A DNA stretch of 64,000 bases. Origin: a virus. The stretch lies in the IMG/VR virus record IMGVR_UViG_3300021961_000053, positions 19,216 to 83,215 of that record; one strand, 5' to 3'. A program made the translations under genes and the position numbers. This document shows, in pieces, positions 1-64,000 of this stretch; positions within the stretch are counted from its first letter, which is position 1, and every line of letters starts with the position of its first letter. A model generated the notes under the pieces. The model was not told the DNA's origin. It made no database searches and saw only the letters and a program-made list of their open reading frames with translations.

Positions 1-558
1 ACAGCTGGATATTGCTTGTGGCCTAGTACCACTGCTTGTCCTGGTTTGAATAATTCAAAAAACATGTGTATTGTTTTGGATGTTGATGATGATTGCAACA
101 CTCTCAAAAACAACATTTGTGAAGGGACAACATTTGGCAACATTACGTATGATCCAACATTTACACAATCTTGCGTTTGTACTCTTGAGATTCTTGGTGA
201 ATGTCCTGGTGCATTAAATGGTGGAGATCTAGCTCTCCCACAAAATACATCTCAGTTGGTTAACTATGATGATCCAAACATGCCAGTCAGTAGTTTAGAT
301 GAATCCTATTCTACTGGATATGCTGCTGTAAGTAATTACACAATGCTTACTGGATTCAAGGGGGATGATGCTATTCATAAACATACGTTGAATTTCAGTG
401 CAGACGAACCTCATACTTATGTTATGAAGACTAGAGCTGGCACCGCATCTGCTTCAGCTGGACTGGTTTCTAAGATAACAATACAAAAAAACAACGAACC
501 AAAGGCGGATAAATACATTCAACCATACATTGTCACCGAATATTTAATTAAGATATAA
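1..558 (+). CDS. C-terminal part of tail fibre/baseplate-associated virion protein (5'-truncated by window)
   Basis: Frame is open from base 1. Cys-rich segment and C-terminal QPYIVTEYLIKI ending typical of collar-type short tail fibres. Stop abuts the next ATG. Confidence 0.75.
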   Translation, partial: TAGYCLWPSTTACPGLNNSKNMCIVLDVDDDCNTLKNNICEGTTFGNITYDPTFTQSCVCTLEILGECPGALNGGDLALPQNTSQLVNYDDPNMPVSSLDESYSTGYAAVSNYTMLTGFKGDDAIHKHTLNFSADEPHTYVMKTRAGTASASAGLVSKITIQKNNEPKADKYIQPYIVTEYLIKI

Positions 559-3500
559 ATGGCAAGTTATAGACCTACGTTTGAGAACTTTTATTCGGAT
601 AAAGGTGGTTTCTATTCAACAATAGGAGCTATTATGCCCGTATTGGTGAATAGTTATACTGACAGTGCTAATACTGACACTGGTGGCAATCCAGAGCATT
701 ATGCTCATAGGGGATTCTTATATTGTGATGGATCGGAATATTTTATTAGAGATTATCCTCTATTGTACAGAGTCGTTGGCAATAACTATGTTAAGTCAGC
801 AGACAAAGTAAATAATAATTCTCATTTTTTTCAAAGTGCTGGTGAAGATGGCACTATATACAGAACTTTTGTTGATAGTGGAAACTTGTATGCTGAGATA
901 TACAAGTATGATCATACATTTGATGACTCTACCGTTGTTAAATACAGATCAACTCCAAATGGCGCAACCTTAAGGTTTGTTGGCAGTTTGGGATCTTTTC
1001 CAGACGGTGGTATATTTTCAGCTGATGTTGATTATCTTCTAGAATACAGTGATACTTATCAAAACCTAGCACAAGACAGTAATACAACAGTTCATAGATT
1101 TATAGTAGATGGTGCTACTATATCTACACCTGTTGTCTGGTCAGTAAATATGCCAGACCTTGTTCTAAATTTTGAGGGAGATCTTGTTCTTCCTATTCAA
1201 CACTTTGGAACTGTTCCACCATTTGAACAAGATCCAGCAACTGGACAATATTCAACTTCTTCAACTGGATATGACAGTTATGTGTTGGATGGAGCATTAA
1301 ATACAAGCCCAGCAGTTTCTTGGGGATCTCCATCTGGACTTCCTGATGGAGTTGTTGTGGATGAATATGAAATTTACTTAGAGAACCTTTCTTTAGAAAA
1401 TTTTGTTTGTTGGCATCTTTCCAATATTCCAGCAACAACAACATTTTTGACTCCAAATGCCGAACCACCAAATGGTTCTACAGTTCAAACAAATAATGCC
1501 AATTCAGTCCTGCAGAATGCTGATGGCACAAAACCTTGGATAAGAAGTAATGGTTATTCTGGACCACAACCAGAAAAAGGTGATACAAACATTTATAAGA
1601 TGAATATAATTGCATATCTATCTAATGGACAGACGTTAGTTGTATCAAAAGAATTTATTGCTGGGAATGGACCTATTATTCCAGTCTATCCAGGTGGATC
1701 TGCATATACAGATAATCTTATTATTGGTGGATCTCAAAGTTCTATAAATGGTAGTGCTTTTAATATTTTATGGTCAACTCTTGCTACTCATCCGTCTGTA
1801 AGAATAAGGAAGGCATTCAGTTTAGCTGATTCTCCTTATCAATTAGGAAAATTTAGAGTTCCCGATTATCGTGATAGAAAATTAATCGGATATGGAGAAG
1901 GAGTTGATGGAACAGGAACTCCATTGGTTGAAGATAGAGTTAGTATTAAAGTTGGCGATATTGGTGGAAAGTGGTTTATTCCAACTAGTGCAATCAAAGA
2001 TCCACTTGAATTCTTTTCTATTAGTGATGTATCTACAACTGGTTATAAAGATGTCCAAACACAAATTCAAGCATATCTTACTGGATCAAAGAAATATGTG
2101 GTTGGACCAATTGATGATTATATTTTTTCAAAACCACCAAGTCATCAGCACCAACTTTTAACTTCAAGAGTAAATGAAAGTAATGAGGTTAGTCTTGCAG
2201 GTGTAGATACATTTGCTGTTCAATATCTAGAAAGTAAGGGAACCATATTGGATTTTACTCCTGGTGGAGAATTTACTGATGATTCGCCTTTCGGACATTC
2301 GCATGGATTGCTGGGAAGTAAGCCAATCAACAAAGTTATGGCTACCTATGGCAACATAGATGGTATTGGTGAAAAATACGACGAGGGTGGTGGATGTTTC
2401 AGTTATGGAGTTACAGAATCTCCACCACTATTAACTACTGGTGTTAGTAGCGATGGTACATATATTACAGTTGTTACTTCCAATTCGCATGGATTATCGG
2501 CAAATGATTGGGTTACTATCACTAATGCTGGCAGTTTAAATGGAAGTTATAAAATCATAGCAACTGGAATAACATCTACCAGTTTCAATCTTCAACCAAG
2601 TCCTGCACCAGCAGTAACAACCGAAAATTCTGCTGTTGTAAAGCAAGCTAGTGGAATTTTCGAAGAAGTGACAAGCACACCAGATCCAGATTGCTGGGTT
2701 GTCAATAACAACACTGTTATTGGTGGGAAAGAAACAATTGCAATTCCCGCAGGCAATTATAAACTTGCTTATGATAGCGCACTTACATCATCGGGCAGTC
2801 TTCTTAAGACTGCTGCTGATGGTGGAGCAAATGTATTGAGATATAGAATTGACATGTTCGCCCCTGGTGGCGGCGGTGGTGGAACATCTGGTAATGGCGG
2901 AAATGCTGGAACTGCGTCAGTAACTTTTACCGTCAGTGGAGTGCAATATACAGTTACTGCTAGTGGTGGAACTGGAGGAACAGCAGGGACATCTGGAGGA
3001 ACTGGTGGAAGTGGAGGTACTGTTACTATTCCAACAGCTTTAGTTAGCGAACCTAAAGTTGATATATCTTCTACTACTGAGAATGTAAATGGTACTACTG
3101 GAGGACAGGCAAATGGTGCTACTCCTAATGGTGGATTGCTAAATGGTGGTCCAGATGCAGTAGCTGGAAATGGTGGAAAGGGTGGATATACTACAACATT
3201 GATAACTGGTAGTTTCAGTCAAACTTTTACTGCAGCTGGAGATTATGATGCGACAACAGATTCTAATTTACCAACAATTAGCGGAACTACTGCAACTGTT
3301 GATAGCGTATCAATTGACATTTCTGGTGGAGCAGGTGGAAATGGAAATAGCGATGGACAGGCTGGATGTAGTACAACTGGTGGTAATGGATCTGCAGGAC
3401 GAAGAGTTACCGCAACTACGACTTCTATCAAGTCCTTTAGTTTCGAAATTGGTACAAAGGGTGGAGATGGATTTAACAATGTTGGCGGCAATAGTTACGA

Positions 3501-5076
3501 AGCAACCAACACTGCCGTAGGAACTGGTTCTGCAAATGGTGGAAATGGAGGACAAGGTGCATGGGCTAATGCTGGAACTGGTGGTGCTGGTGGCGGTGCC
3601 ACTGGTGTTTCTGGCAGTGTTGGATATATTCTCGGTGCTGGCGGCGGTGGCGGTGGCGGTGGATCTGGTGGTAATGCATCTCAGGGAGATGGGTGTTCTT
3701 ACGGAAACAATGGTAAAGGTCCAGAGGGTGGTATAGTAGGAACTACTTCTATTGGTCCTTACACTGGTGGTGCTGGTGGAACAACTGGATGCACAGGCGG
3801 CGGCGGAGGCGGCGGCGGTGGGGGATTCTACATCTCTGGTTCTGGCGGTGGTGCTGGTACTGCTGATGGCGGTGCTGCAGGTGTTGCTCACCCACAGTAT
3901 GGAACTACTGGTGGCGGCGGTGGTGGTTATGCTGGATATTCTGCATACAATTCAAATTATTTTTCTTCTGCCACTGAAAGTGATGGATCTACTGGTAATG
4001 GATATGCCAAATTTACAGTAAATTATTCTGGCACACAAACCAATCCATCTGGTGGAGGCGGTGGCGGTGGTGCCGCAGCAACTATTATTATTAGTGGAAC
4101 TCTTGATGATCTGGGTCAATTTGCAACAGCAATTAGCGCAACCTTGGGTGGTCCTGGTAGTGCTGGTTCTGGAAATGGACTTGGGGGAAGTAATGGATAC
4201 ATCAGAGTTAGAGCATTTTATATCGAACAGGGAGATGCTCAAGTAGTTGATATTTCAACTCCTGGTGGTAGAGTGTGGGAAACTGCTGGATTCCCAACTA
4301 ATAAACCATCTGGATCTGGAGCTGCTGTTGGCGGAGCCATATGGCATTCATCCAGTACAGGAGTAAATGTTAAGCAATCATCTACAGGAACATTTCCTGT
4401 TGCTACTACATTAACTGGTGGTGTTTCTGATAGATACATTGAATTTGCTGGTTCTGGTAGTCGTTTTCTCCAAATTGGACCATTGAATCTGAGTGCTGCA
4501 GAACAAATAGTTTTTACAGTGATTAAAGGAAATGGAAGCAACGGTGGCGATTCACCAGAAGAGCCATTGGATTTGTATTATAAAACTTCTGTAGATTCCC
4601 CAACAGAAACTCTATTACAGTCCATTGCAACTGCTACTGTAACTGCCAGTGGATATGCTGACTACACAATTGATGTTGATGATTCGTCTCCAATAAAATT
4701 TAATGGTGTATATCTAGTCATAAGACAAACTAGAGGATCAACTTCTGGTGATAATTCTGCTGTTAATGAATCGCAATTGGATAATTGGGGACTGGGTATG
4801 TTCTCTGTTATTTACGGGGAGGTTACACAAACCGTATTTACTCCATCACTAAACGCAACAATCCCTGGAAATGAAGGAACATGTGGTCCTGACAGCGGAA
4901 TTGATGTTATTCGTAGAACTGTTCCAGCAAATAAAACTAACATTACATTTACTGATGGAACTTTCCAGTTATCGACATCCACTCCAATTTCTATAACGTC
5001 ATCTGCATATGTTGTAGATACTATTCCACTGATCACCAAATATCATAGATCAAAATATTTGATTAAAGCATTCTAA
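559..5076 (+). CDS. Tail fibre/baseplate protein with split tail-collar domain, PEBP-like insert, Gly-rich region and C-terminal beta-sandwich
   Basis: Collar motifs GFLYCDGSEY..DYPLLYRVVGNNY and GKFRVPDYRDRKLIG; HxH motifs (SHQHQL, GHSHGL); long GGxGG region; ends SKYLIKAF. Confidence 0.8.
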   Translation: MASYRPTFENFYSDKGGFYSTIGAIMPVLVNSYTDSANTDTGGNPEHYAHRGFLYCDGSEYFIRDYPLLYRVVGNNYVKSADKVNNNSHFFQSAGEDGTIYRTFVDSGNLYAEIYKYDHTFDDSTVVKYRSTPNGATLRFVGSLGSFPDGGIFSADVDYLLEYSDTYQNLAQDSNTTVHRFIVDGATISTPVVWSVNMPDLVLNFEGDLVLPIQHFGTVPPFEQDPATGQYSTSSTGYDSYVLDGALNTSPAVSWGSPSGLPDGVVVDEYEIYLENLSLENFVCWHLSNIPATTTFLTPNAEPPNGSTVQTNNANSVLQNADGTKPWIRSNGYSGPQPEKGDTNIYKMNIIAYLSNGQTLVVSKEFIAGNGPIIPVYPGGSAYTDNLIIGGSQSSINGSAFNILWSTLATHPSVRIRKAFSLADSPYQLGKFRVPDYRDRKLIGYGEGVDGTGTPLVEDRVSIKVGDIGGKWFIPTSAIKDPLEFFSISDVSTTGYKDVQTQIQAYLTGSKKYVVGPIDDYIFSKPPSHQHQLLTSRVNESNEVSLAGVDTFAVQYLESKGTILDFTPGGEFTDDSPFGHSHGLLGSKPINKVMATYGNIDGIGEKYDEGGGCFSYGVTESPPLLTTGVSSDGTYITVVTSNSHGLSANDWVTITNAGSLNGSYKIIATGITSTSFNLQPSPAPAVTTENSAVVKQASGIFEEVTSTPDPDCWVVNNNTVIGGKETIAIPAGNYKLAYDSALTSSGSLLKTAADGGANVLRYRIDMFAPGGGGGGTSGNGGNAGTASVTFTVSGVQYTVTASGGTGGTAGTSGGTGGSGGTVTIPTALVSEPKVDISSTTENVNGTTGGQANGATPNGGLLNGGPDAVAGNGGKGGYTTTLITGSFSQTFTAAGDYDATTDSNLPTISGTTATVDSVSIDISGGAGGNGNSDGQAGCSTTGGNGSAGRRVTATTTSIKSFSFEIGTKGGDGFNNVGGNSYEATNTAVGTGSANGGNGGQGAWANAGTGGAGGGATGVSGSVGYILGAGGGGGGGGSGGNASQGDGCSYGNNGKGPEGGIVGTTSIGPYTGGAGGTTGCTGGGGGGGGGGFYISGSGGGAGTADGGAAGVAHPQYGTTGGGGGGYAGYSAYNSNYFSSATESDGSTGNGYAKFTVNYSGTQTNPSGGGGGGGAAATIIISGTLDDLGQFATAISATLGGPGSAGSGNGLGGSNGYIRVRAFYIEQGDAQVVDISTPGGRVWETAGFPTNKPSGSGAAVGGAIWHSSSTGVNVKQSSTGTFPVATTLTGGVSDRYIEFAGSGSRFLQIGPLNLSAAEQIVFTVIKGNGSNGGDSPEEPLDLYYKTSVDSPTETLLQSIATATVTASGYADYTIDVDDSSPIKFNGVYLVIRQTRGSTSGDNSAVNESQLDNWGLGMFSVIYGEVTQTVFTPSLNATIPGNEGTCGPDSGIDVIRRTVPANKTNITFTDGTFQLSTSTPISITSSAYVVDTIPLITKYHRSKYLIKAF

Positions 5077-5077
5077 A

Positions 5078-5084
5078 ATAAATA
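5078..5084 (+). promoter_or_regulatory. T4-type late promoter (ATAAATA)
   Basis: Matches the gp55-dependent TATAAATA-like consensus, in a short intergenic gap 21 nt before the 5106 ATG. Confidence 0.55.
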
Positions 5085-5105
5085 AGTCATACCATAAAGA
5101 GCGTC

Positions 5106-6038
5106 ATGGCAACCAGAGTATCCAGTAACGTCGAATTTTATATGAACACCATTGAACGTGTCATGCAATATAAAGGCGTTCAAAAACAAATTAACGATGA
5201 TTATTGGGAGTCTTCTATTGCCCCACTTCTCTACCCATTTTGGGATAATCCCAAAGACAGACTAGAGTTGTTTGTATACAACAAAGATGATTCTTTCGTT
5301 GTCACCAGAAGTAAATACAAGAGAGATTGGAAAACAAATACTTCAACTTGGGTTTCTTATTCGTTTGACCCAACAGCAGCAGAACCATCCTCTGTTTCAA
5401 ATTTTAAGAATCAATTAGTTGAAAAATTTATTGAGTTTAAAGATCTTTCAGACAAGACATACGAAGACTTTATCACTCAAGAGTATTCCAGAACAAATAG
5501 TTTGACATGGAAGAAGATTCAGTTGGTCAGGAAGTTTCTACTCCAAGATTCTGATTTCATTTTCAATCAAGATTATGAAATCAGTGATGAGAAAAAAGCG
5601 TTGTGGAAACAATATAGAACTTATATTAGAGACATTCCAGAAATTCAAAAGGGAACAGAAACTCCATTTGACGTTGTGTTTCCTATCACTCCCGATGAAT
5701 ATTTGAAGAGAAAGGAATTGTATATCGAACCACTAGTTGCTGAGATGGTTGGAGATCAGGGAATCAATGATGATTATTTGACCAGTTCTTATCATTTCTG
5801 GAAACTGAGTGCCCCAAATCTTGCCATGTTTGCACAAAGGTTTAGTTTCTACATTGCTGCTAGGGCAATAACTTCTGATCTTGAACCAAACTATCGCATC
5901 ATGGTAAGTAATTTCATCACTAAATTTACTGCAAACCCAGAAGTTCAGGCTTCAAGAATTAATTCTGAAAATTCTGGTCTTGCAACTGATAGTTTTATTG
6001 ATGATCTGTTAAATAAAATTGAACTTGGAGAGTTGTAA
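5106..6038 (+). CDS. Protein with phage tail-fibre assembly chaperone-like domain
   Basis: Motif VRKFLLQDSDF..QDY..WKQYRTYIRDIP resembles the R..LL..SDW..D..W..YR..LRDIP chaperone signature; follows the fibre gene. Confidence 0.65.
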   Translation: MATRVSSNVEFYMNTIERVMQYKGVQKQINDDYWESSIAPLLYPFWDNPKDRLELFVYNKDDSFVVTRSKYKRDWKTNTSTWVSYSFDPTAAEPSSVSNFKNQLVEKFIEFKDLSDKTYEDFITQEYSRTNSLTWKKIQLVRKFLLQDSDFIFNQDYEISDEKKALWKQYRTYIRDIPEIQKGTETPFDVVFPITPDEYLKRKELYIEPLVAEMVGDQGINDDYLTSSYHFWKLSAPNLAMFAQRFSFYIAARAITSDLEPNYRIMVSNFITKFTANPEVQASRINSENSGLATDSFIDDLLNKIELGEL

Positions 6039-6412
6039 TGCTAATCTCAATGGAACCAAAGCGACTGTATGATATAGTTGCTTCACATGCAAAATCAACT
6101 GGTAAATATGTTCTAGTTGTTAATTATGAAAATATATTCTTTCATACTGAAGAACAGAAAGCATCCCTGAAGGAATTCTATTCGGATGCAATTCCTGAAG
6201 AAGAAATAGATGAGATTTTTGGATCTCAATATAATTTCTATGAGTTCAATGCACAATCATCTGCTGTTGAAACAGCTACGGATTGGTTTCCAAGAACCAT
6301 CGATCTGGATGACATGACATATTTTGTTGAGTGTTATGTCATAACCCCATCTGGTGGAATTCCTCACACAAATAAAGTAACAGCAAGACCATTGACAGAA
6401 TCGGAAGAGTGA
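6038..6412 (+). CDS. Hypothetical cyanophage protein (124 aa)
   Basis: TAATG coupling to upstream gene; phage-like codon usage. Confidence 0.7.
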   Translation: MLISMEPKRLYDIVASHAKSTGKYVLVVNYENIFFHTEEQKASLKEFYSDAIPEEEIDEIFGSQYNFYEFNAQSSAVETATDWFPRTIDLDDMTYFVECYVITPSGGIPHTNKVTARPLTESEE

Positions 6413-6420
6413 TCTATACT
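6392..6420 (+). promoter_or_regulatory. Sigma70-type promoter TTGACA-N17-TATACT
   Basis: TTGACA at 6392-6397 and TATACT at 6415-6420, upstream of the 6445 ORF. Confidence 0.7.
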
Positions 6421-6444
6421 TGATTCTCTGTTTCCAAATAGCGA

Positions 6445-6672
6445 ATGAAAGTTCCCACTCAACCTGAGTTGATTCATCTTCAGTTGCAGGCTATGCTGCG
6501 AGATCATAATATTCCAGAGACTGAAGTAAAGTATCTTGGTGATCGTGAATATACTATTGAGTATCAAGCACATCCAGAGTATCATGGTAAAATCATGCCG
6601 TGGTATTTGATTGCAAATGAACATGAAGTGCCCGTGTGCGACATCGCATCAATTGATGCAGTGGACAATTGA
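6445..6672 (+). CDS. Hypothetical protein (75 aa)
   Basis: ORF follows a consensus promoter. Confidence 0.7.
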   Translation: MKVPTQPELIHLQLQAMLRDHNIPETEVKYLGDREYTIEYQAHPEYHGKIMPWYLIANEHEVPVCDIASIDAVDN

Positions 6673-6719
6673 AGAACTGTCACAGGGGGTCTTCGACCCC
6701 CTTTCTCATGCCCTATACT
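6662..6719 (+). promoter_or_regulatory. Palindrome/stem-loop/-10 early promoter unit, copy 1
   Basis: TGGACAA-TTGAAGAA-CTGTCAC (6662-6683), hairpin GGGGGTC-TTC-GACCCCC, TATACT at 6714-6719. Confidence 0.75.
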
Positions 6720-6741
6720 ATTCTCATCAACGACGCACCGC

Positions 6742-7992
6742 ATGACCCTGACTCTTCGCCCTCACCAGCAGCGTATGCTCGATGCTCTGCTGACTGCTGC
6801 TAAGGGTCGCCTGACCTGCCCTACAGGCGGCGGCAAGACCCTTGTGATGATCCTTGACACCCTGCGTCGCCTGCAGCAGGCAGACCGCCCCCAGACCATT
6901 GTAGTGGTCTCTCCTCGCATCCTGCTCTCTGTGCAACTCTTTGAAGAGTTCTTTGCTGAGCTGAATGGCAAGGTTGATGTTGCTACCCTCCACGTTCATA
7001 GTGGTGAGGTTGAAGGCAACAGCACCACCAAGATCGGTGAGATTGCTTGCCATGCTGCTGTGTGTAAGACTGCTGGCATTCACCAACTGATCTTCACCAC
7101 CTACAATTCTCTGCGTCGCATCAACGAGGCAGGTATTGATGTGGATACCATCTATTATGATGAAGCACACAACTCTGTCCGCCGTGACTTCTTCAAAGAA
7201 GTTGCTGCTGCTACTCTGACTGCTAAGCAAGCATACTATCTGACTGCCACTCCTAAGTATCGTGGTGGTGCTATCAGCATGAACAACACTGATGTGTATG
7301 GTTCTGAACTGATCAATGTCCCTGCTCCCGAGCTGATTGCTAACGGTAGCATCATTCCTCCCACCGTTCAACCTCACGTTGTTGATTTTGAGCGCAACAA
7401 GTCTCTGCTTGCTGCTGAGAACGACCGTGAAGTGCTGGTAGATATCATCAACAAACTTGATAATGATGCTGCCCAGAAAATCCTGGTTGCTGCTCCTAAC
7501 ACTCGTGTGCTGTGGGCATTGCTGTCTCAAACCAATGTGATGGCAGAGTTTGCTGCTAAAGGTTATGACGTGCTGCATATTACCAGCAAGTACGGTGCTT
7601 ATGTCAATAAGAAGAAAGTTGGTCGTCAAGAGTTCTTTGACACTCTTGATGCATGGGGTAAAGATCCTAGCCGCAAGTTCATCATGTTCCACTACAGCAT
7701 TCTGTCTGAAGGCATCAACGTGCCTGGTCTGACCCATACCATTCTCCTTCGCAATCTTCCTGTGATTGAGATGGCACAGACCATCGGACGTGTGATCCGT
7801 CTTGACCGCCAGGATGCTGCTGATATTGCCTCTGGCAAGATCCCTGCTGGCAAACTTGACTTCTACCGCAAGAAGACTGGTTTCGTGACTGTACCTGTCT
7901 TCACCAACTATGGCAAGCAGACTGAGAAGCGCCTGCAGCGCGTTGTGGATGCCATCTTTGTCAAAGGTGTTGCTGCCACTGAGTTTGCCTAA
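6742..7992 (+). CDS. Superfamily 2 DEAH-box helicase (type III Res/UvsW-like, no nuclease domain)
   Basis: Q-motif LRPHQ, Walker A CPTGGGKT, Walker B YYDEAH, motif III TATP, motif V LSEGINVP, motif VI QTIGRVIR. Confidence 0.92.
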   Translation: MTLTLRPHQQRMLDALLTAAKGRLTCPTGGGKTLVMILDTLRRLQQADRPQTIVVVSPRILLSVQLFEEFFAELNGKVDVATLHVHSGEVEGNSTTKIGEIACHAAVCKTAGIHQLIFTTYNSLRRINEAGIDVDTIYYDEAHNSVRRDFFKEVAAATLTAKQAYYLTATPKYRGGAISMNNTDVYGSELINVPAPELIANGSIIPPTVQPHVVDFERNKSLLAAENDREVLVDIINKLDNDAAQKILVAAPNTRVLWALLSQTNVMAEFAAKGYDVLHITSKYGAYVNKKKVGRQEFFDTLDAWGKDPSRKFIMFHYSILSEGINVPGLTHTILLRNLPVIEMAQTIGRVIRLDRQDAADIASGKIPAGKLDFYRKKTGFVTVPVFTNYGKQTEKRLQRVVDAIFVKGVAATEFA

Positions 7993-8006
7993 AGGTTAAG
8001 AATGTA

Positions 8007-8028
8007 TGAGGGAATGCGGATTCCCTCA
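8007..8028 (+). terminator. Stem-loop after helicase, possible terminator
   Basis: TGAGGGAAT-GCGG-ATTCCCTCA 9-bp stem with only a weak U tract. Confidence 0.45.
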
Positions 8029-8066
8029 CATTTACATCTAAAATACTACTACTATGCTACACTAAC

Positions 8067-8249
8067 ATGGATCAAGTAAAGCACGACAAACGCCGTGATG
8101 CTCTCGGTTTATTCTACGAGAGCGTTTTGAAACCAGATCCTGAGCTGCGCCAGTGCGCCCACAATCAAGAATGTTTCCATGAATTGATGGAGTGGCGCTC
8201 TGAAGTGCTAGAATATCTTGACAACCGCCGTAACGAGGAATTTCACTGA
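8067..8249 (+). CDS. Hypothetical protein (60 aa)
   Basis: ORF coupled (TGATG) to the next gene. Confidence 0.7.
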   Translation: MDQVKHDKRRDALGLFYESVLKPDPELRQCAHNQECFHELMEWRSEVLEYLDNRRNEEFH

Positions 8250-8539
8250 TGACTATTGAAGGACGCCCTGAATTGAACGTTGATTGGAAAGAACAGTATG
8301 CTAAGCAGCGTCGCAATCGCCTAGCAGACAGCATCAACGAGTATCTTGAGGATGATGAGGTGACTATTGATGAATTCTATAACGATCTGAAGGCAGAGAT
8401 TGAGGAGATTATCACTTATCATAAAAAGCGCAAGGAAAATGCCGAGGGTGCCCTCCAGTTGGTCCTCGGACATCGCAGCGTCACTTTTGACGAAGATCTA
8501 AGCCAGAAGTGGAAAATGGACATTCCTGGACGTTACTGA
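8249..8539 (+). CDS. Hypothetical protein (96 aa)
   Basis: Coupled stop/start at both ends. Confidence 0.7.
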   Translation: MTIEGRPELNVDWKEQYAKQRRNRLADSINEYLEDDEVTIDEFYNDLKAEIEEIITYHKKRKENAEGALQLVLGHRSVTFDEDLSQKWKMDIPGRY

Positions 8540-8784
8540 TGAATGAGAAAGCACGTTTGCTGCTAGCACTGCAGCAAATAAATAACATCACCAAACTTAT
8601 CCAAGACAATCAGTACAAAGATTACATGTACCAGAATCTTGTGAAGGTTGAGGTAGAACTACAACGCCAACTCACAAACATTACTTATCATGAGCGAAGA
8701 AGATTTCAAGACAGCGGTGCAAAACATGCTGATGATGCAGAACAACAACGATCACAACTTCCAGATCTTACAGGCACAAATTGA
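8539..8784 (+). CDS. Hypothetical helical protein (MNEKARLLLAL...)
   Basis: Start reassigned to the TGATG-coupled ATG at 8539; 3' end overlaps the next ORF by 95 nt. Confidence 0.6.
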   Translation: MNEKARLLLALQQINNITKLIQDNQYKDYMYQNLVKVEVELQRQLTNITYHERRRFQDSGAKHADDAEQQRSQLPDLTGTN

Positions 8785-8890
8785 CAATCTGCAAAAGCAA
8801 CTGACTGAACTGAATGATCTGAAAGAAATGTTCCGTCTCCCTAAACCAGAGAATCAAAACCGCGAAGCATTTACCCAGATTGACGAATGA
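8690..8890 (+). CDS. Small coiled-coil hypothetical protein
   Basis: Heptad pattern LQAQIDNLQKQLTEL; ATGA coupling to 8887. Confidence 0.65.
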   Translation: MSEEDFKTAVQNMLMMQNNNDHNFQILQAQIDNLQKQLTELNDLKEMFRLPKPENQNREAFTQIDE

Positions 8891-9156
8891 AATTCCAGTA
8901 TGGTATGATGGTTGAGTACCGCCACACTCGTGGTTGGGTCAATTTTATTGACGATCAGTACATTACCATCTGTTATGTCGATAGACCAGATCGATCTTCG
9001 CATACTGGTCGTTATCAAGCAAACCTTGTCGTTTTTCGTAATTATTGGCATGAAGTACGCAGTTGTGTGGATGAAACAAAAGAAGAACAAGCAGACGAAA
9101 CAACAAGCTATTTTCTACAATCTAGAGGATGCGATTATGTGGGAGCAGCACATTAA
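8887..9156 (+). CDS. Hypothetical protein (SH3-like N-terminus possible)
   Basis: ATGA coupling; F..G..V.Y....G.V.FI pattern. Confidence 0.6.
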   Translation: MKFQYGMMVEYRHTRGWVNFIDDQYITICYVDRPDRSSHTGRYQANLVVFRNYWHEVRSCVDETKEEQADETTSYFLQSRGCDYVGAAH

Positions 9157-9208
9157 CATGACTGAACACGCAAAGACAGAGTTGCACCCAATCTGGGGTG
9201 ACAGTTGA
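9050..9208 (+). CDS. Hypothetical protein (52 aa, MKYAVVWMKQKK...)
   Basis: Internal ATG of the 8912 ORF gives a plausible compact protein; overlaps the 8887 ORF by 107 nt. Confidence 0.55.
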   Translation: MKYAVVWMKQKKNKQTKQQAIFYNLEDAIMWEQHINMTEHAKTELHPIWGDS

Positions 9209-9254
9209 AGAACTGGTTGGGGCGCTTGACACCGCCCCTTTTTCATGCCATAAT
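9198..9254 (+). promoter_or_regulatory. Palindrome early promoter unit, copy 2, with full -35
   Basis: GTGACAG-TTGAAGAA-CTGGTTG (9198-9219), TTGACA at 9226-9231, 17-nt spacer, TG-extended CATAAT at 9249-9254. Confidence 0.75.
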
Positions 9255-9276
9255 ATCAGTATCAAAACAACACATC

Positions 9277-10101
9277 ATGACACCGCTCCAGCGCCTTGAG
9301 TCCATTTTAACCGCAGTATATGACAATGCTAGACATTTAGAGACTGCTGCTGATCAAGTATACATGTCATGCTTCCGAACAGGAACTGATCTTGTTGCTC
9401 TCCTGGATAACATTCAGTCCGATAAGGTGTTTGATGTAAATACTTTTAGCGCAGCATCTGCTGGCAATATCTTTGATTACATACAAGAAGAGTTTCGTGA
9501 ATGTGTTTCACGTTTTGTTAATATTACTGCTGGTGGAAATGGCGGTATGGCGTCAATTGGGCGTGGAGAGTTCATGATTTCGTTCGCTAGTAATTTCCAA
9601 GCGAAGATTAGCAAGGCAGGCAAGGGAGATCTGGAATATGTTGTCAAACGCATCAATGAAGAAGTAAAGTGGAACGGTGGTAAGATCGAAGTATCTAAAA
9701 CTCAAGGTAAAGAAGTTTATAAGACCTTTATTTCTCTGCTGAAGCAGAACAATGATATTGATCTTATCATCAAAGACTTCCTCCCCTTCCGTAAAAAAGA
9801 TAAAAAAGTTTATGATGCTGACACCATTGCTGTCTTGAATTCTTATTTTTGGCAAGCTGTCTCTGGGCAAAAATGTGGTCCTCTCACAGACTCTGAGTTG
9901 AAAAAACTCTGTCTCCGTTGTGCCTTTGACCTCACCTTCACTAAATCTGATTCTATTTTAATTGTCAATGAAGATGGTAAGTTCGTTCGCTTTACAGATG
10001 CAGATACTGCTGTAGAATACTACCACAATAAAATTGATAAAGTTGATCTGGAAATTCGTGCCAAGCAAACCAATCCCATCGCCATTTACTTATTTGTATG
10101 A
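9277..10101 (+). CDS. Putative PD-(D/E)XK endonuclease (restriction-enzyme-like)
   Basis: GRGE...KGDLEY...EEVK catalytic-like pattern; start moved to 9277, downstream of the promoter; ATGA-coupled to a methyltransferase. Confidence 0.5.
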   Translation: MTPLQRLESILTAVYDNARHLETAADQVYMSCFRTGTDLVALLDNIQSDKVFDVNTFSAASAGNIFDYIQEEFRECVSRFVNITAGGNGGMASIGRGEFMISFASNFQAKISKAGKGDLEYVVKRINEEVKWNGGKIEVSKTQGKEVYKTFISLLKQNNDIDLIIKDFLPFRKKDKKVYDADTIAVLNSYFWQAVSGQKCGPLTDSELKKLCLRCAFDLTFTKSDSILIVNEDGKFVRFTDADTAVEYYHNKIDKVDLEIRAKQTNPIAIYLFV

Positions 10102-10865
10102 CTTTTGATTTACAACTAGGTGACTGTCTGGACCTCATGCGTGAGATTCCAGATGAATCCATCGATTTTATTTGCTGTGACCCACCCTACGGCACCACCA
10201 CCATCAAGTGGGATGAGATTTTAGATTTTGATGCCATGTGGGAGCAATATGGTCGCATCATTAAACCCCAGGGCATGATGTGTCTGTTTGGATCACAACC
10301 ATTTTCTGCACAGTTGATATGCTCCAAGATCAACTGGTTCAAGTATGAATTGGTGTGGAACAAGAACAAGTGTGGTTCTCCTGGTCTTGCAAAGTATAGA
10401 CCCATGAAGACACATGAAAATATACTGCTGTTCTCTAAGAAACCAGGCGGAGTATATAATCCTCAGATGGAGGTTGGAGAACCATTTAAAAGAAAGAGTA
10501 AGAACCCAGAAGGATATGTGAGCAAAAGAAATCCTCATGGTTATGGACTGAAACCAGTGAAAGAGTTTGAGAACAATGGCACACGCTATCCTAAGTCTGT
10601 TCTGAATATCTCACGCGATTTTAGCGCACAACAGCAAGTACATCCCACACAAAAACCTGTGCCTTTGATGGAGTGGTTGATCAAGACATACTCTAATGAG
10701 GGTGATACTGTGCTCGATAATTGCATGGGATCTGGTTCTACTGGTGTTGCCGCAGTGAAACTTAATCGTAAGTTCATTGGCATGGAGTCAGACACAGAAT
10801 ACTATTCTATCGCTGAAAAGAGAATAAAAGAAGCGGATAGAGTTGACATCAATCATTTTTTGTGA
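10098..10865 (+). CDS. DNA N6-adenine/N4-cytosine methyltransferase, beta class
   Basis: Motif IV DPPY near the N-terminus, HPTQKP, motif I VLDNCMGSGSTG near the C-terminus. Confidence 0.93.
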   Translation: MTFDLQLGDCLDLMREIPDESIDFICCDPPYGTTTIKWDEILDFDAMWEQYGRIIKPQGMMCLFGSQPFSAQLICSKINWFKYELVWNKNKCGSPGLAKYRPMKTHENILLFSKKPGGVYNPQMEVGEPFKRKSKNPEGYVSKRNPHGYGLKPVKEFENNGTRYPKSVLNISRDFSAQQQVHPTQKPVPLMEWLIKTYSNEGDTVLDNCMGSGSTGVAAVKLNRKFIGMESDTEYYSIAEKRIKEADRVDINHFL

Positions 10866-10871
10866 TAAAAT
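10843..10871 (+). promoter_or_regulatory. Sigma70-type promoter TTGACA-N17-TAAAAT
   Basis: Consensus -35, TG-extended -10, AAGGAG RBS before the 10932 ATG. Confidence 0.7.
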
Positions 10872-10931
10872 AATTTAGTAACTAGAAACAGACAATTTCT
10901 GTTTCTCTCTAAACATTTAAGGAGACCTATT

Positions 10932-12023
10932 ATGTCTTTTGCAACACCACCAATCATTGAACGAGTTATGTTCTATGACTGGTTAGATGAAAAAAAGTAC
11001 CTAGTCAATCCAATTGAGAGACCGTACAAGGAACGAGCAAAACGAGCTGATGTCATTGACCGATTTAATCCATGGCAGTCTATCCATTATCTTGGTCACG
11101 CTACGGAACTCCAAGTAGATGATGTTGATGAAGTCAGCGGTATAAAATATAAGAAAGGAACCATATTCAAGTTGGATATGCATACCAGACCCCAAGTAAT
11201 CATCAATGGGGATAGTGATGCAACTCCAGAGTTAATTGATAAAAACGGTGGATTTTTAATTTCCAAGGAGAAAGCTTTCAGCATTAAAGACGTAAAAGCA
11301 CAGTACAAGCGGCATGACAGTGCAGAGGCAGTAGAAAAAAGATCTGATGCAATGTATTCTGCTTTCTATTCTGCTTACTATGATACTCTGGTTCCACAAC
11401 CAGATAATCCTGCCTTCATGAAGGCTCAACCGCTTTCATATGCTGCATTCTACACATTTGGATGGGATGAAATAAAGAAAAAAGGATTCAAGTCTGACAG
11501 TGGGTTAGATCAAGAAACACTTTCTTATGCTGTGAAAGCATTTATGTCCTATTACGACAAACTTGATAACATCACTTTTAACACTAAAAAGATGTCATCA
11601 AAGAGTGATGCGGCACATGTGTATGCTTCTATCAGATGGGATAGTTGGTTGTATTTTGCTAGTCTGATGGTTGGTCATCATCATAACTGGTCGCCTGCTT
11701 GGTATCAGACAGTTCTGCAAATCAACAACTGTGATTTAACAGGTTTAGATCTCACTGGAAAAAAAGGATCAACAGCACTTGCTCTCCTTTGTCGTGAATG
11801 GGATCAAACTAATGGAGCACCAGCACACCCAGACAAACGTTTAAATAAAGGACAACTTGGTGGTTCGTTGATAGATCAATTGTTCTTTTTGTTTGATGCT
11901 GCTATCCAAGAACCTAATAAGAGATTCAAGAGTATTTTTACTGAAAGTAATGGATACTTTGATAATGTATACAAATTCAGATTAAATCAATCTAAGAAGA
12001 ATAGTATCTCTTACTTCTTTTAA
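10932..12023 (+). CDS. Hypothetical protein (363 aa), possible ParB/Srx-like N-terminal domain
   Basis: Own promoter and RBS; FKLDMHTR resembles a degenerate hhDGxxR motif; AT-richer than neighbours. Confidence 0.55.
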   Translation: MSFATPPIIERVMFYDWLDEKKYLVNPIERPYKERAKRADVIDRFNPWQSIHYLGHATELQVDDVDEVSGIKYKKGTIFKLDMHTRPQVIINGDSDATPELIDKNGGFLISKEKAFSIKDVKAQYKRHDSAEAVEKRSDAMYSAFYSAYYDTLVPQPDNPAFMKAQPLSYAAFYTFGWDEIKKKGFKSDSGLDQETLSYAVKAFMSYYDKLDNITFNTKKMSSKSDAAHVYASIRWDSWLYFASLMVGHHHNWSPAWYQTVLQINNCDLTGLDLTGKKGSTALALLCREWDQTNGAPAHPDKRLNKGQLGGSLIDQLFFLFDAAIQEPNKRFKSIFTESNGYFDNVYKFRLNQSKKNSISYFF

Positions 12024-12032
12024 ATATTTCAT

Positions 12033-12091
12033 GTGCCACTTTTCAAAGTGTCACAGGGGGTCCTCGTGACCCCTTTTTTATGCCCTATACT
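12033..12091 (+). promoter_or_regulatory. Palindrome/stem-loop/-10 early promoter unit, copy 3
   Basis: GTGCCAC-TTTTCAAA-GTGTCAC, hairpin GGGGTC-CTCGT-GACCCC plus T tract, TATACT at 12086-12091. Confidence 0.8.
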
Positions 12092-12116
12092 ACAAAGGTA
12101 GTCAAGGGAACACCCC

Positions 12117-12359
12117 ATGCAACTCCTGAACTCTGCCACTCAAGTCGATTTCTTTCCTGTCGCTGGTGGCAAGCGTTTCGTCAAGCGCGTGATCTGGCAT
12201 CCTGGTGCTGCTAGCGAGATGATCTCCTTCTCCACCGTTGTCAAGAGCGATGCTCTCTATTCTATCCGCAACCTGATCGCTAACGGTGCTGAGGTGACTG
12301 ACTTCAACACTGAAGCATACTCTGGTTCTGATTATAATCCTATGGCAGGTGCTTGCTGA
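12117..12359 (+). CDS. Hypothetical early protein (80 aa)
   Basis: First ORF after promoter copy 3; C-ending codon bias. Confidence 0.75.
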   Translation: MQLLNSATQVDFFPVAGGKRFVKRVIWHPGAASEMISFSTVVKSDALYSIRNLIANGAEVTDFNTEAYSGSDYNPMAGAC

Positions 12360-12393
12360 TCTTCAAGATCTTTTTTCCCCTGAAACTATCACC

Positions 12394-12573
12394 ATGTTTC
12401 CATTTCTCCTGGCTACAGTTACCGCATTTCAAGATCCTAATGTTGCGCCTGAGTATATACAGCGTCATTGTGCTGCTGTCATTGGCATCCCTTATGCTTC
12501 CGACAACTTCTCAGAAGAAGAATGGTGGCAATACGTGGGATGTGTCCGTGATCATCTAAGACATGATGTTTGA
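12394..12573 (+). CDS. Hypothetical protein, possible signal peptide, two Cys
   Basis: MFPFLLATVTAFQ hydrophobic start at ATG 12394. Confidence 0.55.
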   Translation: MFPFLLATVTAFQDPNVAPEYIQRHCAAVIGIPYASDNFSEEEWWQYVGCVRDHLRHDV

Positions 12574-12850
12574 ATTTCCGCATCAACCTCCGCGTGGTTA
12601 CACATATGAAATCATGCCTCATAAGCGTAATATTCTTTCTATTTGGATCTGTAACCACAGCAAGTTTAGTTATACTGACGATACTCCTGTTAAATCCATC
12701 TGGGGATTTTATAATACAAAGACACGCGAATACATTGCTCCAATCAATGCAGAAAAACCTGGAAAAGTGGTAGCATTTGATGATACCACGCCCTACAGCG
12801 CCATGCAGATCCTGAAACCGCTGCGCCCCAGTGTCCTATCGTTCTGCTAG
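12563..12850 (+). CDS. Cyanophage-type hypothetical protein (FPHQPPRGY...SIWGFY...TTPYSAM)
   Basis: Motif pattern I recall from T4-like cyanophage hypothetical proteins; overlaps the upstream stop. Confidence 0.7.
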   Translation: MMFEFPHQPPRGYTYEIMPHKRNILSIWICNHSKFSYTDDTPVKSIWGFYNTKTREYIAPINAEKPGKVVAFDDTTPYSAMQILKPLRPSVLSFC

Positions 12851-12895
12851 AGGCGTCTAGAAGCGCCTGTAATGCCCCTCTGACCCCTGTGACCT

Positions 12896-13072
12896 ATGAA
12901 GACTGCTGAAGTCCCCCTGACCGCCTCTGAACTGAAGTTCCTGATCGATGTGCTGTGGGGTGCTCCCATCGCCACGGTCAAGGATGCAGCATTGCGCCAT
13001 GGTCTCTCTGATTCTGACGTGGAGGGACACTTGGTAAAGTGTCTAGGATACCTCGCCTGTGAGTCCGATTGA
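12896..13072 (+). CDS. Hypothetical protein (58 aa, not in ORF track)
   Basis: Hand translation MKTAEVPLTASELKFLIDVLWG...CESD; its 3' end contains palindrome copy 4. Confidence 0.6.
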   Translation: MKTAEVPLTASELKFLIDVLWGAPIATVKDAALRHGLSDSDVEGHLVKCLGYLACESD

Positions 13073-13081
13073 CCCTATACT
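13024..13081 (+). promoter_or_regulatory. Palindrome early promoter unit, copy 4
   Basis: GGGACAC-TTGGTAAA-GTGTCTA, 30-nt gap, TATACT at 13076-13081. Confidence 0.75.
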
Positions 13082-13106
13082 ACAAAGGTAGTCAAGGGAA
13101 CGACCC

Positions 13107-13262
13107 ATGATCGGTGACACCACTGAAGACAAACAACTCCGCCGCATGATCCTCAATGCTATTGAGGGTTATGACATTGAGATGCTCAAGCGCATTGCTT
13201 ATGAAGTGCGTTGTGAAGAGATGGGCATCTATCCCGACCACACTTACACCAACCTGAAATGA
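13107..13262 (+). CDS. Hypothetical protein (51 aa)
   Basis: Hand translation MIGDTTEDKQLRRMILNAIEG...; follows the promoter; ATGA-coupled. Confidence 0.65.
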   Translation: MIGDTTEDKQLRRMILNAIEGYDIEMLKRIAYEVRCEEMGIYPDHTYTNLK

Positions 13263-13414
13263 AAACCTCTTACTGGTTCCTTGCTGTCATTGCCATTCTC
13301 ATGTATAATGGTTTCTTAGCACAGCGCGATGCCAAGATGTTTGAAGCATACGATCGCGCCTGTGCTGAATTGCCTACAGGGCACCCTGATTGTGTGTTTG
13401 CTAAGAAAAAATGA
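13259..13414 (+). CDS. Small membrane/secreted protein (51 aa)
   Basis: MKTSYWFLAVIAILMYNGFLA hydrophobic helix; ATGA coupling at both ends. Confidence 0.65.
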   Translation: MKTSYWFLAVIAILMYNGFLAQRDAKMFEAYDRACAELPTGHPDCVFAKKK

Positions 13415-13713
13415 TTGCTGCTTTAATGTGTGGCGTTGCCACATTCTACGGCATGGGTGATGGTTTCCATGGTAACATTACTGCTTCTGGTGAGCGTTTC
13501 GATGCTTATCGATGGACTGCTGCTCACCCTTATCTCCCGATGGGTAGTAAAATCCGTGTCACGAACCAAGATAACGGCAAACAAGTAATTGTCCGTGTCA
13601 ATGATCGTGGTCCATTCTCTCATGCTGATCTAGACTTATCCTATGCTGCGTTCGCGCACATAGAATCTACCCGCAAGGGTAATGCTACTGTTTGTTATCG
13701 CGTTATTGGTTAA
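13411..13713 (+). CDS. rlpA: RlpA-like double-psi beta-barrel lytic transglycosylase
   Basis: ATFYG..FHG..TASGERFD...TAAHP.LP.G...VTN..NG..V.VRVNDRGP..DLS signature. Confidence 0.9.
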   Translation: MIAALMCGVATFYGMGDGFHGNITASGERFDAYRWTAAHPYLPMGSKIRVTNQDNGKQVIVRVNDRGPFSHADLDLSYAAFAHIESTRKGNATVCYRVIG

Positions 13714-13715
13714 TT

Positions 13716-13844
13716 ATGGAAGAAGTTTTGCTTGACCGTTACATCCTGAGCCAACTGGATGCTTATGATCTTGATCTCAGTGAAGATAACTGGGATGAGA
13801 TGCCTAAAGAACAACTATCTGATGAGGTTTTGGAATTGCTGTGA
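13716..13844 (+). CDS. Small acidic hypothetical protein (42 aa)
   Basis: Hand translation MEEVLLDRYILSQLDAYDLDLSEDNWDE... Confidence 0.5.
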   Translation: MEEVLLDRYILSQLDAYDLDLSEDNWDEMPKEQLSDEVLELL

Positions 13845-13909
13845 TTAAACTGCTCGTGGTTGTTGCTGCCATTTATATCCTATGGGAACCAGCACGACCG
13901 ATCCGCCAT

Positions 13910-13967
13910 GTGACAGCTGACATACTGGCACATACTGCCGATCTTGTGCGCCGCTAGACCCTATACT
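13910..13967 (+). promoter_or_regulatory. Palindrome early promoter unit, copy 5
   Basis: GTGACAG-CTGACATA-CTGGCAC, 30-nt gap, TATACT at 13962-13967. Confidence 0.8.
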
Positions 13968-13994
13968 GATTACATCAGCGAAAGACACCACCCC

Positions 13995-14348
13995 ATGACC
14001 GCCACCTTCGCCCAGTTCCAAGCAGAGCAAGACGCTCGCAACACCATCCAACTCAACATTGTCAAGTATGGTATGATGCTGTGTGATGCTCTCCAGCAGA
14101 CTGCTCCTGACGGTTACTTCTACTCTCTGGATTCTTCTGGTCGCAAGTATCACAAAGTCTTCATGCATATTGATGATCGCCGCGATAGCATCCACGCTTT
14201 CATCGACAAGAAGACTGGTGAAGTGTTCAAACCTGCTAGTCTGAAAGCGCCTGCCAAGGGTGCTCGCTACAACGTTCTCTCCATTCCTTCCCGCGAAGAG
14301 ATGTTTGAGCGTTGTGATTGGGCAGGTGGTTACCTCTACATGCGTTGA
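13995..14348 (+). CDS. Conserved-type phage early protein (GRKYHKV...HAFIDKKTGEVFKPAS.KAPAKG.RY...DWAGGYLY)
   Basis: Motif pattern I recall as widespread in phage hypothetical proteins; start reassigned to ATG 13995 after the promoter. Confidence 0.8.
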   Translation: MTATFAQFQAEQDARNTIQLNIVKYGMMLCDALQQTAPDGYFYSLDSSGRKYHKVFMHIDDRRDSIHAFIDKKTGEVFKPASLKAPAKGARYNVLSIPSREEMFERCDWAGGYLYMR

Positions 14349-14373
14349 CATTCCGCGCCTTCTCTGCTAAATT
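14345..14373 (+). promoter_or_regulatory. Sigma70-type promoter TTGACA-N17-TAAATT
   Basis: Consensus -35 and TG-extended -10 before the 14401 ORF. Confidence 0.55.
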
Positions 14374-14400
14374 ACTCTAGAGTTCAATCGCTTTCCTCTC

Positions 14401-14634
14401 ATGACTGCCCCTCGTTTCTATTTGGTTGCTAACGAAGACGCTTTCATTCTTGATAATGATGGCGTGACTGTTTATGGTGCTCCTGTCAATTCTGATGGCA
14501 CTGTAGATTTTGAGTGTGCCTACGATTTTGATCCATGTGAGGATGAATTAGAGTATGTTGCTCACATGAGCAAATGTTTGATTGATTCTGCTAAACTGTA
14601 CCACGAACACAACGTTGAGGTCTTTATCAAATGA
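14401..14634 (+). CDS. Hypothetical protein (77 aa)
   Basis: First gene of an ATGA-coupled string. Confidence 0.7.
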   Translation: MTAPRFYLVANEDAFILDNDGVTVYGAPVNSDGTVDFECAYDFDPCEDELEYVAHMSKCLIDSAKLYHEHNVEVFIK

Positions 14635-14879
14635 ACATGCTTCAAGAGCACATCCGCGAGTACATCAATCCATTTCCCAATCGTTACACTCGTGGATCGT
14701 GGGAAATCCGTGTTCTTCCGCACGAAGATCTAGATTATGATGGTGTAGAGAAGTTCTGGCGTCTCTTCAAGAAGTTTCCTAACGATTTTGCTGCTGCTGC
14801 CGTCTCTCTGCTCCCTGATGATGTAGAATTCATTCAGTACGACCACCTCAACAACATTCTCTTCGCTAACAAACTATGA
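14631..14879 (+). CDS. Hypothetical protein (82 aa)
   Basis: ATGA coupling at both ends. Confidence 0.7.
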   Translation: MNMLQEHIREYINPFPNRYTRGSWEIRVLPHEDLDYDGVEKFWRLFKKFPNDFAAAAVSLLPDDVEFIQYDHLNNILFANKL

Positions 14880-15088
14880 GTACCGACATCGAACGCCTTT
14901 CAGCACAACGCGACGACATCTACGATTACATGTGTGATCGTTTCAAGCAGATGATTGCTGAAGACCGTCATGATGATGCTATGGCAATTGCAGATGAGTT
15001 CTTTGAGTGGTTGGACCCTGAACAAATGGATCTCGAAGAAACATTCTACTATGACGAGCGCGAACTCATCAAACTCACCAATGAGTGA
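14876..15088 (+). CDS. Acidic hypothetical protein (70 aa)
   Basis: ATGA coupling. Confidence 0.7.
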   Translation: MSTDIERLSAQRDDIYDYMCDRFKQMIAEDRHDDAMAIADEFFEWLDPEQMDLEETFYYDERELIKLTNE

Positions 15089-15218
15089 GGAATTTCACAA
15101 ACTAATCATAGACTACATGACGGCATACAACAATGACGATTATGAGCTAGCAAATCTGTATCTCTCACAGATACAGGAGCATAACATGAAGGAGAAACTC
15201 AATGGAAGTGAAGATTGA
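15081..15218 (+). CDS. Hypothetical protein (45 aa, MSEEFHKLII...)
   Basis: Internal ATG overlapping the upstream stop. Confidence 0.55.
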   Translation: MSEEFHKLIIDYMTAYNNDDYELANLYLSQIQEHNMKEKLNGSED

Positions 15219-15372
15219 ACTGGGACCAGATCTTCAGTTAGAGTATCAATCATGGTTGGATGTGAAAGAGAGTCTTGGTATTGATCGTAGCATCAATAAC
15301 TTCCTCTACTATACATACAATTACGGAACATTTGCCAACCCCAAGAACCCTGACGACAATGACGATTCCTAA
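15202..15372 (+). CDS. Hypothetical protein (56 aa, not in ORF track)
   Basis: AAGGAG RBS; hand translation MEVKIELGPDLQLEYQSWLD... Confidence 0.6.
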   Translation: MEVKIELGPDLQLEYQSWLDVKESLGIDRSINNFLYYTYNYGTFANPKNPDDNDDS

Positions 15373-15745
15373 TTTCAAATCCCAAGAAGACTGGGAAGCA
15401 TTTACAGCAATGTTTGATGCTCGTTGGCATTGCAAGAAAGCATTGCTAGAGCGTGTCAAGGATGATCTCTATCCCAAATACAAGTGGGAAGAACTGACTG
15501 CAGGGGCAGTTGAAGTAATCAACGACATCGTTCAATCTCTGCTGTATGATGTAGAGTATGAGTTTGAACAAGTACATCCAGAGTATAAGCGTGATGATGA
15601 ATTGTTCATTCCACGCCGCTCATTCAAAGAAGATGTAGAGGAAGCACTGCTAGCTGCCAACCAGAAGTTCTGGAATAGTGCTAACGAGTGCGAACCATGT
15701 CCTCCCTGTGATGAACTGGCATGTACTGATCATCTAGGTGAGTGA
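15359..15745 (+). CDS. Hypothetical protein (128 aa, MTIPNFKSQEDW...)
   Basis: Start reassigned to ATG 15359; acidic helical protein with Cys-rich tail. Confidence 0.65.
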   Translation: MTIPNFKSQEDWEAFTAMFDARWHCKKALLERVKDDLYPKYKWEELTAGAVEVINDIVQSLLYDVEYEFEQVHPEYKRDDELFIPRRSFKEDVEEALLAANQKFWNSANECEPCPPCDELACTDHLGE

Positions 15746-15828
15746 AAAAGTGTATCATACGATCGACCGCATCGGAATGGTTTGTGGTAGAATCATTCCT
15801 GGCACATCATTCACAAGTTTGGAGGAAA

Positions 15829-16245
15829 ATGATTGACGTTAAAGAAAACGAAGACGGTACGTTCACAATCAGCTGGGACGAAAACGACCCAGAAGAAAGC
15901 ATCTTCAACGACTGGACAGAAAAAGACTTCACAGACGCAATCACGAACTACATCAACACTCTCAAAGAATCTGGCGTCCTTGACGACGACGGAGAGCAAA
16001 AGCTCACAGAAAGCATCGAGCAAATCAGCGAGTTCTTCTTCGAAGACTACGAAGACGCCTACGAAAACTACATCCAAGCGTCCTACGAAGTCAGCCCCTA
16101 CTACATCGACCAAACAGCAGAAGAAGTCCAGCAAGACATCGACACTGCCCGTCAATACATCCAAAGCACGAACGAAGAAACCTACGGAGAGCAAGCAATC
16201 CGTAAAGACGAAGGTGACGACCGACGCCCTCGTTTATTCTTCTGA
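15829..16245 (+). CDS. Highly acidic hypothetical protein (MIDVKENEDGTFTISWDENDP...)
   Basis: GGAGG immediately upstream; almost entirely overlapped by the next ORF in another frame. Confidence 0.55.
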   Translation: MIDVKENEDGTFTISWDENDPEESIFNDWTEKDFTDAITNYINTLKESGVLDDDGEQKLTESIEQISEFFFEDYEDAYENYIQASYEVSPYYIDQTAEEVQQDIDTARQYIQSTNEETYGEQAIRKDEGDDRRPRLFF

Positions 16246-16393
16246 TCTCACTCTATTCCCCTTTGTAGATACATTCCCGTATCGTCTAGAGGATAAGAGC
16301 GAGAAGAAAACCTGTTATTTCCAATGTGAATCTCATGCCAGAAAATACATCGACAGATACAAACCAGAATACCAGTTATACTGTTACTCTTGA
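15833..16393 (+). CDS. Basic K/S/T-rich protein with globular C-terminal domain (FPYRLEDK..KKTCYFQCE.HA.KYI.RY)
   Basis: TTG start 7 nt after GGAGG; C-terminal aromatic/Cys domain looks like a real fold; true start uncertain. Confidence 0.55.
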   Translation: MTLKKTKTVRSQSAGTKTTQKKASSTTGQKKTSQTQSRTTSTLSKNLASLTTTESKSSQKASSKSASSSSKTTKTPTKTTSKRPTKSAPTTSTKQQKKSSKTSTLPVNTSKARTKKPTESKQSVKTKVTTDALVYSSDLTLFPFVDTFPYRLEDKSEKKTCYFQCESHARKYIDRYKPEYQLYCYS

Positions 16394-16547
16394 GGAAGAT
16401 GGTGACGAGTGTATTCTACCTCTTCCTGATGAACTCATGGATCAATTAGGATGGTATGATGGGGATGAACTGGAATGGATCGTAAATGACGACAACACCA
16501 TCACGATCCGCAAGGTGCCAGTTGATGAAGTGGCACCCTGCCCCTGA
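16326..16547 (+). CDS. AbrB/MazE/SpoVT-family DNA-binding domain protein
   Basis: ILPLPDELMDQLGWYDGDELEWIVNDDNTITIRK matches the swapped-hairpin pattern. Confidence 0.75.
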   Translation: MNLMPENTSTDTNQNTSYTVTLEEDGDECILPLPDELMDQLGWYDGDELEWIVNDDNTITIRKVPVDEVAPCP

Positions 16548-16572
16548 CTCTGCCACCACTCTGCCCTATAAT
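16515..16572 (+). promoter_or_regulatory. Palindrome early promoter unit, copy 6
   Basis: GTGCCAG-TTGATGAA-GTGGCAC, 30-nt gap, TATAAT at 16567-16572. Confidence 0.8.
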
Positions 16573-16595
16573 TACAAGGTAATCGAGAGACACCC

Positions 16596-16973
16596 ATGGC
16601 AACCCGCTCCCGCATCGGTATCGAACTCAAGAACGGTTCTATTCTGTCTGCCTATCACCACTGGGATGGTTACCCCGAGTGGTTGGGTCGCATCCTGAAT
16701 ACTCATTACAATACTCGTGCTAAAGCTGCCGAACTGATTGATGGTGGTGACATGAGTGCTTGCTGGAATGATAACAAGCAAGCAGAATACTATGGCACGG
16801 ATTGCCCCCCGCGTCTTGATGCTGACCTTGCGGAATACCTGCTCCCCGAGAATAGCGAAGAGTTTGCATATGTCTTCCGTAATGATGAGTGGGTGTGCTA
16901 TAATATGCATGAGTTTGATGATAGCAAACTCCCTGAAGTTGTTGAGATCCCCTCTGGAGCATTGATGGCATGA
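16596..16973 (+). CDS. Conserved-type phage protein (MATRSRIG...YHHWDGYP...EEFAYVF)
   Basis: Recognisable widespread phage family pattern; function unknown. Confidence 0.8.
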   Translation: MATRSRIGIELKNGSILSAYHHWDGYPEWLGRILNTHYNTRAKAAELIDGGDMSACWNDNKQAEYYGTDCPPRLDADLAEYLLPENSEEFAYVFRNDEWVCYNMHEFDDSKLPEVVEIPSGALMA

Positions 16974-17170
16974 AGCGTGTAACTGTTCGTCCTAAATCAT
17001 CCAAAGCAAAGAACCGTCTTGCTAATATGATGGATGGCAATGCTATTTGTATTGTAGAGCAAGACAAAGGTGATGGTATGCTGTTCCTTGCTAGTGAGAA
17101 TGGCAAATACTTCTTCTGGGTGAATACTAGCAACGATTGTCACTGGGAAACTGAATGGGAGGTACTATGA
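16970..17170 (+). CDS. Hypothetical protein (V.PKSSKAKNRLANMM...)
   Basis: ATGA coupling; cyanophage-like motif. Confidence 0.7.
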   Translation: MKRVTVRPKSSKAKNRLANMMDGNAICIVEQDKGDGMLFLASENGKYFFWVNTSNDCHWETEWEVL

Positions 17171-17382
17171 GTCATTTTGTGAAGAACCCAGACGAGATTG
17201 TGCTGGAAGATGTGCGTATGATCCATTATGAAACAATGGAAGAAGGACGTGCTGTGTGGTTGGGCATCTACATGAATGATGGTAAGATGTATCATATGAA
17301 TATCGGTGGTGATAATCTGTATGTCAATTACTCTTACGAGGGTAATGATCCAAACATTACTGAATGGGCAAAACTCAAATGA
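17167..17382 (+). CDS. Hypothetical protein (MSHFVKNPDEIVLEDV...)
   Basis: GGAGG RBS and ATGA coupling. Confidence 0.65.
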   Translation: MSHFVKNPDEIVLEDVRMIHYETMEEGRAVWLGIYMNDGKMYHMNIGGDNLYVNYSYEGNDPNITEWAKLK

Positions 17383-17585
17383 AACCAGTTAGTGTAGATC
17401 AACTGATTGAAGCACTGTATAATGAATATGTCTATCTTTGTCACGATGATTTTGATCCCGATGAAGATCCAACTCCCGAAGAGTATCTTGAAATGATCAA
17501 AACTTTATCGTATGATGAATTGATTTCAGAAACTAGCACTGATGAAGAATATACTCTTCAAGAGTTTATGGAGACATGGGGATGA
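17379..17585 (+). CDS. Acidic hypothetical protein
   Basis: ATGA coupling; D/E-rich. Confidence 0.65.
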   Translation: MKPVSVDQLIEALYNEYVYLCHDDFDPDEDPTPEEYLEMIKTLSYDELISETSTDEEYTLQEFMETWG

Positions 17586-17734
17586 CTGACGAACAAATTG
17601 ATATGCTCCGTCATCTCATCAAACAAGAGATTGATGCTGCACAAATTGATGGTATGGAGCATGGACAATGGGGATGGGCAGATAAACAACTAGAGGAAGG
17701 ATGGAAGATGTTCAAGGAGAGTTTCAATGACTGA
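17582..17734 (+). CDS. Hypothetical protein (50 aa, not in ORF track)
   Basis: Hand translation MTDEQIDMLRHLIKQEID...; ATGA coupling. Confidence 0.6.
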   Translation: MTDEQIDMLRHLIKQEIDAAQIDGMEHGQWGWADKQLEEGWKMFKESFND

Positions 17735-17906
17735 CTATAACATGCCCAATGGTGATTTCATCAAGACTTATCCTGATGTCACTCGTGTAGAGGTTATCAC
17801 CAACAATGGACGTGAGTTCGTTCAGTATGAATGTTCCAACGTTCAGGTGTCACTACAGGATGACGGACAAACAATTAAAGTATTTCTATTCTCCACCTAT
17901 GACTGA
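17727..17906 (+). CDS. Hypothetical protein (59 aa, VTRVEVI..GR...SLQDDGQTIKVF)
   Basis: AAGGAG RBS; beta-rich motif typical of small phage proteins. Confidence 0.65.
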   Translation: MTDYNMPNGDFIKTYPDVTRVEVITNNGREFVQYECSNVQVSLQDDGQTIKVFLFSTYD

Positions 17907-18126
17907 AGATGATAAACATGCATTGAAAGAGTTCATGAATGGTGTGGCATTTACCGTTGCTGTCGTAGGTATTGCTATCATAGGTATTGCCATCATGTCT
18001 GGTGGTAGTGTGCCAGAAGAACAACTGCCCACGAAGGTGGTTGGCACATACAAAGACTGTGATATAATTCAATGGCATTACGGCCCTCTCGCTGAATACA
18101 AGTATTTTCTCTATTGCCCCAAATGA
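17899..18126 (+). CDS. Small membrane protein
   Basis: TM helix VAFTVAVVGIAIIGIAIM; start reassigned to 17899. Confidence 0.65.
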   Translation: MTEDDKHALKEFMNGVAFTVAVVGIAIIGIAIMSGGSVPEEQLPTKVVGTYKDCDIIQWHYGPLAEYKYFLYCPK

Positions 18127-18731
18127 CTTACAACGCTGAACTGACATTCAAATTTGATGCTACCTACACTCATGAGTATAATCGTGGGTTTGGTTCTACT
18201 ATTGGTGATGATGACTTTGTTCCTGAAGAGCATTATATTATCACAGCACCAGCAGCAGACCTCAATGCCAAGCAGTATTTCAAGTTATTTGAGAAATTCA
18301 TGCTGTGTGTAGGCATGTGCCCGCAATCTATCCGCAGTGGTGCTATGTCTCTTGTCTTCAATGAATATGTGAGTGAGGCAGATCAGCGCAAGGTGTGTGA
18401 TGAGTATGAGCTGACGATGGATGAAGATCTGCGTAGCAAGTTTGAAGACTTCAAAGAGGTAGATGCTGCATGGGCAAAACTGAAGAAAGGTCCAATGGGC
18501 ACAGTTCTTGAAGATGACTGGAAAGATAAGTTTGATGCACTACATCGTCGCTTCAATCGCTTTGCTGCTCTCAGTGATGATCAACTAGAAGATCTTGCTA
18601 AGTATGCGGAGAAGACATACTATGTGGTGGATGATTGTGCTCTAGATGATAAGGAGAAGTGCAAGGAGTATAATATGCGTGAGCAAGAATACTACGACAA
18701 ACGCGCACAACTGGACCTGAAAACAAAATGA
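18123..18731 (+). CDS. Hypothetical protein (about 202 aa)
   Basis: ATGA coupling at both ends. Confidence 0.7.
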   Translation: MTYNAELTFKFDATYTHEYNRGFGSTIGDDDFVPEEHYIITAPAADLNAKQYFKLFEKFMLCVGMCPQSIRSGAMSLVFNEYVSEADQRKVCDEYELTMDEDLRSKFEDFKEVDAAWAKLKKGPMGTVLEDDWKDKFDALHRRFNRFAALSDDQLEDLAKYAEKTYYVVDDCALDDKEKCKEYNMREQEYYDKRAQLDLKTK

Positions 18732-18910
18732 TTGTTCCTATACTTGGTTGTATTCTCGCAGGTTGCCTGCAAGACGTGCCTATCATCGTTTCAGACCGTC
18801 CCATCCTCACTAGATTGGAACTTCTAACAAACAAACCCAAATCCATAGACAAATCACAATACTCATGCTATATTGAAGGAGAGTTTTACACATCATGTCC
18901 GACAAAATGA
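18728..18910 (+). CDS. Possible small lipoprotein
   Basis: Hydrophobic N-terminus ending in an LAGC lipobox-like motif. Confidence 0.5.
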   Translation: MIVPILGCILAGCLQDVPIIVSDRPILTRLELLTNKPKSIDKSQYSCYIEGEFYTSCPTK

Positions 18911-19173
18911 TCTACGAAAGCCCTGATAAAGGAAAGACTGTTACCCAGCGTCCATTCCATCAACCAATCAAACAAGTGAAATCTAATTGGTATTATGTGT
19001 TCTGGGGCATCATGGCAACTGCTGTTGTGGGAGGGCAAATCTATGTTGGACTAGGTTATCGTGAGATGGCAGAAGCAACCAAATCTACATCTATCAGTGT
19101 GATGTGTGAAACAATGTCACCATATCAGATTCCAGTCTCACCCTATCGTAATCGTACAGGACAATTTGAATGA
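18895..19173 (+). CDS. Membrane protein (IYESPD.GKTV motif plus TM helix)
   Basis: WYYVFWGIMATAVVGGQIYVGL hydrophobic segment. Confidence 0.65.
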   Translation: MSDKMIYESPDKGKTVTQRPFHQPIKQVKSNWYYVFWGIMATAVVGGQIYVGLGYREMAEATKSTSISVMCETMSPYQIPVSPYRNRTGQFE

Positions 19174-19433
19174 CACTCATCAAATTCATTCATCGTGAAG
19201 ACTTTGGACATGAATATATTGTTCAAATTATCAACACAGGCAAACATATGCCTAAACCATTCAAGAACTACTCATTGATTCAAGTATCATTGTCATGGAA
19301 TGATTTCCCTGGTTGGCCATACATTAAGATCAGTTCTGGTACTGGTAGTCTAATCAATGTTATGGCATGGGTGTATAAACTAGGATTTGATTTCTCTATC
19401 ATAGATCGTACATGGAATTGGCATGAGGAATAA
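19170..19433 (+). CDS. Hypothetical protein (87 aa)
   Basis: ATGA coupling. Confidence 0.65.
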   Translation: MTLIKFIHREDFGHEYIVQIINTGKHMPKPFKNYSLIQVSLSWNDFPGWPYIKISSGTGSLINVMAWVYKLGFDFSIIDRTWNWHEE

Positions 19434-19583
19434 ATGACATACGAAGTACAAACATGGGATAGTGAAGAGTATTGTGTGAACTATCATACAGTCAGTGATG
19501 CAATTGATTATGAGGATGCACAACAAGTAATAGAACTACAATACCCAGATCAAAAAGTAATCTCAGTAATCAAACGACAATGA
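19434..19583 (+). CDS. Hypothetical protein (49 aa, not in ORF track)
   Basis: Hand translation MTYEVQTWDSEEYCVNYHTV...; abuts the upstream stop. Confidence 0.55.
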   Translation: MTYEVQTWDSEEYCVNYHTVSDAIDYEDAQQVIELQYPDQKVISVIKRQ

Positions 19584-19708
19584 TTTACTTTCTCATCATA
19601 TCATCAGCAGTAGTATGGGCATTGTTCTCATTGTACTCACCTAGACTGTCTCATCTAGATAAAGAACATGAACAACAACGTATCAATGATAGACGAGAAC
19701 ACACCTGA
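19580..19708 (+). CDS. Small membrane peptide (42 aa)
   Basis: MIYFLIISSAVVWALFSLY; ATGA coupling. Confidence 0.5.
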   Translation: MIYFLIISSAVVWALFSLYSPRLSHLDKEHEQQRINDRREHT

Positions 19709-19829
19709 TAAACTAAGAGAGATTATCAGAGATACATGGCCTAATCTCTATCATTTGAAGCAACGTGATAATGACGTTGATAATGATTCTGAACCAGATT
19801 GTCAAGGTGCTCCGCGTCAGTATCAGTAA
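19668..19829 (+). CDS. Hypothetical protein (IDENTP.KL.EIIRDTWP.LY)
   Basis: Hand translation, 53 aa from ATG 19668 (alternative ATG at 19686). Confidence 0.5.
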   Translation: MNNNVSMIDENTPDKLREIIRDTWPNLYHLKQRDNDVDNDSEPDCQGAPRQYQ

Positions 19830-19948
19830 GGGTTCTTGATACTAATTCGTATTGTTATCAGAATGTTTTTAAATCATAATAAAAATAGGGTTAAGGTGCG
19901 GTAGAGATGTTGGCTTAGCACGCTACCTATCGAAAGTCAAGCAACACT

Positions 19949-20005
19949 GTGCCAGTCCTCAAAGTGTCACAGAAACCCTCAGAGACCCTCAGAATGCCCT
20001 ATAAT
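19949..20005 (+). promoter_or_regulatory. Palindrome early promoter unit, copy 7 (no ORF within 180 nt)
   Basis: GTGCCAG-TCCTCAAA-GTGTCAC, 29-nt gap, TATAAT at 20000-20005. Confidence 0.75.
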
Positions 20006-20043
20006 AGGTACATCAGAGGGGGAGAGATCCACGCCTTCTGAGG

Positions 20044-20170
20044 TTTTCCACAGGTTGTGGAATTTGTGGAAAACTCAAAAACTGAAAAAGACAAAAATCT
20101 CACTTTTTAAGTTTTTTCAAAAACTGAGAATTTAAGATTTTTGAGTTTTTTCAAAAATTAAACTTTAATC
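20044..20170. other. Cluster of TTTTCCACA-type boxes followed by AT-rich tract (candidate origin)
   Basis: TTTTCCACA 20044-20052 (+), AATTCCACA 20056-20064 (-), TTTTCCACA 20065-20073 (-); AGTTTTTTCAAAAA twice (20110, 20144). Confidence 0.4.
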
Positions 20171-20190
20171 ACCTGCATTTACTCACTAAA

Positions 20191-20439
20191 ATGACAAAAA
20201 CCTACGATAATCTTACTAGTAGTGCTATCAATAGTATTACAGTAGAAGATAATGTAGTAAAAGTAGTGTATAATAGTAATAAAGACAAAGAATATACATT
20301 CAACTGTCAAAACATGGATCAATTTGTAGAACAATTGAGTTCAGAATTGATCGATGTAGAGATCAACAATGGAAAAGGATCTGTTGGTCGTTTCTTACAC
20401 CAACAAATCAAGAATGGTGTTCTAATTGAATCTAAATAG
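20191..20439 (+). CDS. KTSC-like domain protein
   Basis: SSAINSI...V.V.Y.S....Y.F...GSVGRFL...IK pattern. Confidence 0.6.
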   Translation: MTKTYDNLTSSAINSITVEDNVVKVVYNSNKDKEYTFNCQNMDQFVEQLSSELIDVEINNGKGSVGRFLHQQIKNGVLIESK

Positions 20440-20472
20440 TCACACAGTTTGAGTAACTAATCAATCAAAACA

Positions 20473-20634
20473 ATGAGCAACAAAAATCATCGCAATGACC
20501 GCTACGATAAGTATAGCGAATTCAATGACGATTTCGAAGACTTTGGTTATGACGTGAAGAACGTTCGCCGTCAAACTAAAAAGAAAGTTACCAAATTCAA
20601 GACCCGTGACGATGAATACTATGACACTTTCTAA
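20473..20634 (+). CDS. Charged hypothetical protein (53 aa)
   Basis: Hand translation MSNKNHRNDRYDKYSEFNDDFEDFGY... Confidence 0.55.
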   Translation: MSNKNHRNDRYDKYSEFNDDFEDFGYDVKNVRRQTKKKVTKFKTRDDEYYDTF

Positions 20635-20678
20635 ACTGGCACACTAACACCCCCATCGATCCCATCATCGTGTATTGT
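20621..20678 (+). promoter_or_regulatory. Palindrome early promoter unit, copy 8
   Basis: ATGACAC-TTTCTAAA-CTGGCAC, 30-nt gap, TATTGT at 20673-20678. Confidence 0.6.
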
Positions 20679-20707
20679 ATACAAGTTGATGGGATTTTTG
20701 ATTGACG

Positions 20708-20878
20708 ATGACACTAACTGAACGCAACCAAAAGTTATATGAACTGCGTGATCAGTTGTTGAAAGCACGAGCACAAGTTGCCTGGATTGAACAACAGATC
20801 TGGTTGACTCGTGATGCATACGATCAAGAACAATTTGCCATCCCTGGTAATAGTCTTTTTGATCAAATGTTCAACTAG
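20708..20878 (+). CDS. Coiled-coil hypothetical protein (56 aa)
   Basis: Hand translation MTLTERNQKLYELRDQLLKARAQVAWIEQQIW... Confidence 0.6.
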   Translation: MTLTERNQKLYELRDQLLKARAQVAWIEQQIWLTRDAYDQEQFAIPGNSLFDQMFN

Positions 20879-20907
20879 ATAATATAACCAACACCCAAGG
20901 AGTTCTC

Positions 20908-21042
20908 ATGACTGTGCAGGAAATGTATCAAGAGATGAAAGAACAAATGCTGGAGGATTCGCTCCTAGGGTATAGAGATCATCACCTCTACGATGATGCT
21001 GAGAGCTATATTGTAGAAATCGACTACACTACACAGAACTAG
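20908..21042 (+). CDS. Hypothetical protein (44 aa)
   Basis: AAGGAG RBS; MTVQEMYQEMKEQMLED... Confidence 0.55.
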   Translation: MTVQEMYQEMKEQMLEDSLLGYRDHHLYDDAESYIVEIDYTTQN

Positions 21043-21108
21043 TGTGACAGTTGGCAAGGTGTCCCCAATTGACCCCAGATGCCCCGACCCTGTGCCTATA
21101 ATGTCTGC

Positions 21109-21306
21109 ATGACAAACAACCTCACCGCTTCCATGGTCCATCAGTTCGATCTCGACATCGCTCCCGCCTTGCGTGAGTACATGGGTTCTAATCTCACTGA
21201 CCTCAGCGACTGCATCGATTGGGTGTGCGCTGTGTTCGATGTGCCCGCTAGCGAGTGGATCTGCGATCGTATCGCTGACGAGTTCGAAGAGTTCTTCGGG
21301 GTGTGA
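21109..21306 (+). CDS. Acidic hypothetical early protein, probably leaderless
   Basis: ATG lies 6 nt after TATAAT. Confidence 0.7.
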   Translation: MTNNLTASMVHQFDLDIAPALREYMGSNLTDLSDCIDWVCAVFDVPASEWICDRIADEFEEFFGV

Positions 21307-21389
21307 CAGTTGGGGGAGTGTCCATCATTCTCCCCATTGCCCCCCATCTGCTGCCATACTAACCTCAGTTCAAACAACCAACGCCAAAC

Positions 21390-21749
21390 ATGCGTAAGAT
21401 CGAACGCCAAATGCTCAACGCCATTGCTGTTAACAGCAACTGGAAATGTGCTAACACTGAAGTGTGCTACGATCCCGAAACTAACGAGAGCACTGTGTAT
21501 CTGCACGGTAACAAGATTGCAGAGGTAGGTGATAACTACCTGCGCCTCTTTGATGGTGGTTGGCAATCTAACACCACCAAATCTCGCATCAATGCTATCA
21601 TGCAAGAATGCAGCATTGCAGGCGAAGGTGTATTCCAGAAGAACTATCAGTGGTTCATTCGCCTCTTCAATGGCACTGAATTCTTCGTCACTGAGTTTCG
21701 CTCTGGCATGAAACTTGGTGCTCTGCCTTACTCTCTGCTGCTCGCCTGA
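21390..21749 (+). CDS. Conserved-type phage protein (MRKIERQM...LHGNKIA...GGWQSNTTKSRINA)
   Basis: Recognisable phage family pattern; follows promoter copy 10. Confidence 0.8.
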   Translation: MRKIERQMLNAIAVNSNWKCANTEVCYDPETNESTVYLHGNKIAEVGDNYLRLFDGGWQSNTTKSRINAIMQECSIAGEGVFQKNYQWFIRLFNGTEFFVTEFRSGMKLGALPYSLLLA

Positions 21750-21759
21750 GTTACAGAAT

Positions 21760-21778
21760 AGGGGAGACAATCTCCCCT
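21760..21778 (+). terminator. Stem-loop, probable terminator
   Basis: AGGGGAGA-CAA-TCTCCCCT just after the 21749 stop. Confidence 0.5.
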
Positions 21779-21972
21779 TCTCAATAGACTTTCTAATTGA
21801 GAATCGCGGCTGCCCCTAGTACAACTGAACTCATGGCATCATCAGCATCCCCCATCCTAGGCGTCTGGTATGATCCGACCGCCAAGCGCAGTACAGTTGA
21901 GAATGTGGCACAGTGGGTTGCCGTTGCTGCTGCCCTGGGATCTATACTGATCTCAGTTCAAACGAAACGCAA

Positions 21973-22188
21973 GTGACCCACGCCATCGCAGTTCAACCGA
22001 CCGCCTGGACTTCCTTCGATCAGCATGGTTGCGAGTGGGCAACCGACATGCGCCATGCCTACCGCATCGCCCAACAATGGGGCGAGCCCTGCATGGTCTG
22101 GATGTGCCCCGTGCATGGTGCCCCGATGAAGTGGTGTCGTGCCACTGAGATCACAGACGCCATCGCTGACCTAGTGTTCGGTGCCTGA
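21973..22188 (+). CDS. Hypothetical early protein (GTG start)
   Basis: Start placed downstream of TATACT at 21943. Confidence 0.65.
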   Translation: MTHAIAVQPTAWTSFDQHGCEWATDMRHAYRIAQQWGEPCMVWMCPVHGAPMKWCRATEITDAIADLVFGA

Positions 22189-22238
22189 AGTGGCACAAGG
22201 GGGACTGAGATCCCCTGCCCACCCTCTATACTAACAGC

Positions 22239-22448
22239 ATGAACAGCACCGAACTCAAGACCCTGAACTTCACCCTCTCCCTGCAGGATCGCTGCATCGC
22301 CATCGCTGAGGCGCTCGCCATGGAAATCAACGGTGACCTCTCCTACGTGCCAGAGGAGGATGCCGAGCGTATCATGGCACGTCTGACCCCAGACAACATA
22401 CAGGAGACGGCAGAGGAACTGGCACAACTTGCCTACTGGTTCAACTGA
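22239..22448 (+). CDS. Hypothetical early protein, probably leaderless
   Basis: ATG lies 6 nt after TATACT. Confidence 0.7.
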   Translation: MNSTELKTLNFTLSLQDRCIAIAEALAMEINGDLSYVPEEDAERIMARLTPDNIQETAEELAQLAYWFN

Positions 22449-22483
22449 TCACCCCTTAGACTGATTCCATCGAAACGAACCCC

Positions 22484-22651
22484 ATGATCTACGTTGTGAC
22501 CGCTGGCGACTTCTACGAATCCGATGATGTCTGCTGCCTGTTCGCCCATGAGGCAGACGCCCATGCCTATGCTGCCCAACTCGAAGGCGAATACGATTGG
22601 GCAGAGGTCACTCCCCAAACCGTCCACCAAGGTCCGCTGGTCGCCGCCTGA
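22484..22651 (+). CDS. Hypothetical early protein (55 aa, not in ORF track)
   Basis: Hand translation MIYVVTAGDFYESDDVCCLFAHEADAHAYAAQL... Confidence 0.65.
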   Translation: MIYVVTAGDFYESDDVCCLFAHEADAHAYAAQLEGEYDWAEVTPQTVHQGPLVAA

Positions 22652-22668
22652 CCCCTTATACTAAGAGC

Positions 22669-22839
22669 ATGAACAAACAACCCGACCTCGCCGCCATCAT
22701 GGCATCCTACACTGCACAGTACAACCAGATGCAGGCACGATCCGCTGCCAACCGTCAGGCATTCGCTGAGGGTCGCCCCTTCCCCTTCCCTGCCCCTGAG
22801 TGCCAGTCGGGCAACTGGAACATCAGCGACCGCGACTGA
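22669..22839 (+). CDS. Hypothetical early protein (56 aa), probably leaderless
   Basis: ATG lies 6 nt after TATACT. Confidence 0.65.
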   Translation: MNKQPDLAAIMASYTAQYNQMQARSAANRQAFAEGRPFPFPAPECQSGNWNISDRD

Positions 22840-22885
22840 TCGCCTGACCCTCTAGAATTCTCTCATACCAAACAACCCAAACGAC

Positions 22886-23158
22886 ATGACCGCTTCCACC
22901 CTCCCCACGTACAACGGTTGGGCAACCTACGAGACCTGGAATGCTGCCCTCTGGATTGGCAACGATCAATTCCTCTACAACACCGCTAAGGCGTGTGTCG
23001 AGTTCTGCTCTGATGACGAGACCCCCTGGGATAAGTTCGTCCGCTGCATGACTGACGGGCAGATCGGTCGCCATCTTGTGCAGACCCGTGATGGGGTGCG
23101 CTGGGATAGCGTCGCCATCGATGCAGACGAGATGAACGCCATGATGGTCGATCTCTGA
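22886..23158 (+). CDS. Conserved-type phage protein (YNGWATYETWNAALWIGND)
   Basis: YNGW.NYETW...LW..ND family pattern. Confidence 0.8.
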   Translation: MTASTLPTYNGWATYETWNAALWIGNDQFLYNTAKACVEFCSDDETPWDKFVRCMTDGQIGRHLVQTRDGVRWDSVAIDADEMNAMMVDL

Positions 23159-23231
23159 ACCGCACACTACGGGGGTCTCTGCTGCCCCCCTTGCCTATAG
23201 ACTAACCACAGTTCAACCGACAGACAGACCG

Positions 23232-23417
23232 ATGATCATGAGCATGGCAACCGACCTCCAGACCCGCCGCATCGTGTGGGCAGGTCGCAAGACAGAGACC
23301 GCTCATCAGACCATGGGGCAAGATCTCCCCATCACCGTAGAGAGCGAGTGGATCGCGGGTGCCTACGCTGACCGCTGGCATGATGAGGCAATCGCCAAGA
23401 TCCCCACGTTCGGGTGA
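23232..23417 (+). CDS. Hypothetical early protein (61 aa)
   Basis: Follows promoter copy 16. Confidence 0.65.
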   Translation: MIMSMATDLQTRRIVWAGRKTETAHQTMGQDLPITVESEWIAGAYADRWHDEAIAKIPTFG

Positions 23418-23456
23418 GGGGTCGCCCCCCATCCTACCACACACCCATTCTCTACT

Positions 23457-23657
23457 ATGAACATCAGAAAGTATCAGCGATCAGTGGATGAAATCATGAA
23501 CCGCTACGGTTTCATCTTTGAGAGCAAGTCTAAGCACATGAAATACAAGCACACGAAACTAGGCATCATTCAGGTATGCTCTGCGACGCCATCTGATAAC
23601 TATGCTCTCTCGCAGATTGAGCGCCAATGTAGACGCTCACTCGCAGCAGCACAGTGA
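23457..23657 (+). CDS. HicA-like (dsRBD-fold) toxin/RNase-like protein
   Basis: Helix-GF-strand-SKH-strand-KH...TPSD-helix arrangement; basic; 66 aa. Confidence 0.55.
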   Translation: MNIRKYQRSVDEIMNRYGFIFESKSKHMKYKHTKLGIIQVCSATPSDNYALSQIERQCRRSLAAAQ

Positions 23658-23662
23658 TACTG

Positions 23663-23690
23663 GGGGGCAGTTAATTTGCCCCCCTTTGTT
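23663..23690 (+). terminator. Stem-loop terminator ending the early region
   Basis: GGGGGCA-GTTAATT-TGCCCCC followed by T-rich TTTGTT. Confidence 0.55.
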
Positions 23691-23755
23691 ATACTTAGGG
23701 GCGCCAAGCGAAATGTTTGGGTCCCTCCTAACCTACAAAAGTATCCAGACGACCG

Positions 23756-23762
23756 ATAAATA
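23756..23762 (+). promoter_or_regulatory. T4-type late promoter (ATAAATA)
   Basis: At the start of the late structural block. Confidence 0.6.
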
Positions 23763-23807
23763 TTTCTGAAAACCTTGAAAATAAAAAAATTTGCCCAGAA
23801 AAAAATT

Positions 23808-24059
23808 ATGGAAAAACCCGCGTTTGAAAACTTCACAGGTATTCTAGAGAACTTTGATGCATTCTGCGACGAGTTTGAATCACGCGCCGCAGAGGCATTC
23901 ATGAGAGGAGATCAAAATAATGGAAACATCGTCAGAGCAGCCACAGAAAAACTTGGAGGAGAAACTCCTACTGTTGTTACAGAGATTAGAGAGTCTGGAG
24001 CTGAGGGTGTCTCAGTTGGAGAGACCGACGATTGCGTACAGACGCCCACAGGGGAATAA
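23808..24059 (+). CDS. Hypothetical protein (LENFDAFCDEFESRAAEAF)
   Basis: ATG at 23808; 3' half overlaps the next ORF by 140 nt. Confidence 0.55.
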   Translation: MEKPAFENFTGILENFDAFCDEFESRAAEAFMRGDQNNGNIVRAATEKLGGETPTVVTEIRESGAEGVSVGETDDCVQTPTGE

Positions 24060-24150
24060 TTACGAAACATTGTCAGACACTCTGGACTACCTTCACAATA
24101 ATGTAGAAGGTATTAAGAAAGATTTGCTAAAAGTCGCCCAAGCAGTATAA
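23920..24150 (+). CDS. Coiled-coil hypothetical protein
   Basis: GAGGAG RBS; heptads; TAATG coupling to the next gene. Confidence 0.7.
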   Translation: METSSEQPQKNLEEKLLLLLQRLESLELRVSQLERPTIAYRRPQGNNYETLSDTLDYLHNNVEGIKKDLLKVAQAV

Positions 24151-24602
24151 TGCCAAACATCGTAGGACCAGATTGTGTAGATACTTTAAGTACAGATGCA
24201 CTATGTCTGTATCCCGCAAAGGCACTAGGAGGGGACCCTACAAAGAGTCCTAATGTAAAGATCAACGGCGAATCGGTAGAATACTATAAATCTACGAGTA
24301 TTCCAGACCCCACCGATCCAGAACCACTCCCATCAAATGTGATTCCCCTCCCATGCCAACCAGGAGATCGAAGGATTCAACCAACAATTAACACGACAGT
24401 GTATATCAATGGTAATCTTTTCGCAGTACAGGGAGATGAAGCACAGTTGGTGGTGGGAGGCACTCCAAGACCCCTCGTTGGTCCGTTCAAGTATCCCACA
24501 GTCAAAATACAGGAAGGAGGTGCTGGAGGGTCATCTGGAGGCAGCTCAGGGGGTGATGAAGCATTCCCACCAGATGATGGGGGTGAATTCATTCTTTACT
24601 GA
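24150..24602 (+). CDS. PAAR-like spike-tip protein (gp5.4-like) with Gly/Ser-acidic C-terminal extension
   Basis: SPNVKING and TVYING...AVQGD repeats; position just upstream of gp25. Confidence 0.5.
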   Translation: MPNIVGPDCVDTLSTDALCLYPAKALGGDPTKSPNVKINGESVEYYKSTSIPDPTDPEPLPSNVIPLPCQPGDRRIQPTINTTVYINGNLFAVQGDEAQLVVGGTPRPLVGPFKYPTVKIQEGGAGGSSGGSSGGDEAFPPDDGGEFILY

Positions 24603-24640
24603 GTTTTATGGTATAATATACAAGTCAATCGAGTACATCT

Positions 24641-24787
24641 ATGGCAAAATCTAAAGTTGGTATCAGTGGTTTGAAGTTTGAGCCTGGTCCCCCTAAAAAG
24701 TCCCGTCAAGGTCGTTCAAAGAATACCAGTCTTAGTGCTACATCCCGCAATGGGCGTAAGAAGCGTTATCGTGGTCAGGGGAGTTAA
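24641..24787 (+). CDS. Small basic protein ending KKRYRGQG (48 aa, not in ORF track)
   Basis: Hand translation MAKSKVG...RNGRKKRYRGQGS; preceded by TG-extended TATAAT at 24612. Confidence 0.75.
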   Translation: MAKSKVGISGLKFEPGPPKKSRQGRSKNTSLSATSRNGRKKRYRGQGS

Positions 24788-24883
24788 TCTCCGAGAACGT
24801 AAGCGCCGAGCAAACTAAATATTTCTAAGAGATAGCAACCTCTCTAAAAGTTCTGGAAACAGACTCTTAGAGAGGTTATTTTT

Positions 24884-25090
24884 ATGGGACTCTACCCAGT
24901 AGACAAAGGTAATGATTTTCTAAAGGAAGGCAAGACGCTAATCACCGAACATGACAGTGAGAGGTATCTAGAAGCGCACAGAAAGAGCAAGAAACGCGAC
25001 GAACTATACGACATACCAGAAGACAGAATGAGCCGCCCCTGTGGCGGTCCTGGGGGATTCGATGATTTTGTAGAGCGTTGGCATGAGTGA
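24884..25090 (+). CDS. Hypothetical protein (68 aa)
   Basis: GAGG RBS; CTAAATA late-type box at 24815. Confidence 0.7.
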   Translation: MGLYPVDKGNDFLKEGKTLITEHDSERYLEAHRKSKKRDELYDIPEDRMSRPCGGPGGFDDFVERWHE

Positions 25091-25097
25091 ATAAATA
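25091..25097 (+). promoter_or_regulatory. T4-type late promoter (ATAAATA)
   Basis: Intergenic, 24 nt before gp25. Confidence 0.65.
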
Positions 25098-25121
25098 CAA
25101 ATAGCTTCGTATCTTCATGCA

Positions 25122-25514
25122 ATGCAGACCTTTAAGACGTTTAAGGATTTAAGCGTCACATTTAAAAAACATCCTATGACCAATGAGTTACTCACGGTCA
25201 AGGATCAGGCTGCAATTAAACAGTCGATCATGATTTTGCTTCTAACAGAAAAGAATGAGCGACTGTTTAAACCCAAATTCGGAAGTGCTATTTACTCAAT
25301 GTTATGGGAACCACTCGATTTTGCTAGTGCTGCGATCATTCGCAGTGAAATTGGTCAAGTATTAGCACAATATGAACCACGTATTAATGTAACTGAGATA
25401 ATATGCAATCCAGACTTTAACAACAATGGATTTGATGTAGAAGTTCATTATGAAATTATAGGAAGAGACGATACTCCACAAAACGTAGCTTTTACATTAG
25501 AGAGAACTCGATAA
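25122..25514 (+). CDS. gp25: Baseplate wedge subunit gp25
   Basis: AIKQSI..LLLT...ERLF.P.FGS.....L.E and YEPRI motifs. Confidence 0.92.
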   Translation: MQTFKTFKDLSVTFKKHPMTNELLTVKDQAAIKQSIMILLLTEKNERLFKPKFGSAIYSMLWEPLDFASAAIIRSEIGQVLAQYEPRINVTEIICNPDFNNNGFDVEVHYEIIGRDDTPQNVAFTLERTR

Positions 25515-27311
25515 ATGCCATACGCTCAGATTTCAAATCTTGACTTTAATGATATTAAAGTAGTTCTCAAAGAATACATGAGAACACAGTCAGATTTTAC
25601 TGACTATGATTTTGAGGGATCCGTTCTCAGCAATCTATTAGATGTTCTTGCCTATAACACTTATTATACGGCATTTAACACCAACATGGCAATCAATGAG
25701 TTATTCATTGATAGTGCCACAATCAGAGACAACGTTGTTGCTATTGCCAGACAACTTGGATATAGACCAAGATCTATTACCAGTTCAACAGCATATGTCA
25801 ATTTTACAGTTGAGTATGCAAATCCAACAACTGATGTAGAACTAATCCTCAGAAAAGGAACAGGATTTGTTGCATCATTCAATAATAAGGTTTATCAATA
25901 CGTAACACCTGTAGACGTAAAAACACAGGTGGTGAATGATGTCGCAACTTTCACTAACGTTTTAGTAAAAGAAGGCACCCAGATAGAGAATCAGTTTATT
26001 GTCAATACTTCCAATAAATCACAGAGATTTATTCTAGACAACAGAAATATAGATACTGATACGATTCAAGTAGAAGTCTTTGCAGATGGTTCTAGTTTTA
26101 GCGAACCATATCTTCTTGCTGACAACATCCTCGATGTAACTTCAACAACAAAAGCATTTTTCCTCAATGAAATCGAAGACCAACGATATGAGTTGATCTT
26201 TGGTGATGGTATCATTGGAAAGAAACTTGATGATCAATCTTTAGTTGTTGTTCGTTATGTTGTTACTAATGGTCCAGAAGCAAATGGAATCAGAACTTTT
26301 GTATTTTCTGGAATTTTAGAAAACGAGTTTGGCATTTCCCCACTATCATTCGATACAAGTATCAATTCCACAGTTGCAGCAACTGGTGGCGAAGCAATTG
26401 AAAGCATTCAATCGGTAAAATATAGTGCTCCAAAAACATTTGGCACACAGAATAGAGCAGTTACAGCATCTGACTATTCTGCACTAGTGAGAAATGCATA
26501 TCCATCGGTTGGAGACATTATTGTTTTTGGTGGTGAAGATCAAGACCCACCTCAATATGGAAAAGTTTTTATCTCTGTAAAACCCAGAGATTCTGCATAT
26601 CTAACTTCATTTAGTAAGCAAAAAATTCTTGATGAATTGAAAAAGTATTCGGTGGCATCTGTTCAAGCAGAAATAGTAGATCCATCAATACTCTACGTTG
26701 AATTAAACAGTAAGATATTCTTCAATAGTTCAACAACAGATCTAACAGCATCTCAGATAGCAGCACTTGTAACAAGAAATTTCCAATCTTATATTGAAAG
26801 ATCTGATACAGAAAAGTTCAACGGAAAGTTTAGATTTAGTAAAGCAGTTAGCGTTATTGATGATTCTGCTAAAGCAATCAATTCCAATTTAACTACTGTT
26901 AAAATGAGGAAGGATTTTTATCCACAGTTGAACTCTACAACATATTATGAAATATGTTTCCAAAATGCATTTGATAAAGATTGTGATGGTCCAACCCTTT
27001 CTACGACTGGGTTTAGAGTAACCGAGTATCCGAATTTTGATGTCTATTTAGAAGATAGGGATGGCAAAATTGTCCTATATAGACTAGATGCTATAACTGG
27101 TGAAAAAGTTGTTCTAGACAAGGAAGTTGGCGATATTAATTATGAAAAAGGTGAATTGATGATGTATGATCTAACAATAATTAAAGGATCATTCTTTGAT
27201 AATCGTATCTCAGTTAGAGTAAATCCACTATCTAATGATATCAAGGCAGCTCGTGAAGTTTATCTTGATGTTGATGTAGCAAATTCGACCTTCATTGCGT
27301 ACAAAGAGTAA
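25515..27311 (+). CDS. gp6: Baseplate wedge subunit gp6
   Basis: LDF..IK...FTDYDFEGS..S.LLDVLAYNTYY; FGDG..GK; QNRAVTA.DY; YGKVFISVKP. Confidence 0.95.
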   Translation: MPYAQISNLDFNDIKVVLKEYMRTQSDFTDYDFEGSVLSNLLDVLAYNTYYTAFNTNMAINELFIDSATIRDNVVAIARQLGYRPRSITSSTAYVNFTVEYANPTTDVELILRKGTGFVASFNNKVYQYVTPVDVKTQVVNDVATFTNVLVKEGTQIENQFIVNTSNKSQRFILDNRNIDTDTIQVEVFADGSSFSEPYLLADNILDVTSTTKAFFLNEIEDQRYELIFGDGIIGKKLDDQSLVVVRYVVTNGPEANGIRTFVFSGILENEFGISPLSFDTSINSTVAATGGEAIESIQSVKYSAPKTFGTQNRAVTASDYSALVRNAYPSVGDIIVFGGEDQDPPQYGKVFISVKPRDSAYLTSFSKQKILDELKKYSVASVQAEIVDPSILYVELNSKIFFNSSTTDLTASQIAALVTRNFQSYIERSDTEKFNGKFRFSKAVSVIDDSAKAINSNLTTVKMRKDFYPQLNSTTYYEICFQNAFDKDCDGPTLSTTGFRVTEYPNFDVYLEDRDGKIVLYRLDAITGEKVVLDKEVGDINYEKGELMMYDLTIIKGSFFDNRISVRVNPLSNDIKAAREVYLDVDVANSTFIAYKE

Positions 27312-27315
27312 ATAA

Positions 27316-30300
27316 ATGGCAATTAAGACCAAAAAAATCTCTGCTCTTATTGAGTCTCAACTTCCTAATTTTATAGTTGATGAGTACCCATTGTTCTCCA
27401 AGTTTTTGGAGAAGTATTATGAGGCACAGGAAAATAGTGGGCAACCTCTAGATCTTGCTAATAATATCTTAGAGTACGCAGATATTAATTATTATGAGTC
27501 TAATTTGCTCAAGGAAAATACTCTATTGAGTAGCACTATCTCAGCATCAGATTCAACTATTGTGTTGGATGCTGGAGATTCATTCCCAGATAAAAATGGA
27601 TACGTCAGAATTAATGACGAGATTATTTTTTATGGCAGGAGAAATGGAAACATTCTCACAAACTGCTCCAGAGGCGTCAGTGGCAACACCACCCTAGGAG
27701 ATTTATACGAACAGTCTTCATTCGTTACTACAGAGGCAGCAGGACACGTCTCAGGGTCTGTTGTATATAACGTAAGTAATCTTTTCCTGTATGCTCTTAT
27801 CAAGAGCTTTGAATCTCAATACCTGGCATCATTTCCAGAGAAATATCTCAAGGGTGCGGTAGACAAAAGAACCCTTATCAAGAATATAAAGCAGTTTTAC
27901 AAAACAAAAGGAACCACTGCTTCTATTAGATTCATTTTCAACTCTATTGTCGCAAAAGACACTAGAGATGTCCCAGAAACATATAACCCAACAGATTACA
28001 CATACAAGGCATCTAATGCCGATTGGATTAATGTATTTGCTATAAAAGCAAAGGTTGTATCTGGAGATCCAAATGATCTAATTGGAAAGGTCATTGTTCA
28101 AGAAGAAACCGATGAATATGGATATGCATCAGCAACTGTTGATAATGTTTATCCAGATGGTACTTCCGATGGAGAACAAATTTGGAACATTGTTTTAGCA
28201 CCAGAAACAGTAAATGGAACTTTTGCAATTTCCACTAAGACTCGCTTAGAAAAAGAACTACAAACAACCGATGGTGTTGGAAAGAGAGTTAATGTTTTCT
28301 CTACAGTAGGATGGGGAAAGACTGGGGAAATTCTAATCGGTGATGAAATAATTAAATTTGAAGAAAAAAATGTAACTCAGTTTGTAATCAAGAAAAGAGG
28401 AAATATAACCTACACTCATAGTGTTGGTGCTTCTGTATATAAACCAGTTACTATTTCTGGATCCAATGTCACTATGCTGACATTTGGTGTTGTCTATAAT
28501 TTGAAGCCAAATAATTTACAACCATATTCCTTTACTGGAGATAAAGTTCAGATTTCAAATCCTGGATTTGAAACCTCAGATCCAAAGATTGTATTAAGTG
28601 GAACAAATCAAGTACGCTGGTTGTTAAATCGCAACCTTCCTGTAAGCATTACATCAATTCCATTATTACAAACTTCTCTTGATGATGTCTCTACTGATGT
28701 ATCTGCTATTTTTAGCGATGATCAATACTATTACATCACAACCTCTGGTTTTCCATCTTATAACATTCTCAATGGTTCTACAGTAACTCAGACTGTTCAA
28801 GATCAGAAGATCTTACGTATTATAAGAAAGCGAGCAACTAGAACTACAGAAAAATATAATACTCCAAAATCTGAAGTTGGAATTCTACTGAACGGAGCTA
28901 GAGTTTATTGTCATAAAGATTCTGAAAGCATTCGATATGGAAAACTAGAGAGTATTGCAGTTAATACTCAAGGAAGTGGTTATGCTAAACCACCTTTTGT
29001 ATTACTCGACGGTGTTCCAAATAAAGCAAGAGCAATTCTTTCTGGATCTGTTGTTGAAAGATATGTTGTTGATACAAAAGATACGTTTAGAAGAACACCA
29101 GTTGTAGAAGTAACATCTGGCAGAGGAGCAGTTGTTCGTGCAATTGTTACTGGAGATAAGATTACATCTTTGGTTATTGATAACCCTGGCGAATACTATT
29201 CGTCCCCACCACTTATTAGAATTACAGACAAGAATGGAAAGGGAAGATTCGCGGATTATACATCTGTTGTAAACACAGATGGAAAAATTACTGGGTTTAT
29301 CAAAAATGATGAAGGAACTTTCTACAATCAGAATACTGTAGTAGTTGATGTTATTCCTGTCGGTAAAGGTGCAACAGCAACTCCATTTTTGAAAGAATGG
29401 AATTTCAATAGATTTGAAAAGTTAAAAACCAATCTTGATTCCGAGTATGGATATGTTTTCAAGAATTATAATAACGTTTTAGAATATGGTTATGGACACG
29501 TAGCAAATCCAAAAGCACTCAGAGTTGCACTCAATGATAACTTGGGTCCTTCTGGGATCGAGCCATCCACAAAAGTGCATTCCCCAATTATCGGATTTGC
29601 TTATGATGGAAATCCAATTTATGGTCCTTTTGGTCATCAGAATCCTTTAGATCCACAGTCACCTATTGCTAGAATGACTTCTAGTTATTCTAGAAAAGGA
29701 ACTAGGGCAGATGGTCCTTCTATGACGACATATCCATTGGGATCATTCACAAATGATTATGTTTATACTCATAAATCTGGGTCTCTAGATGAAAATAATG
29801 GAAGATTCTGTATTACTCCAGATTATCCAGAAGGGGTTTATGCTTATTTTATTACAATCGATAGTAATCAAGTACCACAATATCCATATATTTTAGGGGA
29901 AAATTTCTATTCACTTCCAGTTGAAAGTAATTATGCTTCTGACATCAATCAAAACGATATTCCAAAAAATTCAAAAAGGTTATTCGTTCCTGGTATGCCA
30001 CAGAATGGAAGTGGTGTTGTTGCAGAAATTGCAGAAGTAAAATCTGGAACTGTCGATGCAATCAGTATTGATAGATCATCCGATAACTTTTCTGTTAATT
30101 CTAAACTGTATTTTGACAATAGAGGGACGGATGGATCTGATGCCGAAGCACTGGTAGAATCGGTAAAAGGAAAAGTAGTATCTTACCTCGATAGTTATGA
30201 AAACAAAGTAGTAAAACTAACTACGATTCAAAATGCATATCTCTTTACAGATGATACATTAAGACAACCATCGTCTGGAGCATCTGGAGTTATTGTTGGT

Positions 30301-33300
30301 GAAGTTAAAAACGACAATGTTGTTGTGTTAAAAAATGTTGTTGGCACTTTTGATAATACAGGAACATTTTCAGCAGACATCAAAACTTTCTTCATTCTTT
30401 TAGATCAAAAGAGTTCTTTTACAAAAGGTGCTACAATAAGCCTTACCGATGGTATAAATCCACCTATTGCCACTGCAGAAATCTTAAATGGAACTGCTGC
30501 TCAGAATGTAGTTGAAATTAAGGTTGAAACTGGAGATTGGTTACAATTTAACCAAGCGGATTACTTCTTACAATCAGATAATCTATTTGACACATCTGGA
30601 ACCAGACCAGTTATCCTCACTTCTTTAAGCGATAATTTGGAACCATTTGAAGTAAATCAAAGTGTTGCTCTTATTGAAACAGCATCAAATCATGGTCTTG
30701 GAGTTGGTGATAAAGTCAATGTTGATATCTTCCCAGATGATGCATCTAAAACCAAGACGTACTATTTGAGAAAAAGATTATACCAGGATGTTGTATTAAA
30801 AGCACCTCAATTTAAGACTTCTATAAATGACACTGGAGTTGGAAGATTTCAAATTTTAAATGGTGGAGCTGGTTATACTCCAGGAACATATACTAATGTA
30901 CCACTGACTGGTGGATCTGGAAGTGGTCTGACAGCTACTATTACAGTTTCCAATGCTGGTATTGTATCTTCAATACAACTTCAAAATGGTGGTAATGGAT
31001 ATAAAAAAGCAGATTACCTTGGAGTTGACGATGAATCTTTACAAAGATCTGTTAATTTTGGCAGCACTCAGAGGTTAGCATTATATGTTGATCATGTAGG
31101 ATTTGCTTCTGGATCTACAAATCTCACTCTTGATAGTGTAACTGGTATCTCTGAAAATGATTTGATTTTTATTGGAGAAGAAATTATTAAAGTTTCTTCA
31201 ATTGCAGGTAAAACTCTTACTGTTTTGAGAGCAAGAGAGAACACAATCGATGCAGATCACTATAATGGTCAAGAAGTATCTTTGTATAAACCAAGATACA
31301 ATTTTGATGCGAATTTCCAAGTAGGATCTGGAATTGGTAGTGGATACATTGCTTCTTATGATTTAGAAACTCAAAAAGCAACTATTGTTTATGACTATTC
31401 CACATTAAAGGAAACGGCAAAAAATGTAAAGATAAGTACCACTTTCTTTGATAATAGTGTTCCTTCTAGATTGGTTTCTATTAGAACTGTAGATCCAATA
31501 GAATATAAATTTGAATTTTCAGAAGATAACGTTAATTATATTCCAAACCCAACTATAGAGATACAGGAATATTACAAATACAAATTTGACACATCACATT
31601 CATCACTAACTGGAACATATTTTGATTTGAGTCCTAGTAAAAATTATAATGTAATTACAACCGAGAAATTAGCATCCAACATTCTTCCTGGAAACCCTGG
31701 AGCATTTACAGATGTTAAATTTGGATTTGGACCAAGAATTGCTGGAAATAATTATCAGACAAAAACAGGAACGGATTTTACGAATTTCTACTATTTTGAC
31801 AAAAAGGGAATCGTAGATTCGGATGGAAAATATCTAAAGATCATCACAGATCCACTTCAAGGTGAAAAGGTATTAAATTATGTTACTCCAAACAGATTTG
31901 TATATAATATTGTAGATCCGCCCCTTTGGGACGGATCTGGTTCAATCACATATACTACTACTGGACAATTTGCAGTTGGTGAATTAAATTCCATCAAGAT
32001 TACAAATCTTGGATTAAATTATAAAAAAGTTCCAGTTATTGCTGGCATTGATCCAAACCAAAACTTTAAAGCAAAAGCTACAGTTTTATTTGATGCTGCA
32101 ACTAGCACTATAACTGGAGTTTCATTGGATGATAAAGGATCAAACTACACAAATCCAAAAGCAGTTATTATAGATGGTGATGGAATTGATGCAACATTTA
32201 ATTTGGTTGTTAGAGATGGAAGTATTTTCTCAATTACTATAGGTAACCCAGGAAGAGGATATACATATGCTCCTACTATTGAAATTGTTGAGGGTGATGT
32301 AGAGGCATATGTTGATAGCTCAACTATAGGTATTCCACAAAGTATTAATATCATAAGAAATGGTGGGGCATTTCATTTAGATAAGACAATATCTTCCAAA
32401 TTTGAATCGAAATACACAGTTTCTCTCAAGAACTTTAGTGGAAATTTCCAAAGAGGGGAAACTGTTATCCAGAAAATTGGTCAAACAGAAATTTCTAGAT
32501 CAACAGTATCTGAATGGAGACTTGGATCTAATCTTCTCAAACTAGAGAATATTAGAGGTATCCTTAGAGAAGACATTGCAATTGAAGGATTGGTGTCTCG
32601 TGCAAATGGAAATGTGAAGGCAGTATATGCTACCACCTTTGCAGAGAGCATAACTGCTTTCTTTGACAATGTTGGATATTACAAATCTGATAAAGGAAAA
32701 CTTGGTGTATCAAATCAAAAAATTACCGATAGCTTTTTCTATCAGGACTATTCATATGTAATTAAGTCTAAGACTCCTATCGAACAATGGAGAGACTTAA
32801 TCAAGTCAACAACTCATCCAGCTGGATTTAGACTATTTGGGCAAGTTGATATTGAAGCTTCTGCACAAGTTGAAATGCCAGTAGAGATGCCAAAAGCATC
32901 GCACTATAGTGTAATTCAACTTTGGGATCCAAACAAAAATAAAATAACGGTAGAAAATACCAGAAGGACAATAACTCAAACTATCCAGAAGATAGAGAAC
33001 CAAAGAATCCGAAAAGGAGTTGGATCCGCTGCTACATCAGAGTTTAATTTCAATGAATCTCGTGCATTCACATTTACACTCAATGGATCTTTTGATGGAT
33101 ATTATGATTCAAATGGCAGATTGCAAGGAACAACGACTTTCCAGATACTAGACGATCAAGGATTCCCATTCTTCCCAGCAAGTTCTAAGAATTTGATTGT
33201 AACTCTGGATGGAATTCTTCAAGAACCAGAAGTAGCATACACTATTTCTGCAGATAATATCATTTTCTCCCAACCACCACTTGGACCATATCAGAAACTG

Positions 33301-36300
33301 ACTGGCAGTACATTAACAGCTCTTACTCCATATGCTGGCGTTACTTTCTACGGTAGATATTTTAGTTTCAAAGATAGTCAATATAATACAAGGTACTTTA
33401 AAAAGATTAGAAACATCTTCCAGAGAAATGGAAGATGGTTGGATGCTGCTAATCAAATTGAAAGAAACAGAAGTTTCATCGTAGAGGAATCTATTGGTTA
33501 TGGAAGATCAAAGTATCCATCACTAGATTGGAGCACCAAGCAAGATGATTATGAGAGAGATCTGGGATATATTCTTGATGCGTATCAACATGATATTAGA
33601 TTTGGTGGTAATGTAAAGACTGTTGATTATGTTTCTTTCTTTAATCAAGATACTGATTATGATTATATCACAGACAACAAAGTTCAATCACTGAGCATAT
33701 TTAAGTATGCCACCAACTTGGCAAAACTTTCCGTTAGAAATTGGGATGTTGTAGAAACTGGAGTATCTTATATTCAAGGATCTAAAGTAGTTATAGTACA
33801 AGATACTAATAATCTTGCTGTTGGTATGCATATTAGTTCTGGGAGATCATACGCTCCAGGAACAAAGATTGTTTCTATTGATAGTGCTACTCAAGTTACA
33901 TTGTCACATGCTGCTCTTGCTAACTCTGGTGGTGGTGGTGGAGCTCCTGATGGAACTACCACATATAGTGGAACAAGCGGTGGTAATGTTACTGCTCCTA
34001 CAAATACTGTTGCTATTGAGCCAGGTGATACTTTTGCGGTTGAACCAGGAGATACTTTTATAGCTCCAGTATCATTCTCTGGATCAGATACGGCAACATT
34101 CTTCTTCAGCGGAATCAACAGTGGAACGTTCTATGATGCTGCCAATTTAATCTCATACAATAAAGAGTATCTACAAGAAGAAATCAGTGGATATATCTAT
34201 GACAACTATACCCTATCCACAGATGTAAGCAAGTGCTATAGAGATCTTGGTTACCTAGTTGATGCTATCACATACCATTTAAAATTTGGTGGAAATGAGA
34301 AGGTTGTAGAGTTTGCAAGACTTTACTATACAAATGCTGGATATCCATATGGAGAGGAACTAACCTATATTAATAGAACTGCAGAAGAAACTGCTGCTGC
34401 TATTGATGCATGGGAAAAACTTGGAGAGAAGATGATTCTTGCCATGAGGAATTCTCTTGGCGCTGGAGCATATACAGCAATTCTTCCAGTTACAGATACT
34501 TCAATTGCTGTTGATCCAGTTTCACCATATTGTTCCGAAGTGGCATCTGCTATCAACTCTTATGTTGATATAGTCAAGGATATTCTTGCAAACGGAACTG
34601 GTGCTGTAGATTCAGTTGGAATCAACGCTACCAAACCTGGATATTGGACTGATACAAAACCATCTATTGATTATAATCTAATCCCAGATCCTTCAAAACC
34701 AGGAACAGGTGAGTGTGATGATGTTGTCTCTGCAATTGATTCTCTTTATGATAATGTTGATGATGTCCTTGCAGAACTATTGGTTGCAAAAAATCTCCCA
34801 GATTATGTCGACGGAGAAAATAAAGTATTTGAGTTGTATTGGGATGATGATACAGAGGTTTCTACAGAAGAAGATGAAGATCTATTCTTAATGATCAATG
34901 CTGTTCTTCAAAGACCTAAGTACAATGCAGAATACCCAGGTGGTGATGCATACTATATTGATAGAAACACGATTCCAAATAAACTAGTCTTTGATGTTGC
35001 TCCAATTTGGGACCAAGATTTTGGTGCTAAGAGCATTGGAGAACCAACTGCTGTGGAGAAAGTGGTCGGTATTGGTGTTGGTAACTATAAGAGACTAACA
35101 ATTGACTATAATCTTGTCAATGGAGTTAAGACTGGACCATTCCTAATCCTTGATGTTGAGGACAAAACAGTTCAGAGTGTTGAAGAGAAGGAATATCTGT
35201 ATGTCTTCTTAGATGGTGTTTTACAAAGAGAAGGATATAGCTACATTGTTTCTGGTCCAAATATCTATTTCAATGTTCCTATTAAGAAGGAAATGAAGAT
35301 TGATATGAGATATCTCTATGGTAGAGATGTCGGACAGATCCTAAACATTTATGATTTTGCTCCAGATACCTATTTTGCTACTGGTACTTTTATTATAGAG
35401 TCTAGTTCATCATTGATTAATGATTATTTGAGCTATAGATGGATGGGAAATCTTTCTGGATTTGGAGTTCATTGTTGGCAACAAAGACCAGATGGAACTT
35501 ACAACGTAATTGGAAAACTTACCAATCCATATAGAACTTCGTCTGAAATCAAGTTTGATGTTGTAAGATCTCAGAACGCAACTATTATTCCTGGATTAGA
35601 TATTGTATTTGCTGTTGAGGGCAGATATTCAAGAACATTCACTCTCCCAACATCAGAATTTACAAATGCAACTTTAACATTAGAAGTTGATGAATTTGGA
35701 AGAAAGATACTTTCAAGTGAAGATGCTTATTGGTATGGAACTTTCTTCAGAAGATTCCACAAAAATCCTTTCGTAAGCCTATCTAATGGCGACAAGATCC
35801 GCGTAGAAGGAGAAGATAAATTCAGAAGTATTAAAGTTCTCCCGCAAAAAACCACATCAAAAGATGGCAGAGATGGAGAGCAACTATCAGATGACATATA
35901 TGGATCTGTTGAGGTAGAGACTTATAATGGTATTACTCGCGGAGAAGGTCTCAGTGTTGTTGCAACTATTGAAAATGGAAGTGTTGTTTCTCTATCTTGG
36001 AACCAACGCAGCTGGGATCCACTGACTCAACCAACAGCATATCAGTATTTTACACCACCTGTTCTTGAATTTGTTCCAGAAAATGGAGATGGCGGCGGCG
36101 CAAGAGCCGAAGTAATAGTAAGCAAAGGTCAGGTTATCAGTGTTGATCTTCTTGATGGTGGTTCTGGATACACCAAGGCACCGAAGGTTGTTGTTGCCAG
36201 AAGATATGAAATTCTTAATGAGAGAGACATTGGTGTATCACTAATTCGCGTGGGAATCAATCCATACGTTGAACATGCTGGAATGATTGTTACATCAACT

Positions 36301-37833
36301 ATTGATACTCTTGGCAATCAAGTTTCTGGAATTAATACATTTACATCAATCGTCTTTAGTAGTCCAGTTGATGCATCAAGAAAAATTACTGCCCAAATTC
36401 AGTTAATTGAAGCCACAGGCAGCGAATTACAAAGAGCAGGGGCAGAATTTTTAGGAATTCGAGATGATGATGCAGATAACGTACAAGTAATTGATCTATT
36501 TACTGCGACCAATCAATATATCTCACAAATTTCTGGTCGTGTTGCGGATATTATTTCAAACTCTATTGTAACTGCTAGCAGACAAATCACCACCACTGTA
36601 GATGTGTTACTACAGAATGATGCCTTGTCAAATATCAATTACTATGAGGTTGGTGCATATCTTGATATTGATCTTGGTCTCACAGACACTATTGTTTATA
36701 TTCCAGATACAACCAAATTTAAATCAAATGGTTATCTATTGATTGGAAATGAAGTTGTTCGCTACATGCGTAAGCTGAATGATCGTTTCCTCAAGGTAGA
36801 AAGAGCACAAAATAACACAACAGCACAGTTCTGGGCTGCAGGAACATTTATCAGGCAGATTCCAAATCCAGTATCTGTTGCATTTGGAGGCGTTGCTGTT
36901 ATTCATTCCGATGCTTCTGTAAGCATGGTTGGTGCTTTTGCTGGGGTTGGAGCAGCAGGAGATGGACAAGATAGAGTTCGCTATCAACAAATAGAATCTC
37001 CAAGTGTGACTGTTGTATCAACTTCCAGAGTAATTACTGCAGAGATACAACCAGAAATTAATATTCAGTCTATAACAGAAACATATAGTTTTGTAAAATA
37101 TAGGTTAGAGACTTCCGTTGATAGTATTAAATCAATCATTGTTTCTCATGAAGCAACTGAGACAAGAGCAGAAATTCAGTCTGTTCAATCTCAGTTTGTA
37201 GTTCAAAGAGCAGCAACAGAATTGGTATTGACACCACCACCTTCTGGTATTATTGATAGATATGAAGAAAGTGTTTACATAGATGATCCAATCAAAACAA
37301 GATTGAATGGATTTGTAGATATTCTCAATGATTATGGTGTCGTTCAAAGAAGTTCAAATATAATTTATGTTTCCAACTCCATATTTGGAAGCGGTAGTGA
37401 ATATTTTGGAAACTACACTAATTCAAATGCTGGATATGTTATTAAACATTTTGATGGAATATTTGACGATGGATTTGCTAATGTATCTGGATTGTCAATT
37501 CAAGAGATTACTACGTACTTCTCCGCATTAACTCTTCGTGATTTTACGGAAAGAAAAAATTCTCAATATACTCTTTCTGGCGCTAAATTTAATTTATTGC
37601 CACCATCAATACAAAATCCAGTCAGTATTAGTTCTTCTTCTGGAACAATTGTTGGATCAATATCTGTGCAATCAACAACATATTTCCCCGAGGAAGGATA
37701 TCTATTCAGTTCTGGTGGAACAGTCATTCAATATACAGGTAAAACATCAACAACCTTTGACGGATGTACATTGCATAAAGGACCAGACTTGATCACTGCT
37801 GGTGATGAGTTGGTTCCATATTCAATTTCCTAA
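27316..37833 (+). CDS. gp7: Giant baseplate wedge initiator gp7-like protein (3505 aa) with YHYH-type domain and repeats
   Basis: Lies between gp6 and gp8; LIKNIKQFYKTKGT, DSFFYQDYSYVIKS...HPAGF, HSPIIGFAYDGNPIYGP. Confidence 0.85.
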   Translation: MAIKTKKISALIESQLPNFIVDEYPLFSKFLEKYYEAQENSGQPLDLANNILEYADINYYESNLLKENTLLSSTISASDSTIVLDAGDSFPDKNGYVRINDEIIFYGRRNGNILTNCSRGVSGNTTLGDLYEQSSFVTTEAAGHVSGSVVYNVSNLFLYALIKSFESQYLASFPEKYLKGAVDKRTLIKNIKQFYKTKGTTASIRFIFNSIVAKDTRDVPETYNPTDYTYKASNADWINVFAIKAKVVSGDPNDLIGKVIVQEETDEYGYASATVDNVYPDGTSDGEQIWNIVLAPETVNGTFAISTKTRLEKELQTTDGVGKRVNVFSTVGWGKTGEILIGDEIIKFEEKNVTQFVIKKRGNITYTHSVGASVYKPVTISGSNVTMLTFGVVYNLKPNNLQPYSFTGDKVQISNPGFETSDPKIVLSGTNQVRWLLNRNLPVSITSIPLLQTSLDDVSTDVSAIFSDDQYYYITTSGFPSYNILNGSTVTQTVQDQKILRIIRKRATRTTEKYNTPKSEVGILLNGARVYCHKDSESIRYGKLESIAVNTQGSGYAKPPFVLLDGVPNKARAILSGSVVERYVVDTKDTFRRTPVVEVTSGRGAVVRAIVTGDKITSLVIDNPGEYYSSPPLIRITDKNGKGRFADYTSVVNTDGKITGFIKNDEGTFYNQNTVVVDVIPVGKGATATPFLKEWNFNRFEKLKTNLDSEYGYVFKNYNNVLEYGYGHVANPKALRVALNDNLGPSGIEPSTKVHSPIIGFAYDGNPIYGPFGHQNPLDPQSPIARMTSSYSRKGTRADGPSMTTYPLGSFTNDYVYTHKSGSLDENNGRFCITPDYPEGVYAYFITIDSNQVPQYPYILGENFYSLPVESNYASDINQNDIPKNSKRLFVPGMPQNGSGVVAEIAEVKSGTVDAISIDRSSDNFSVNSKLYFDNRGTDGSDAEALVESVKGKVVSYLDSYENKVVKLTTIQNAYLFTDDTLRQPSSGASGVIVGEVKNDNVVVLKNVVGTFDNTGTFSADIKTFFILLDQKSSFTKGATISLTDGINPPIATAEILNGTAAQNVVEIKVETGDWLQFNQADYFLQSDNLFDTSGTRPVILTSLSDNLEPFEVNQSVALIETASNHGLGVGDKVNVDIFPDDASKTKTYYLRKRLYQDVVLKAPQFKTSINDTGVGRFQILNGGAGYTPGTYTNVPLTGGSGSGLTATITVSNAGIVSSIQLQNGGNGYKKADYLGVDDESLQRSVNFGSTQRLALYVDHVGFASGSTNLTLDSVTGISENDLIFIGEEIIKVSSIAGKTLTVLRARENTIDADHYNGQEVSLYKPRYNFDANFQVGSGIGSGYIASYDLETQKATIVYDYSTLKETAKNVKISTTFFDNSVPSRLVSIRTVDPIEYKFEFSEDNVNYIPNPTIEIQEYYKYKFDTSHSSLTGTYFDLSPSKNYNVITTEKLASNILPGNPGAFTDVKFGFGPRIAGNNYQTKTGTDFTNFYYFDKKGIVDSDGKYLKIITDPLQGEKVLNYVTPNRFVYNIVDPPLWDGSGSITYTTTGQFAVGELNSIKITNLGLNYKKVPVIAGIDPNQNFKAKATVLFDAATSTITGVSLDDKGSNYTNPKAVIIDGDGIDATFNLVVRDGSIFSITIGNPGRGYTYAPTIEIVEGDVEAYVDSSTIGIPQSINIIRNGGAFHLDKTISSKFESKYTVSLKNFSGNFQRGETVIQKIGQTEISRSTVSEWRLGSNLLKLENIRGILREDIAIEGLVSRANGNVKAVYATTFAESITAFFDNVGYYKSDKGKLGVSNQKITDSFFYQDYSYVIKSKTPIEQWRDLIKSTTHPAGFRLFGQVDIEASAQVEMPVEMPKASHYSVIQLWDPNKNKITVENTRRTITQTIQKIENQRIRKGVGSAATSEFNFNESRAFTFTLNGSFDGYYDSNGRLQGTTTFQILDDQGFPFFPASSKNLIVTLDGILQEPEVAYTISADNIIFSQPPLGPYQKLTGSTLTALTPYAGVTFYGRYFSFKDSQYNTRYFKKIRNIFQRNGRWLDAANQIERNRSFIVEESIGYGRSKYPSLDWSTKQDDYERDLGYILDAYQHDIRFGGNVKTVDYVSFFNQDTDYDYITDNKVQSLSIFKYATNLAKLSVRNWDVVETGVSYIQGSKVVIVQDTNNLAVGMHISSGRSYAPGTKIVSIDSATQVTLSHAALANSGGGGGAPDGTTTYSGTSGGNVTAPTNTVAIEPGDTFAVEPGDTFIAPVSFSGSDTATFFFSGINSGTFYDAANLISYNKEYLQEEISGYIYDNYTLSTDVSKCYRDLGYLVDAITYHLKFGGNEKVVEFARLYYTNAGYPYGEELTYINRTAEETAAAIDAWEKLGEKMILAMRNSLGAGAYTAILPVTDTSIAVDPVSPYCSEVASAINSYVDIVKDILANGTGAVDSVGINATKPGYWTDTKPSIDYNLIPDPSKPGTGECDDVVSAIDSLYDNVDDVLAELLVAKNLPDYVDGENKVFELYWDDDTEVSTEEDEDLFLMINAVLQRPKYNAEYPGGDAYYIDRNTIPNKLVFDVAPIWDQDFGAKSIGEPTAVEKVVGIGVGNYKRLTIDYNLVNGVKTGPFLILDVEDKTVQSVEEKEYLYVFLDGVLQREGYSYIVSGPNIYFNVPIKKEMKIDMRYLYGRDVGQILNIYDFAPDTYFATGTFIIESSSSLINDYLSYRWMGNLSGFGVHCWQQRPDGTYNVIGKLTNPYRTSSEIKFDVVRSQNATIIPGLDIVFAVEGRYSRTFTLPTSEFTNATLTLEVDEFGRKILSSEDAYWYGTFFRRFHKNPFVSLSNGDKIRVEGEDKFRSIKVLPQKTTSKDGRDGEQLSDDIYGSVEVETYNGITRGEGLSVVATIENGSVVSLSWNQRSWDPLTQPTAYQYFTPPVLEFVPENGDGGGARAEVIVSKGQVISVDLLDGGSGYTKAPKVVVARRYEILNERDIGVSLIRVGINPYVEHAGMIVTSTIDTLGNQVSGINTFTSIVFSSPVDASRKITAQIQLIEATGSELQRAGAEFLGIRDDDADNVQVIDLFTATNQYISQISGRVADIISNSIVTASRQITTTVDVLLQNDALSNINYYEVGAYLDIDLGLTDTIVYIPDTTKFKSNGYLLIGNEVVRYMRKLNDRFLKVERAQNNTTAQFWAAGTFIRQIPNPVSVAFGGVAVIHSDASVSMVGAFAGVGAAGDGQDRVRYQQIESPSVTVVSTSRVITAEIQPEINIQSITETYSFVKYRLETSVDSIKSIIVSHEATETRAEIQSVQSQFVVQRAATELVLTPPPSGIIDRYEESVYIDDPIKTRLNGFVDILNDYGVVQRSSNIIYVSNSIFGSGSEYFGNYTNSNAGYVIKHFDGIFDDGFANVSGLSIQEITTYFSALTLRDFTERKNSQYTLSGAKFNLLPPSIQNPVSISSSSGTIVGSISVQSTTYFPEEGYLFSSGGTVIQYTGKTSTTFDGCTLHKGPDLITAGDELVPYSIS

Positions 37834-37840
37834 ATATTGC

Positions 37841-37854
37841 TATAAATATAAATA
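37841..37854 (+). promoter_or_regulatory. Tandem T4 late promoter TATAAATA
   Basis: Two overlapping perfect boxes (37841, 37847) before gp8. Confidence 0.8.
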
Positions 37855-37887
37855 ACTCAGGCACAAACACTACGTCGGAAAAAACCA

Positions 37888-39699
37888 ATGGCTGCTATTA
37901 TCTCTGATAAGTTTAGAATTTTTAATGCGAAACAATTTCTTGAATCGCTAACTGAGGGTGCTACGGATACTAGCGCCGAGCGTTCCAGAATGTATTTCTT
38001 TGTGGGTCGCCCACAACCCTGGAAAGCGTACTTAGAAGTTTATTCTAAGTCGGCAACCAACTTTACTGTTGGCAACGAAGTTTATGTCGGAACATATGGA
38101 TCAACAGCGTTCCGTGCCACAGTTTCTGCCGTTTATGATAGTGCCCTCCTCCTAACCGACATTTTTGGCAGCAACGGTGTTAATTCTGCTCCTTCTTTAG
38201 GCAGCACTCTAAAAGAGACAGCAGACGGTGGTGTTAGTGATACTGCAGCCACAGCAACCACTGGTGTCTATCGCTACGCTACTGAAGATGTGCCACCACT
38301 TCCTCTTGATAACCAAAGAGAGAAGATCGCTCTTTACGACGAAATTATTGCTGCTAAGCGCGTTACTGATGCATATGCAAGAACAGTTGTTCGTCGTTAT
38401 AATTGGGATCTAGTTGCAAATCCTAAGTTTGACATGTGGAAACCTGATTACTCTGCTACTCCTGGTGGTGGCGGTCAAATCGGTAAGCAAACCGCGACTG
38501 GTGCAGACAACATTTCAGATGCTAAGTTCTATGTAATGAACTCTTCATATGAAGTATTCAAGTGCCTCTATAATGGTGAGAATCCTTCAAACACAACTGG
38601 ACAGAATGCAACTGAAGAACCATTAACTACTGGTGCTAACTATGATGCTGGTACTGGTCTCTACACCGAGACAACAGGTGCTGGTTACATCTGGAAGCAC
38701 ATGTACACTATCCCAACTGACGATGTTCTGAAGTTCCTTTCTTCGGATTTCATGCCAATCGTTCTCCCATCACAACCTTCTAGAGTGGCAGTTGCTGGTC
38801 TTGCAGTTCCTGGTGCTGTTGATGTTGTTTTAATTGAAGATGCGGGCAATAATTTACCAGCATCTCAAACTCTTTACACAGGCATCAAGGGAGATGGAAC
38901 TGGTGGTGTAATTGAGTTTGTTACAGATGGTACTGGAAGCATTACTTCCGCATCTGTTGTTGCTCGTGGTTCTGGTTACACTTATGCCAATGTTCTCCTT
39001 GGAAACGGTAATTTATTCTCAAACCAAGCACTGTCATCCGCTGTTGCAACTCCAGGTGGAGCAACTGGAGCTCTAGAAGTTGTAATGCCTCCTCAAGGTG
39101 GTCATGGTTCAGATCACGAGATCGAACTAAATGGTAAGCGTGTTATGACGAATATTCGTCTAACTTATGCGGAAGGTTCTGGAGACTTCCCAGTTGATAA
39201 CGATTTCCGAAGAATCGGTATTATCAAGGATCCATACAACTATGGAACCACAACATATTCAACTTCAGATACTTTATCTGGTCTTCGTGCAATCAAGATT
39301 ACTGGAGCATCTGCAGACTTTATTCCTGATGAAACTATTTCACAAACAGTAAGTGGTGGAACCGCATATGGAACAGTTGTTTCTTGGACCCTAGATTCTG
39401 GTTCAACAACTGCTGGTGTTCTTAAGTATATCCAAACCAATGATGCACACACAGATCAAGGTGTAGTAAGAGCTTTTGCAAGCAACGGTGCTAATGCAAT
39501 CTCTGGCGGACTCTCTGCTGCTTCTGGTAATGTCGATACTGGATATGCAAATACACTTCTAGGAGCAACATTTGCTGCTGGTCTAGCAACTCCAGAAATT
39601 GAAAACAACTCTGGAGATGTAATTTACATTGAAAACCGTCGTCTAATCACCCGTGCTCCTGACCAGATTGAAGATATCAAACTGGTTATTGAGTTCTGA
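37888..39699 (+). CDS. gp8: Baseplate wedge subunit gp8
   Basis: MAAIISDKFRIFNA, FYVMNS.YEVFKCLYN, GYIWKHMYTI, NDFRRIGII.DP, SGD.IYIENR...R..DQ.EDIK..IEF. Confidence 0.92.
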   Translation: MAAIISDKFRIFNAKQFLESLTEGATDTSAERSRMYFFVGRPQPWKAYLEVYSKSATNFTVGNEVYVGTYGSTAFRATVSAVYDSALLLTDIFGSNGVNSAPSLGSTLKETADGGVSDTAATATTGVYRYATEDVPPLPLDNQREKIALYDEIIAAKRVTDAYARTVVRRYNWDLVANPKFDMWKPDYSATPGGGGQIGKQTATGADNISDAKFYVMNSSYEVFKCLYNGENPSNTTGQNATEEPLTTGANYDAGTGLYTETTGAGYIWKHMYTIPTDDVLKFLSSDFMPIVLPSQPSRVAVAGLAVPGAVDVVLIEDAGNNLPASQTLYTGIKGDGTGGVIEFVTDGTGSITSASVVARGSGYTYANVLLGNGNLFSNQALSSAVATPGGATGALEVVMPPQGGHGSDHEIELNGKRVMTNIRLTYAEGSGDFPVDNDFRRIGIIKDPYNYGTTTYSTSDTLSGLRAIKITGASADFIPDETISQTVSGGTAYGTVVSWTLDSGSTTAGVLKYIQTNDAHTDQGVVRAFASNGANAISGGLSAASGNVDTGYANTLLGATFAAGLATPEIENNSGDVIYIENRRLITRAPDQIEDIKLVIEF

Positions 39700-39720
39700 T
39701 TCAAACAAAAGATTATTAAG

Positions 39721-39748
39721 TCCCCTGAGAAATCAGGGGATTTTTTTT
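39721..39748 (+). terminator. Rho-independent terminator
   Basis: TCCCCTGA-GAAA-TCAGGGGA followed by 8 T. Confidence 0.9.
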
Positions 39749-39796
39749 ATCTCTACTAAATACTAAAGACTGGATACTAGTATTTGGCGGAGTACG

Positions 39797-42700
39797 ATGC
39801 CTCAGAAGACTAACCTTAATGTAAATCCTTATTATGAGGACTTTGACGCGAATAAGAATTTTTATAAAATTCTATTCCGTCCAGGATACTCTATTCAAGG
39901 TAGAGAGTTAACACAACTACAATCAATCCTTCAAAATCAAGTAGAAAGTTTTGGAAGATTTGCATTTAAACAAGGTCAATTGGTTATTCCAGGTGAAGTT
40001 TCACTTAACACCAAACTTGACTATGTTAAACTGTCATCTGTAACTGAGGTAGCAGTAAATGATGGAAATGATATTGTTTATAAAAAATATGATATTACCC
40101 AGCTGATTGGGCAAACTCTGAGAGGTATAACCTCTGGGGTTAGAGCAACCGTACTGACAGCAAATTTAGCAACCGCAAATTCTGCTGATACGTTGTACGT
40201 AAACTACTTAAACAGCGGTAATTCAAATACAGAAGAAACTTTTAGACAGGGTGAAACTTTAGAAGTTATTAATGGTGTTAATACTCCTTTGATGGTTGTT
40301 GGAACAGATGGAAGTGTTCTCCCAACAAGTATCAGTGTAAAAGATCCAGAATCTGGATTGATTACATCATTAGAAAGTCCAGCAATGGGTTATGGATCTG
40401 CCGTAAAGGTAGAAGAAGGAATTTATTTTGTGAATGGTTACTTCGTTCGCAATGATGAACAACTTTTGGTAATTGATGAATACTACAACAAACCATCCGC
40501 CAAAGTCGGATTTACTATTGTTGAAGAGATTATAACTCCAGAGGAAGATTCAAGTCTATATGACAACGCTATTGGATCTTCAAATTATACAGCTCCTGGA
40601 GCACACAGATTAAAAATTAGTCTGGCGTTGAAAGAATTTTCATTAGATGCAATAACAGATAAAAATTTCATTCAGTTACTTACTGTATTAAAGGGCACTG
40701 TTCAGAGAAAAATTGCTGCAGCAGATTATACACTTTTAGAGCAAACTCTGGCACGTAGAACTTTTGATGAAAGTGGAGATTATGTAGTAGAAAATTTCTC
40801 TGTTGATATCAGAGAATATGCCCAACAGAACAGCAATATGGGCATATATTCTGTAGATGAATTTGGTTTATACAATGGATTAACTCAAGCAGAAGCATCC
40901 AAAAAAATGGTTGCTAGCATTGGTCCAGGTAAAGCATACATTAAAGGTTACGAAATTGTAAATAAAGAGACTAAGTATCTTGAGATCAATAAGGCAAGAG
41001 AGAGTCTAACAAGCGACAACGTAACAATAAAAACAAAAGGACTTCCAACCTACACTATTTCTAATGTTTATGGTAGTGTTCCACTAAACAAAGAAGGATC
41101 ACAATTAACAGCATATCCAACGGTATACCTATACAATCTTTTTAATGATGGGTATGTCGGTTTAAATGGAACTGAGTCCAATACAAATTATCGTCAAACA
41201 ATTCAAAGAAGAGGTTTATTCTTTGATTCAAATACAGCTATAAAAACAATAACGTTGAATATAGTTGATGTCAATATTCCTATTACATCTATCTCTCCAG
41301 ATGAGCTCGAAACTACGTTTGCAAAATTATGGTATGTAAAAACTAGAGCTGGTACTAATGTTGTTTCTAGTGTAGATGTTCTTTCATATACTAAAGTATT
41401 CAAACCACTAATAAATCCTGGCACCACAGAGGAATCAAAATTCCTTGAGGTAACTGTTGCTGGTTTAAAGTCGGATCTTGAAAATGTATTCAAGGACTAT
41501 GATGAGAGTTCCGATAACAAGAGGAGAAAATTATTCTTGACCCAGAATGATGCTCTTGGTGATGAAAAGGAAGGACTATCTTCAACAATATTTGCATACA
41601 TTGTTGATTATAGCGATAGCATTACTCCTGTAATTGGAACTGCAAAACCAAGTAATTTTTACTTGCAGCGTAGAGGGGATGGATTTAATCCAGATTCAGA
41701 TGTTGTAATTTCCAAAGGAATTCTTCCACAGGGAACAGAGGCATACAATGCTTCCTTCGGATTTTCATATTTTGATCCCCAATTCTTCACAAAATTAAAA
41801 TTAAATTCTACCCCACCACAAGGATCTTATGCTGTTGGTGTCTATGTGTATGGATTAACCAGTGGTGCTTACGGTGTTGTTGAAGGTGCTCCAGGTGGTG
41901 TATATTCAACTGGAAATCTTTTATTCGTCAAAACTCTTTCTGGAAAATTTGTTCCAGGTGAAACAATCAGAGACGAAAAAGGCAATCTAGTAAAAATTGC
42001 CCAGGAAAATACAATTTCGCATTTCATTGTTCAAAATAGAGGTCTAGGATATCCAACTACTACCAAGATCATTATTGATGGTGTAACTTATGATTCTTCT
42101 CAGTTCGAAGTAAATACTATTGCTACTGGCGTCTATAAAATTTCCATCAACGATACTTCTGCGCTTGTTCAATATTCAAAACCTCCAGTTGTTACTTTTG
42201 ATACTGGATCTGCAAATCCAACAGAAAGTGCTTCCGTTTTACCTATTCTCAATAAGAACTCAGTAACAACATATACACCACAAAATGTAAAATCATTTGG
42301 TGCATCATATGGATCTGGGAACGAGAATAAATTTACAGCAGATGTTATTGCTGATAGCAGAACATTTTCAGATATCACCCCCATCACAGATTTTACTTTC
42401 TTTGGTTTAAAAGGAACAAAGTTCTTAGAATCTACTAGTTTTAGTGCTGATGCAAGTCCTGTTGTTCAACAGGGAGATTTGGTTCAATTCTCTGATGCAT
42501 CGAATAATACAATTAGAGCAATTGTTCAATATGCAACCAGTCCTAGCGGATCATCAAAGACAAGAATTTATTTGGATGAAACCCTATATGACGATGTAAC
42601 TGGAACAACCGTCGTTCGTTTGCGTCCAAAAGTAGCAAATTCTAATGCTGGAACACTACTATTTCCAACTGGTAGTAAGCAGGTATCAAAAATTTCTGCT

Positions 42701-45700
42701 GGATCCGAAGATAGCAAGATCAAATATTATTTCCGCAGAGATTTTGTAACTAGTGGTTCAACTGATGGCGGTTTAATCACGTTTGCTGCTCAACTTCCAT
42801 TTGGAACACAAAGATTTGCAGCATTTAATGAAAACAACTATATTATTACTGTGCTTAATAAGAATAGTGCAGACTTGGTAGAAACTGGAGACATTATATA
42901 CATTGATCCAGATTTTGTTACTATTTCTTCATCCACTGATACAGCAAGTGGTCTAACAGCTGGAAGCATTGAATTCGAACTTCCAAAATCATACTTCACA
43001 GCAAATTACGAAGGAGTAGCAAATTATGTTGCTCCAGATCTTAAATTGACAGCAACTCTCGAAGTTACTAATGCAAAACCAAGATTAAAAACCGCAGTTA
43101 GAAATAGAAGAATTGTTGTCAGTTCTGCTGGCGATAGAGTCCTTCCGTTTAGAGGAACAAATTACGATAGTGATAGTGTAGAAATACTATCATACTCAGA
43201 TGCCTTTAAATTGAGATATGTTTATGAAGGCACAAGCACACAACCACCAGAGATCGATAGAGCTGGAAATTTAGTATCGGGAACCGATGTTACAAATAGA
43301 TATACATTTGATGATGGTCAGAGAGATACAATTTATGATGTTTCTAGAATCATAATTAAACCTGGATTTGAACCAGCAGTAGGTCAATTAGTGATTGCAT
43401 TTGATTATTTCGAACAGTCTCAGGGAGACTTCTGTACAATTGATAGCTATCTACACGAGTCTGGCGTAACTGAAGATGAAATTCCATCATTCAATTCTTC
43501 TGTACTAGGAAATGTTGATCTAAAAAATCTTATTGATTTTAGACCAAAAGTTAATAGTCAAACAATTATTGCTGGATTCCAGGATACATCTTCTCTTGAA
43601 GTTACAAGCAGCAATTTCTCTGGAGCTGGAGCGGTTGTTGCAAGTACGCCTGCCCCAGATATAAATCTGGAATATACATTCTCATTCAGTCAAGTTCAAT
43701 ACCTTGATAGAATTGATGGCATTTTCTTGAATAAGAATGGGGAGTTTGTTGTTAAGGAAGGCAATTCTTCTTTGAATCCATCCAAACCAGATCAAATTAA
43801 AGATGCTATTCCTTTGTTCTATGCATATATTCCAGCTTACACTAATACAAGCAGAGATGTAAGAATCACTCCAGTTGAACATAAGCGTTATACAATGCGC
43901 GATATTGGTAAATTGGAGAAGCGCATTGAGCGCCTGGAATATTACACAACTCTTAGCATCCTTGAGCAACAAGCTTTAAACATGCAAGTTAAGGATGATA
44001 TTGGATTGGATAGATTCAAGTGTGGATTCTTTGTAGATAACTTTGAAGCACATAAAGTTGGAAATCTTGTTTCTGCTGATTATAAGTGCTCTATTGATAG
44101 TAAGCAATCTGTTTTACGCCCACAATCAAAAGAAGACTCTTTAAAACTAAAAGAAGTTTATACCAGACAAGATCAGAGATCTGTAGCAGGATATCAAAAA
44201 TCAAAAGATATTGTTACTCTTCCATATTCTCCCGTGAGATTACTTGGAAATGACTTTGCTTCAAAAACAATCAACCCAAATCCATTTGTTGTATTCCAAT
44301 ATGTTGGAGATGGTAAGATTTCTCCAGAGATCGATCAATGGTATGATCAATCTATTGATCCCCTGGTTGTGGATACAAATACAAGCATCTTTAACATTTT
44401 CTTAGCCAAGGATGATTCCAAGGAAAGTTTTGCGAGCCTCCATAATTCATTTATCGTTAATTGGGTTGGAACTTCTCCTTCATTCACTTCTATTAATTCT
44501 CTAGGAGAATCAAATAGTGCAAATGCAAGATCAACGGTGAGTGCTGCTTCAGTTGGAAGTTCTTCTAACATTAGTCCACAAAATAACGAGATTGGTAAGG
44601 GAGTCCAGTCAAAGTCTGTTGGAGAAAATATTGTTTCTACCTCTCTGCAATTCTTTGCTAGAACTCAACCAATCAAATTCGTAATTGGAAGATTAAAACC
44701 AAACACCAAAGTTTCGGTTTTCCTAGAAGGAAGAAATATTAATCGTTGGGTAAATCCAGATCTTAGATTTACTGGAACTGCTGCAAATTCACTATCTGCT
44801 TTTAATGGCGATATTGTAACTGACGAAAGTGGAAATGCTAGTGGTCTAATTCTTTTACCTGCTGGATATCCACCAAAAGAAAATGCCACTTGGACTGGTG
44901 ATATTGGAACTGTAGATTATGACACATCGGCAGAGGAATTGAGATTTACTGTTGGTACTTTGACTTTTAGATTTACTTCAAGTTCCGTAGATGCATCTAA
45001 GGAGACCGTAGATACCTATGCGGAAATTAAATATTATGCTACTGGAATTCTTCCAGAAAATCCAGCAGGTATTGTTTCCACCAAACCTTCATATTTCAAA
45101 TCAAATGAAGGTGTCCAGTTTGTGGATAGCAACACTGATAATCCATTAAGACCAAACCCACTGGCACAAACATTTAGGGTTGAAAATTATGATGGTGGAT
45201 TATTTGTTACTGGAGCTGATCTGTATTTTAAAACTAAGAGTGCTGAAGTTCCTATCAAAGTATATCTGACAAATGTAGATTATGACAAACCTGGAAAAAA
45301 TATTATCCCTGGAACAGAAGCAACTCTTACTCCTTCAACATATCTAAAATGTTATGCAAATGGTAATGCTAATATTACCCTTGGAGAATATGTTATTGGA
45401 ACTAGTTCTGCTGCCTCTGGACCAATCTCTGCCGTTTATGACAAAAACGGTGTTGAATTAACTCCAACCTCCACTGGCATTTATTCTCTAACCAATGAGC
45501 AGGTTTATACTCTTGTTCTAAGTAACCATAATGGCAGATCTTTCTCACAAAATGAAGATTTGGAGATTCCTTCAGTAACACTGGCAAATGCTCTTAGTGG
45601 AACTAATATTAAAATAACAATTGCTAAGGATAGTGGAAAACTTTCTGATATTAGAATTACAAATCCTGGAGCAAATTATGATAGCGCAGTCTTAACAATT

Positions 45701-47932
45701 GAAAGTCCCCAACTTCCTGGTGGTTCTGTTGCTACTGCAAGAATTAATGTTTCTGGTGGCAAGATTTATAATGCCGAGGTTTCTATTCCTGGATATGGAT
45801 ACACCGAAGCACCAGCAGTAGTCATCAAAGGCGTCGGAAATGGCGCTGGAGGATGCACAATTGAAACCTTCATAGAGATTGATACCCCCGCAGTTAGAAT
45901 GGGCGTAGCGACTGATTTCGAGGGTCTCACGCAATCCACAACACCAACTCAATTTAAGTTTGATCACCCAGTATATCTACAAAATGATACAGATTATGCT
46001 CTAGTTGTTGAGACAGACTCGATTGATTATGAAATGTGGGCTTCTAGATTGGGAGAAACAGATCTCTCCACCAGCACTGTTATCACATCACAACCATCTC
46101 TTGGATCTGTTTATAAATCACAGAATACAGAGAATTGGACTGAGGATATTTTTGAAGACATTAAGTTCTCTCTATACAGAGCAGAGTTTAATATTACAAG
46201 ACCAGCAGAATTGCTGCTTAAAAATGAAAATCTTGGATATGAGAAATTAAATCCAAATGCATTTGAAACAAATGCATCCTCTGATTCGATTGCTACATCA
46301 AAATTATTCAAGAATAATAATAGTGTGGTAAAAGTAAGTCACAGAGACAATGGTTTCGAAGATGGTGGTAAATCTTATGTGTTCTTCAGAACAGTTTCTG
46401 ATGTGGGTGGAATTACCTCGGAAGTATTGAACACAAACTTGTTTGAAGTTACAAACAGTGGATTGGATTCTTACAATATTAGAACTATTACAAAAGCTTC
46501 CCAAAGCACATTTGGTGGTGGATCCAATGCCTATGCGACTTATAACAGAAAATTTGAAACTCTGTATCCACAAGTTCATTACTTAACTGTTACTGGAACA
46601 AAATTAGACACTGCAGTAAAGACTACTAATATTATCCCCGTCGATTCCTCTACCCAGAACTACAGTTCTTATTCACAAACTGAATACGAAAAAACATTCT
46701 TGAACGAACCACACTATTTTGACAATCAAAAAGTAATTGCATCTGAGATCAATGAGACACTCAATAATATCAATAGATCACTTACATACAAGATGACACT
46801 ATCATCTACTGTTTCATATTTGTCTCCAGTAGTTGATCTATCCAGTGCTTCCCTCAAGACTGTCACAAACAGAATTGAAAATGGCAACGGACAAGAAAAT
46901 AGATATGGTAGAAGAAATCAGATTCTTGAATTTTATCCAATATACACTTTCTCACTAGCTACATCAACTATTGGTGTAACTTATACAAATCTACAGAGTA
47001 TCAAGGGAAAAACATCACAAGCTACAGGTTCAATTGTTAAGGTGGATGGTAGCAACGTTTGGGTTAAACTTTCAACAAAGCAAGGTTTTGTAAATGGGGA
47101 AGAGGTAGAACTAACTCAGTCTATTGCAAATCCTGTCACAGTTGGTTCTATTCCAACTCCAATTACACCTACTATCAATAGTTCTACACAATCTCCTGCT
47201 GGTGAGTCAATTACTATCGTTGCTCGCAATCCAGTTGAATCCAAGATTCTGGAAACCTATGATAATAGAATCACTGGCAAATCTATCATTTGGAATAAGA
47301 CATCTAGAGAATTAACTCTACGAACAGATATTAATCCAATTAACGATAACTATACTGCCAGAATCATTGATAATAATTTATATGCCAGAGCAAACGAGGT
47401 CACAGATCAAATTGCTGATATTTTCCGTGTAGGTGATATCATTTCATATCCAAATCAACCAAATGACGAAGCATTCTTCATGGAGGTTTCCAAGGTTACA
47501 TATAGTAATGGTGTTGATTTTGTTGCAGAAGACACATCTAAAAATAGTTCTTCTGTTGCAAAATATGTTACCAAAGAGGTATACATTAATAATGCAGCAA
47601 CAGCGATTGATGTTCATCTTCTTGCCAACGTGAAAGACATCTCCAACATCCAAGTTCTCTACAAGTATAAGAGAGCATCAAGTCAGGAGAATTTTGAAGA
47701 TTCGGAATGGTTCTACTTTAATGATAACGGACAACCAGATTCATACGAGATTGCTACTGCTGAAAATACTATTTCTAGTATTGTTGAGAAGCAGTCTGCG
47801 TATCAGGATCTTAAGTACAGTGTTGCTGACCTTCCAGAATTCTCATCTTTTGCGATCAAGATTGTTATGAAGGGTGTTGATCCAGCATATGTTCCTAAGA
47901 TCCAAGATATCCGAGCTGTTGCAGCTTTCTAA
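39797..47932 (+). CDS. vrlC: VrlC-like (DUF4815-type) large virion structural protein
   Basis: MPQKTNLNVNPYYEDFD..K.FY..LFRPG...Q.RELTQLQSILQNQ, APGAHRLKI, LARRTFDESGDY, RYTMRDIGKLEKRI..LEYY, PLAQTF; CTAAATA box at 39756. Confidence 0.85.
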   Translation: MPQKTNLNVNPYYEDFDANKNFYKILFRPGYSIQGRELTQLQSILQNQVESFGRFAFKQGQLVIPGEVSLNTKLDYVKLSSVTEVAVNDGNDIVYKKYDITQLIGQTLRGITSGVRATVLTANLATANSADTLYVNYLNSGNSNTEETFRQGETLEVINGVNTPLMVVGTDGSVLPTSISVKDPESGLITSLESPAMGYGSAVKVEEGIYFVNGYFVRNDEQLLVIDEYYNKPSAKVGFTIVEEIITPEEDSSLYDNAIGSSNYTAPGAHRLKISLALKEFSLDAITDKNFIQLLTVLKGTVQRKIAAADYTLLEQTLARRTFDESGDYVVENFSVDIREYAQQNSNMGIYSVDEFGLYNGLTQAEASKKMVASIGPGKAYIKGYEIVNKETKYLEINKARESLTSDNVTIKTKGLPTYTISNVYGSVPLNKEGSQLTAYPTVYLYNLFNDGYVGLNGTESNTNYRQTIQRRGLFFDSNTAIKTITLNIVDVNIPITSISPDELETTFAKLWYVKTRAGTNVVSSVDVLSYTKVFKPLINPGTTEESKFLEVTVAGLKSDLENVFKDYDESSDNKRRKLFLTQNDALGDEKEGLSSTIFAYIVDYSDSITPVIGTAKPSNFYLQRRGDGFNPDSDVVISKGILPQGTEAYNASFGFSYFDPQFFTKLKLNSTPPQGSYAVGVYVYGLTSGAYGVVEGAPGGVYSTGNLLFVKTLSGKFVPGETIRDEKGNLVKIAQENTISHFIVQNRGLGYPTTTKIIIDGVTYDSSQFEVNTIATGVYKISINDTSALVQYSKPPVVTFDTGSANPTESASVLPILNKNSVTTYTPQNVKSFGASYGSGNENKFTADVIADSRTFSDITPITDFTFFGLKGTKFLESTSFSADASPVVQQGDLVQFSDASNNTIRAIVQYATSPSGSSKTRIYLDETLYDDVTGTTVVRLRPKVANSNAGTLLFPTGSKQVSKISAGSEDSKIKYYFRRDFVTSGSTDGGLITFAAQLPFGTQRFAAFNENNYIITVLNKNSADLVETGDIIYIDPDFVTISSSTDTASGLTAGSIEFELPKSYFTANYEGVANYVAPDLKLTATLEVTNAKPRLKTAVRNRRIVVSSAGDRVLPFRGTNYDSDSVEILSYSDAFKLRYVYEGTSTQPPEIDRAGNLVSGTDVTNRYTFDDGQRDTIYDVSRIIIKPGFEPAVGQLVIAFDYFEQSQGDFCTIDSYLHESGVTEDEIPSFNSSVLGNVDLKNLIDFRPKVNSQTIIAGFQDTSSLEVTSSNFSGAGAVVASTPAPDINLEYTFSFSQVQYLDRIDGIFLNKNGEFVVKEGNSSLNPSKPDQIKDAIPLFYAYIPAYTNTSRDVRITPVEHKRYTMRDIGKLEKRIERLEYYTTLSILEQQALNMQVKDDIGLDRFKCGFFVDNFEAHKVGNLVSADYKCSIDSKQSVLRPQSKEDSLKLKEVYTRQDQRSVAGYQKSKDIVTLPYSPVRLLGNDFASKTINPNPFVVFQYVGDGKISPEIDQWYDQSIDPLVVDTNTSIFNIFLAKDDSKESFASLHNSFIVNWVGTSPSFTSINSLGESNSANARSTVSAASVGSSSNISPQNNEIGKGVQSKSVGENIVSTSLQFFARTQPIKFVIGRLKPNTKVSVFLEGRNINRWVNPDLRFTGTAANSLSAFNGDIVTDESGNASGLILLPAGYPPKENATWTGDIGTVDYDTSAEELRFTVGTLTFRFTSSSVDASKETVDTYAEIKYYATGILPENPAGIVSTKPSYFKSNEGVQFVDSNTDNPLRPNPLAQTFRVENYDGGLFVTGADLYFKTKSAEVPIKVYLTNVDYDKPGKNIIPGTEATLTPSTYLKCYANGNANITLGEYVIGTSSAASGPISAVYDKNGVELTPTSTGIYSLTNEQVYTLVLSNHNGRSFSQNEDLEIPSVTLANALSGTNIKITIAKDSGKLSDIRITNPGANYDSAVLTIESPQLPGGSVATARINVSGGKIYNAEVSIPGYGYTEAPAVVIKGVGNGAGGCTIETFIEIDTPAVRMGVATDFEGLTQSTTPTQFKFDHPVYLQNDTDYALVVETDSIDYEMWASRLGETDLSTSTVITSQPSLGSVYKSQNTENWTEDIFEDIKFSLYRAEFNITRPAELLLKNENLGYEKLNPNAFETNASSDSIATSKLFKNNNSVVKVSHRDNGFEDGGKSYVFFRTVSDVGGITSEVLNTNLFEVTNSGLDSYNIRTITKASQSTFGGGSNAYATYNRKFETLYPQVHYLTVTGTKLDTAVKTTNIIPVDSSTQNYSSYSQTEYEKTFLNEPHYFDNQKVIASEINETLNNINRSLTYKMTLSSTVSYLSPVVDLSSASLKTVTNRIENGNGQENRYGRRNQILEFYPIYTFSLATSTIGVTYTNLQSIKGKTSQATGSIVKVDGSNVWVKLSTKQGFVNGEEVELTQSIANPVTVGSIPTPITPTINSSTQSPAGESITIVARNPVESKILETYDNRITGKSIIWNKTSRELTLRTDINPINDNYTARIIDNNLYARANEVTDQIADIFRVGDIISYPNQPNDEAFFMEVSKVTYSNGVDFVAEDTSKNSSSVAKYVTKEVYINNAATAIDVHLLANVKDISNIQVLYKYKRASSQENFEDSEWFYFNDNGQPDSYEIATAENTISSIVEKQSAYQDLKYSVADLPEFSSFAIKIVMKGVDPAYVPKIQDIRAVAAF

Positions 47933-47941
47933 GTTCCGCGT

Positions 47942-48148
47942 ATGTCATACATCAAAGTTGAAGGGCATGATGGTCTCGTCAGAGATGAGACCACAGGTGC
48001 TATCTTGAATTACGACAGTTCTGCTATAGAAGCCAGGCGTAAATTGAAACACCTCAATTCCGCGCTTGAAGACATAAATATGTTGAAGAATGAAATCTCT
48101 GAAATCAAATCACTACTTAGAGAGCTAATCAAAAATGCCAGCAATTAA
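47942..48148 (+). CDS. Small conserved-type protein (KVEGH..LVRD..TGAI.N) with coiled-coil tail
   Basis: Pattern typical of the gene following the VrlC-like gene in T4-like cyanophages. Confidence 0.75.
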   Translation: MSYIKVEGHDGLVRDETTGAILNYDSSAIEARRKLKHLNSALEDINMLKNEISEIKSLLRELIKNASN

Positions 48149-51100
48149 TGTCGCTAGAACTGATACCTTTGAACAGCAAAGGGTAAAGATCAATCAGATT
48201 GGAGACCAAATTTTTAATGTTACTGCTGGTGGAAGTGACCTATCTACTGGCAATCTAAAACTTGGTGATGGTACTATTCCACAACCAAGTTTAGCTTTCG
48301 TATCAGATGGATCATTAGGAATCTATAAAGCAGGTTCTGGCACTATTGGATTTGTTAGTTCTTCCAAAAAGTTATCAGATATTTCATCTGAATCTGTAAA
48401 ATATTACAGAGATTTTATATTAGAAAAAAATTCATTAGATACTCTTTTTACTTCTATTATAGACTCTGGAAGTAATTATGATGCTGGAGGTTATCAAGAT
48501 ATTCCAGCTATTGGTGGAACTGGTGATGGAGCAACATTATCTATTACAGTCGATGGATTTGTTGGTTCTATTACAAATAGCGGATCTGGTTATACTTCTG
48601 GTACATATCAAAACGTTTTGTTATCTGGTGGATCTGGCACTGGAGCTGAATTCAATTTCACAGTTTCTGACGTTTCTGGTATTATTACAAACGGCGGATC
48701 TGGATATCTTCCTGGAAATTATACTAGTGTAAATCTTACGGGTGGAACTGGAACTGGAATTCAAGCAAATATTACAGTATCAGATTATTCATTTGATGTG
48801 ACAGGAGGAAGCAACTATCCTTCTGGCACTTTCAAGAGCGTTTCGCTAACTGGAGGATCTGGAACAGGATTCAAAGCAAATTTACTTGTTTCTGGTGGAG
48901 CAGTACAAGGATTTGCTGGTGTTTTCAGTAGTGTTTTAGTAAGTGCTGGATCTGGATATCAGGTTGGAGATATCCTCACATACAACTTCCCAACTGGAAT
49001 TACACAAACTTTCACAGTTACAGCTGGCGGCGGAAAATATTATTTGGATGGTGTCATTGCAAATGATTTTGCAATGCTGCGTGGTAATACTTACATTTTT
49101 GATGCAAGTGATTCGTCTGCAGCAAATCACCCAATTTTCATTGGATCTGCTCTAAATGATAACAACAGTATTTTGGGATCAGCAGATGGAGTTACATATG
49201 AACTAGATGGTATAGTTGTAACACCACAAGACTACCTTGCAAATTATTCATCATCTACTACAAGAGTTGTTACATTTGTTGTACCAGCAAATCCAAACAA
49301 TAATCCAGTATATTTGAATTGCGCCCTCCATCCAGATATGGCTGGATCAATAGATTTAGTTACTGCTACAACAGGAAGTAATTTCTCACTTCAAATTACC
49401 CAATTAGGTGGAGTTATATCGGATGTAACTATCACAAATACAGGAAATGGTTATACATTTGGCGACGTTCTTGGAGTAAATCCCGCTGATATTGGTGGGT
49501 CTGGTTCTGGATTTGTTTTTAGTTTATCTGGTAGTTTTGGAACAATTGATGAGATTACGAATATTCCAGATTTTGGAACTGGTTATCAAATTGGAGATGT
49601 TCTAACTCTTCCCCCAGCTGTATCAAATGTATCTACTTATGCAAGAGGAACATTAGATTTTCTTGGCATCAACTTAGTATCAAATGCAGAAGTAACCTCT
49701 ATCACTTACTCTGGATCTGCTCAAGGTGGCGCCACAGTATATTCGAATATAACTCCAACAAGAATTAGTGGAAATGGTACTGGTCTTGTAGTTACCGTTA
49801 CTGTCACAACTCCTGCTGGAAACCCAACTTATGCCAGTGTAGATATTGTAAATCCTGGATCTGGATATAGACAAGGAGATCAACTCAAAATATTAGGTTC
49901 CTTACTGGGAGGAGCTGATAATGGAAATGATTTGAATATTTCTGTAGCATCTATTCAACCATGCAATCCACAAATCAATGTTGGTGATACTACTGGTATA
50001 TCTCCTGGAGATTCCGTAGATGTAATTCAAAATGTAAATAACCAAGGACAAGTTGCTGGTGGATCAACAGTATTGAGTGTTGATAGTGCTTCTCTAATTA
50101 CTTTAGATATAGCACCACCAACACCTGGAACTGTAGATATTAGAATTACAAATCAAAATCTCACCCATCTAACTGTACCAGATTCATCCCTAATTAAGGT
50201 TGGATTCTCTGTAGTAAAAGTAAGTGGATCTGGTGAAATTTTTGTTGGATCTTCTGTAACTTCTATTATTGATGCAACTACAGTTGCTATGGGTCTCCAA
50301 CCATCAACTCCTGGTCCAATTGTTGTCAATTTTGAACCAACATATGGAAACGGATCTGGTTTTTCCTATACAATCACTGATGTTGGTGTTGTTTCGGATG
50401 TAAGTATCACTGATGGTGGAAATGGATATTCACCTGGAGATATTCTGGAAGTTTCCAGTAACTTACTAACATCCCCAATAGAATATCTTGTAACTAACGA
50501 GAATACAACAAAAATATATCTATCGAGTAATTCTGTACCAGACACTGCAATTCAATCTGGCGATTTTGTCCAAGATCCTGGTGGAAATATTTTATCTTCC
50601 ACAGTAACATCATCAACATCTGGTCCAATAGATGCTGTTTATACTGGCGTAATACCAATATCAACATCTGGAAATGGTGTTGGTGCTAGATTTGATGTCT
50701 CTAGAGGAAATACTGGTGATGTTTTATCAGCTAATATTGCAATAGGATATGAAGGTAACTTCTATCAAACTGGAGATACTGTTACACTACCTGGAGCATC
50801 AGTTGGAGGATCAACTCCAGGAGATAATATAATTATCACAATTACAAACGTTGGTGCGGCGGGACAAGATCTTGAAGTATATAAAGCAAAATCTTCTGCA
50901 GGATTTTTAGAGTATATTGTAACAGATCCAGCATCTTTTTCTGCTGGAGATAAACTAGTAAATTCGGCAAGTCCAACCGTTGGATATGAAGTAGATTTTT
51001 CAGTTAATGAATTTAGATATTTTATAGATTTGCAGGATGGTAATGGACCACAATTTACTCCATCCTGGACGATGTATGTTGGCAACATATACAAGTTTGA

Positions 51101-53558
51101 TCTTTCCGATCAATCAAATGGATCTCATATTTTTGCACTAAGTCGTTTTAGAGACGGTCAGTGGTCCCCAAGTTTGTTTGAAAATATTCAAACTACTCTA
51201 AGCACAACATTAGCACAAATTGCTGTTGGAAGCACTGCTGGAATTCTTCCAGGAATGTCTGTTGAGAAAGTTTCTGGTGATGGAGTGCTACAAACAGATA
51301 CTAGAGTTCTTTCTGTAAATTCCGCTACATCACTTACATTAGATAAGACACCAACTGCTGCTGGATCCATAGTTATTACTATTGCTGGAACAGAGTATAC
51401 AGATGGCGTAACAAGAGATACAGACAGTTTAACAATTCGTGTAACGGAATCTACTCCAACTCTATATTATTTCTGTGATACAGATAACAACACCCATGTA
51501 AATGAGGGTGGTGATGATAATGAAGAAGCAGTTATCACAATAGATCAAAACAATCCAAAGCAATTTGGTAGCGGTTTCCAATTGTTAGTAACAGATGTAC
51601 TAAAAGAAACCACAATTTCTGGAACTATTGATGGTTTATTATCTGCTGTCGAAATTCAAACTTCCGATATTACATCAACCAGTGCAACAATTAATGATGT
51701 ATCATCAGATTCTATTACTACTGCTACTATAAGCACACCAATTATAACTTCTTCTACTGGACTCACTGCTACCGTCACTGGTGATGTAACATTTTCAACT
51801 AGTAATTTTAAAATAGGAACTAATCTTCTTATTAATGGATCTACTGGTGATGTCTCATCTTCTGGATATTTCAGTTCTGCAGAATACAGAGTAGGAAATA
51901 ATCTCAAGATTTTAGATAGTAATCCAGATGTAGCAACAATAAAGAGCTATAATGGTGCAGATTTAAGGATAGTTTCGGACCTAGGAAGAGTAGTTGATAT
52001 CGATACTACAACTGCTATAGCAATTCCAGTTGGTGATACAAATAGCAGACCAATTGCTGGTGTAGTTAGAGATGGATGCATCAGATTTAATACAGAAACA
52101 AATCAATATGAAGGTTATAGCTCATCCACCTCTTCCTGGTCCTCATTGGGTGGTGTTAGAGACCTAGATGGAAATACTTATATTACTGCAGAAGAAACAG
52201 TAGGATCAAATGACAATACATTATGGTTCTATAACGATAATATACTTACTGTAAAATTTACTCCAACAAGATTACAATTTATAAATCAGAAGACAATATC
52301 ATCTCCAAATGTAAATGCCCCAGCATTTACAATTTGGACTGCAAATACTCCTGTTTCTCTTGGTTCTTTCGTAAAATATAAAAATAATCTTTACGAGGTC
52401 ACTGTTGCTGGAACTACAGCAACTTCTGGAAATGAACCTATTCATACATCTGGAGCTTTGGCGAATGGATCAGCAGAACTTACTTGGTATTCTTTAGCAG
52501 TAGCTCCACTGACTTTTGATGATATTGAGGTTTTGAGAATTGGACCAACAGGATCACTTCCATTATCTATAAACAACGATCTAAGACTTGCTGATAATAC
52601 AATTTCAACAGATATAAATGACTTAGTTATTCGTCCAAATACTGGAAAGAAAGTAATCGTTGATGCCCCAACATCATTAGTTATTCCTTCTGGTGCAGAT
52701 GCTGATAGAGGAGTTCCAATTCAAGGATCAATTAGGTTCAGTCAAACTTCATTGCAATTTGAAGGTTACGACGGAATTAACTGGGGATCTTTGGGTGGAG
52801 TAAAAGATGTAGATCAGAATACTTATATTATTCCTGAATTATCACCAGGATCAAATGAGAATATTCTATATTTCTACAATGATAATAATAATACATTACA
52901 GTTATCTACAACATCATTAGATTTCTATTCAATTGATACGATTAGATCCGTGACTTCGGATGAATTGGAGATTACAGCTTCTCTACTCACATTTGATAAC
53001 GGCACTTCAACATTCGATAATACACAAACAGATAGAACATTTTTACACACAACGAAACAATACTTTGATCTTGGATTATCTGCTGGTTTGACAACAGACC
53101 CAGTATTGAGATTGGATGATCAGGGTGACGTATTCTTGAATGTTGGTTTTGGAACTGGCACCTTAGATATGGTCAAAGTATTTGATGGAGACCTAAAAGA
53201 ATTTGAACTTGCTGATGTTAAGATTTTGACAGAAAAAATAACTCTAGTCAAAGGAACTTCTGATAATGGTTCATCAGAACTCTATCCAGTAGCTACAAAT
53301 GCTGGTTGCAAAACCACTGTCATTGCTGTAAATCCAACTTCTGGTGATAAAGAGTTTATTGAGTTTGGTGTTCTTGATGACGGCACTGATGTGTTCCATA
53401 CAGAATATGGAAACATTAGAACTGGCACACAGTTGATAGTTCCAACTTTTGAAGTTACTGGATCAAACGTAGTAAGAATAAATATTGCATTGGGTGCTAA
53501 TGTAAATCCAACGGAATCTGTAAATATCACCTTCGTTTCAAACATTACTAAGAAATAA
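48135..53558 (+). CDS. Virion structural/fibre protein (1807 aa)
   Basis: N-terminal TDTFEQQRVKIN; Y..V.LTGG.GTG repeats; two G.IRFN....FEGY...W.SLGGV.D.D repeats; CBM-like W.A.T....G..V.Y..N.Y motif. Confidence 0.8.
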   Translation: MPAINVARTDTFEQQRVKINQIGDQIFNVTAGGSDLSTGNLKLGDGTIPQPSLAFVSDGSLGIYKAGSGTIGFVSSSKKLSDISSESVKYYRDFILEKNSLDTLFTSIIDSGSNYDAGGYQDIPAIGGTGDGATLSITVDGFVGSITNSGSGYTSGTYQNVLLSGGSGTGAEFNFTVSDVSGIITNGGSGYLPGNYTSVNLTGGTGTGIQANITVSDYSFDVTGGSNYPSGTFKSVSLTGGSGTGFKANLLVSGGAVQGFAGVFSSVLVSAGSGYQVGDILTYNFPTGITQTFTVTAGGGKYYLDGVIANDFAMLRGNTYIFDASDSSAANHPIFIGSALNDNNSILGSADGVTYELDGIVVTPQDYLANYSSSTTRVVTFVVPANPNNNPVYLNCALHPDMAGSIDLVTATTGSNFSLQITQLGGVISDVTITNTGNGYTFGDVLGVNPADIGGSGSGFVFSLSGSFGTIDEITNIPDFGTGYQIGDVLTLPPAVSNVSTYARGTLDFLGINLVSNAEVTSITYSGSAQGGATVYSNITPTRISGNGTGLVVTVTVTTPAGNPTYASVDIVNPGSGYRQGDQLKILGSLLGGADNGNDLNISVASIQPCNPQINVGDTTGISPGDSVDVIQNVNNQGQVAGGSTVLSVDSASLITLDIAPPTPGTVDIRITNQNLTHLTVPDSSLIKVGFSVVKVSGSGEIFVGSSVTSIIDATTVAMGLQPSTPGPIVVNFEPTYGNGSGFSYTITDVGVVSDVSITDGGNGYSPGDILEVSSNLLTSPIEYLVTNENTTKIYLSSNSVPDTAIQSGDFVQDPGGNILSSTVTSSTSGPIDAVYTGVIPISTSGNGVGARFDVSRGNTGDVLSANIAIGYEGNFYQTGDTVTLPGASVGGSTPGDNIIITITNVGAAGQDLEVYKAKSSAGFLEYIVTDPASFSAGDKLVNSASPTVGYEVDFSVNEFRYFIDLQDGNGPQFTPSWTMYVGNIYKFDLSDQSNGSHIFALSRFRDGQWSPSLFENIQTTLSTTLAQIAVGSTAGILPGMSVEKVSGDGVLQTDTRVLSVNSATSLTLDKTPTAAGSIVITIAGTEYTDGVTRDTDSLTIRVTESTPTLYYFCDTDNNTHVNEGGDDNEEAVITIDQNNPKQFGSGFQLLVTDVLKETTISGTIDGLLSAVEIQTSDITSTSATINDVSSDSITTATISTPIITSSTGLTATVTGDVTFSTSNFKIGTNLLINGSTGDVSSSGYFSSAEYRVGNNLKILDSNPDVATIKSYNGADLRIVSDLGRVVDIDTTTAIAIPVGDTNSRPIAGVVRDGCIRFNTETNQYEGYSSSTSSWSSLGGVRDLDGNTYITAEETVGSNDNTLWFYNDNILTVKFTPTRLQFINQKTISSPNVNAPAFTIWTANTPVSLGSFVKYKNNLYEVTVAGTTATSGNEPIHTSGALANGSAELTWYSLAVAPLTFDDIEVLRIGPTGSLPLSINNDLRLADNTISTDINDLVIRPNTGKKVIVDAPTSLVIPSGADADRGVPIQGSIRFSQTSLQFEGYDGINWGSLGGVKDVDQNTYIIPELSPGSNENILYFYNDNNNTLQLSTTSLDFYSIDTIRSVTSDELEITASLLTFDNGTSTFDNTQTDRTFLHTTKQYFDLGLSAGLTTDPVLRLDDQGDVFLNVGFGTGTLDMVKVFDGDLKEFELADVKILTEKITLVKGTSDNGSSELYPVATNAGCKTTVIAVNPTSGDKEFIEFGVLDDGTDVFHTEYGNIRTGTQLIVPTFEVTGSNVVRINIALGANVNPTESVNITFVSNITKK

Positions 53559-53560
53559 AA

Positions 53561-54061
53561 ATGGCAACTACAAAAGAAAAGTTTGATTCAACAGGTGGAT
53601 TTTCCATCGACAAAACTGTTATTGTTGATGAATTGAGAAATGCTAAAGATCTCAATACTCTTGAGATAAAAAATTCCGAATTTGTTGATAGTAAATCAAC
53701 AACGTATATTTTACGTGGTTTGAATACTTCTGTTTTAGAACTCGATAATGTTGGATCTCAAATTGTTATTGACAATAATACAATAAATTTTATCACTGGT
53801 CATATTATTGCTGTAAATCCACAAGGATATGTGTATTCTGCTAAAATAGAAAGTGCTCTTTTATGTGATTCTATTGGAGCAACTACAGTCTTATCTAGTA
53901 TGAGAACAGTAATCAAAGATGATGTTCCTTCTGGACAAACTTGGGATATTGAACCTTTAGGATCTTCAAATAGATTTAGTTACAGTACAACTAGAGCAGG
54001 AACAACAAACGACATAAAGTGGATTGCAACAACTCAAGTTATTAGTATCGCGTGGGCTTGA
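53561..54061 (+). CDS. Virion structural protein (166 aa)
   Basis: Beta-rich ORF between fibre genes. Confidence 0.7.
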   Translation: MATTKEKFDSTGGFSIDKTVIVDELRNAKDLNTLEIKNSEFVDSKSTTYILRGLNTSVLELDNVGSQIVIDNNTINFITGHIIAVNPQGYVYSAKIESALLCDSIGATTVLSSMRTVIKDDVPSGQTWDIEPLGSSNRFSYSTTRAGTTNDIKWIATTQVISIAWA

Positions 54062-54107
54062 TGCTAAATATAACTGAGGATAATAACGGCGGGAGCTAGC
54101 AAGCACC

Positions 54108-57100
54108 ATGAGTTTTAATATCAATTCCGACAAAGAGTTTATTAGAGGTTCGAACCCAAAACTCATCGGTGATAATGAACTTACGATTAGAGGTGGAACA
54201 GGATCTCTTGAAAGGGAGATTCTAAGGACACAATTAGATTCTGGTACGGGTCTCCCTCGTGTTGGTATCAATAGAACTGGTCAAAGAGTAAATAATGTAG
54301 TAATAACTAATGGTGGTAGTGGTTATACTTTACAACCAACTGTAACTATTGATCCACCAACAACTGCGGGTGGTGTTCAGGCATTAGCATCTGCCTTTAT
54401 TTTTAATGGGCAAGTCATAAATATTGCAGTCAATAATCCAGGAAGTGGATATACGACTACACCAAATGTAGTTATTTCTGGAGGAAATGGTGCAGGTGCT
54501 TCTGCAGATGCTTTTCTTGACACTGTTGATTATGAACTTGATATCAATGGTGCTATCAGAACTTCAACCTCTATCATTTCAGATACTGCAAGAATCCTAA
54601 ACCTTGACATTGATAACTTTGTTACTCCAGATCTAGTTCTAAGGGGACCAAACTTCAAGAATTATTTGAATAATACAGGGACTCCATGGGGAGCGAATGT
54701 AATTGTACAAGAAAATGCTTTTAGATATTTTGGTGGAAATGTTTATCAGGCTCTAAATGGTGGAGAAACTGGAGCTCTTGCCCCAGTACATACAGATGGT
54801 ATTGTACAAAACGGTGAAGTTAACTTTAAGCACATTGGTTTCCGTGTTGTAGATTCTAATGCATTTGGATTTGGAACAACTGGAGAAGCTGGTATCTACC
54901 CACGTTCTATTACTCCTCTTCTTGGTGATAGATCAGATAAGATTGCTACAACAGAATACGTCCTCAACCTAGCAACAAATGATGTTGGTGGTCGTATTTA
55001 CGTTTCAGAACAAATTGGTTCCGATCTAAATGATGGTCGCTCTGCAGTTGCTCCTGTAAGAACGATCAAAAAAGCAGCGCAATTAGCGTGGGAAACTCCT
55101 GGTGTCAAAGAAACTATTATTGTTTCTGGTGGAGACTACCTAGAAGATAACCCAATTTCCTTACCACCTGATGCTTCAATCGTTGGTGATAACTTGCGTC
55201 TGGTAATTGTCAGACCTAAGAATCCTGGCAAGCACATGATGAAGTTTGGTGATAAGAACTACATTATTGGTGTCACCTACAGAGATCAAATTGATTCGAA
55301 CGGAGATCCAGTTGCTACCTGGGACTACGCCATGGTCTTTGACGATAAGCAGCGTATTATCGTTGATTACGATGTAAATGGAGATTTTGGCACAGAGTTT
55401 CCAATCGGTCATCAGATATTTGGACCAGACCAGTTCCGTGTTGGATTCCAGCAGAACACAGGTCTAAGTGCTCTACAAAATGGCGTTGAAGTTATTGGTG
55501 TCAATACAGGTGCAAGGGCAAAAGTAATTGGAAATACTTTCACTACCACAACAGGTGCTAGTGCATATGTTAGTGGTACTGTAGATGTAAGACTGACTAG
55601 TGGTTCTTTCGTAGAAGGTGAGCAATTTAGATATATCACTTCAGCGGCAACTGGAAGTTCAATTGCTCTGACTATTACAGCAACATCTGGTCCTAATACA
55701 TTCAGAACAACAACAAGTCCCACTGGCATAATTGCTGGTGGTACTTACGTCTATCTGGATGATACCGACGACAGCAGTTTTACTGCTGGATACTATGAGG
55801 TTGCGGATCTAGCACCTAATGATGAGAACACACCAACATACTGGGATATTCAAGTTGTTCCTATTCTAAATTCACCAGAGTGGAACACGAATCAATCAGA
55901 AACTATACAGATTTTCAACGCATCGGTAACATCATTCACATTTGACTCAACTTCACTCAAGTCAATTAGAGCTGAAGGTGAGGTTGTTTATATAGATGAA
56001 GACATCACAAGAACCCTACCAATCCAAAGAATTGACTTCTCACAGCAAGGTGGATTTACGGATGGTTTCCAAAGTGATCAATTTGGCAACTCAGAAGATC
56101 TTGGCGGTATTGTATTCTACACCAATGAACTAGTTGGCAGATCAAATACTCACGATTTCAAAGAAGGACAAGAAATTCTAATTCAAGGTCTTCCAACTGG
56201 AACCCCAGACCTATCATTCCTGAATGGAAGACAGAGAATTTATAAAGTTCTGGAAGATGCTGACGGACGTGCAAGAAGATTCGTCATTCCAAAGAAAGCA
56301 CCAGGAATCAACGATGCTAACTTTGATCCAGGACAATTTGCTACAGTTGGTACTTATTCAAAGAGTATTACTCTTTCTCTACTCAACTCACCAAATACAT
56401 TCCCTCTAGCAACTCCTGTAGATAGAAGATATCAAGACGCAGGTATCTTCATCAGAAACAATAGAGATTTTATTGCTGACGAAGTAGTTAGACGCATCAA
56501 TGATGAATTCAAGAAAGAATACTTCTCCGTCTATGATATTTCTGGATTGGACTTCAAGATTTATCTTGGAACTTCCAGATTTGAGCACACATATATTAGT
56601 GGTGGTACAGTAACATTTGGTGGTAATACTTACAATATTACTGGTTTCACATATGACACTTCAGTAACTGGAACTGCGACAATTACTACTGATGTTTCTA
56701 TTCCATCACTAGCGGAAGATGATATAGTACAACTTGCCGATATATTAGTAGAATGTGATAACGGTCAAAAAGTATATCCAAGTTTCAACATTCCTGTAAG
56801 TGATACTCAGTGTAAGCAAGACATCGTACATTTCTTGAATGCCCTTGTAAGAGACCTTGAGTTTGGATCAAACCACAATATTATTGAAGCGGCGAAGAAG
56901 TATATTGTAGGCGCTAAGATCGACTACGTAGAGAATGAAATTGTACAAACTGTTCGTGCTATTGAATACGCTAGAGAGCTAGCAATCTATGCAATGTGCA
57001 ACTGGAGAACTGGAAATAGAACTGGAAGCGATCCAGTTTATACTCCACAGTATTCTTCACTAACAAGATACTTTGACGACAGTGTAATTACAGCAACTGC

Positions 57101-60100
57101 TGGTACTCCCGCATGTGATGACGTAAGATCTGCTATCGATACTCTCTCATATCTCTGGGTTGATGTTATTGGCAATAATGCATCTGGTAGATATCTAGAT
57201 GCTGCTTACCTAATTGCAAGAAACAGAGATCTGATTGCCGATGCAGCATATGAAGATACTTTAGTTTCATATCCATCTCTAGGTCTCAGCAATGTAAATG
57301 AAAGAAAGTGCCGTAGAGATATCAACTATGTTCTTTCTGGTCTAATCAGGGATCTTATCCTTGGTGGAAATAGTGGCACAGTAACTGCTGCTGAAGCATA
57401 CTTCAGCGGAACTTCTCTTGCTGGTATTCCAGCATCAGAACTTCCTGCAACTAGATTTGCTTTCCAGAGAGCAGCATACTATGCAACTGCTGCTATGCGT
57501 AACTGGACTGACGGTGCTGGCAGTGCTATTACATCAGCATCATCACCAATTCCACAATTTACAGATCCAAGCATCTTAGCGGATCCAGCATCACCAGATT
57601 GTGCTAACGTTGCAGCATCAATCGATACATTGATGACTCTTCTGGATAATATCTTGCTACATGGAGAAAATCCATCAGATCCTGCTGCAATTGAACCAGG
57701 AGCAACAACGATCAACACTGGAACTCTATATGATACATCACAGATCATCACATATCCAGACAGCTACATCTACGACAACAATAATGTCAGAATGGCAGTT
57801 CGTGGTGACTATGATGACTACCCAATCATTGAGGCATCACCATATACTCAGAACTCTTCTGTTATCTCCTTCCTAGGTGGTAGTGGTGCTCTGGTTGATG
57901 GTTCTAAGGTCAAGCAACCTAACTGTCCTTTCCCTGGTCTAGAACTGGATGGTACAGCAACATTCCCAAATCAGGGTAAGTCGATGGTTGCATCTGCATT
58001 CACCATCGTTTCCTTTGGTGGTACAGGATACAAGGTTATTGAAGATGGATATGTACAGTTAGTTTCTGTCTTCGTTATCTTCTGTGCTGATGGTGTATTG
58101 GCAGAGAGTGGCGGGTATTGCTCCATCACTAACTCAGCAACTAACTTCGGTATCTATGCTCTACGTGGTATTGGATACAGAAGAGAAGCATACGAGTTTG
58201 ACGTTGCAACTGTTGTCAATGTTTCTGCTACCCCAACTGGTAGAGCAATTATTACCGTTGATGGACTAGGTAGAGAACCACTAGAGCACTATGTTATCAA
58301 GGTTGATGGATTTGAAAACACAAATCCAGATATCGAATACTTTATTGATGCTGTTGGTGCGGTTGGTGCTGGTCCACCATTCCAAGCAGAACTAACAATT
58401 GATGACGGCACAGGTCAGCCTATGGACCTGACTGATAGTTCTACTGGTCTTCCAGTTTCTACTGGTAATATTATTGGAGCAACAATTAGACTACACAGAC
58501 CATCCATTGTCAATTCATCTTCACACACTTGGGAATTTGCTGGTTCTGGTACTAACTATCTTGCTCTTCCAGAAAATGGAGGAACAAAGACTGAAGCATA
58601 CGAACAAGTTTCCGAAGATTATGGACGTGTTTATGTTTCTGGTACTGACGAACTTGGAGACTTCAAGGTTGGTACATTCGCTAGAATTGAGAACAGAACT
58701 GGTAACATTACCTTCACAGGTACGGTTACGATCTCTGAGGTTGAGTTCCTCAAACTGAAGGGTGGAGATGTTGTTGTTACTGGATTCTCTGCTGATAACA
58801 CCCTTGGTGGTGCTGGAACAAGTAACTCTGTTCTACCTACTCAGAAGGCAGTTAGAGATTACATCACTAATAACCTTGGTCCATACATCAACAAACCATA
58901 CTCAACAAACGCTGTTCCTAGAGCACTTGTTGAACTAACAGATAGTGGTAAGATCTCGATTGATCAGATCCCAGCACTCAGACCATTCAGCGTCTATACT
59001 GTTGCCAATCAAACAGAAAGACTTGCCCTGGAGGGTGCGCTTGCTGGAGACATTGCGATTCAACAGGACACTACAACATCATATATTCTTAATAATGATC
59101 TCGATAGTTTGTTTGTTGCTTTCCAACCAGATCCAACACTGCAATTTACTATTGGCGATATCTTTACTGGTAGCATTACTGGTGGTCGTATTCAAGCAAC
59201 CGAGTACAGACAGGGTGTTGTATATCAACTCAATATCGTCGATGGTGGTTCTGGTTACACATCTCCTCCAGTTGTTACTATTTCTGGTACTCTACAGCAA
59301 GGTGGAGTTGAAGCAAAAGCAGTAACCACAATTGCTAATGGCGAAGTAGTTACTATTCAACTAGTGGTATTCAATGGATATCTTGGCGGTAAAGGATATA
59401 CCAGCGCACCAACAGTAACTATTGCTGCTCCACAAGGTTCTGGAACACAAGCAACCGCAACTTCTCTGATTGAATCCAGATTATACGGTGATGTTGTTAA
59501 TAGAATTCTAATTACAGATACAGATACAATTGAGAGTAGTGACATTCCTGCAGAGACTGTCAATATTACCAGAGTTCTAAACACCTCTGCATCTAATAAT
59601 AATAACTGGGTGTCTCTATCATCCAACCAGATTGCTGCATCTGATATTGTTTCTGGTGTTATTGAAACAGACCGTCTTGCTTCTGGTGGTGCTGCTAACT
59701 CCTTCACATTCCTAAGAGGAGATCAAAACTGGGCTCTTGCTGTTCAGTCAATCAAGGGTGCTGAGATTAGATACTTCGATAAACTATACAGCACAGCAAG
59801 TTCTGGATCAAGCCAACTTATCTTCCAGACAAATTCGGATGTTCTAATTGGACACGAAGTTGTCAATAGTGTTCTTGGTATCCAGGCAAACACTAATATT
59901 ACTGGTGTTATTACTGCTGCTGGTCTGACAACCATTTCACTGAATAATCCACTTACTCAGACAATCAACGCTGGAACTATTATTGAGTTTGAGCGTGGTG
60001 CTTCCCCAATGGTCTTTGAGTCATCATACACTCAAGGAAACTTTGTTGATAGTATCATTGTTGCTAACGGTGGTAGTGGATTTACAGATGGTCAATATTT

Positions 60101-62828
60101 TGACGTTGAACTAACAGGTGGAACTGGTACAGGTCTTCGCGTTAATATGATTGTTTCTGGCAACACCATTATCGATGTTGCCGTTACTAGTGGTGGATCT
60201 GGATACACAAGCGATTTCTCAATTACGGTTCCTCCAGGTGTAATTGGTTCGGGATCATCGATGGTTCTGCAAGCCAAGATTTCAACGGTAAATAGACAGT
60301 ATGCAAACGTCTCAGTTGATGTTCAAAGAGTTACCGACCTAACTATTTCATCCGACCTATATGGAACTATTGGTGTTGTAAGACTCAAGAAAGACCAGTT
60401 CAATATTGGAACATCAGGTAATGGTTCTGTTGAGATCAAAACTGGTCCTGGATCTGGTTTAGACGCTGACCTACTTGATACAAAGCAAGGTTCATTCTAT
60501 CTAAACTCAAGTAACCAAAACCAAGGAACTCTACCAACAGATAGACTTTCTGGTACTTATAATATCAGTGTTTCGGGATCTTCTGGTAATACGATTCGTC
60601 TTGCAACTGGTACTAACAACCCAACATCAAACCCAACTCCAAATAACTTTGTTGAAGGTCTTGTTGCTAATACAATTAACAACTCAGCAGACCAGCTCTT
60701 TGATGGTGGATCTCAGCACCTTGTTCTTACAATCAGAAACAAAGGTCAGGGTCTAACTGCTGAAGGTGGTGTTCGTCAGATGGCATTTACCGATAATGAT
60801 AACATCTGGTTACGTGGTTCTGGAACTGGTGTTACCGCATTTGGTACTTGGGCCAAGATGTGGACTTCTCTAAATGACGGTATTGGATCTGGTCTCGATG
60901 CCGATAGACTTGATGGAGCACAAGGAACTTGGTATCAAAACGCTCTAAACATCAACTACGGTACTCTATCTGATAATAGACTTCCTAGATTTATTAGTGC
61001 AACCAAGTTTAGAGATACCCTAACAGTTCAATCTTTCAATGGAGATCCAAAATATAGAATCTATCTATCTGGAAGAATTCTAAATGTATCTCCATTTACC
61101 CCAGGAAACCTCGTTAACTTATACAATGCAAACGCTCAGGCAACTGGACAGATTGCAATTGACAATCTTATCATCAATGACGTAGCAGATAGCACAGAAG
61201 ATTATACCATTATTGTTGGAAGACTGACAACTGGTAACTTTGTTGGGGCACTAACAATTGGTACTGCTGCTAACAGAGAGCCATTCCAAGACTTCACTAT
61301 TGATGATGACAACGTAGTTCAAGTAGCAAAACTTGAGAGTGATGGTGGAACTGCAAACCTCAGACTTGGAAGAAGAGATGGTCAGGCAACTTCTCCTGGT
61401 ATCTACTTCACAAGTTCTCAGTTAGTTCCTACTGCTTACAACGCTGCTATTGTTGCAACTGGTGGTAATGCTACCGATGGTTCTGGTACTCTAAACGTTC
61501 TTGTAGCAAATGCTAACGGACTGAATATCAACGGAAGCACAGTATGGAATGCTGGTAACGTTGCCTTCAATAGTGCAAACGTAGTTTCCACCGCAACTCT
61601 AAGATCAGCAGTTCAAAGAGATACAAACGGTGACTTTGCTGCCAGAATTATCACAGCATCTCTAACAGGTGCTGCTTCTCTGAACGTTCTGAAGGCAGGC
61701 GATACCATGACTGGTTCGCTGACTATCACTGGTGCTGGATCAAACTTCACCTTATCTGGAACTGCAAATCTCAACAGCTTTGTCAATATTGCCGATGATC
61801 TTGCAGTTGATACAGATACACTATTTGTCGATGTATCGGCAGATGAGGTTGGTATCAACGCAGGAACTGCTCCAAGAACAACTCTAGATGTTGTTGGTGA
61901 TCTCGGTATTTACATCAGAGCACTAACATCTGGTTCTGGTGCAAAACTAACGTTTAGTGATAATACTGGCAATGATTATGCACAGCAAGGTTCCATCAAG
62001 TATTATCATGCTGACGCACAAACTCCTGGTGCCGCATATGGAAATGCATTTATTGTAGAGGGAACTGAAACTACTTTAGCATTCAAAGTAACTGGTGATG
62101 TTATTGCTTCTAGAAGACTTGGTGTAAATGTCACCAACCCAGATAGAGCACTTGATGTTGGTGGTGCTGCAAGAATTACTGAAGCACTAACTATTCAGAA
62201 TACATCTAGTGGTCCAATCAATTTCTACAATAATACATCGACAAGATACTGGAGAATTGGTAGCAATACCCAATCAAACAACTTCTTCACATTTGAAGCA
62301 TCAGATGCTGTTGGTGGAACTACTTTCAGTGGTGCTCCAGCACTTGGAATTAGTGGAGTAAATAATGCTGTTACAATCAACACCACTGATACATCTGGAA
62401 TTGATCCAACAGATGGAACAACTTCAAGAAACTATAAGTTAAACGTTTCGGGTGATGTAAATATCAACGGTCAGTTGTTCCAAAACAACGCCGAGTTTGT
62501 AACTTCTAGATGGACTGAGGCGACTAATGGTGATGATATCTATAGGATATCAAGAGTTGGTATCAATAAAGTTGATCCAACTTATACATTACACATCGAT
62601 GGTTCTGTCAATATTGAGGGAAGTACCGATGCTGGAAATAGAGTCCTATATGCTAACGGCGAGAAGCAGTGGCTTGATAAGTGGGGTGTCTTCAAGGCGA
62701 ATAGAAATTTTGTTTCGGAAAACGTCACCATTCCAGCAAACGTCAATTGTGTAACCGCTGGACCAATCACTATAAATAATGGCGTAACTGTAACCATCAA
62801 TAGTGGTGGTAACTGGGCTATTGTATAA
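54108..62828 (+). CDS. Large tail fibre-like protein (2906 aa)
   Basis: GGSGYT..P.V.I repeats, YVS...G.D.NDG beta-helix cap, GSGLDAD.LD motifs, VGIN...P...LDV.G fibre repeats; CTAAATA box at 54064. Confidence 0.85.
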   Translation: MSFNINSDKEFIRGSNPKLIGDNELTIRGGTGSLEREILRTQLDSGTGLPRVGINRTGQRVNNVVITNGGSGYTLQPTVTIDPPTTAGGVQALASAFIFNGQVINIAVNNPGSGYTTTPNVVISGGNGAGASADAFLDTVDYELDINGAIRTSTSIISDTARILNLDIDNFVTPDLVLRGPNFKNYLNNTGTPWGANVIVQENAFRYFGGNVYQALNGGETGALAPVHTDGIVQNGEVNFKHIGFRVVDSNAFGFGTTGEAGIYPRSITPLLGDRSDKIATTEYVLNLATNDVGGRIYVSEQIGSDLNDGRSAVAPVRTIKKAAQLAWETPGVKETIIVSGGDYLEDNPISLPPDASIVGDNLRLVIVRPKNPGKHMMKFGDKNYIIGVTYRDQIDSNGDPVATWDYAMVFDDKQRIIVDYDVNGDFGTEFPIGHQIFGPDQFRVGFQQNTGLSALQNGVEVIGVNTGARAKVIGNTFTTTTGASAYVSGTVDVRLTSGSFVEGEQFRYITSAATGSSIALTITATSGPNTFRTTTSPTGIIAGGTYVYLDDTDDSSFTAGYYEVADLAPNDENTPTYWDIQVVPILNSPEWNTNQSETIQIFNASVTSFTFDSTSLKSIRAEGEVVYIDEDITRTLPIQRIDFSQQGGFTDGFQSDQFGNSEDLGGIVFYTNELVGRSNTHDFKEGQEILIQGLPTGTPDLSFLNGRQRIYKVLEDADGRARRFVIPKKAPGINDANFDPGQFATVGTYSKSITLSLLNSPNTFPLATPVDRRYQDAGIFIRNNRDFIADEVVRRINDEFKKEYFSVYDISGLDFKIYLGTSRFEHTYISGGTVTFGGNTYNITGFTYDTSVTGTATITTDVSIPSLAEDDIVQLADILVECDNGQKVYPSFNIPVSDTQCKQDIVHFLNALVRDLEFGSNHNIIEAAKKYIVGAKIDYVENEIVQTVRAIEYARELAIYAMCNWRTGNRTGSDPVYTPQYSSLTRYFDDSVITATAGTPACDDVRSAIDTLSYLWVDVIGNNASGRYLDAAYLIARNRDLIADAAYEDTLVSYPSLGLSNVNERKCRRDINYVLSGLIRDLILGGNSGTVTAAEAYFSGTSLAGIPASELPATRFAFQRAAYYATAAMRNWTDGAGSAITSASSPIPQFTDPSILADPASPDCANVAASIDTLMTLLDNILLHGENPSDPAAIEPGATTINTGTLYDTSQIITYPDSYIYDNNNVRMAVRGDYDDYPIIEASPYTQNSSVISFLGGSGALVDGSKVKQPNCPFPGLELDGTATFPNQGKSMVASAFTIVSFGGTGYKVIEDGYVQLVSVFVIFCADGVLAESGGYCSITNSATNFGIYALRGIGYRREAYEFDVATVVNVSATPTGRAIITVDGLGREPLEHYVIKVDGFENTNPDIEYFIDAVGAVGAGPPFQAELTIDDGTGQPMDLTDSSTGLPVSTGNIIGATIRLHRPSIVNSSSHTWEFAGSGTNYLALPENGGTKTEAYEQVSEDYGRVYVSGTDELGDFKVGTFARIENRTGNITFTGTVTISEVEFLKLKGGDVVVTGFSADNTLGGAGTSNSVLPTQKAVRDYITNNLGPYINKPYSTNAVPRALVELTDSGKISIDQIPALRPFSVYTVANQTERLALEGALAGDIAIQQDTTTSYILNNDLDSLFVAFQPDPTLQFTIGDIFTGSITGGRIQATEYRQGVVYQLNIVDGGSGYTSPPVVTISGTLQQGGVEAKAVTTIANGEVVTIQLVVFNGYLGGKGYTSAPTVTIAAPQGSGTQATATSLIESRLYGDVVNRILITDTDTIESSDIPAETVNITRVLNTSASNNNNWVSLSSNQIAASDIVSGVIETDRLASGGAANSFTFLRGDQNWALAVQSIKGAEIRYFDKLYSTASSGSSQLIFQTNSDVLIGHEVVNSVLGIQANTNITGVITAAGLTTISLNNPLTQTINAGTIIEFERGASPMVFESSYTQGNFVDSIIVANGGSGFTDGQYFDVELTGGTGTGLRVNMIVSGNTIIDVAVTSGGSGYTSDFSITVPPGVIGSGSSMVLQAKISTVNRQYANVSVDVQRVTDLTISSDLYGTIGVVRLKKDQFNIGTSGNGSVEIKTGPGSGLDADLLDTKQGSFYLNSSNQNQGTLPTDRLSGTYNISVSGSSGNTIRLATGTNNPTSNPTPNNFVEGLVANTINNSADQLFDGGSQHLVLTIRNKGQGLTAEGGVRQMAFTDNDNIWLRGSGTGVTAFGTWAKMWTSLNDGIGSGLDADRLDGAQGTWYQNALNINYGTLSDNRLPRFISATKFRDTLTVQSFNGDPKYRIYLSGRILNVSPFTPGNLVNLYNANAQATGQIAIDNLIINDVADSTEDYTIIVGRLTTGNFVGALTIGTAANREPFQDFTIDDDNVVQVAKLESDGGTANLRLGRRDGQATSPGIYFTSSQLVPTAYNAAIVATGGNATDGSGTLNVLVANANGLNINGSTVWNAGNVAFNSANVVSTATLRSAVQRDTNGDFAARIITASLTGAASLNVLKAGDTMTGSLTITGAGSNFTLSGTANLNSFVNIADDLAVDTDTLFVDVSADEVGINAGTAPRTTLDVVGDLGIYIRALTSGSGAKLTFSDNTGNDYAQQGSIKYYHADAQTPGAAYGNAFIVEGTETTLAFKVTGDVIASRRLGVNVTNPDRALDVGGAARITEALTIQNTSSGPINFYNNTSTRYWRIGSNTQSNNFFTFEASDAVGGTTFSGAPALGISGVNNAVTINTTDTSGIDPTDGTTSRNYKLNVSGDVNINGQLFQNNAEFVTSRWTEATNGDDIYRISRVGINKVDPTYTLHIDGSVNIEGSTDAGNRVLYANGEKQWLDKWGVFKANRNFVSENVTIPANVNCVTAGPITINNGVTVTINSGGNWAIV

Positions 62829-62837
62829 TAGAAGATT

Positions 62838-63593
62838 ATGGCTGGTATTCTAAAGGTAGATCAGATCCAGAACACCGCTGGTGTCAATATTATGGATCTG
62901 CAAAATGGTAACATGAGAATGTGGAACGGGAGTTCTTATGAAGAATTCAAAGTTCCTGGGGCATTGATTAGCATCAATGTATATACATCACAAGATGGTA
63001 ATTGGAATGGAAAATCGACATCTGGAGGATCTGGAACATGGACTAAACCGCCAGGATGTAGTCATGTTCTTGTTTATGTAACTGGTGGTGGTGGCGGTGC
63101 TCGCATCAACGACAACGCATATCGTGGAGCAGGTGGCGGTGGTGGAGCTACTGCCATCAAATATATTGATGTATCTGGTGTGTCTAGTGTTTCATACACA
63201 TATGGAGAAGGTGGGGGATATGCCAGAAATGGTGGAAGAGGTGCCACTGGAGGCACATCCACATTTGGTTCATATTGCTCTGCTTCTGGCGGTCAAGGCG
63301 GGCAAACCGATGTTCCACACCAAGGCGGTCCAGGTGGATCTGCATCTGGTGGAGACATAAACATTCCTGGTGGTGGTGGAGAAATGGCACACGGTGCAGA
63401 TAGAGAAGGCGGTGGCGGCATGAGTTTTTGGCACAAAGCAGGATCTTCTCACCATTACTACAACCAACAAGAGGAAGTTACTCACGGTCAGTGGGGATCT
63501 GGTGGTGGATATGGATATTATTCGCAAAACGATTTTGCGTATAATAACAGCAACGGCGGTGCAGGTTGCGTAATTGTTTGGAACTATACCTGA
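62838..63593 (+). CDS. Glycine-rich tail-fibre-associated protein
   Basis: ILKVDQIQ N-terminus; GTWTKP.G...V.V.V.GGGGG ... G.VIVW.Y domain. Confidence 0.75.
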   Translation: MAGILKVDQIQNTAGVNIMDLQNGNMRMWNGSSYEEFKVPGALISINVYTSQDGNWNGKSTSGGSGTWTKPPGCSHVLVYVTGGGGGARINDNAYRGAGGGGGATAIKYIDVSGVSSVSYTYGEGGGYARNGGRGATGGTSTFGSYCSASGGQGGQTDVPHQGGPGGSASGGDINIPGGGGEMAHGADREGGGGMSFWHKAGSSHHYYNQQEEVTHGQWGSGGGYGYYSQNDFAYNNSNGGAGCVIVWNYT

Positions 63594-63601
63594 GGAGAAT
63601 T

Positions 63602-63955
63602 ATGTATCAATCACTAGTAGATAAAAGAAGCGGAAGAGTTCTCCAATTTGTAAAGGGTGGGAACGATGTAAGATTTGAAGTTCATGAAAATTTCATGTGG
63701 ATAGATGGTCCATATCAAATTGAGAAAGGAAAAGATACCGCTGATTATTGGTATTATGAAAATGACAGGGAGGTAAGATTACTACCAATCAAACCACCAT
63801 CATATGACATCAGTAGAAGAGTTGCATATGAAGCAATTCAGAATCAACTCGATATGTTATATCATGACATGAAGAATGGACTAATTCCAGGTAAAGAAAC
63901 TTCTACTTGGTTTGCTCACATCGATTCTATCAAAGAACAGTATCCAAAACCATAA
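63602..63955 (+). CDS. Tail-fibre chaperone-like protein
   Basis: GAGGAG RBS before ATG 63602; RR.AY..I..QLDMLYHD...W...I..IK..YPKP. Confidence 0.65.
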   Translation: MYQSLVDKRSGRVLQFVKGGNDVRFEVHENFMWIDGPYQIEKGKDTADYWYYENDREVRLLPIKPPSYDISRRVAYEAIQNQLDMLYHDMKNGLIPGKETSTWFAHIDSIKEQYPKP

Positions 63956-63982
63956 ATAGAAATATAGAAAAGTAGTGTAACC

Positions 63983-64000
63983 ATGTCTCAATTAACAGTT
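63983..64000 (+). CDS. Start of next late gene (truncated, MSQLTV)
   Basis: ATG downstream of an ATAAATA box at 63952. Confidence 0.45.

Follow-up and report, generated by a model that had tools for sequence, protein, structure and literature searches.

A conserved, abundant element is said to have been described by Doron et al. in 2016 upstream of the early genes of T4-like cyanophages. We take it to be, most likely, the same cassette as the composite sites of the window, the whole 64,000-nucleotide stretch of viral DNA analysed here; the dual-coding and C-terminus analyses given here are our own. A further point of reference is the integron attC array, in which every small gene carries an imperfect palindrome at its 3′ end and the neighbours vary.

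The promoter-early stem-loop (PeSL) of T4-type phages, as described in two papers (Arbiol 2010, PMC2839356; Comeau 2014, PMC4122927), is a repeated early-promoter unit located between small ORFs in hyperplastic regions, with the stop codon of the upstream gene forming part of the unit. PeSLs are tied to insertions, deletions and replacements among relatives, a feature matched here by neighbour exchange, and some units carry G-run/C-run hairpins. Mini-circles arise from recombination between flanking PeSL units. In PeSLs, however, the −35 and −10 boxes are close to consensus, the DNA upstream is AT-rich and every unit has a stem-loop, whereas the cassettes of the window appear to have an unconserved −35 region, a GC-containing dyad upstream and mostly no hairpin, and their upstream half is often coding. 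Since a convincing hairpin is present in only 4 of the 15 spacers, most of the sites seem to fall short of complete terminator-promoter units of the PeSL type. The density of PeSLs in S-PM2 was judged low in a further study (Puxty 2015, PMC4503421).

On the host side, the closest element is CGRE1 of Prochlorococcus and marine Synechococcus, a yfr2 promoter element made of the same half-sites and bound by PMM1637 (Lambrecht 2018, PMC6191309). CGRE1 and the phage sites share a 9–10 nt half-site, GTGACAGTT plus G or A, a promoter-proximal half-site at about the same distance to the −10 box, and a promoter of the −10-only type. They differ in that CGRE1, as portrayed there, drives sRNA genes and is a palindrome of 21–22 nt in the order CAACTGTCAC, a 1–2 nt centre and GTGACAGTTG, with the arm ends inward, whereas the phage sites have the reverse order and a 4-nt centre. 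In that paper, the CGRE1 arm order is the sole form shown to bind PMM1637.

The window belongs to a T4-like cyanomyovirus, a phage of marine cyanobacteria. We consider it probable that its palindromes are the upstream docking half of T4-like cyanophage early promoters, that these sites are dual coding, that genes are exchanged at the cassettes, and that the host regulator PlmA is the likely reader.

Composite promoter sites

Fifteen composite sites, all on the plus strand, are found between 6.6 and 22.9 kb of the window, with relaxed sites counted in (Table 1). Each comprises a dyad of 18–24 nt, TGTGMCASTT-N4-AASTGKCACA, placed 38–41 nt upstream of a −10 box, which is present at all 15 sites. 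As we reconstruct it, the cassette would consist of a two-armed site that a 32-nt spacer separates from a −10 box, and a consistent −35 box would be lacking; the centre of the site would lie approximately 53–54 nt before the transcription start that we infer, positions relative to +1 being derived from the −10 boxes.

Table 1 Composite sites and related features of the window. Numbered rows are the 15 composites, and their first coordinate is the start of the 18-mer; dyad scores are matches out of 12.
No.	Feature	Position	Strand	Dyad	Upstream ORF	Spacer, −10 box and downstream gene
1	composite promoter	6664..6719	+	6664–6681, 12/12	6445–6672; stop TGA 6670–6672 = dyad positions 7–9	G/C hairpin in spacer; −10 TATACT 6714–6719
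2	composite promoter	9200..9256	+	9200–9217, 11/12	8975–9208; stop = dyad positions 7–9	terminator-like hairpin 9219–9238, then T run; TTGACA within loop; −10 near 9249–9256
3	composite promoter, wholly intergenic	12035..12091	+	12035–12052, 12/12	ends 12023	terminator-like hairpin 12055–12075; −10 12086–12091
4	dyad in coding DNA	13026..13081	+	13026–13043, 12/12	12896–13072, contains whole dyad, which encodes GHLVKC; stop 13070–13072	−10 13076–13081
	decayed embedded dyad	13802–13819			13716–13844, contains dyad	
5	composite promoter	13912..13967	+	10/12	13716–13844; no supported ORF across site	
6	dyad in coding DNA	16517..16572	+	16517–16534, 12/12	16335–16547, dyad in last 8 codons; tail PVDEVAPCP	−10 TATAAT 16567–16572; next gene 16596–16973
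7	composite promoter, intergenic	19951..20005	+	11/12		
8	composite promoter	20623..20700	+	20623–20640, 12/12	20473–20634; left arm = last residues D-T-F; stop TAA = dyad positions 10–12	−10 TATTGT 20673–20678, within terminator hairpin (arms 20659–20695), then T run
9	composite promoter	21046..21102	+	21046–21063, 11/12	20908–21042; dyad starts 4 nt past stop, TGT flank adjoins stop	−10 21097–21102; ATG 21109 6 nt on
10	composite promoter	21305..21360	+	21305–21322, 11/12	21109–21306; stop TGA 21304–21306 = dyad positions 0–2	−10 CATACT 21355–21360; next gene 21390–21749 (Kyano_Gp96)
11	composite promoter	21892..21948	+	10/12		for gene 21973–22188 (GTG start)
12	right-arm-only site	22177..22232	+	right arm 22188–22194 6/6, left arm 2/6	21973–22188; stop TGA 22186–22188 inside site	−10 22227–22232; ATG 22239 6 nt on
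13	site in coding DNA	22406..22462	+	right arm 6/6, left arm 3/6	22239–22448, contains site, which encodes ETAEELAQ; stop 22446–22448	−10 TAGACT 22457–22462
14	weak site in coding DNA	22607..22662	+	9/12	22484–22651, contains site	−10 22657–22662; ATG 22669 6 nt on
15	dyad in coding DNA	22802..22858	+	22802–22819, 10/12	22669–22839, contains dyad, which encodes CQSGNW; stop 22837–22839	−10 TAGAAT 22853–22858; next gene 22886–23158 (DUF7249)
	spacer	23159..23203	+		22886–23158	G5/C6 hairpin; −10-like TATAGA/TAGACT

The motif is real and directional. Strict composites, defined as an 18-mer that scores 10/12 or better with TAnnnT 38–41 nt past N4, occur 11 times on the plus strand of the window, against a mean of 0.95 in 200 block shuffles (s.d. 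1.09, maximum 5). The right arm together with the −10 pattern occurs six times (1.24 expected), a number that none of 100 shuffles reached. The bare 18-mer with up to two mismatches is not enriched in the window (15 versus 11.85 expected; 22 of 100 shuffles reach 15). With at most one mismatch, the 20-mer is present 14 times in the virus's own 83-kb record and is absent from the reversed control, and the motif is enriched in all five complete relatives (3–18 per genome versus 0–1 for the control). Among 133 unique plus-strand sites of the window and its relatives, 113 have a TAnnnT box 38–41 nt past N4; on the opposite strand, the box is found at the same offset for 29.

A consensus scan for a sigma-70-like pair of boxes, about 17 nt apart, detected a suitably placed TTGACA-like hexamer at few sites, for example 9226–9254 and 16544–16572. 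Judged from the sequence, the fixed upstream position and weak −35 region would fit an activator site better than a repressor operator. Several sites of the GC-rich stretch are weak or consist of the right arm only (22177, 22406 and 22607). No Rfam family matched the window at gathering thresholds, and by-eye comparison with consensus sequences suggested no fit to sigma-54, NtcA, CRP/FNR or LexA sites.

Eleven spacers were folded. Stable hairpins are present in four (6682, 9218, 12053 and 20641), two are no better than shuffles, and none was found in the coding spacers. The hairpin of the 6664 site has a folding energy of −14.6 kcal/mol (z −2.99) and that of the 20623 site −19.8 kcal/mol, with none of 200 shuffles folding equally well. 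The palindromes themselves could be read as hairpins of RNA or single-stranded DNA that would end transcription, direct processing or stabilise the 3′ end of the message of the upstream gene: where the upstream ORF ends, the arms could form a stem of 7–9 bp closed by a loop of 4 nt, and separate G/C hairpins with T runs lie in four spacers. This reading is disfavoured, and we regard it as very unlikely. Over 169 sites, the variable paired positions show no covariation (78 complementary pairs versus 77.3 by chance for positions 2/17, and 76 versus 75.5 for positions 5/14), the distance to the downstream −10 box is fixed and kept on one strand only, and the host dyad lies upstream of sRNA genes rather than within them. 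The sites appear to be conserved in sequence and not in structure, which points to a double-stranded DNA site.

Overlap with the ends of upstream genes

The preliminary description placed 11 ORF ends at palindromes. Ten of these overlap or abut a site; the eleventh, at 23158, does not, as the dyad is absent at the expected register in 23159..23203, where the hairpin is no better than shuffles. Counted by site, an upstream ORF overlaps the dyad at 10 of 15, including ORF 8975–9208, for which the homologue search gave a single weak match. The stop codon lies in N4 or in the right arm for the ORFs ending at 6672, 9208 and 20634, and the entire 18-mer is coding in those ending at 13072, 16547, 22448, 22651 and 22839. 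The right arm lies immediately 3′ of the stop codon at 6 of 10 unique loci homologous to ORF 21973–22188. Site 21892 was dropped as an eleventh overlap: ORF 21833–21976, the only ORF across it, would read through the whole promoter and lacks homologues among 159 related loci.

Four C-termini had been described as translations of the motif in different frames. All four are such translations, but they use two frames, not four: one is shared by VPVDEVAP and ETAEELAQ, the other by ECQSGNWN and GHLVKCL. Five sites are read in the remaining third frame, with frames derived from the coordinates, and at four of them the ORF has its stop codon within the site. The site could itself provide a stop codon in two of its three frames, and translation of a gene joined in the third would continue into the cassette. 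Over 108 unique composites, which are not independent, the upstream stop lies inside the dyad in 21 and between dyad and −10 box in 50, giving 71 in total.

The gap between stop and next start is 17–93 nt for the small early genes and the site begins 62–87 nt before the start codon, so that it mostly falls in the last 1–15 codons of the preceding gene. Given this packing, overlap is nearly unavoidable and largely forced by geometry; overlap alone is therefore no proof that selection favours chaining. The dual coding is real, yet it mostly results from genes being packed tightly around a promoter of a known type.

That the overlap is a by-product of packing and nothing else, contributing neither to gene exchange nor to the shaping of proteins, is nevertheless unlikely in our estimation. 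It is true that the same cassette is intergenic where the upstream ORF ends early (12035, 13912 and 19951). Moreover, the protein of the 21109 family has equal length with or without an abutting dyad: the stop codon is inside the dyad at 9 of 11 loci, and the other two end at TAA with the dyad approximately 75 nt downstream. However, codons and residue alternations track the motif, one ORF has been lengthened by eight codons through reading into the cassette, and breakpoints among relatives match cassette edges.

In these viruses, which belong to a very abundant marine group, sequence data show that one set of bases serves both as regulatory site and as protein tail, at a cost of fixed codons, restricted residues, borrowed stops and an occasional new tail. 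Annotation pipelines that confine promoters to intergenic DNA miss such sites; in Sullivan 2010, a promoter was accepted if it was intergenic or lay no more than 10 bp from the end of an ORF.

Constraint on proteins and on shared bases

The small upstream ORFs are under purifying selection, with dN/dS values of 0.18–0.40 in four families. Tail codons vary synonymously while the residues stay unchanged, which contradicts the idea that these C-termini are mere by-products of the motif. Two further observations oppose it: ORF 13716–13844 retains its tail although the embedded motif has decayed, and homologues of ORF 6445–6672 that lack the dyad still have the V-D end.

The choice of codons in the arms tracks the motif. 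Synonymous variation, expected to be reduced at motif positions, is indeed lower in arm codons than elsewhere (diversity 0.121 versus 0.239; Mann–Whitney p = 0.015, with related sequences pooled and ancestry ignored), and codons of zero diversity make up 11 of 16 in the arms and 50 of 142 elsewhere (Fisher p = 0.010, likewise ignoring shared ancestry). Homologues of the 6445 family were grouped solely on the basis of the right arm: GAC encodes Asp in 30/30 with the right arm versus 17/29 of the others (p = 4.6 × 10⁻⁵), and Val by GTG in 26/30 versus 13/29 (p = 9 × 10⁻⁴), both p values ignoring shared ancestry. In the 20473 family, all 31 homologous loci end in D-(T/S)-(F/Y)-stop within the dyad, and the residue alternations coincide with degenerate dyad positions. 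The dyad at 13026 is kept in 13 of 13 homologues, and its sole variable base falls in N4. In the proposed mechanism, the site would dictate codon choice and some C-terminal residues of the preceding gene.

Relation to host Yfr2 promoters

By sequence comparison, the dyad appears to match host Yfr2 sRNA promoters in both sequence and position. Among the matches listed, it is rare in cyanobacterial genomes (1–3 per genome versus 0 for the control) and precedes Cyano-1/Yfr2 RNA genes. An exact scan of all genomes (596 Gb) found at least 125 loci, a number within the estimated chance expectation, and the contexts of the loci alone were used. The 18-mer is present at 10/12 or better in 24 of 67 unique Yfr2 promoters, against a background of 14 matches in 144,138 positions. 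Twenty-two of the 67 carry it at one fixed position, so that the phage-type arm order, which differs from that of CGRE1, precedes the Yfr2 genes of many other cyanobacteria, small genomes of picocyanobacterial size included. A position-frequency matrix of 169 phage sites matches half-sites of the yfr2 promoters L309, L340 and L333.

The correspondence of the arms to the half-site of host Yfr2 promoters makes the host GntR-type protein PlmA (PMM1637 family), a regulator linked to nitrogen and energy status, a candidate reader, which would act as an activator. Together with the cassette, the match renders testable the idea that host PlmA turns on the first genes of the phage. The dyad might instead be read by a phage-encoded or other protein, such as a repressor of early genes, with the likeness to Yfr2 promoters due to ancestry or mimicry that does not involve PlmA; we judge this improbable. 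The arm order is unlike the CGRE1 form that binds PMM1637 in Lambrecht 2018, the mechanism of early shut-off in cyanomyoviruses is called unclear in a review (Clokie 2010, PMC2984593), and, among the matches listed, other phyla also have this dyad, with adjoining GntR-type ORFs in Bryobacterales only. Against such a reader, a GntR domain was found in none of five phage records (the virus's own and four complete relatives), and many cyanobacteria, among them those with small picocyanobacterial-size genomes, have the phage-type order upstream of Yfr2 genes, at an equal distance. None of seven cyanobacterial loci inspected has an autoregulated GntR gene beside the dyad. In the literature searched, the relevant papers on CGRE1 do not treat phage promoters, and those naming both PlmA and cyanophage are, by their titles and abstracts, on different topics; Doron 2016, Mann 2005, Weigele 2007, Millard 2009 and the CGRE1 alignments of Lambrecht 2018 may be relevant to whether the overlap or the phage link has been described before.

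Gene exchange at cassette edges

The cassette provides a concrete unit of gene shuffling in the hyperplastic regions of cyanophages. Related phages may swap genes at the cassettes by PeSL-type homologous recombination, and a breakpoint near the −10 box or leader would leave the site with the upstream gene. That each gene carries the control element of whatever follows it, as was first suggested, agrees with the 22239 and 22669 families, in which the site is constant and the downstream gene varies. In the 22239 family, all 12 homologues retain ETAEELAQLA(Y/A)WFN as their tail, along with the right arm, the stop codon and the −10 box, with five downstream gene families over 13 loci. The ending ...ISDR(D/H) of the 22669 family is kept in 24 of 24, with seven downstream families over 25 loci, and a third family compared has three downstream gene families over nine loci.

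We tentatively extend this to a chain of early genes, a proposal that we hold to be possible but somewhat doubtful. The last codons of each gene would be a candidate PlmA docking site for the next promoter, the grammar of the site would write C-termini (Thr/Ser and Phe/Tyr alternations, site-given stops and an eight-codon extension), and recombination in the core would replace the gene downstream and leave the activator site attached to the one upstream.

The arrangement was initially likened to a cassette array. In an array of the integron type, the palindromes would be the sites of a site-specific recombinase. Each small gene has a palindrome at its 3′ end, neighbours differ among relatives and one C-terminus has been rewritten. 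We nonetheless consider this analogy extremely unlikely to hold. The arms do not covary, the site being kept in sequence and not, as in integrons, in structure, and every unit has its own −10 box. The tyrosine recombinase domain PF00589, expected of an integron integrase (IntI) encoded close by, was found in none of five records (the virus's own, 43% complete, and four complete relatives), a search whose control was found in 14 of 14 genomes. Breakpoints between relatives fall at cassette edges and are spread over the cassette, with no single fixed point.

In the preferred account of homologous exchange, a breakpoint at the dyad's left edge would leave the cassette with the downstream gene. 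Reading of an inserted gene into the repeat, also anticipated in the preliminary description, is seen once, in ORF 16335–16547, which has been extended by eight codons. Its PF04014 domain ends at residue 62, and the dyad and the tail PVDEVAPCP are each present in 0 of 14 homologues. The dyad, spacer, −10 box and leader of the 16517 site recur before the family of the downstream gene at two other loci (L123 and L139), after unrelated DNA; this cassette belongs with its downstream neighbour, with a breakpoint at its left edge.

Promoter composites in the window and its relatives

The palindromes of the window belong, as parts of promoters, to a cassette type that is already known. A preliminary description had placed 11 of 16 palindromes at the 3′ ends of the preceding ORFs; this observation was largely right, and gene packing accounts for most of the overlap. 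The measurable effects deserve recording: the choice of codons, alternating residues, stops borrowed from the site, a single lengthened tail, and the way the site moves together with the upstream gene.

The motif was first derived by reading the 11 listed ORF ends, which gave the two-armed site GMCANTT-N4-AANTGKC, with TGT at the left and ACA at the right; counting bases position by position in 169 unique sites of the window and its relatives gave the consensus TGTGMCASTT-N4-AASTGKCACA. The bare 18-mer at ≤2 mismatches is not enriched in the window (15 observed, 11.85 expected), and the dyad reaches significance once its −10 partner is counted with it. The strict dyad with a TAnnnT box 38–41 nt past N4 occurs at 11 sites on the + strand of the window (mean of 0.95, s.d. 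of 1.09 and maximum of 5 in 200 shuffles), and the right arm with the −10 pattern occurs 6 times against 1.24 expected, a count reached by 0 of 100 shuffles. The 20-mer at ≤1 mismatch has 14 matches in the virus’s own record, compared with 0 for the reversed control. The association of dyad and box is directional, with the box present at 113 of the 133 unique + strand sites (window and related loci) and, for these dyads taken on the opposite strand, at 29 of 133. Enrichment recurs in all five complete relatives (3–18 matches versus 0–1 for the control), and the motif is placed equivalently in S-RIM32, S-H9-1, S-RSM4 and S-PM2.

The virus’s record spans 83 kb and represents a fragment that is 43% complete. 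A 3-kb stretch is matched only by T4-like cyanomyoviruses (S-H9-1, S-B43, S-RIM32, S-RSM4, S-WAM2 and S-PM2), with patchy similarity at ~70–82% identity and no record reaching 80% query coverage. Annotated counterparts are almost all ‘hypothetical protein’; of 16 small proteins searched, three received a Pfam name and 13 matched no Pfam family at E up to 0.01. The G+C content is 51–58% at 21–24 kb and about 35% over most of the window, and this G+C-rich island (21000–24000) is where tiny genes follow one another most densely and where the most degenerate dyads lie.

Overlap with upstream genes

Counting relaxed sites, the window contains 15 composites (dyad plus −10 box), ten of which have their 18-mer overlapped by a supported upstream ORF. 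The palindrome claimed for the ORF end at 23158 was not recovered: the dyad is absent at the expected register, and the G/C hairpin present there folds no better than shuffles.

Table. Composite sites and Pfam-named small proteins of the window
Feature	Position	Strand	Description
18-mer	6664	+	upstream ORF stop TGA = dyad positions 7–9
18-mer	9200	+	upstream ORF stop TGA = dyad positions 7–9
18-mer	12035	+	intergenic
18-mer	13026	+	entirely coding in upstream ORF
18-mer	13912	+	intergenic
18-mer	16517	+	entirely coding in upstream ORF
18-mer	19951	+	intergenic
18-mer	20623	+	upstream ORF stop TAA = dyad positions 10–12
18-mer	21046	+	starts 4 nt past a stop
18-mer	21305	+	upstream ORF stop TGA = dyad positions 0–2
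18-mer	21892	+	overlapped by ORF 21833–21976 only (no homologue among 159 related loci)
18-mer	22177	+	upstream stop within site; right arm only
18-mer	22406	+	entirely coding in upstream ORF
18-mer	22607	+	entirely coding in upstream ORF
18-mer	22802	+	entirely coding in upstream ORF
Small protein	16335–16547		MazE/AbrB-type domain, PF04014 (Pfam)
Small protein	21390–21749		Kyano_Gp96, PF23790 (Pfam)
Small protein	22886–23158		DUF7249, PF23907 (Pfam)

Dyad base 1 falls at codon position 1 at five sites and, from the coordinates, the ORF stops within the site at four of these; at the fifth (22607), N4 lacks a stop triplet. At codon position 2, the ORF stops on TGA-C at 21305 and reads through at 13026 and 22802, and at codon position 3 there is read-through at 16517, 22406 and 21892. 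Two frames can thus take their stop from the site, and the third is open. Among 108 unique composites, which are related and not independent, the upstream ORF stops ahead of the dyad at 7, inside it at 21, between dyad and −10 at 50, within the −10 at 3 and past it at 16; the other 11 have no upstream ORF of at least 40 codons.

Neighbour exchange and C-terminal tails

Relatives show three patterns: the site remains attached to the upstream gene, the gene reads into its neighbour’s cassette, or the two simply abut. Both routes proposed in the preliminary description occur, namely genes carrying the control element for whatever follows and genes reading into the repeat; its interpretation was partly right, the sites being neither a novel sort of operator nor sites of recombination.

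The first route is seen in the 22239 and 22669 families (families are named by window coordinate), which keep the site in front of changing neighbours. In the former, right arm, tail, stop and −10 are all kept in 12/12 homologues, with 5 gene families downstream over 13 loci; in the latter, the ending ISDR(D/H) is kept in 24/24 homologues, with 7 gene families over 25 loci. Downstream of the 13716 family are 3 gene families over 9 loci.

The PF04014 domain of ORF 16335–16547 ends at residue 62, and its 14 homologues stop 2–5 residues past a conserved TITI(K/R)K, more distant ones ending differently. Neither the dyad nor the tail PVDEVAPCP was found in any of the 14, and the DNA downstream of them is unrelated. 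The 16517 dyad, its characteristic spacer, −10 and leader recur before homologues of 16596–16973 at two comparison loci (L123 and L139), preceded by unrelated sequence. On these comparisons, ORF 16335–16547 reads into a cassette belonging to its downstream neighbour, 16596–16973.

In the 21109 family, ORF and dyad have a common stop at 9 of 11 loci; at the other two, the ORF ends in TAA with the dyad ~75 nt further on, and protein length is equal with or without sharing. The dyad embedded in ORF 13716–13844 has decayed to 3/6 and 5/6 in its arms and is followed by no −10; the ORF’s tail PKEQLSDEVLELL resembles MPVEELSHEVLELLS of homologues with an intact dyad. A fresh cassette lies at 13912, ~70 nt past the decayed dyad, and the arrangement (13802–13930) looks like a promoter displaced by insertion. 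In the 6445 family, the V-D end is kept without a dyad in 38 of 76 usable homologues. Tails kept without an intact dyad, as in 13716–13844, go against reading the tails purely as by-products of the site.

Coding under double constraint

Four upstream ORF families have dN/dS of 0.18–0.40. Tail codons past the dyad vary synonymously with residues kept, for example in the 12896 family (a Leu written with three codons, kept in 14/14 sequences) and the 22239 family (a Leu written with four, kept in 8/8), which shows the tails to be translated and selected. The predicted reduction in synonymous variation at the motif was found, with a diversity of 0.121 in arm codons versus 0.239 (p = 0.015) and zero-diversity codons at 11/16 in arms versus 50/142 (p = 0.010); these p values, and those below, are indicative only because related sequences are pooled. 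In the 12896 family, the dyad is kept in 13/13 homologues, its sole variable base lying within N4.

The large 6445 family has the conserved protein end V-D-(D/N). When its homologues are split by presence of the right arm alone, Asp is written GAC in 30/30 with the dyad versus 17/29 without (p = 4.6e-5), and Val is written GTG in 26/30 versus 13/29 (p = 9e-4). At 31/31 unique loci, the 20473 family ends within the dyad with D-(T/S)-(F/Y)-stop, and the Thr/Ser and Phe/Tyr alternations coincide with degenerate dyad positions.

Comparison with known cassettes

The closest known mechanism for gene exchange is the promoter-early stem-loop (PeSL) cassette of T4-type phages. As described (PMC2839356, PMC4122927), it shares with the window sites repeated early-promoter units, the upstream gene’s stop within the unit and a link to gene replacements. 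Features of its own are a −35, an AT-rich upstream part and an obligatory stem-loop. Complementarity at the two variable paired positions of the dyad equals chance (78 versus 77.3 expected; 76 versus 75.5), which argues for a double-stranded DNA site read arm by arm and not for a hairpin. Separate G/C hairpins with T runs lie in the spacers at 6682, 9218, 12053 and 20641, and none was found in coding spacers; therefore only those four are PeSL-type terminator-plus-promoter units. An analogy with integrons was rejected on three counts: no tyrosine recombinase was found in the virus’s record or four complete relatives, the sites are conserved in sequence and not in structure, and every unit has a promoter.

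The −10 is separated from the ATG by 6 nt at genes 21109, 22239 and 22669 (21097–21111, 22227–22241 and 22657–22671). Relatives repeat the same −10, gap and ATG, and these transcripts would be leaderless or almost so. A leader that starts with ...tcAGTTCAAAC, a few bases past the −10, is common to several cassettes (21361–21375, 21949–21963 and 23204–23218) and is frequent in relatives as well. In AT-rich relatives, a different conserved element precedes the 16596–16973 homologue, ~40 nt ahead of the match start: right-arm-like AAAGTGTCC, with TATAGTGTAAG a few bases further on (L081, L100, L106, L108, L117, L119, L120, L124, L125, L127, L132, L133, L137, L144, L148 and L150). It may represent a second promoter class made from one arm.

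A candidate host reader

How early transcription works in cyanomyoviruses was unclear according to a 2010 review (PMC2984593). An exact dyad scan of all genomes gave many intergenic copies among the matches listed; as their count is within the estimated chance expectation, contexts were used instead. Five cyanobacterial genomes carry the dyad 1–3 times each (0 for the control). At four loci among the matches listed, it lies ~63 nt ahead of a Cyano-1 RNA gene (RF01701, the Yfr2 family of host small RNAs), with a −10-like box 39–41 nt past N4. Cyano-1/Yfr2 RNA is present in 134 of 151 sampled cyanobacterial genomes, and the 18-mer at ≥10/12 in 24 of 67 unique Yfr2 promoters, 22 of them at one fixed position (background, 14 matches in 144,138 positions).

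According to Lambrecht et al. 2018 (PMC6191309), the palindromic yfr2 element of Prochlorococcus and marine Synechococcus, CGRE1, is bound by PMM1637, a GntR-type regulator of the PlmA subfamily, on evidence from pull-down, EMSA and a point mutant. In actual promoters (L309 and L340), CGRE1 has the same half-sites as the phage dyad in the opposite order. The literature found on CGRE1, and on PlmA with cyanophage, contained nothing about phage promoters. No GntR domain was found encoded in the virus’s record or four complete relatives, which, with the half-site match, makes host PlmA the best candidate reader.

The phage-type dyad also stands at a fixed place before Yfr2/Cyano-1 genes of many cyanobacteria outside the marine picocyanobacteria (L308, L311, L313–L317, L319, L323, L325, L327, L328 and others), so the range of the half-site seems to reach far beyond that of the element as published. 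The phage-type arm order occurs in small, picocyanobacteria-sized genomes as well (L328, L344–346, L350 and L351), and some promoters have three arms in a row (L333). Among the matches listed, the 22-nt dyad directly precedes ORFs whose N terminus is of GntR type in Bryobacterales (L194, L236 and L278), and tandem copies occur in Sphingomonadales (L178, L197, L204, L216, L254, L255 and L259).
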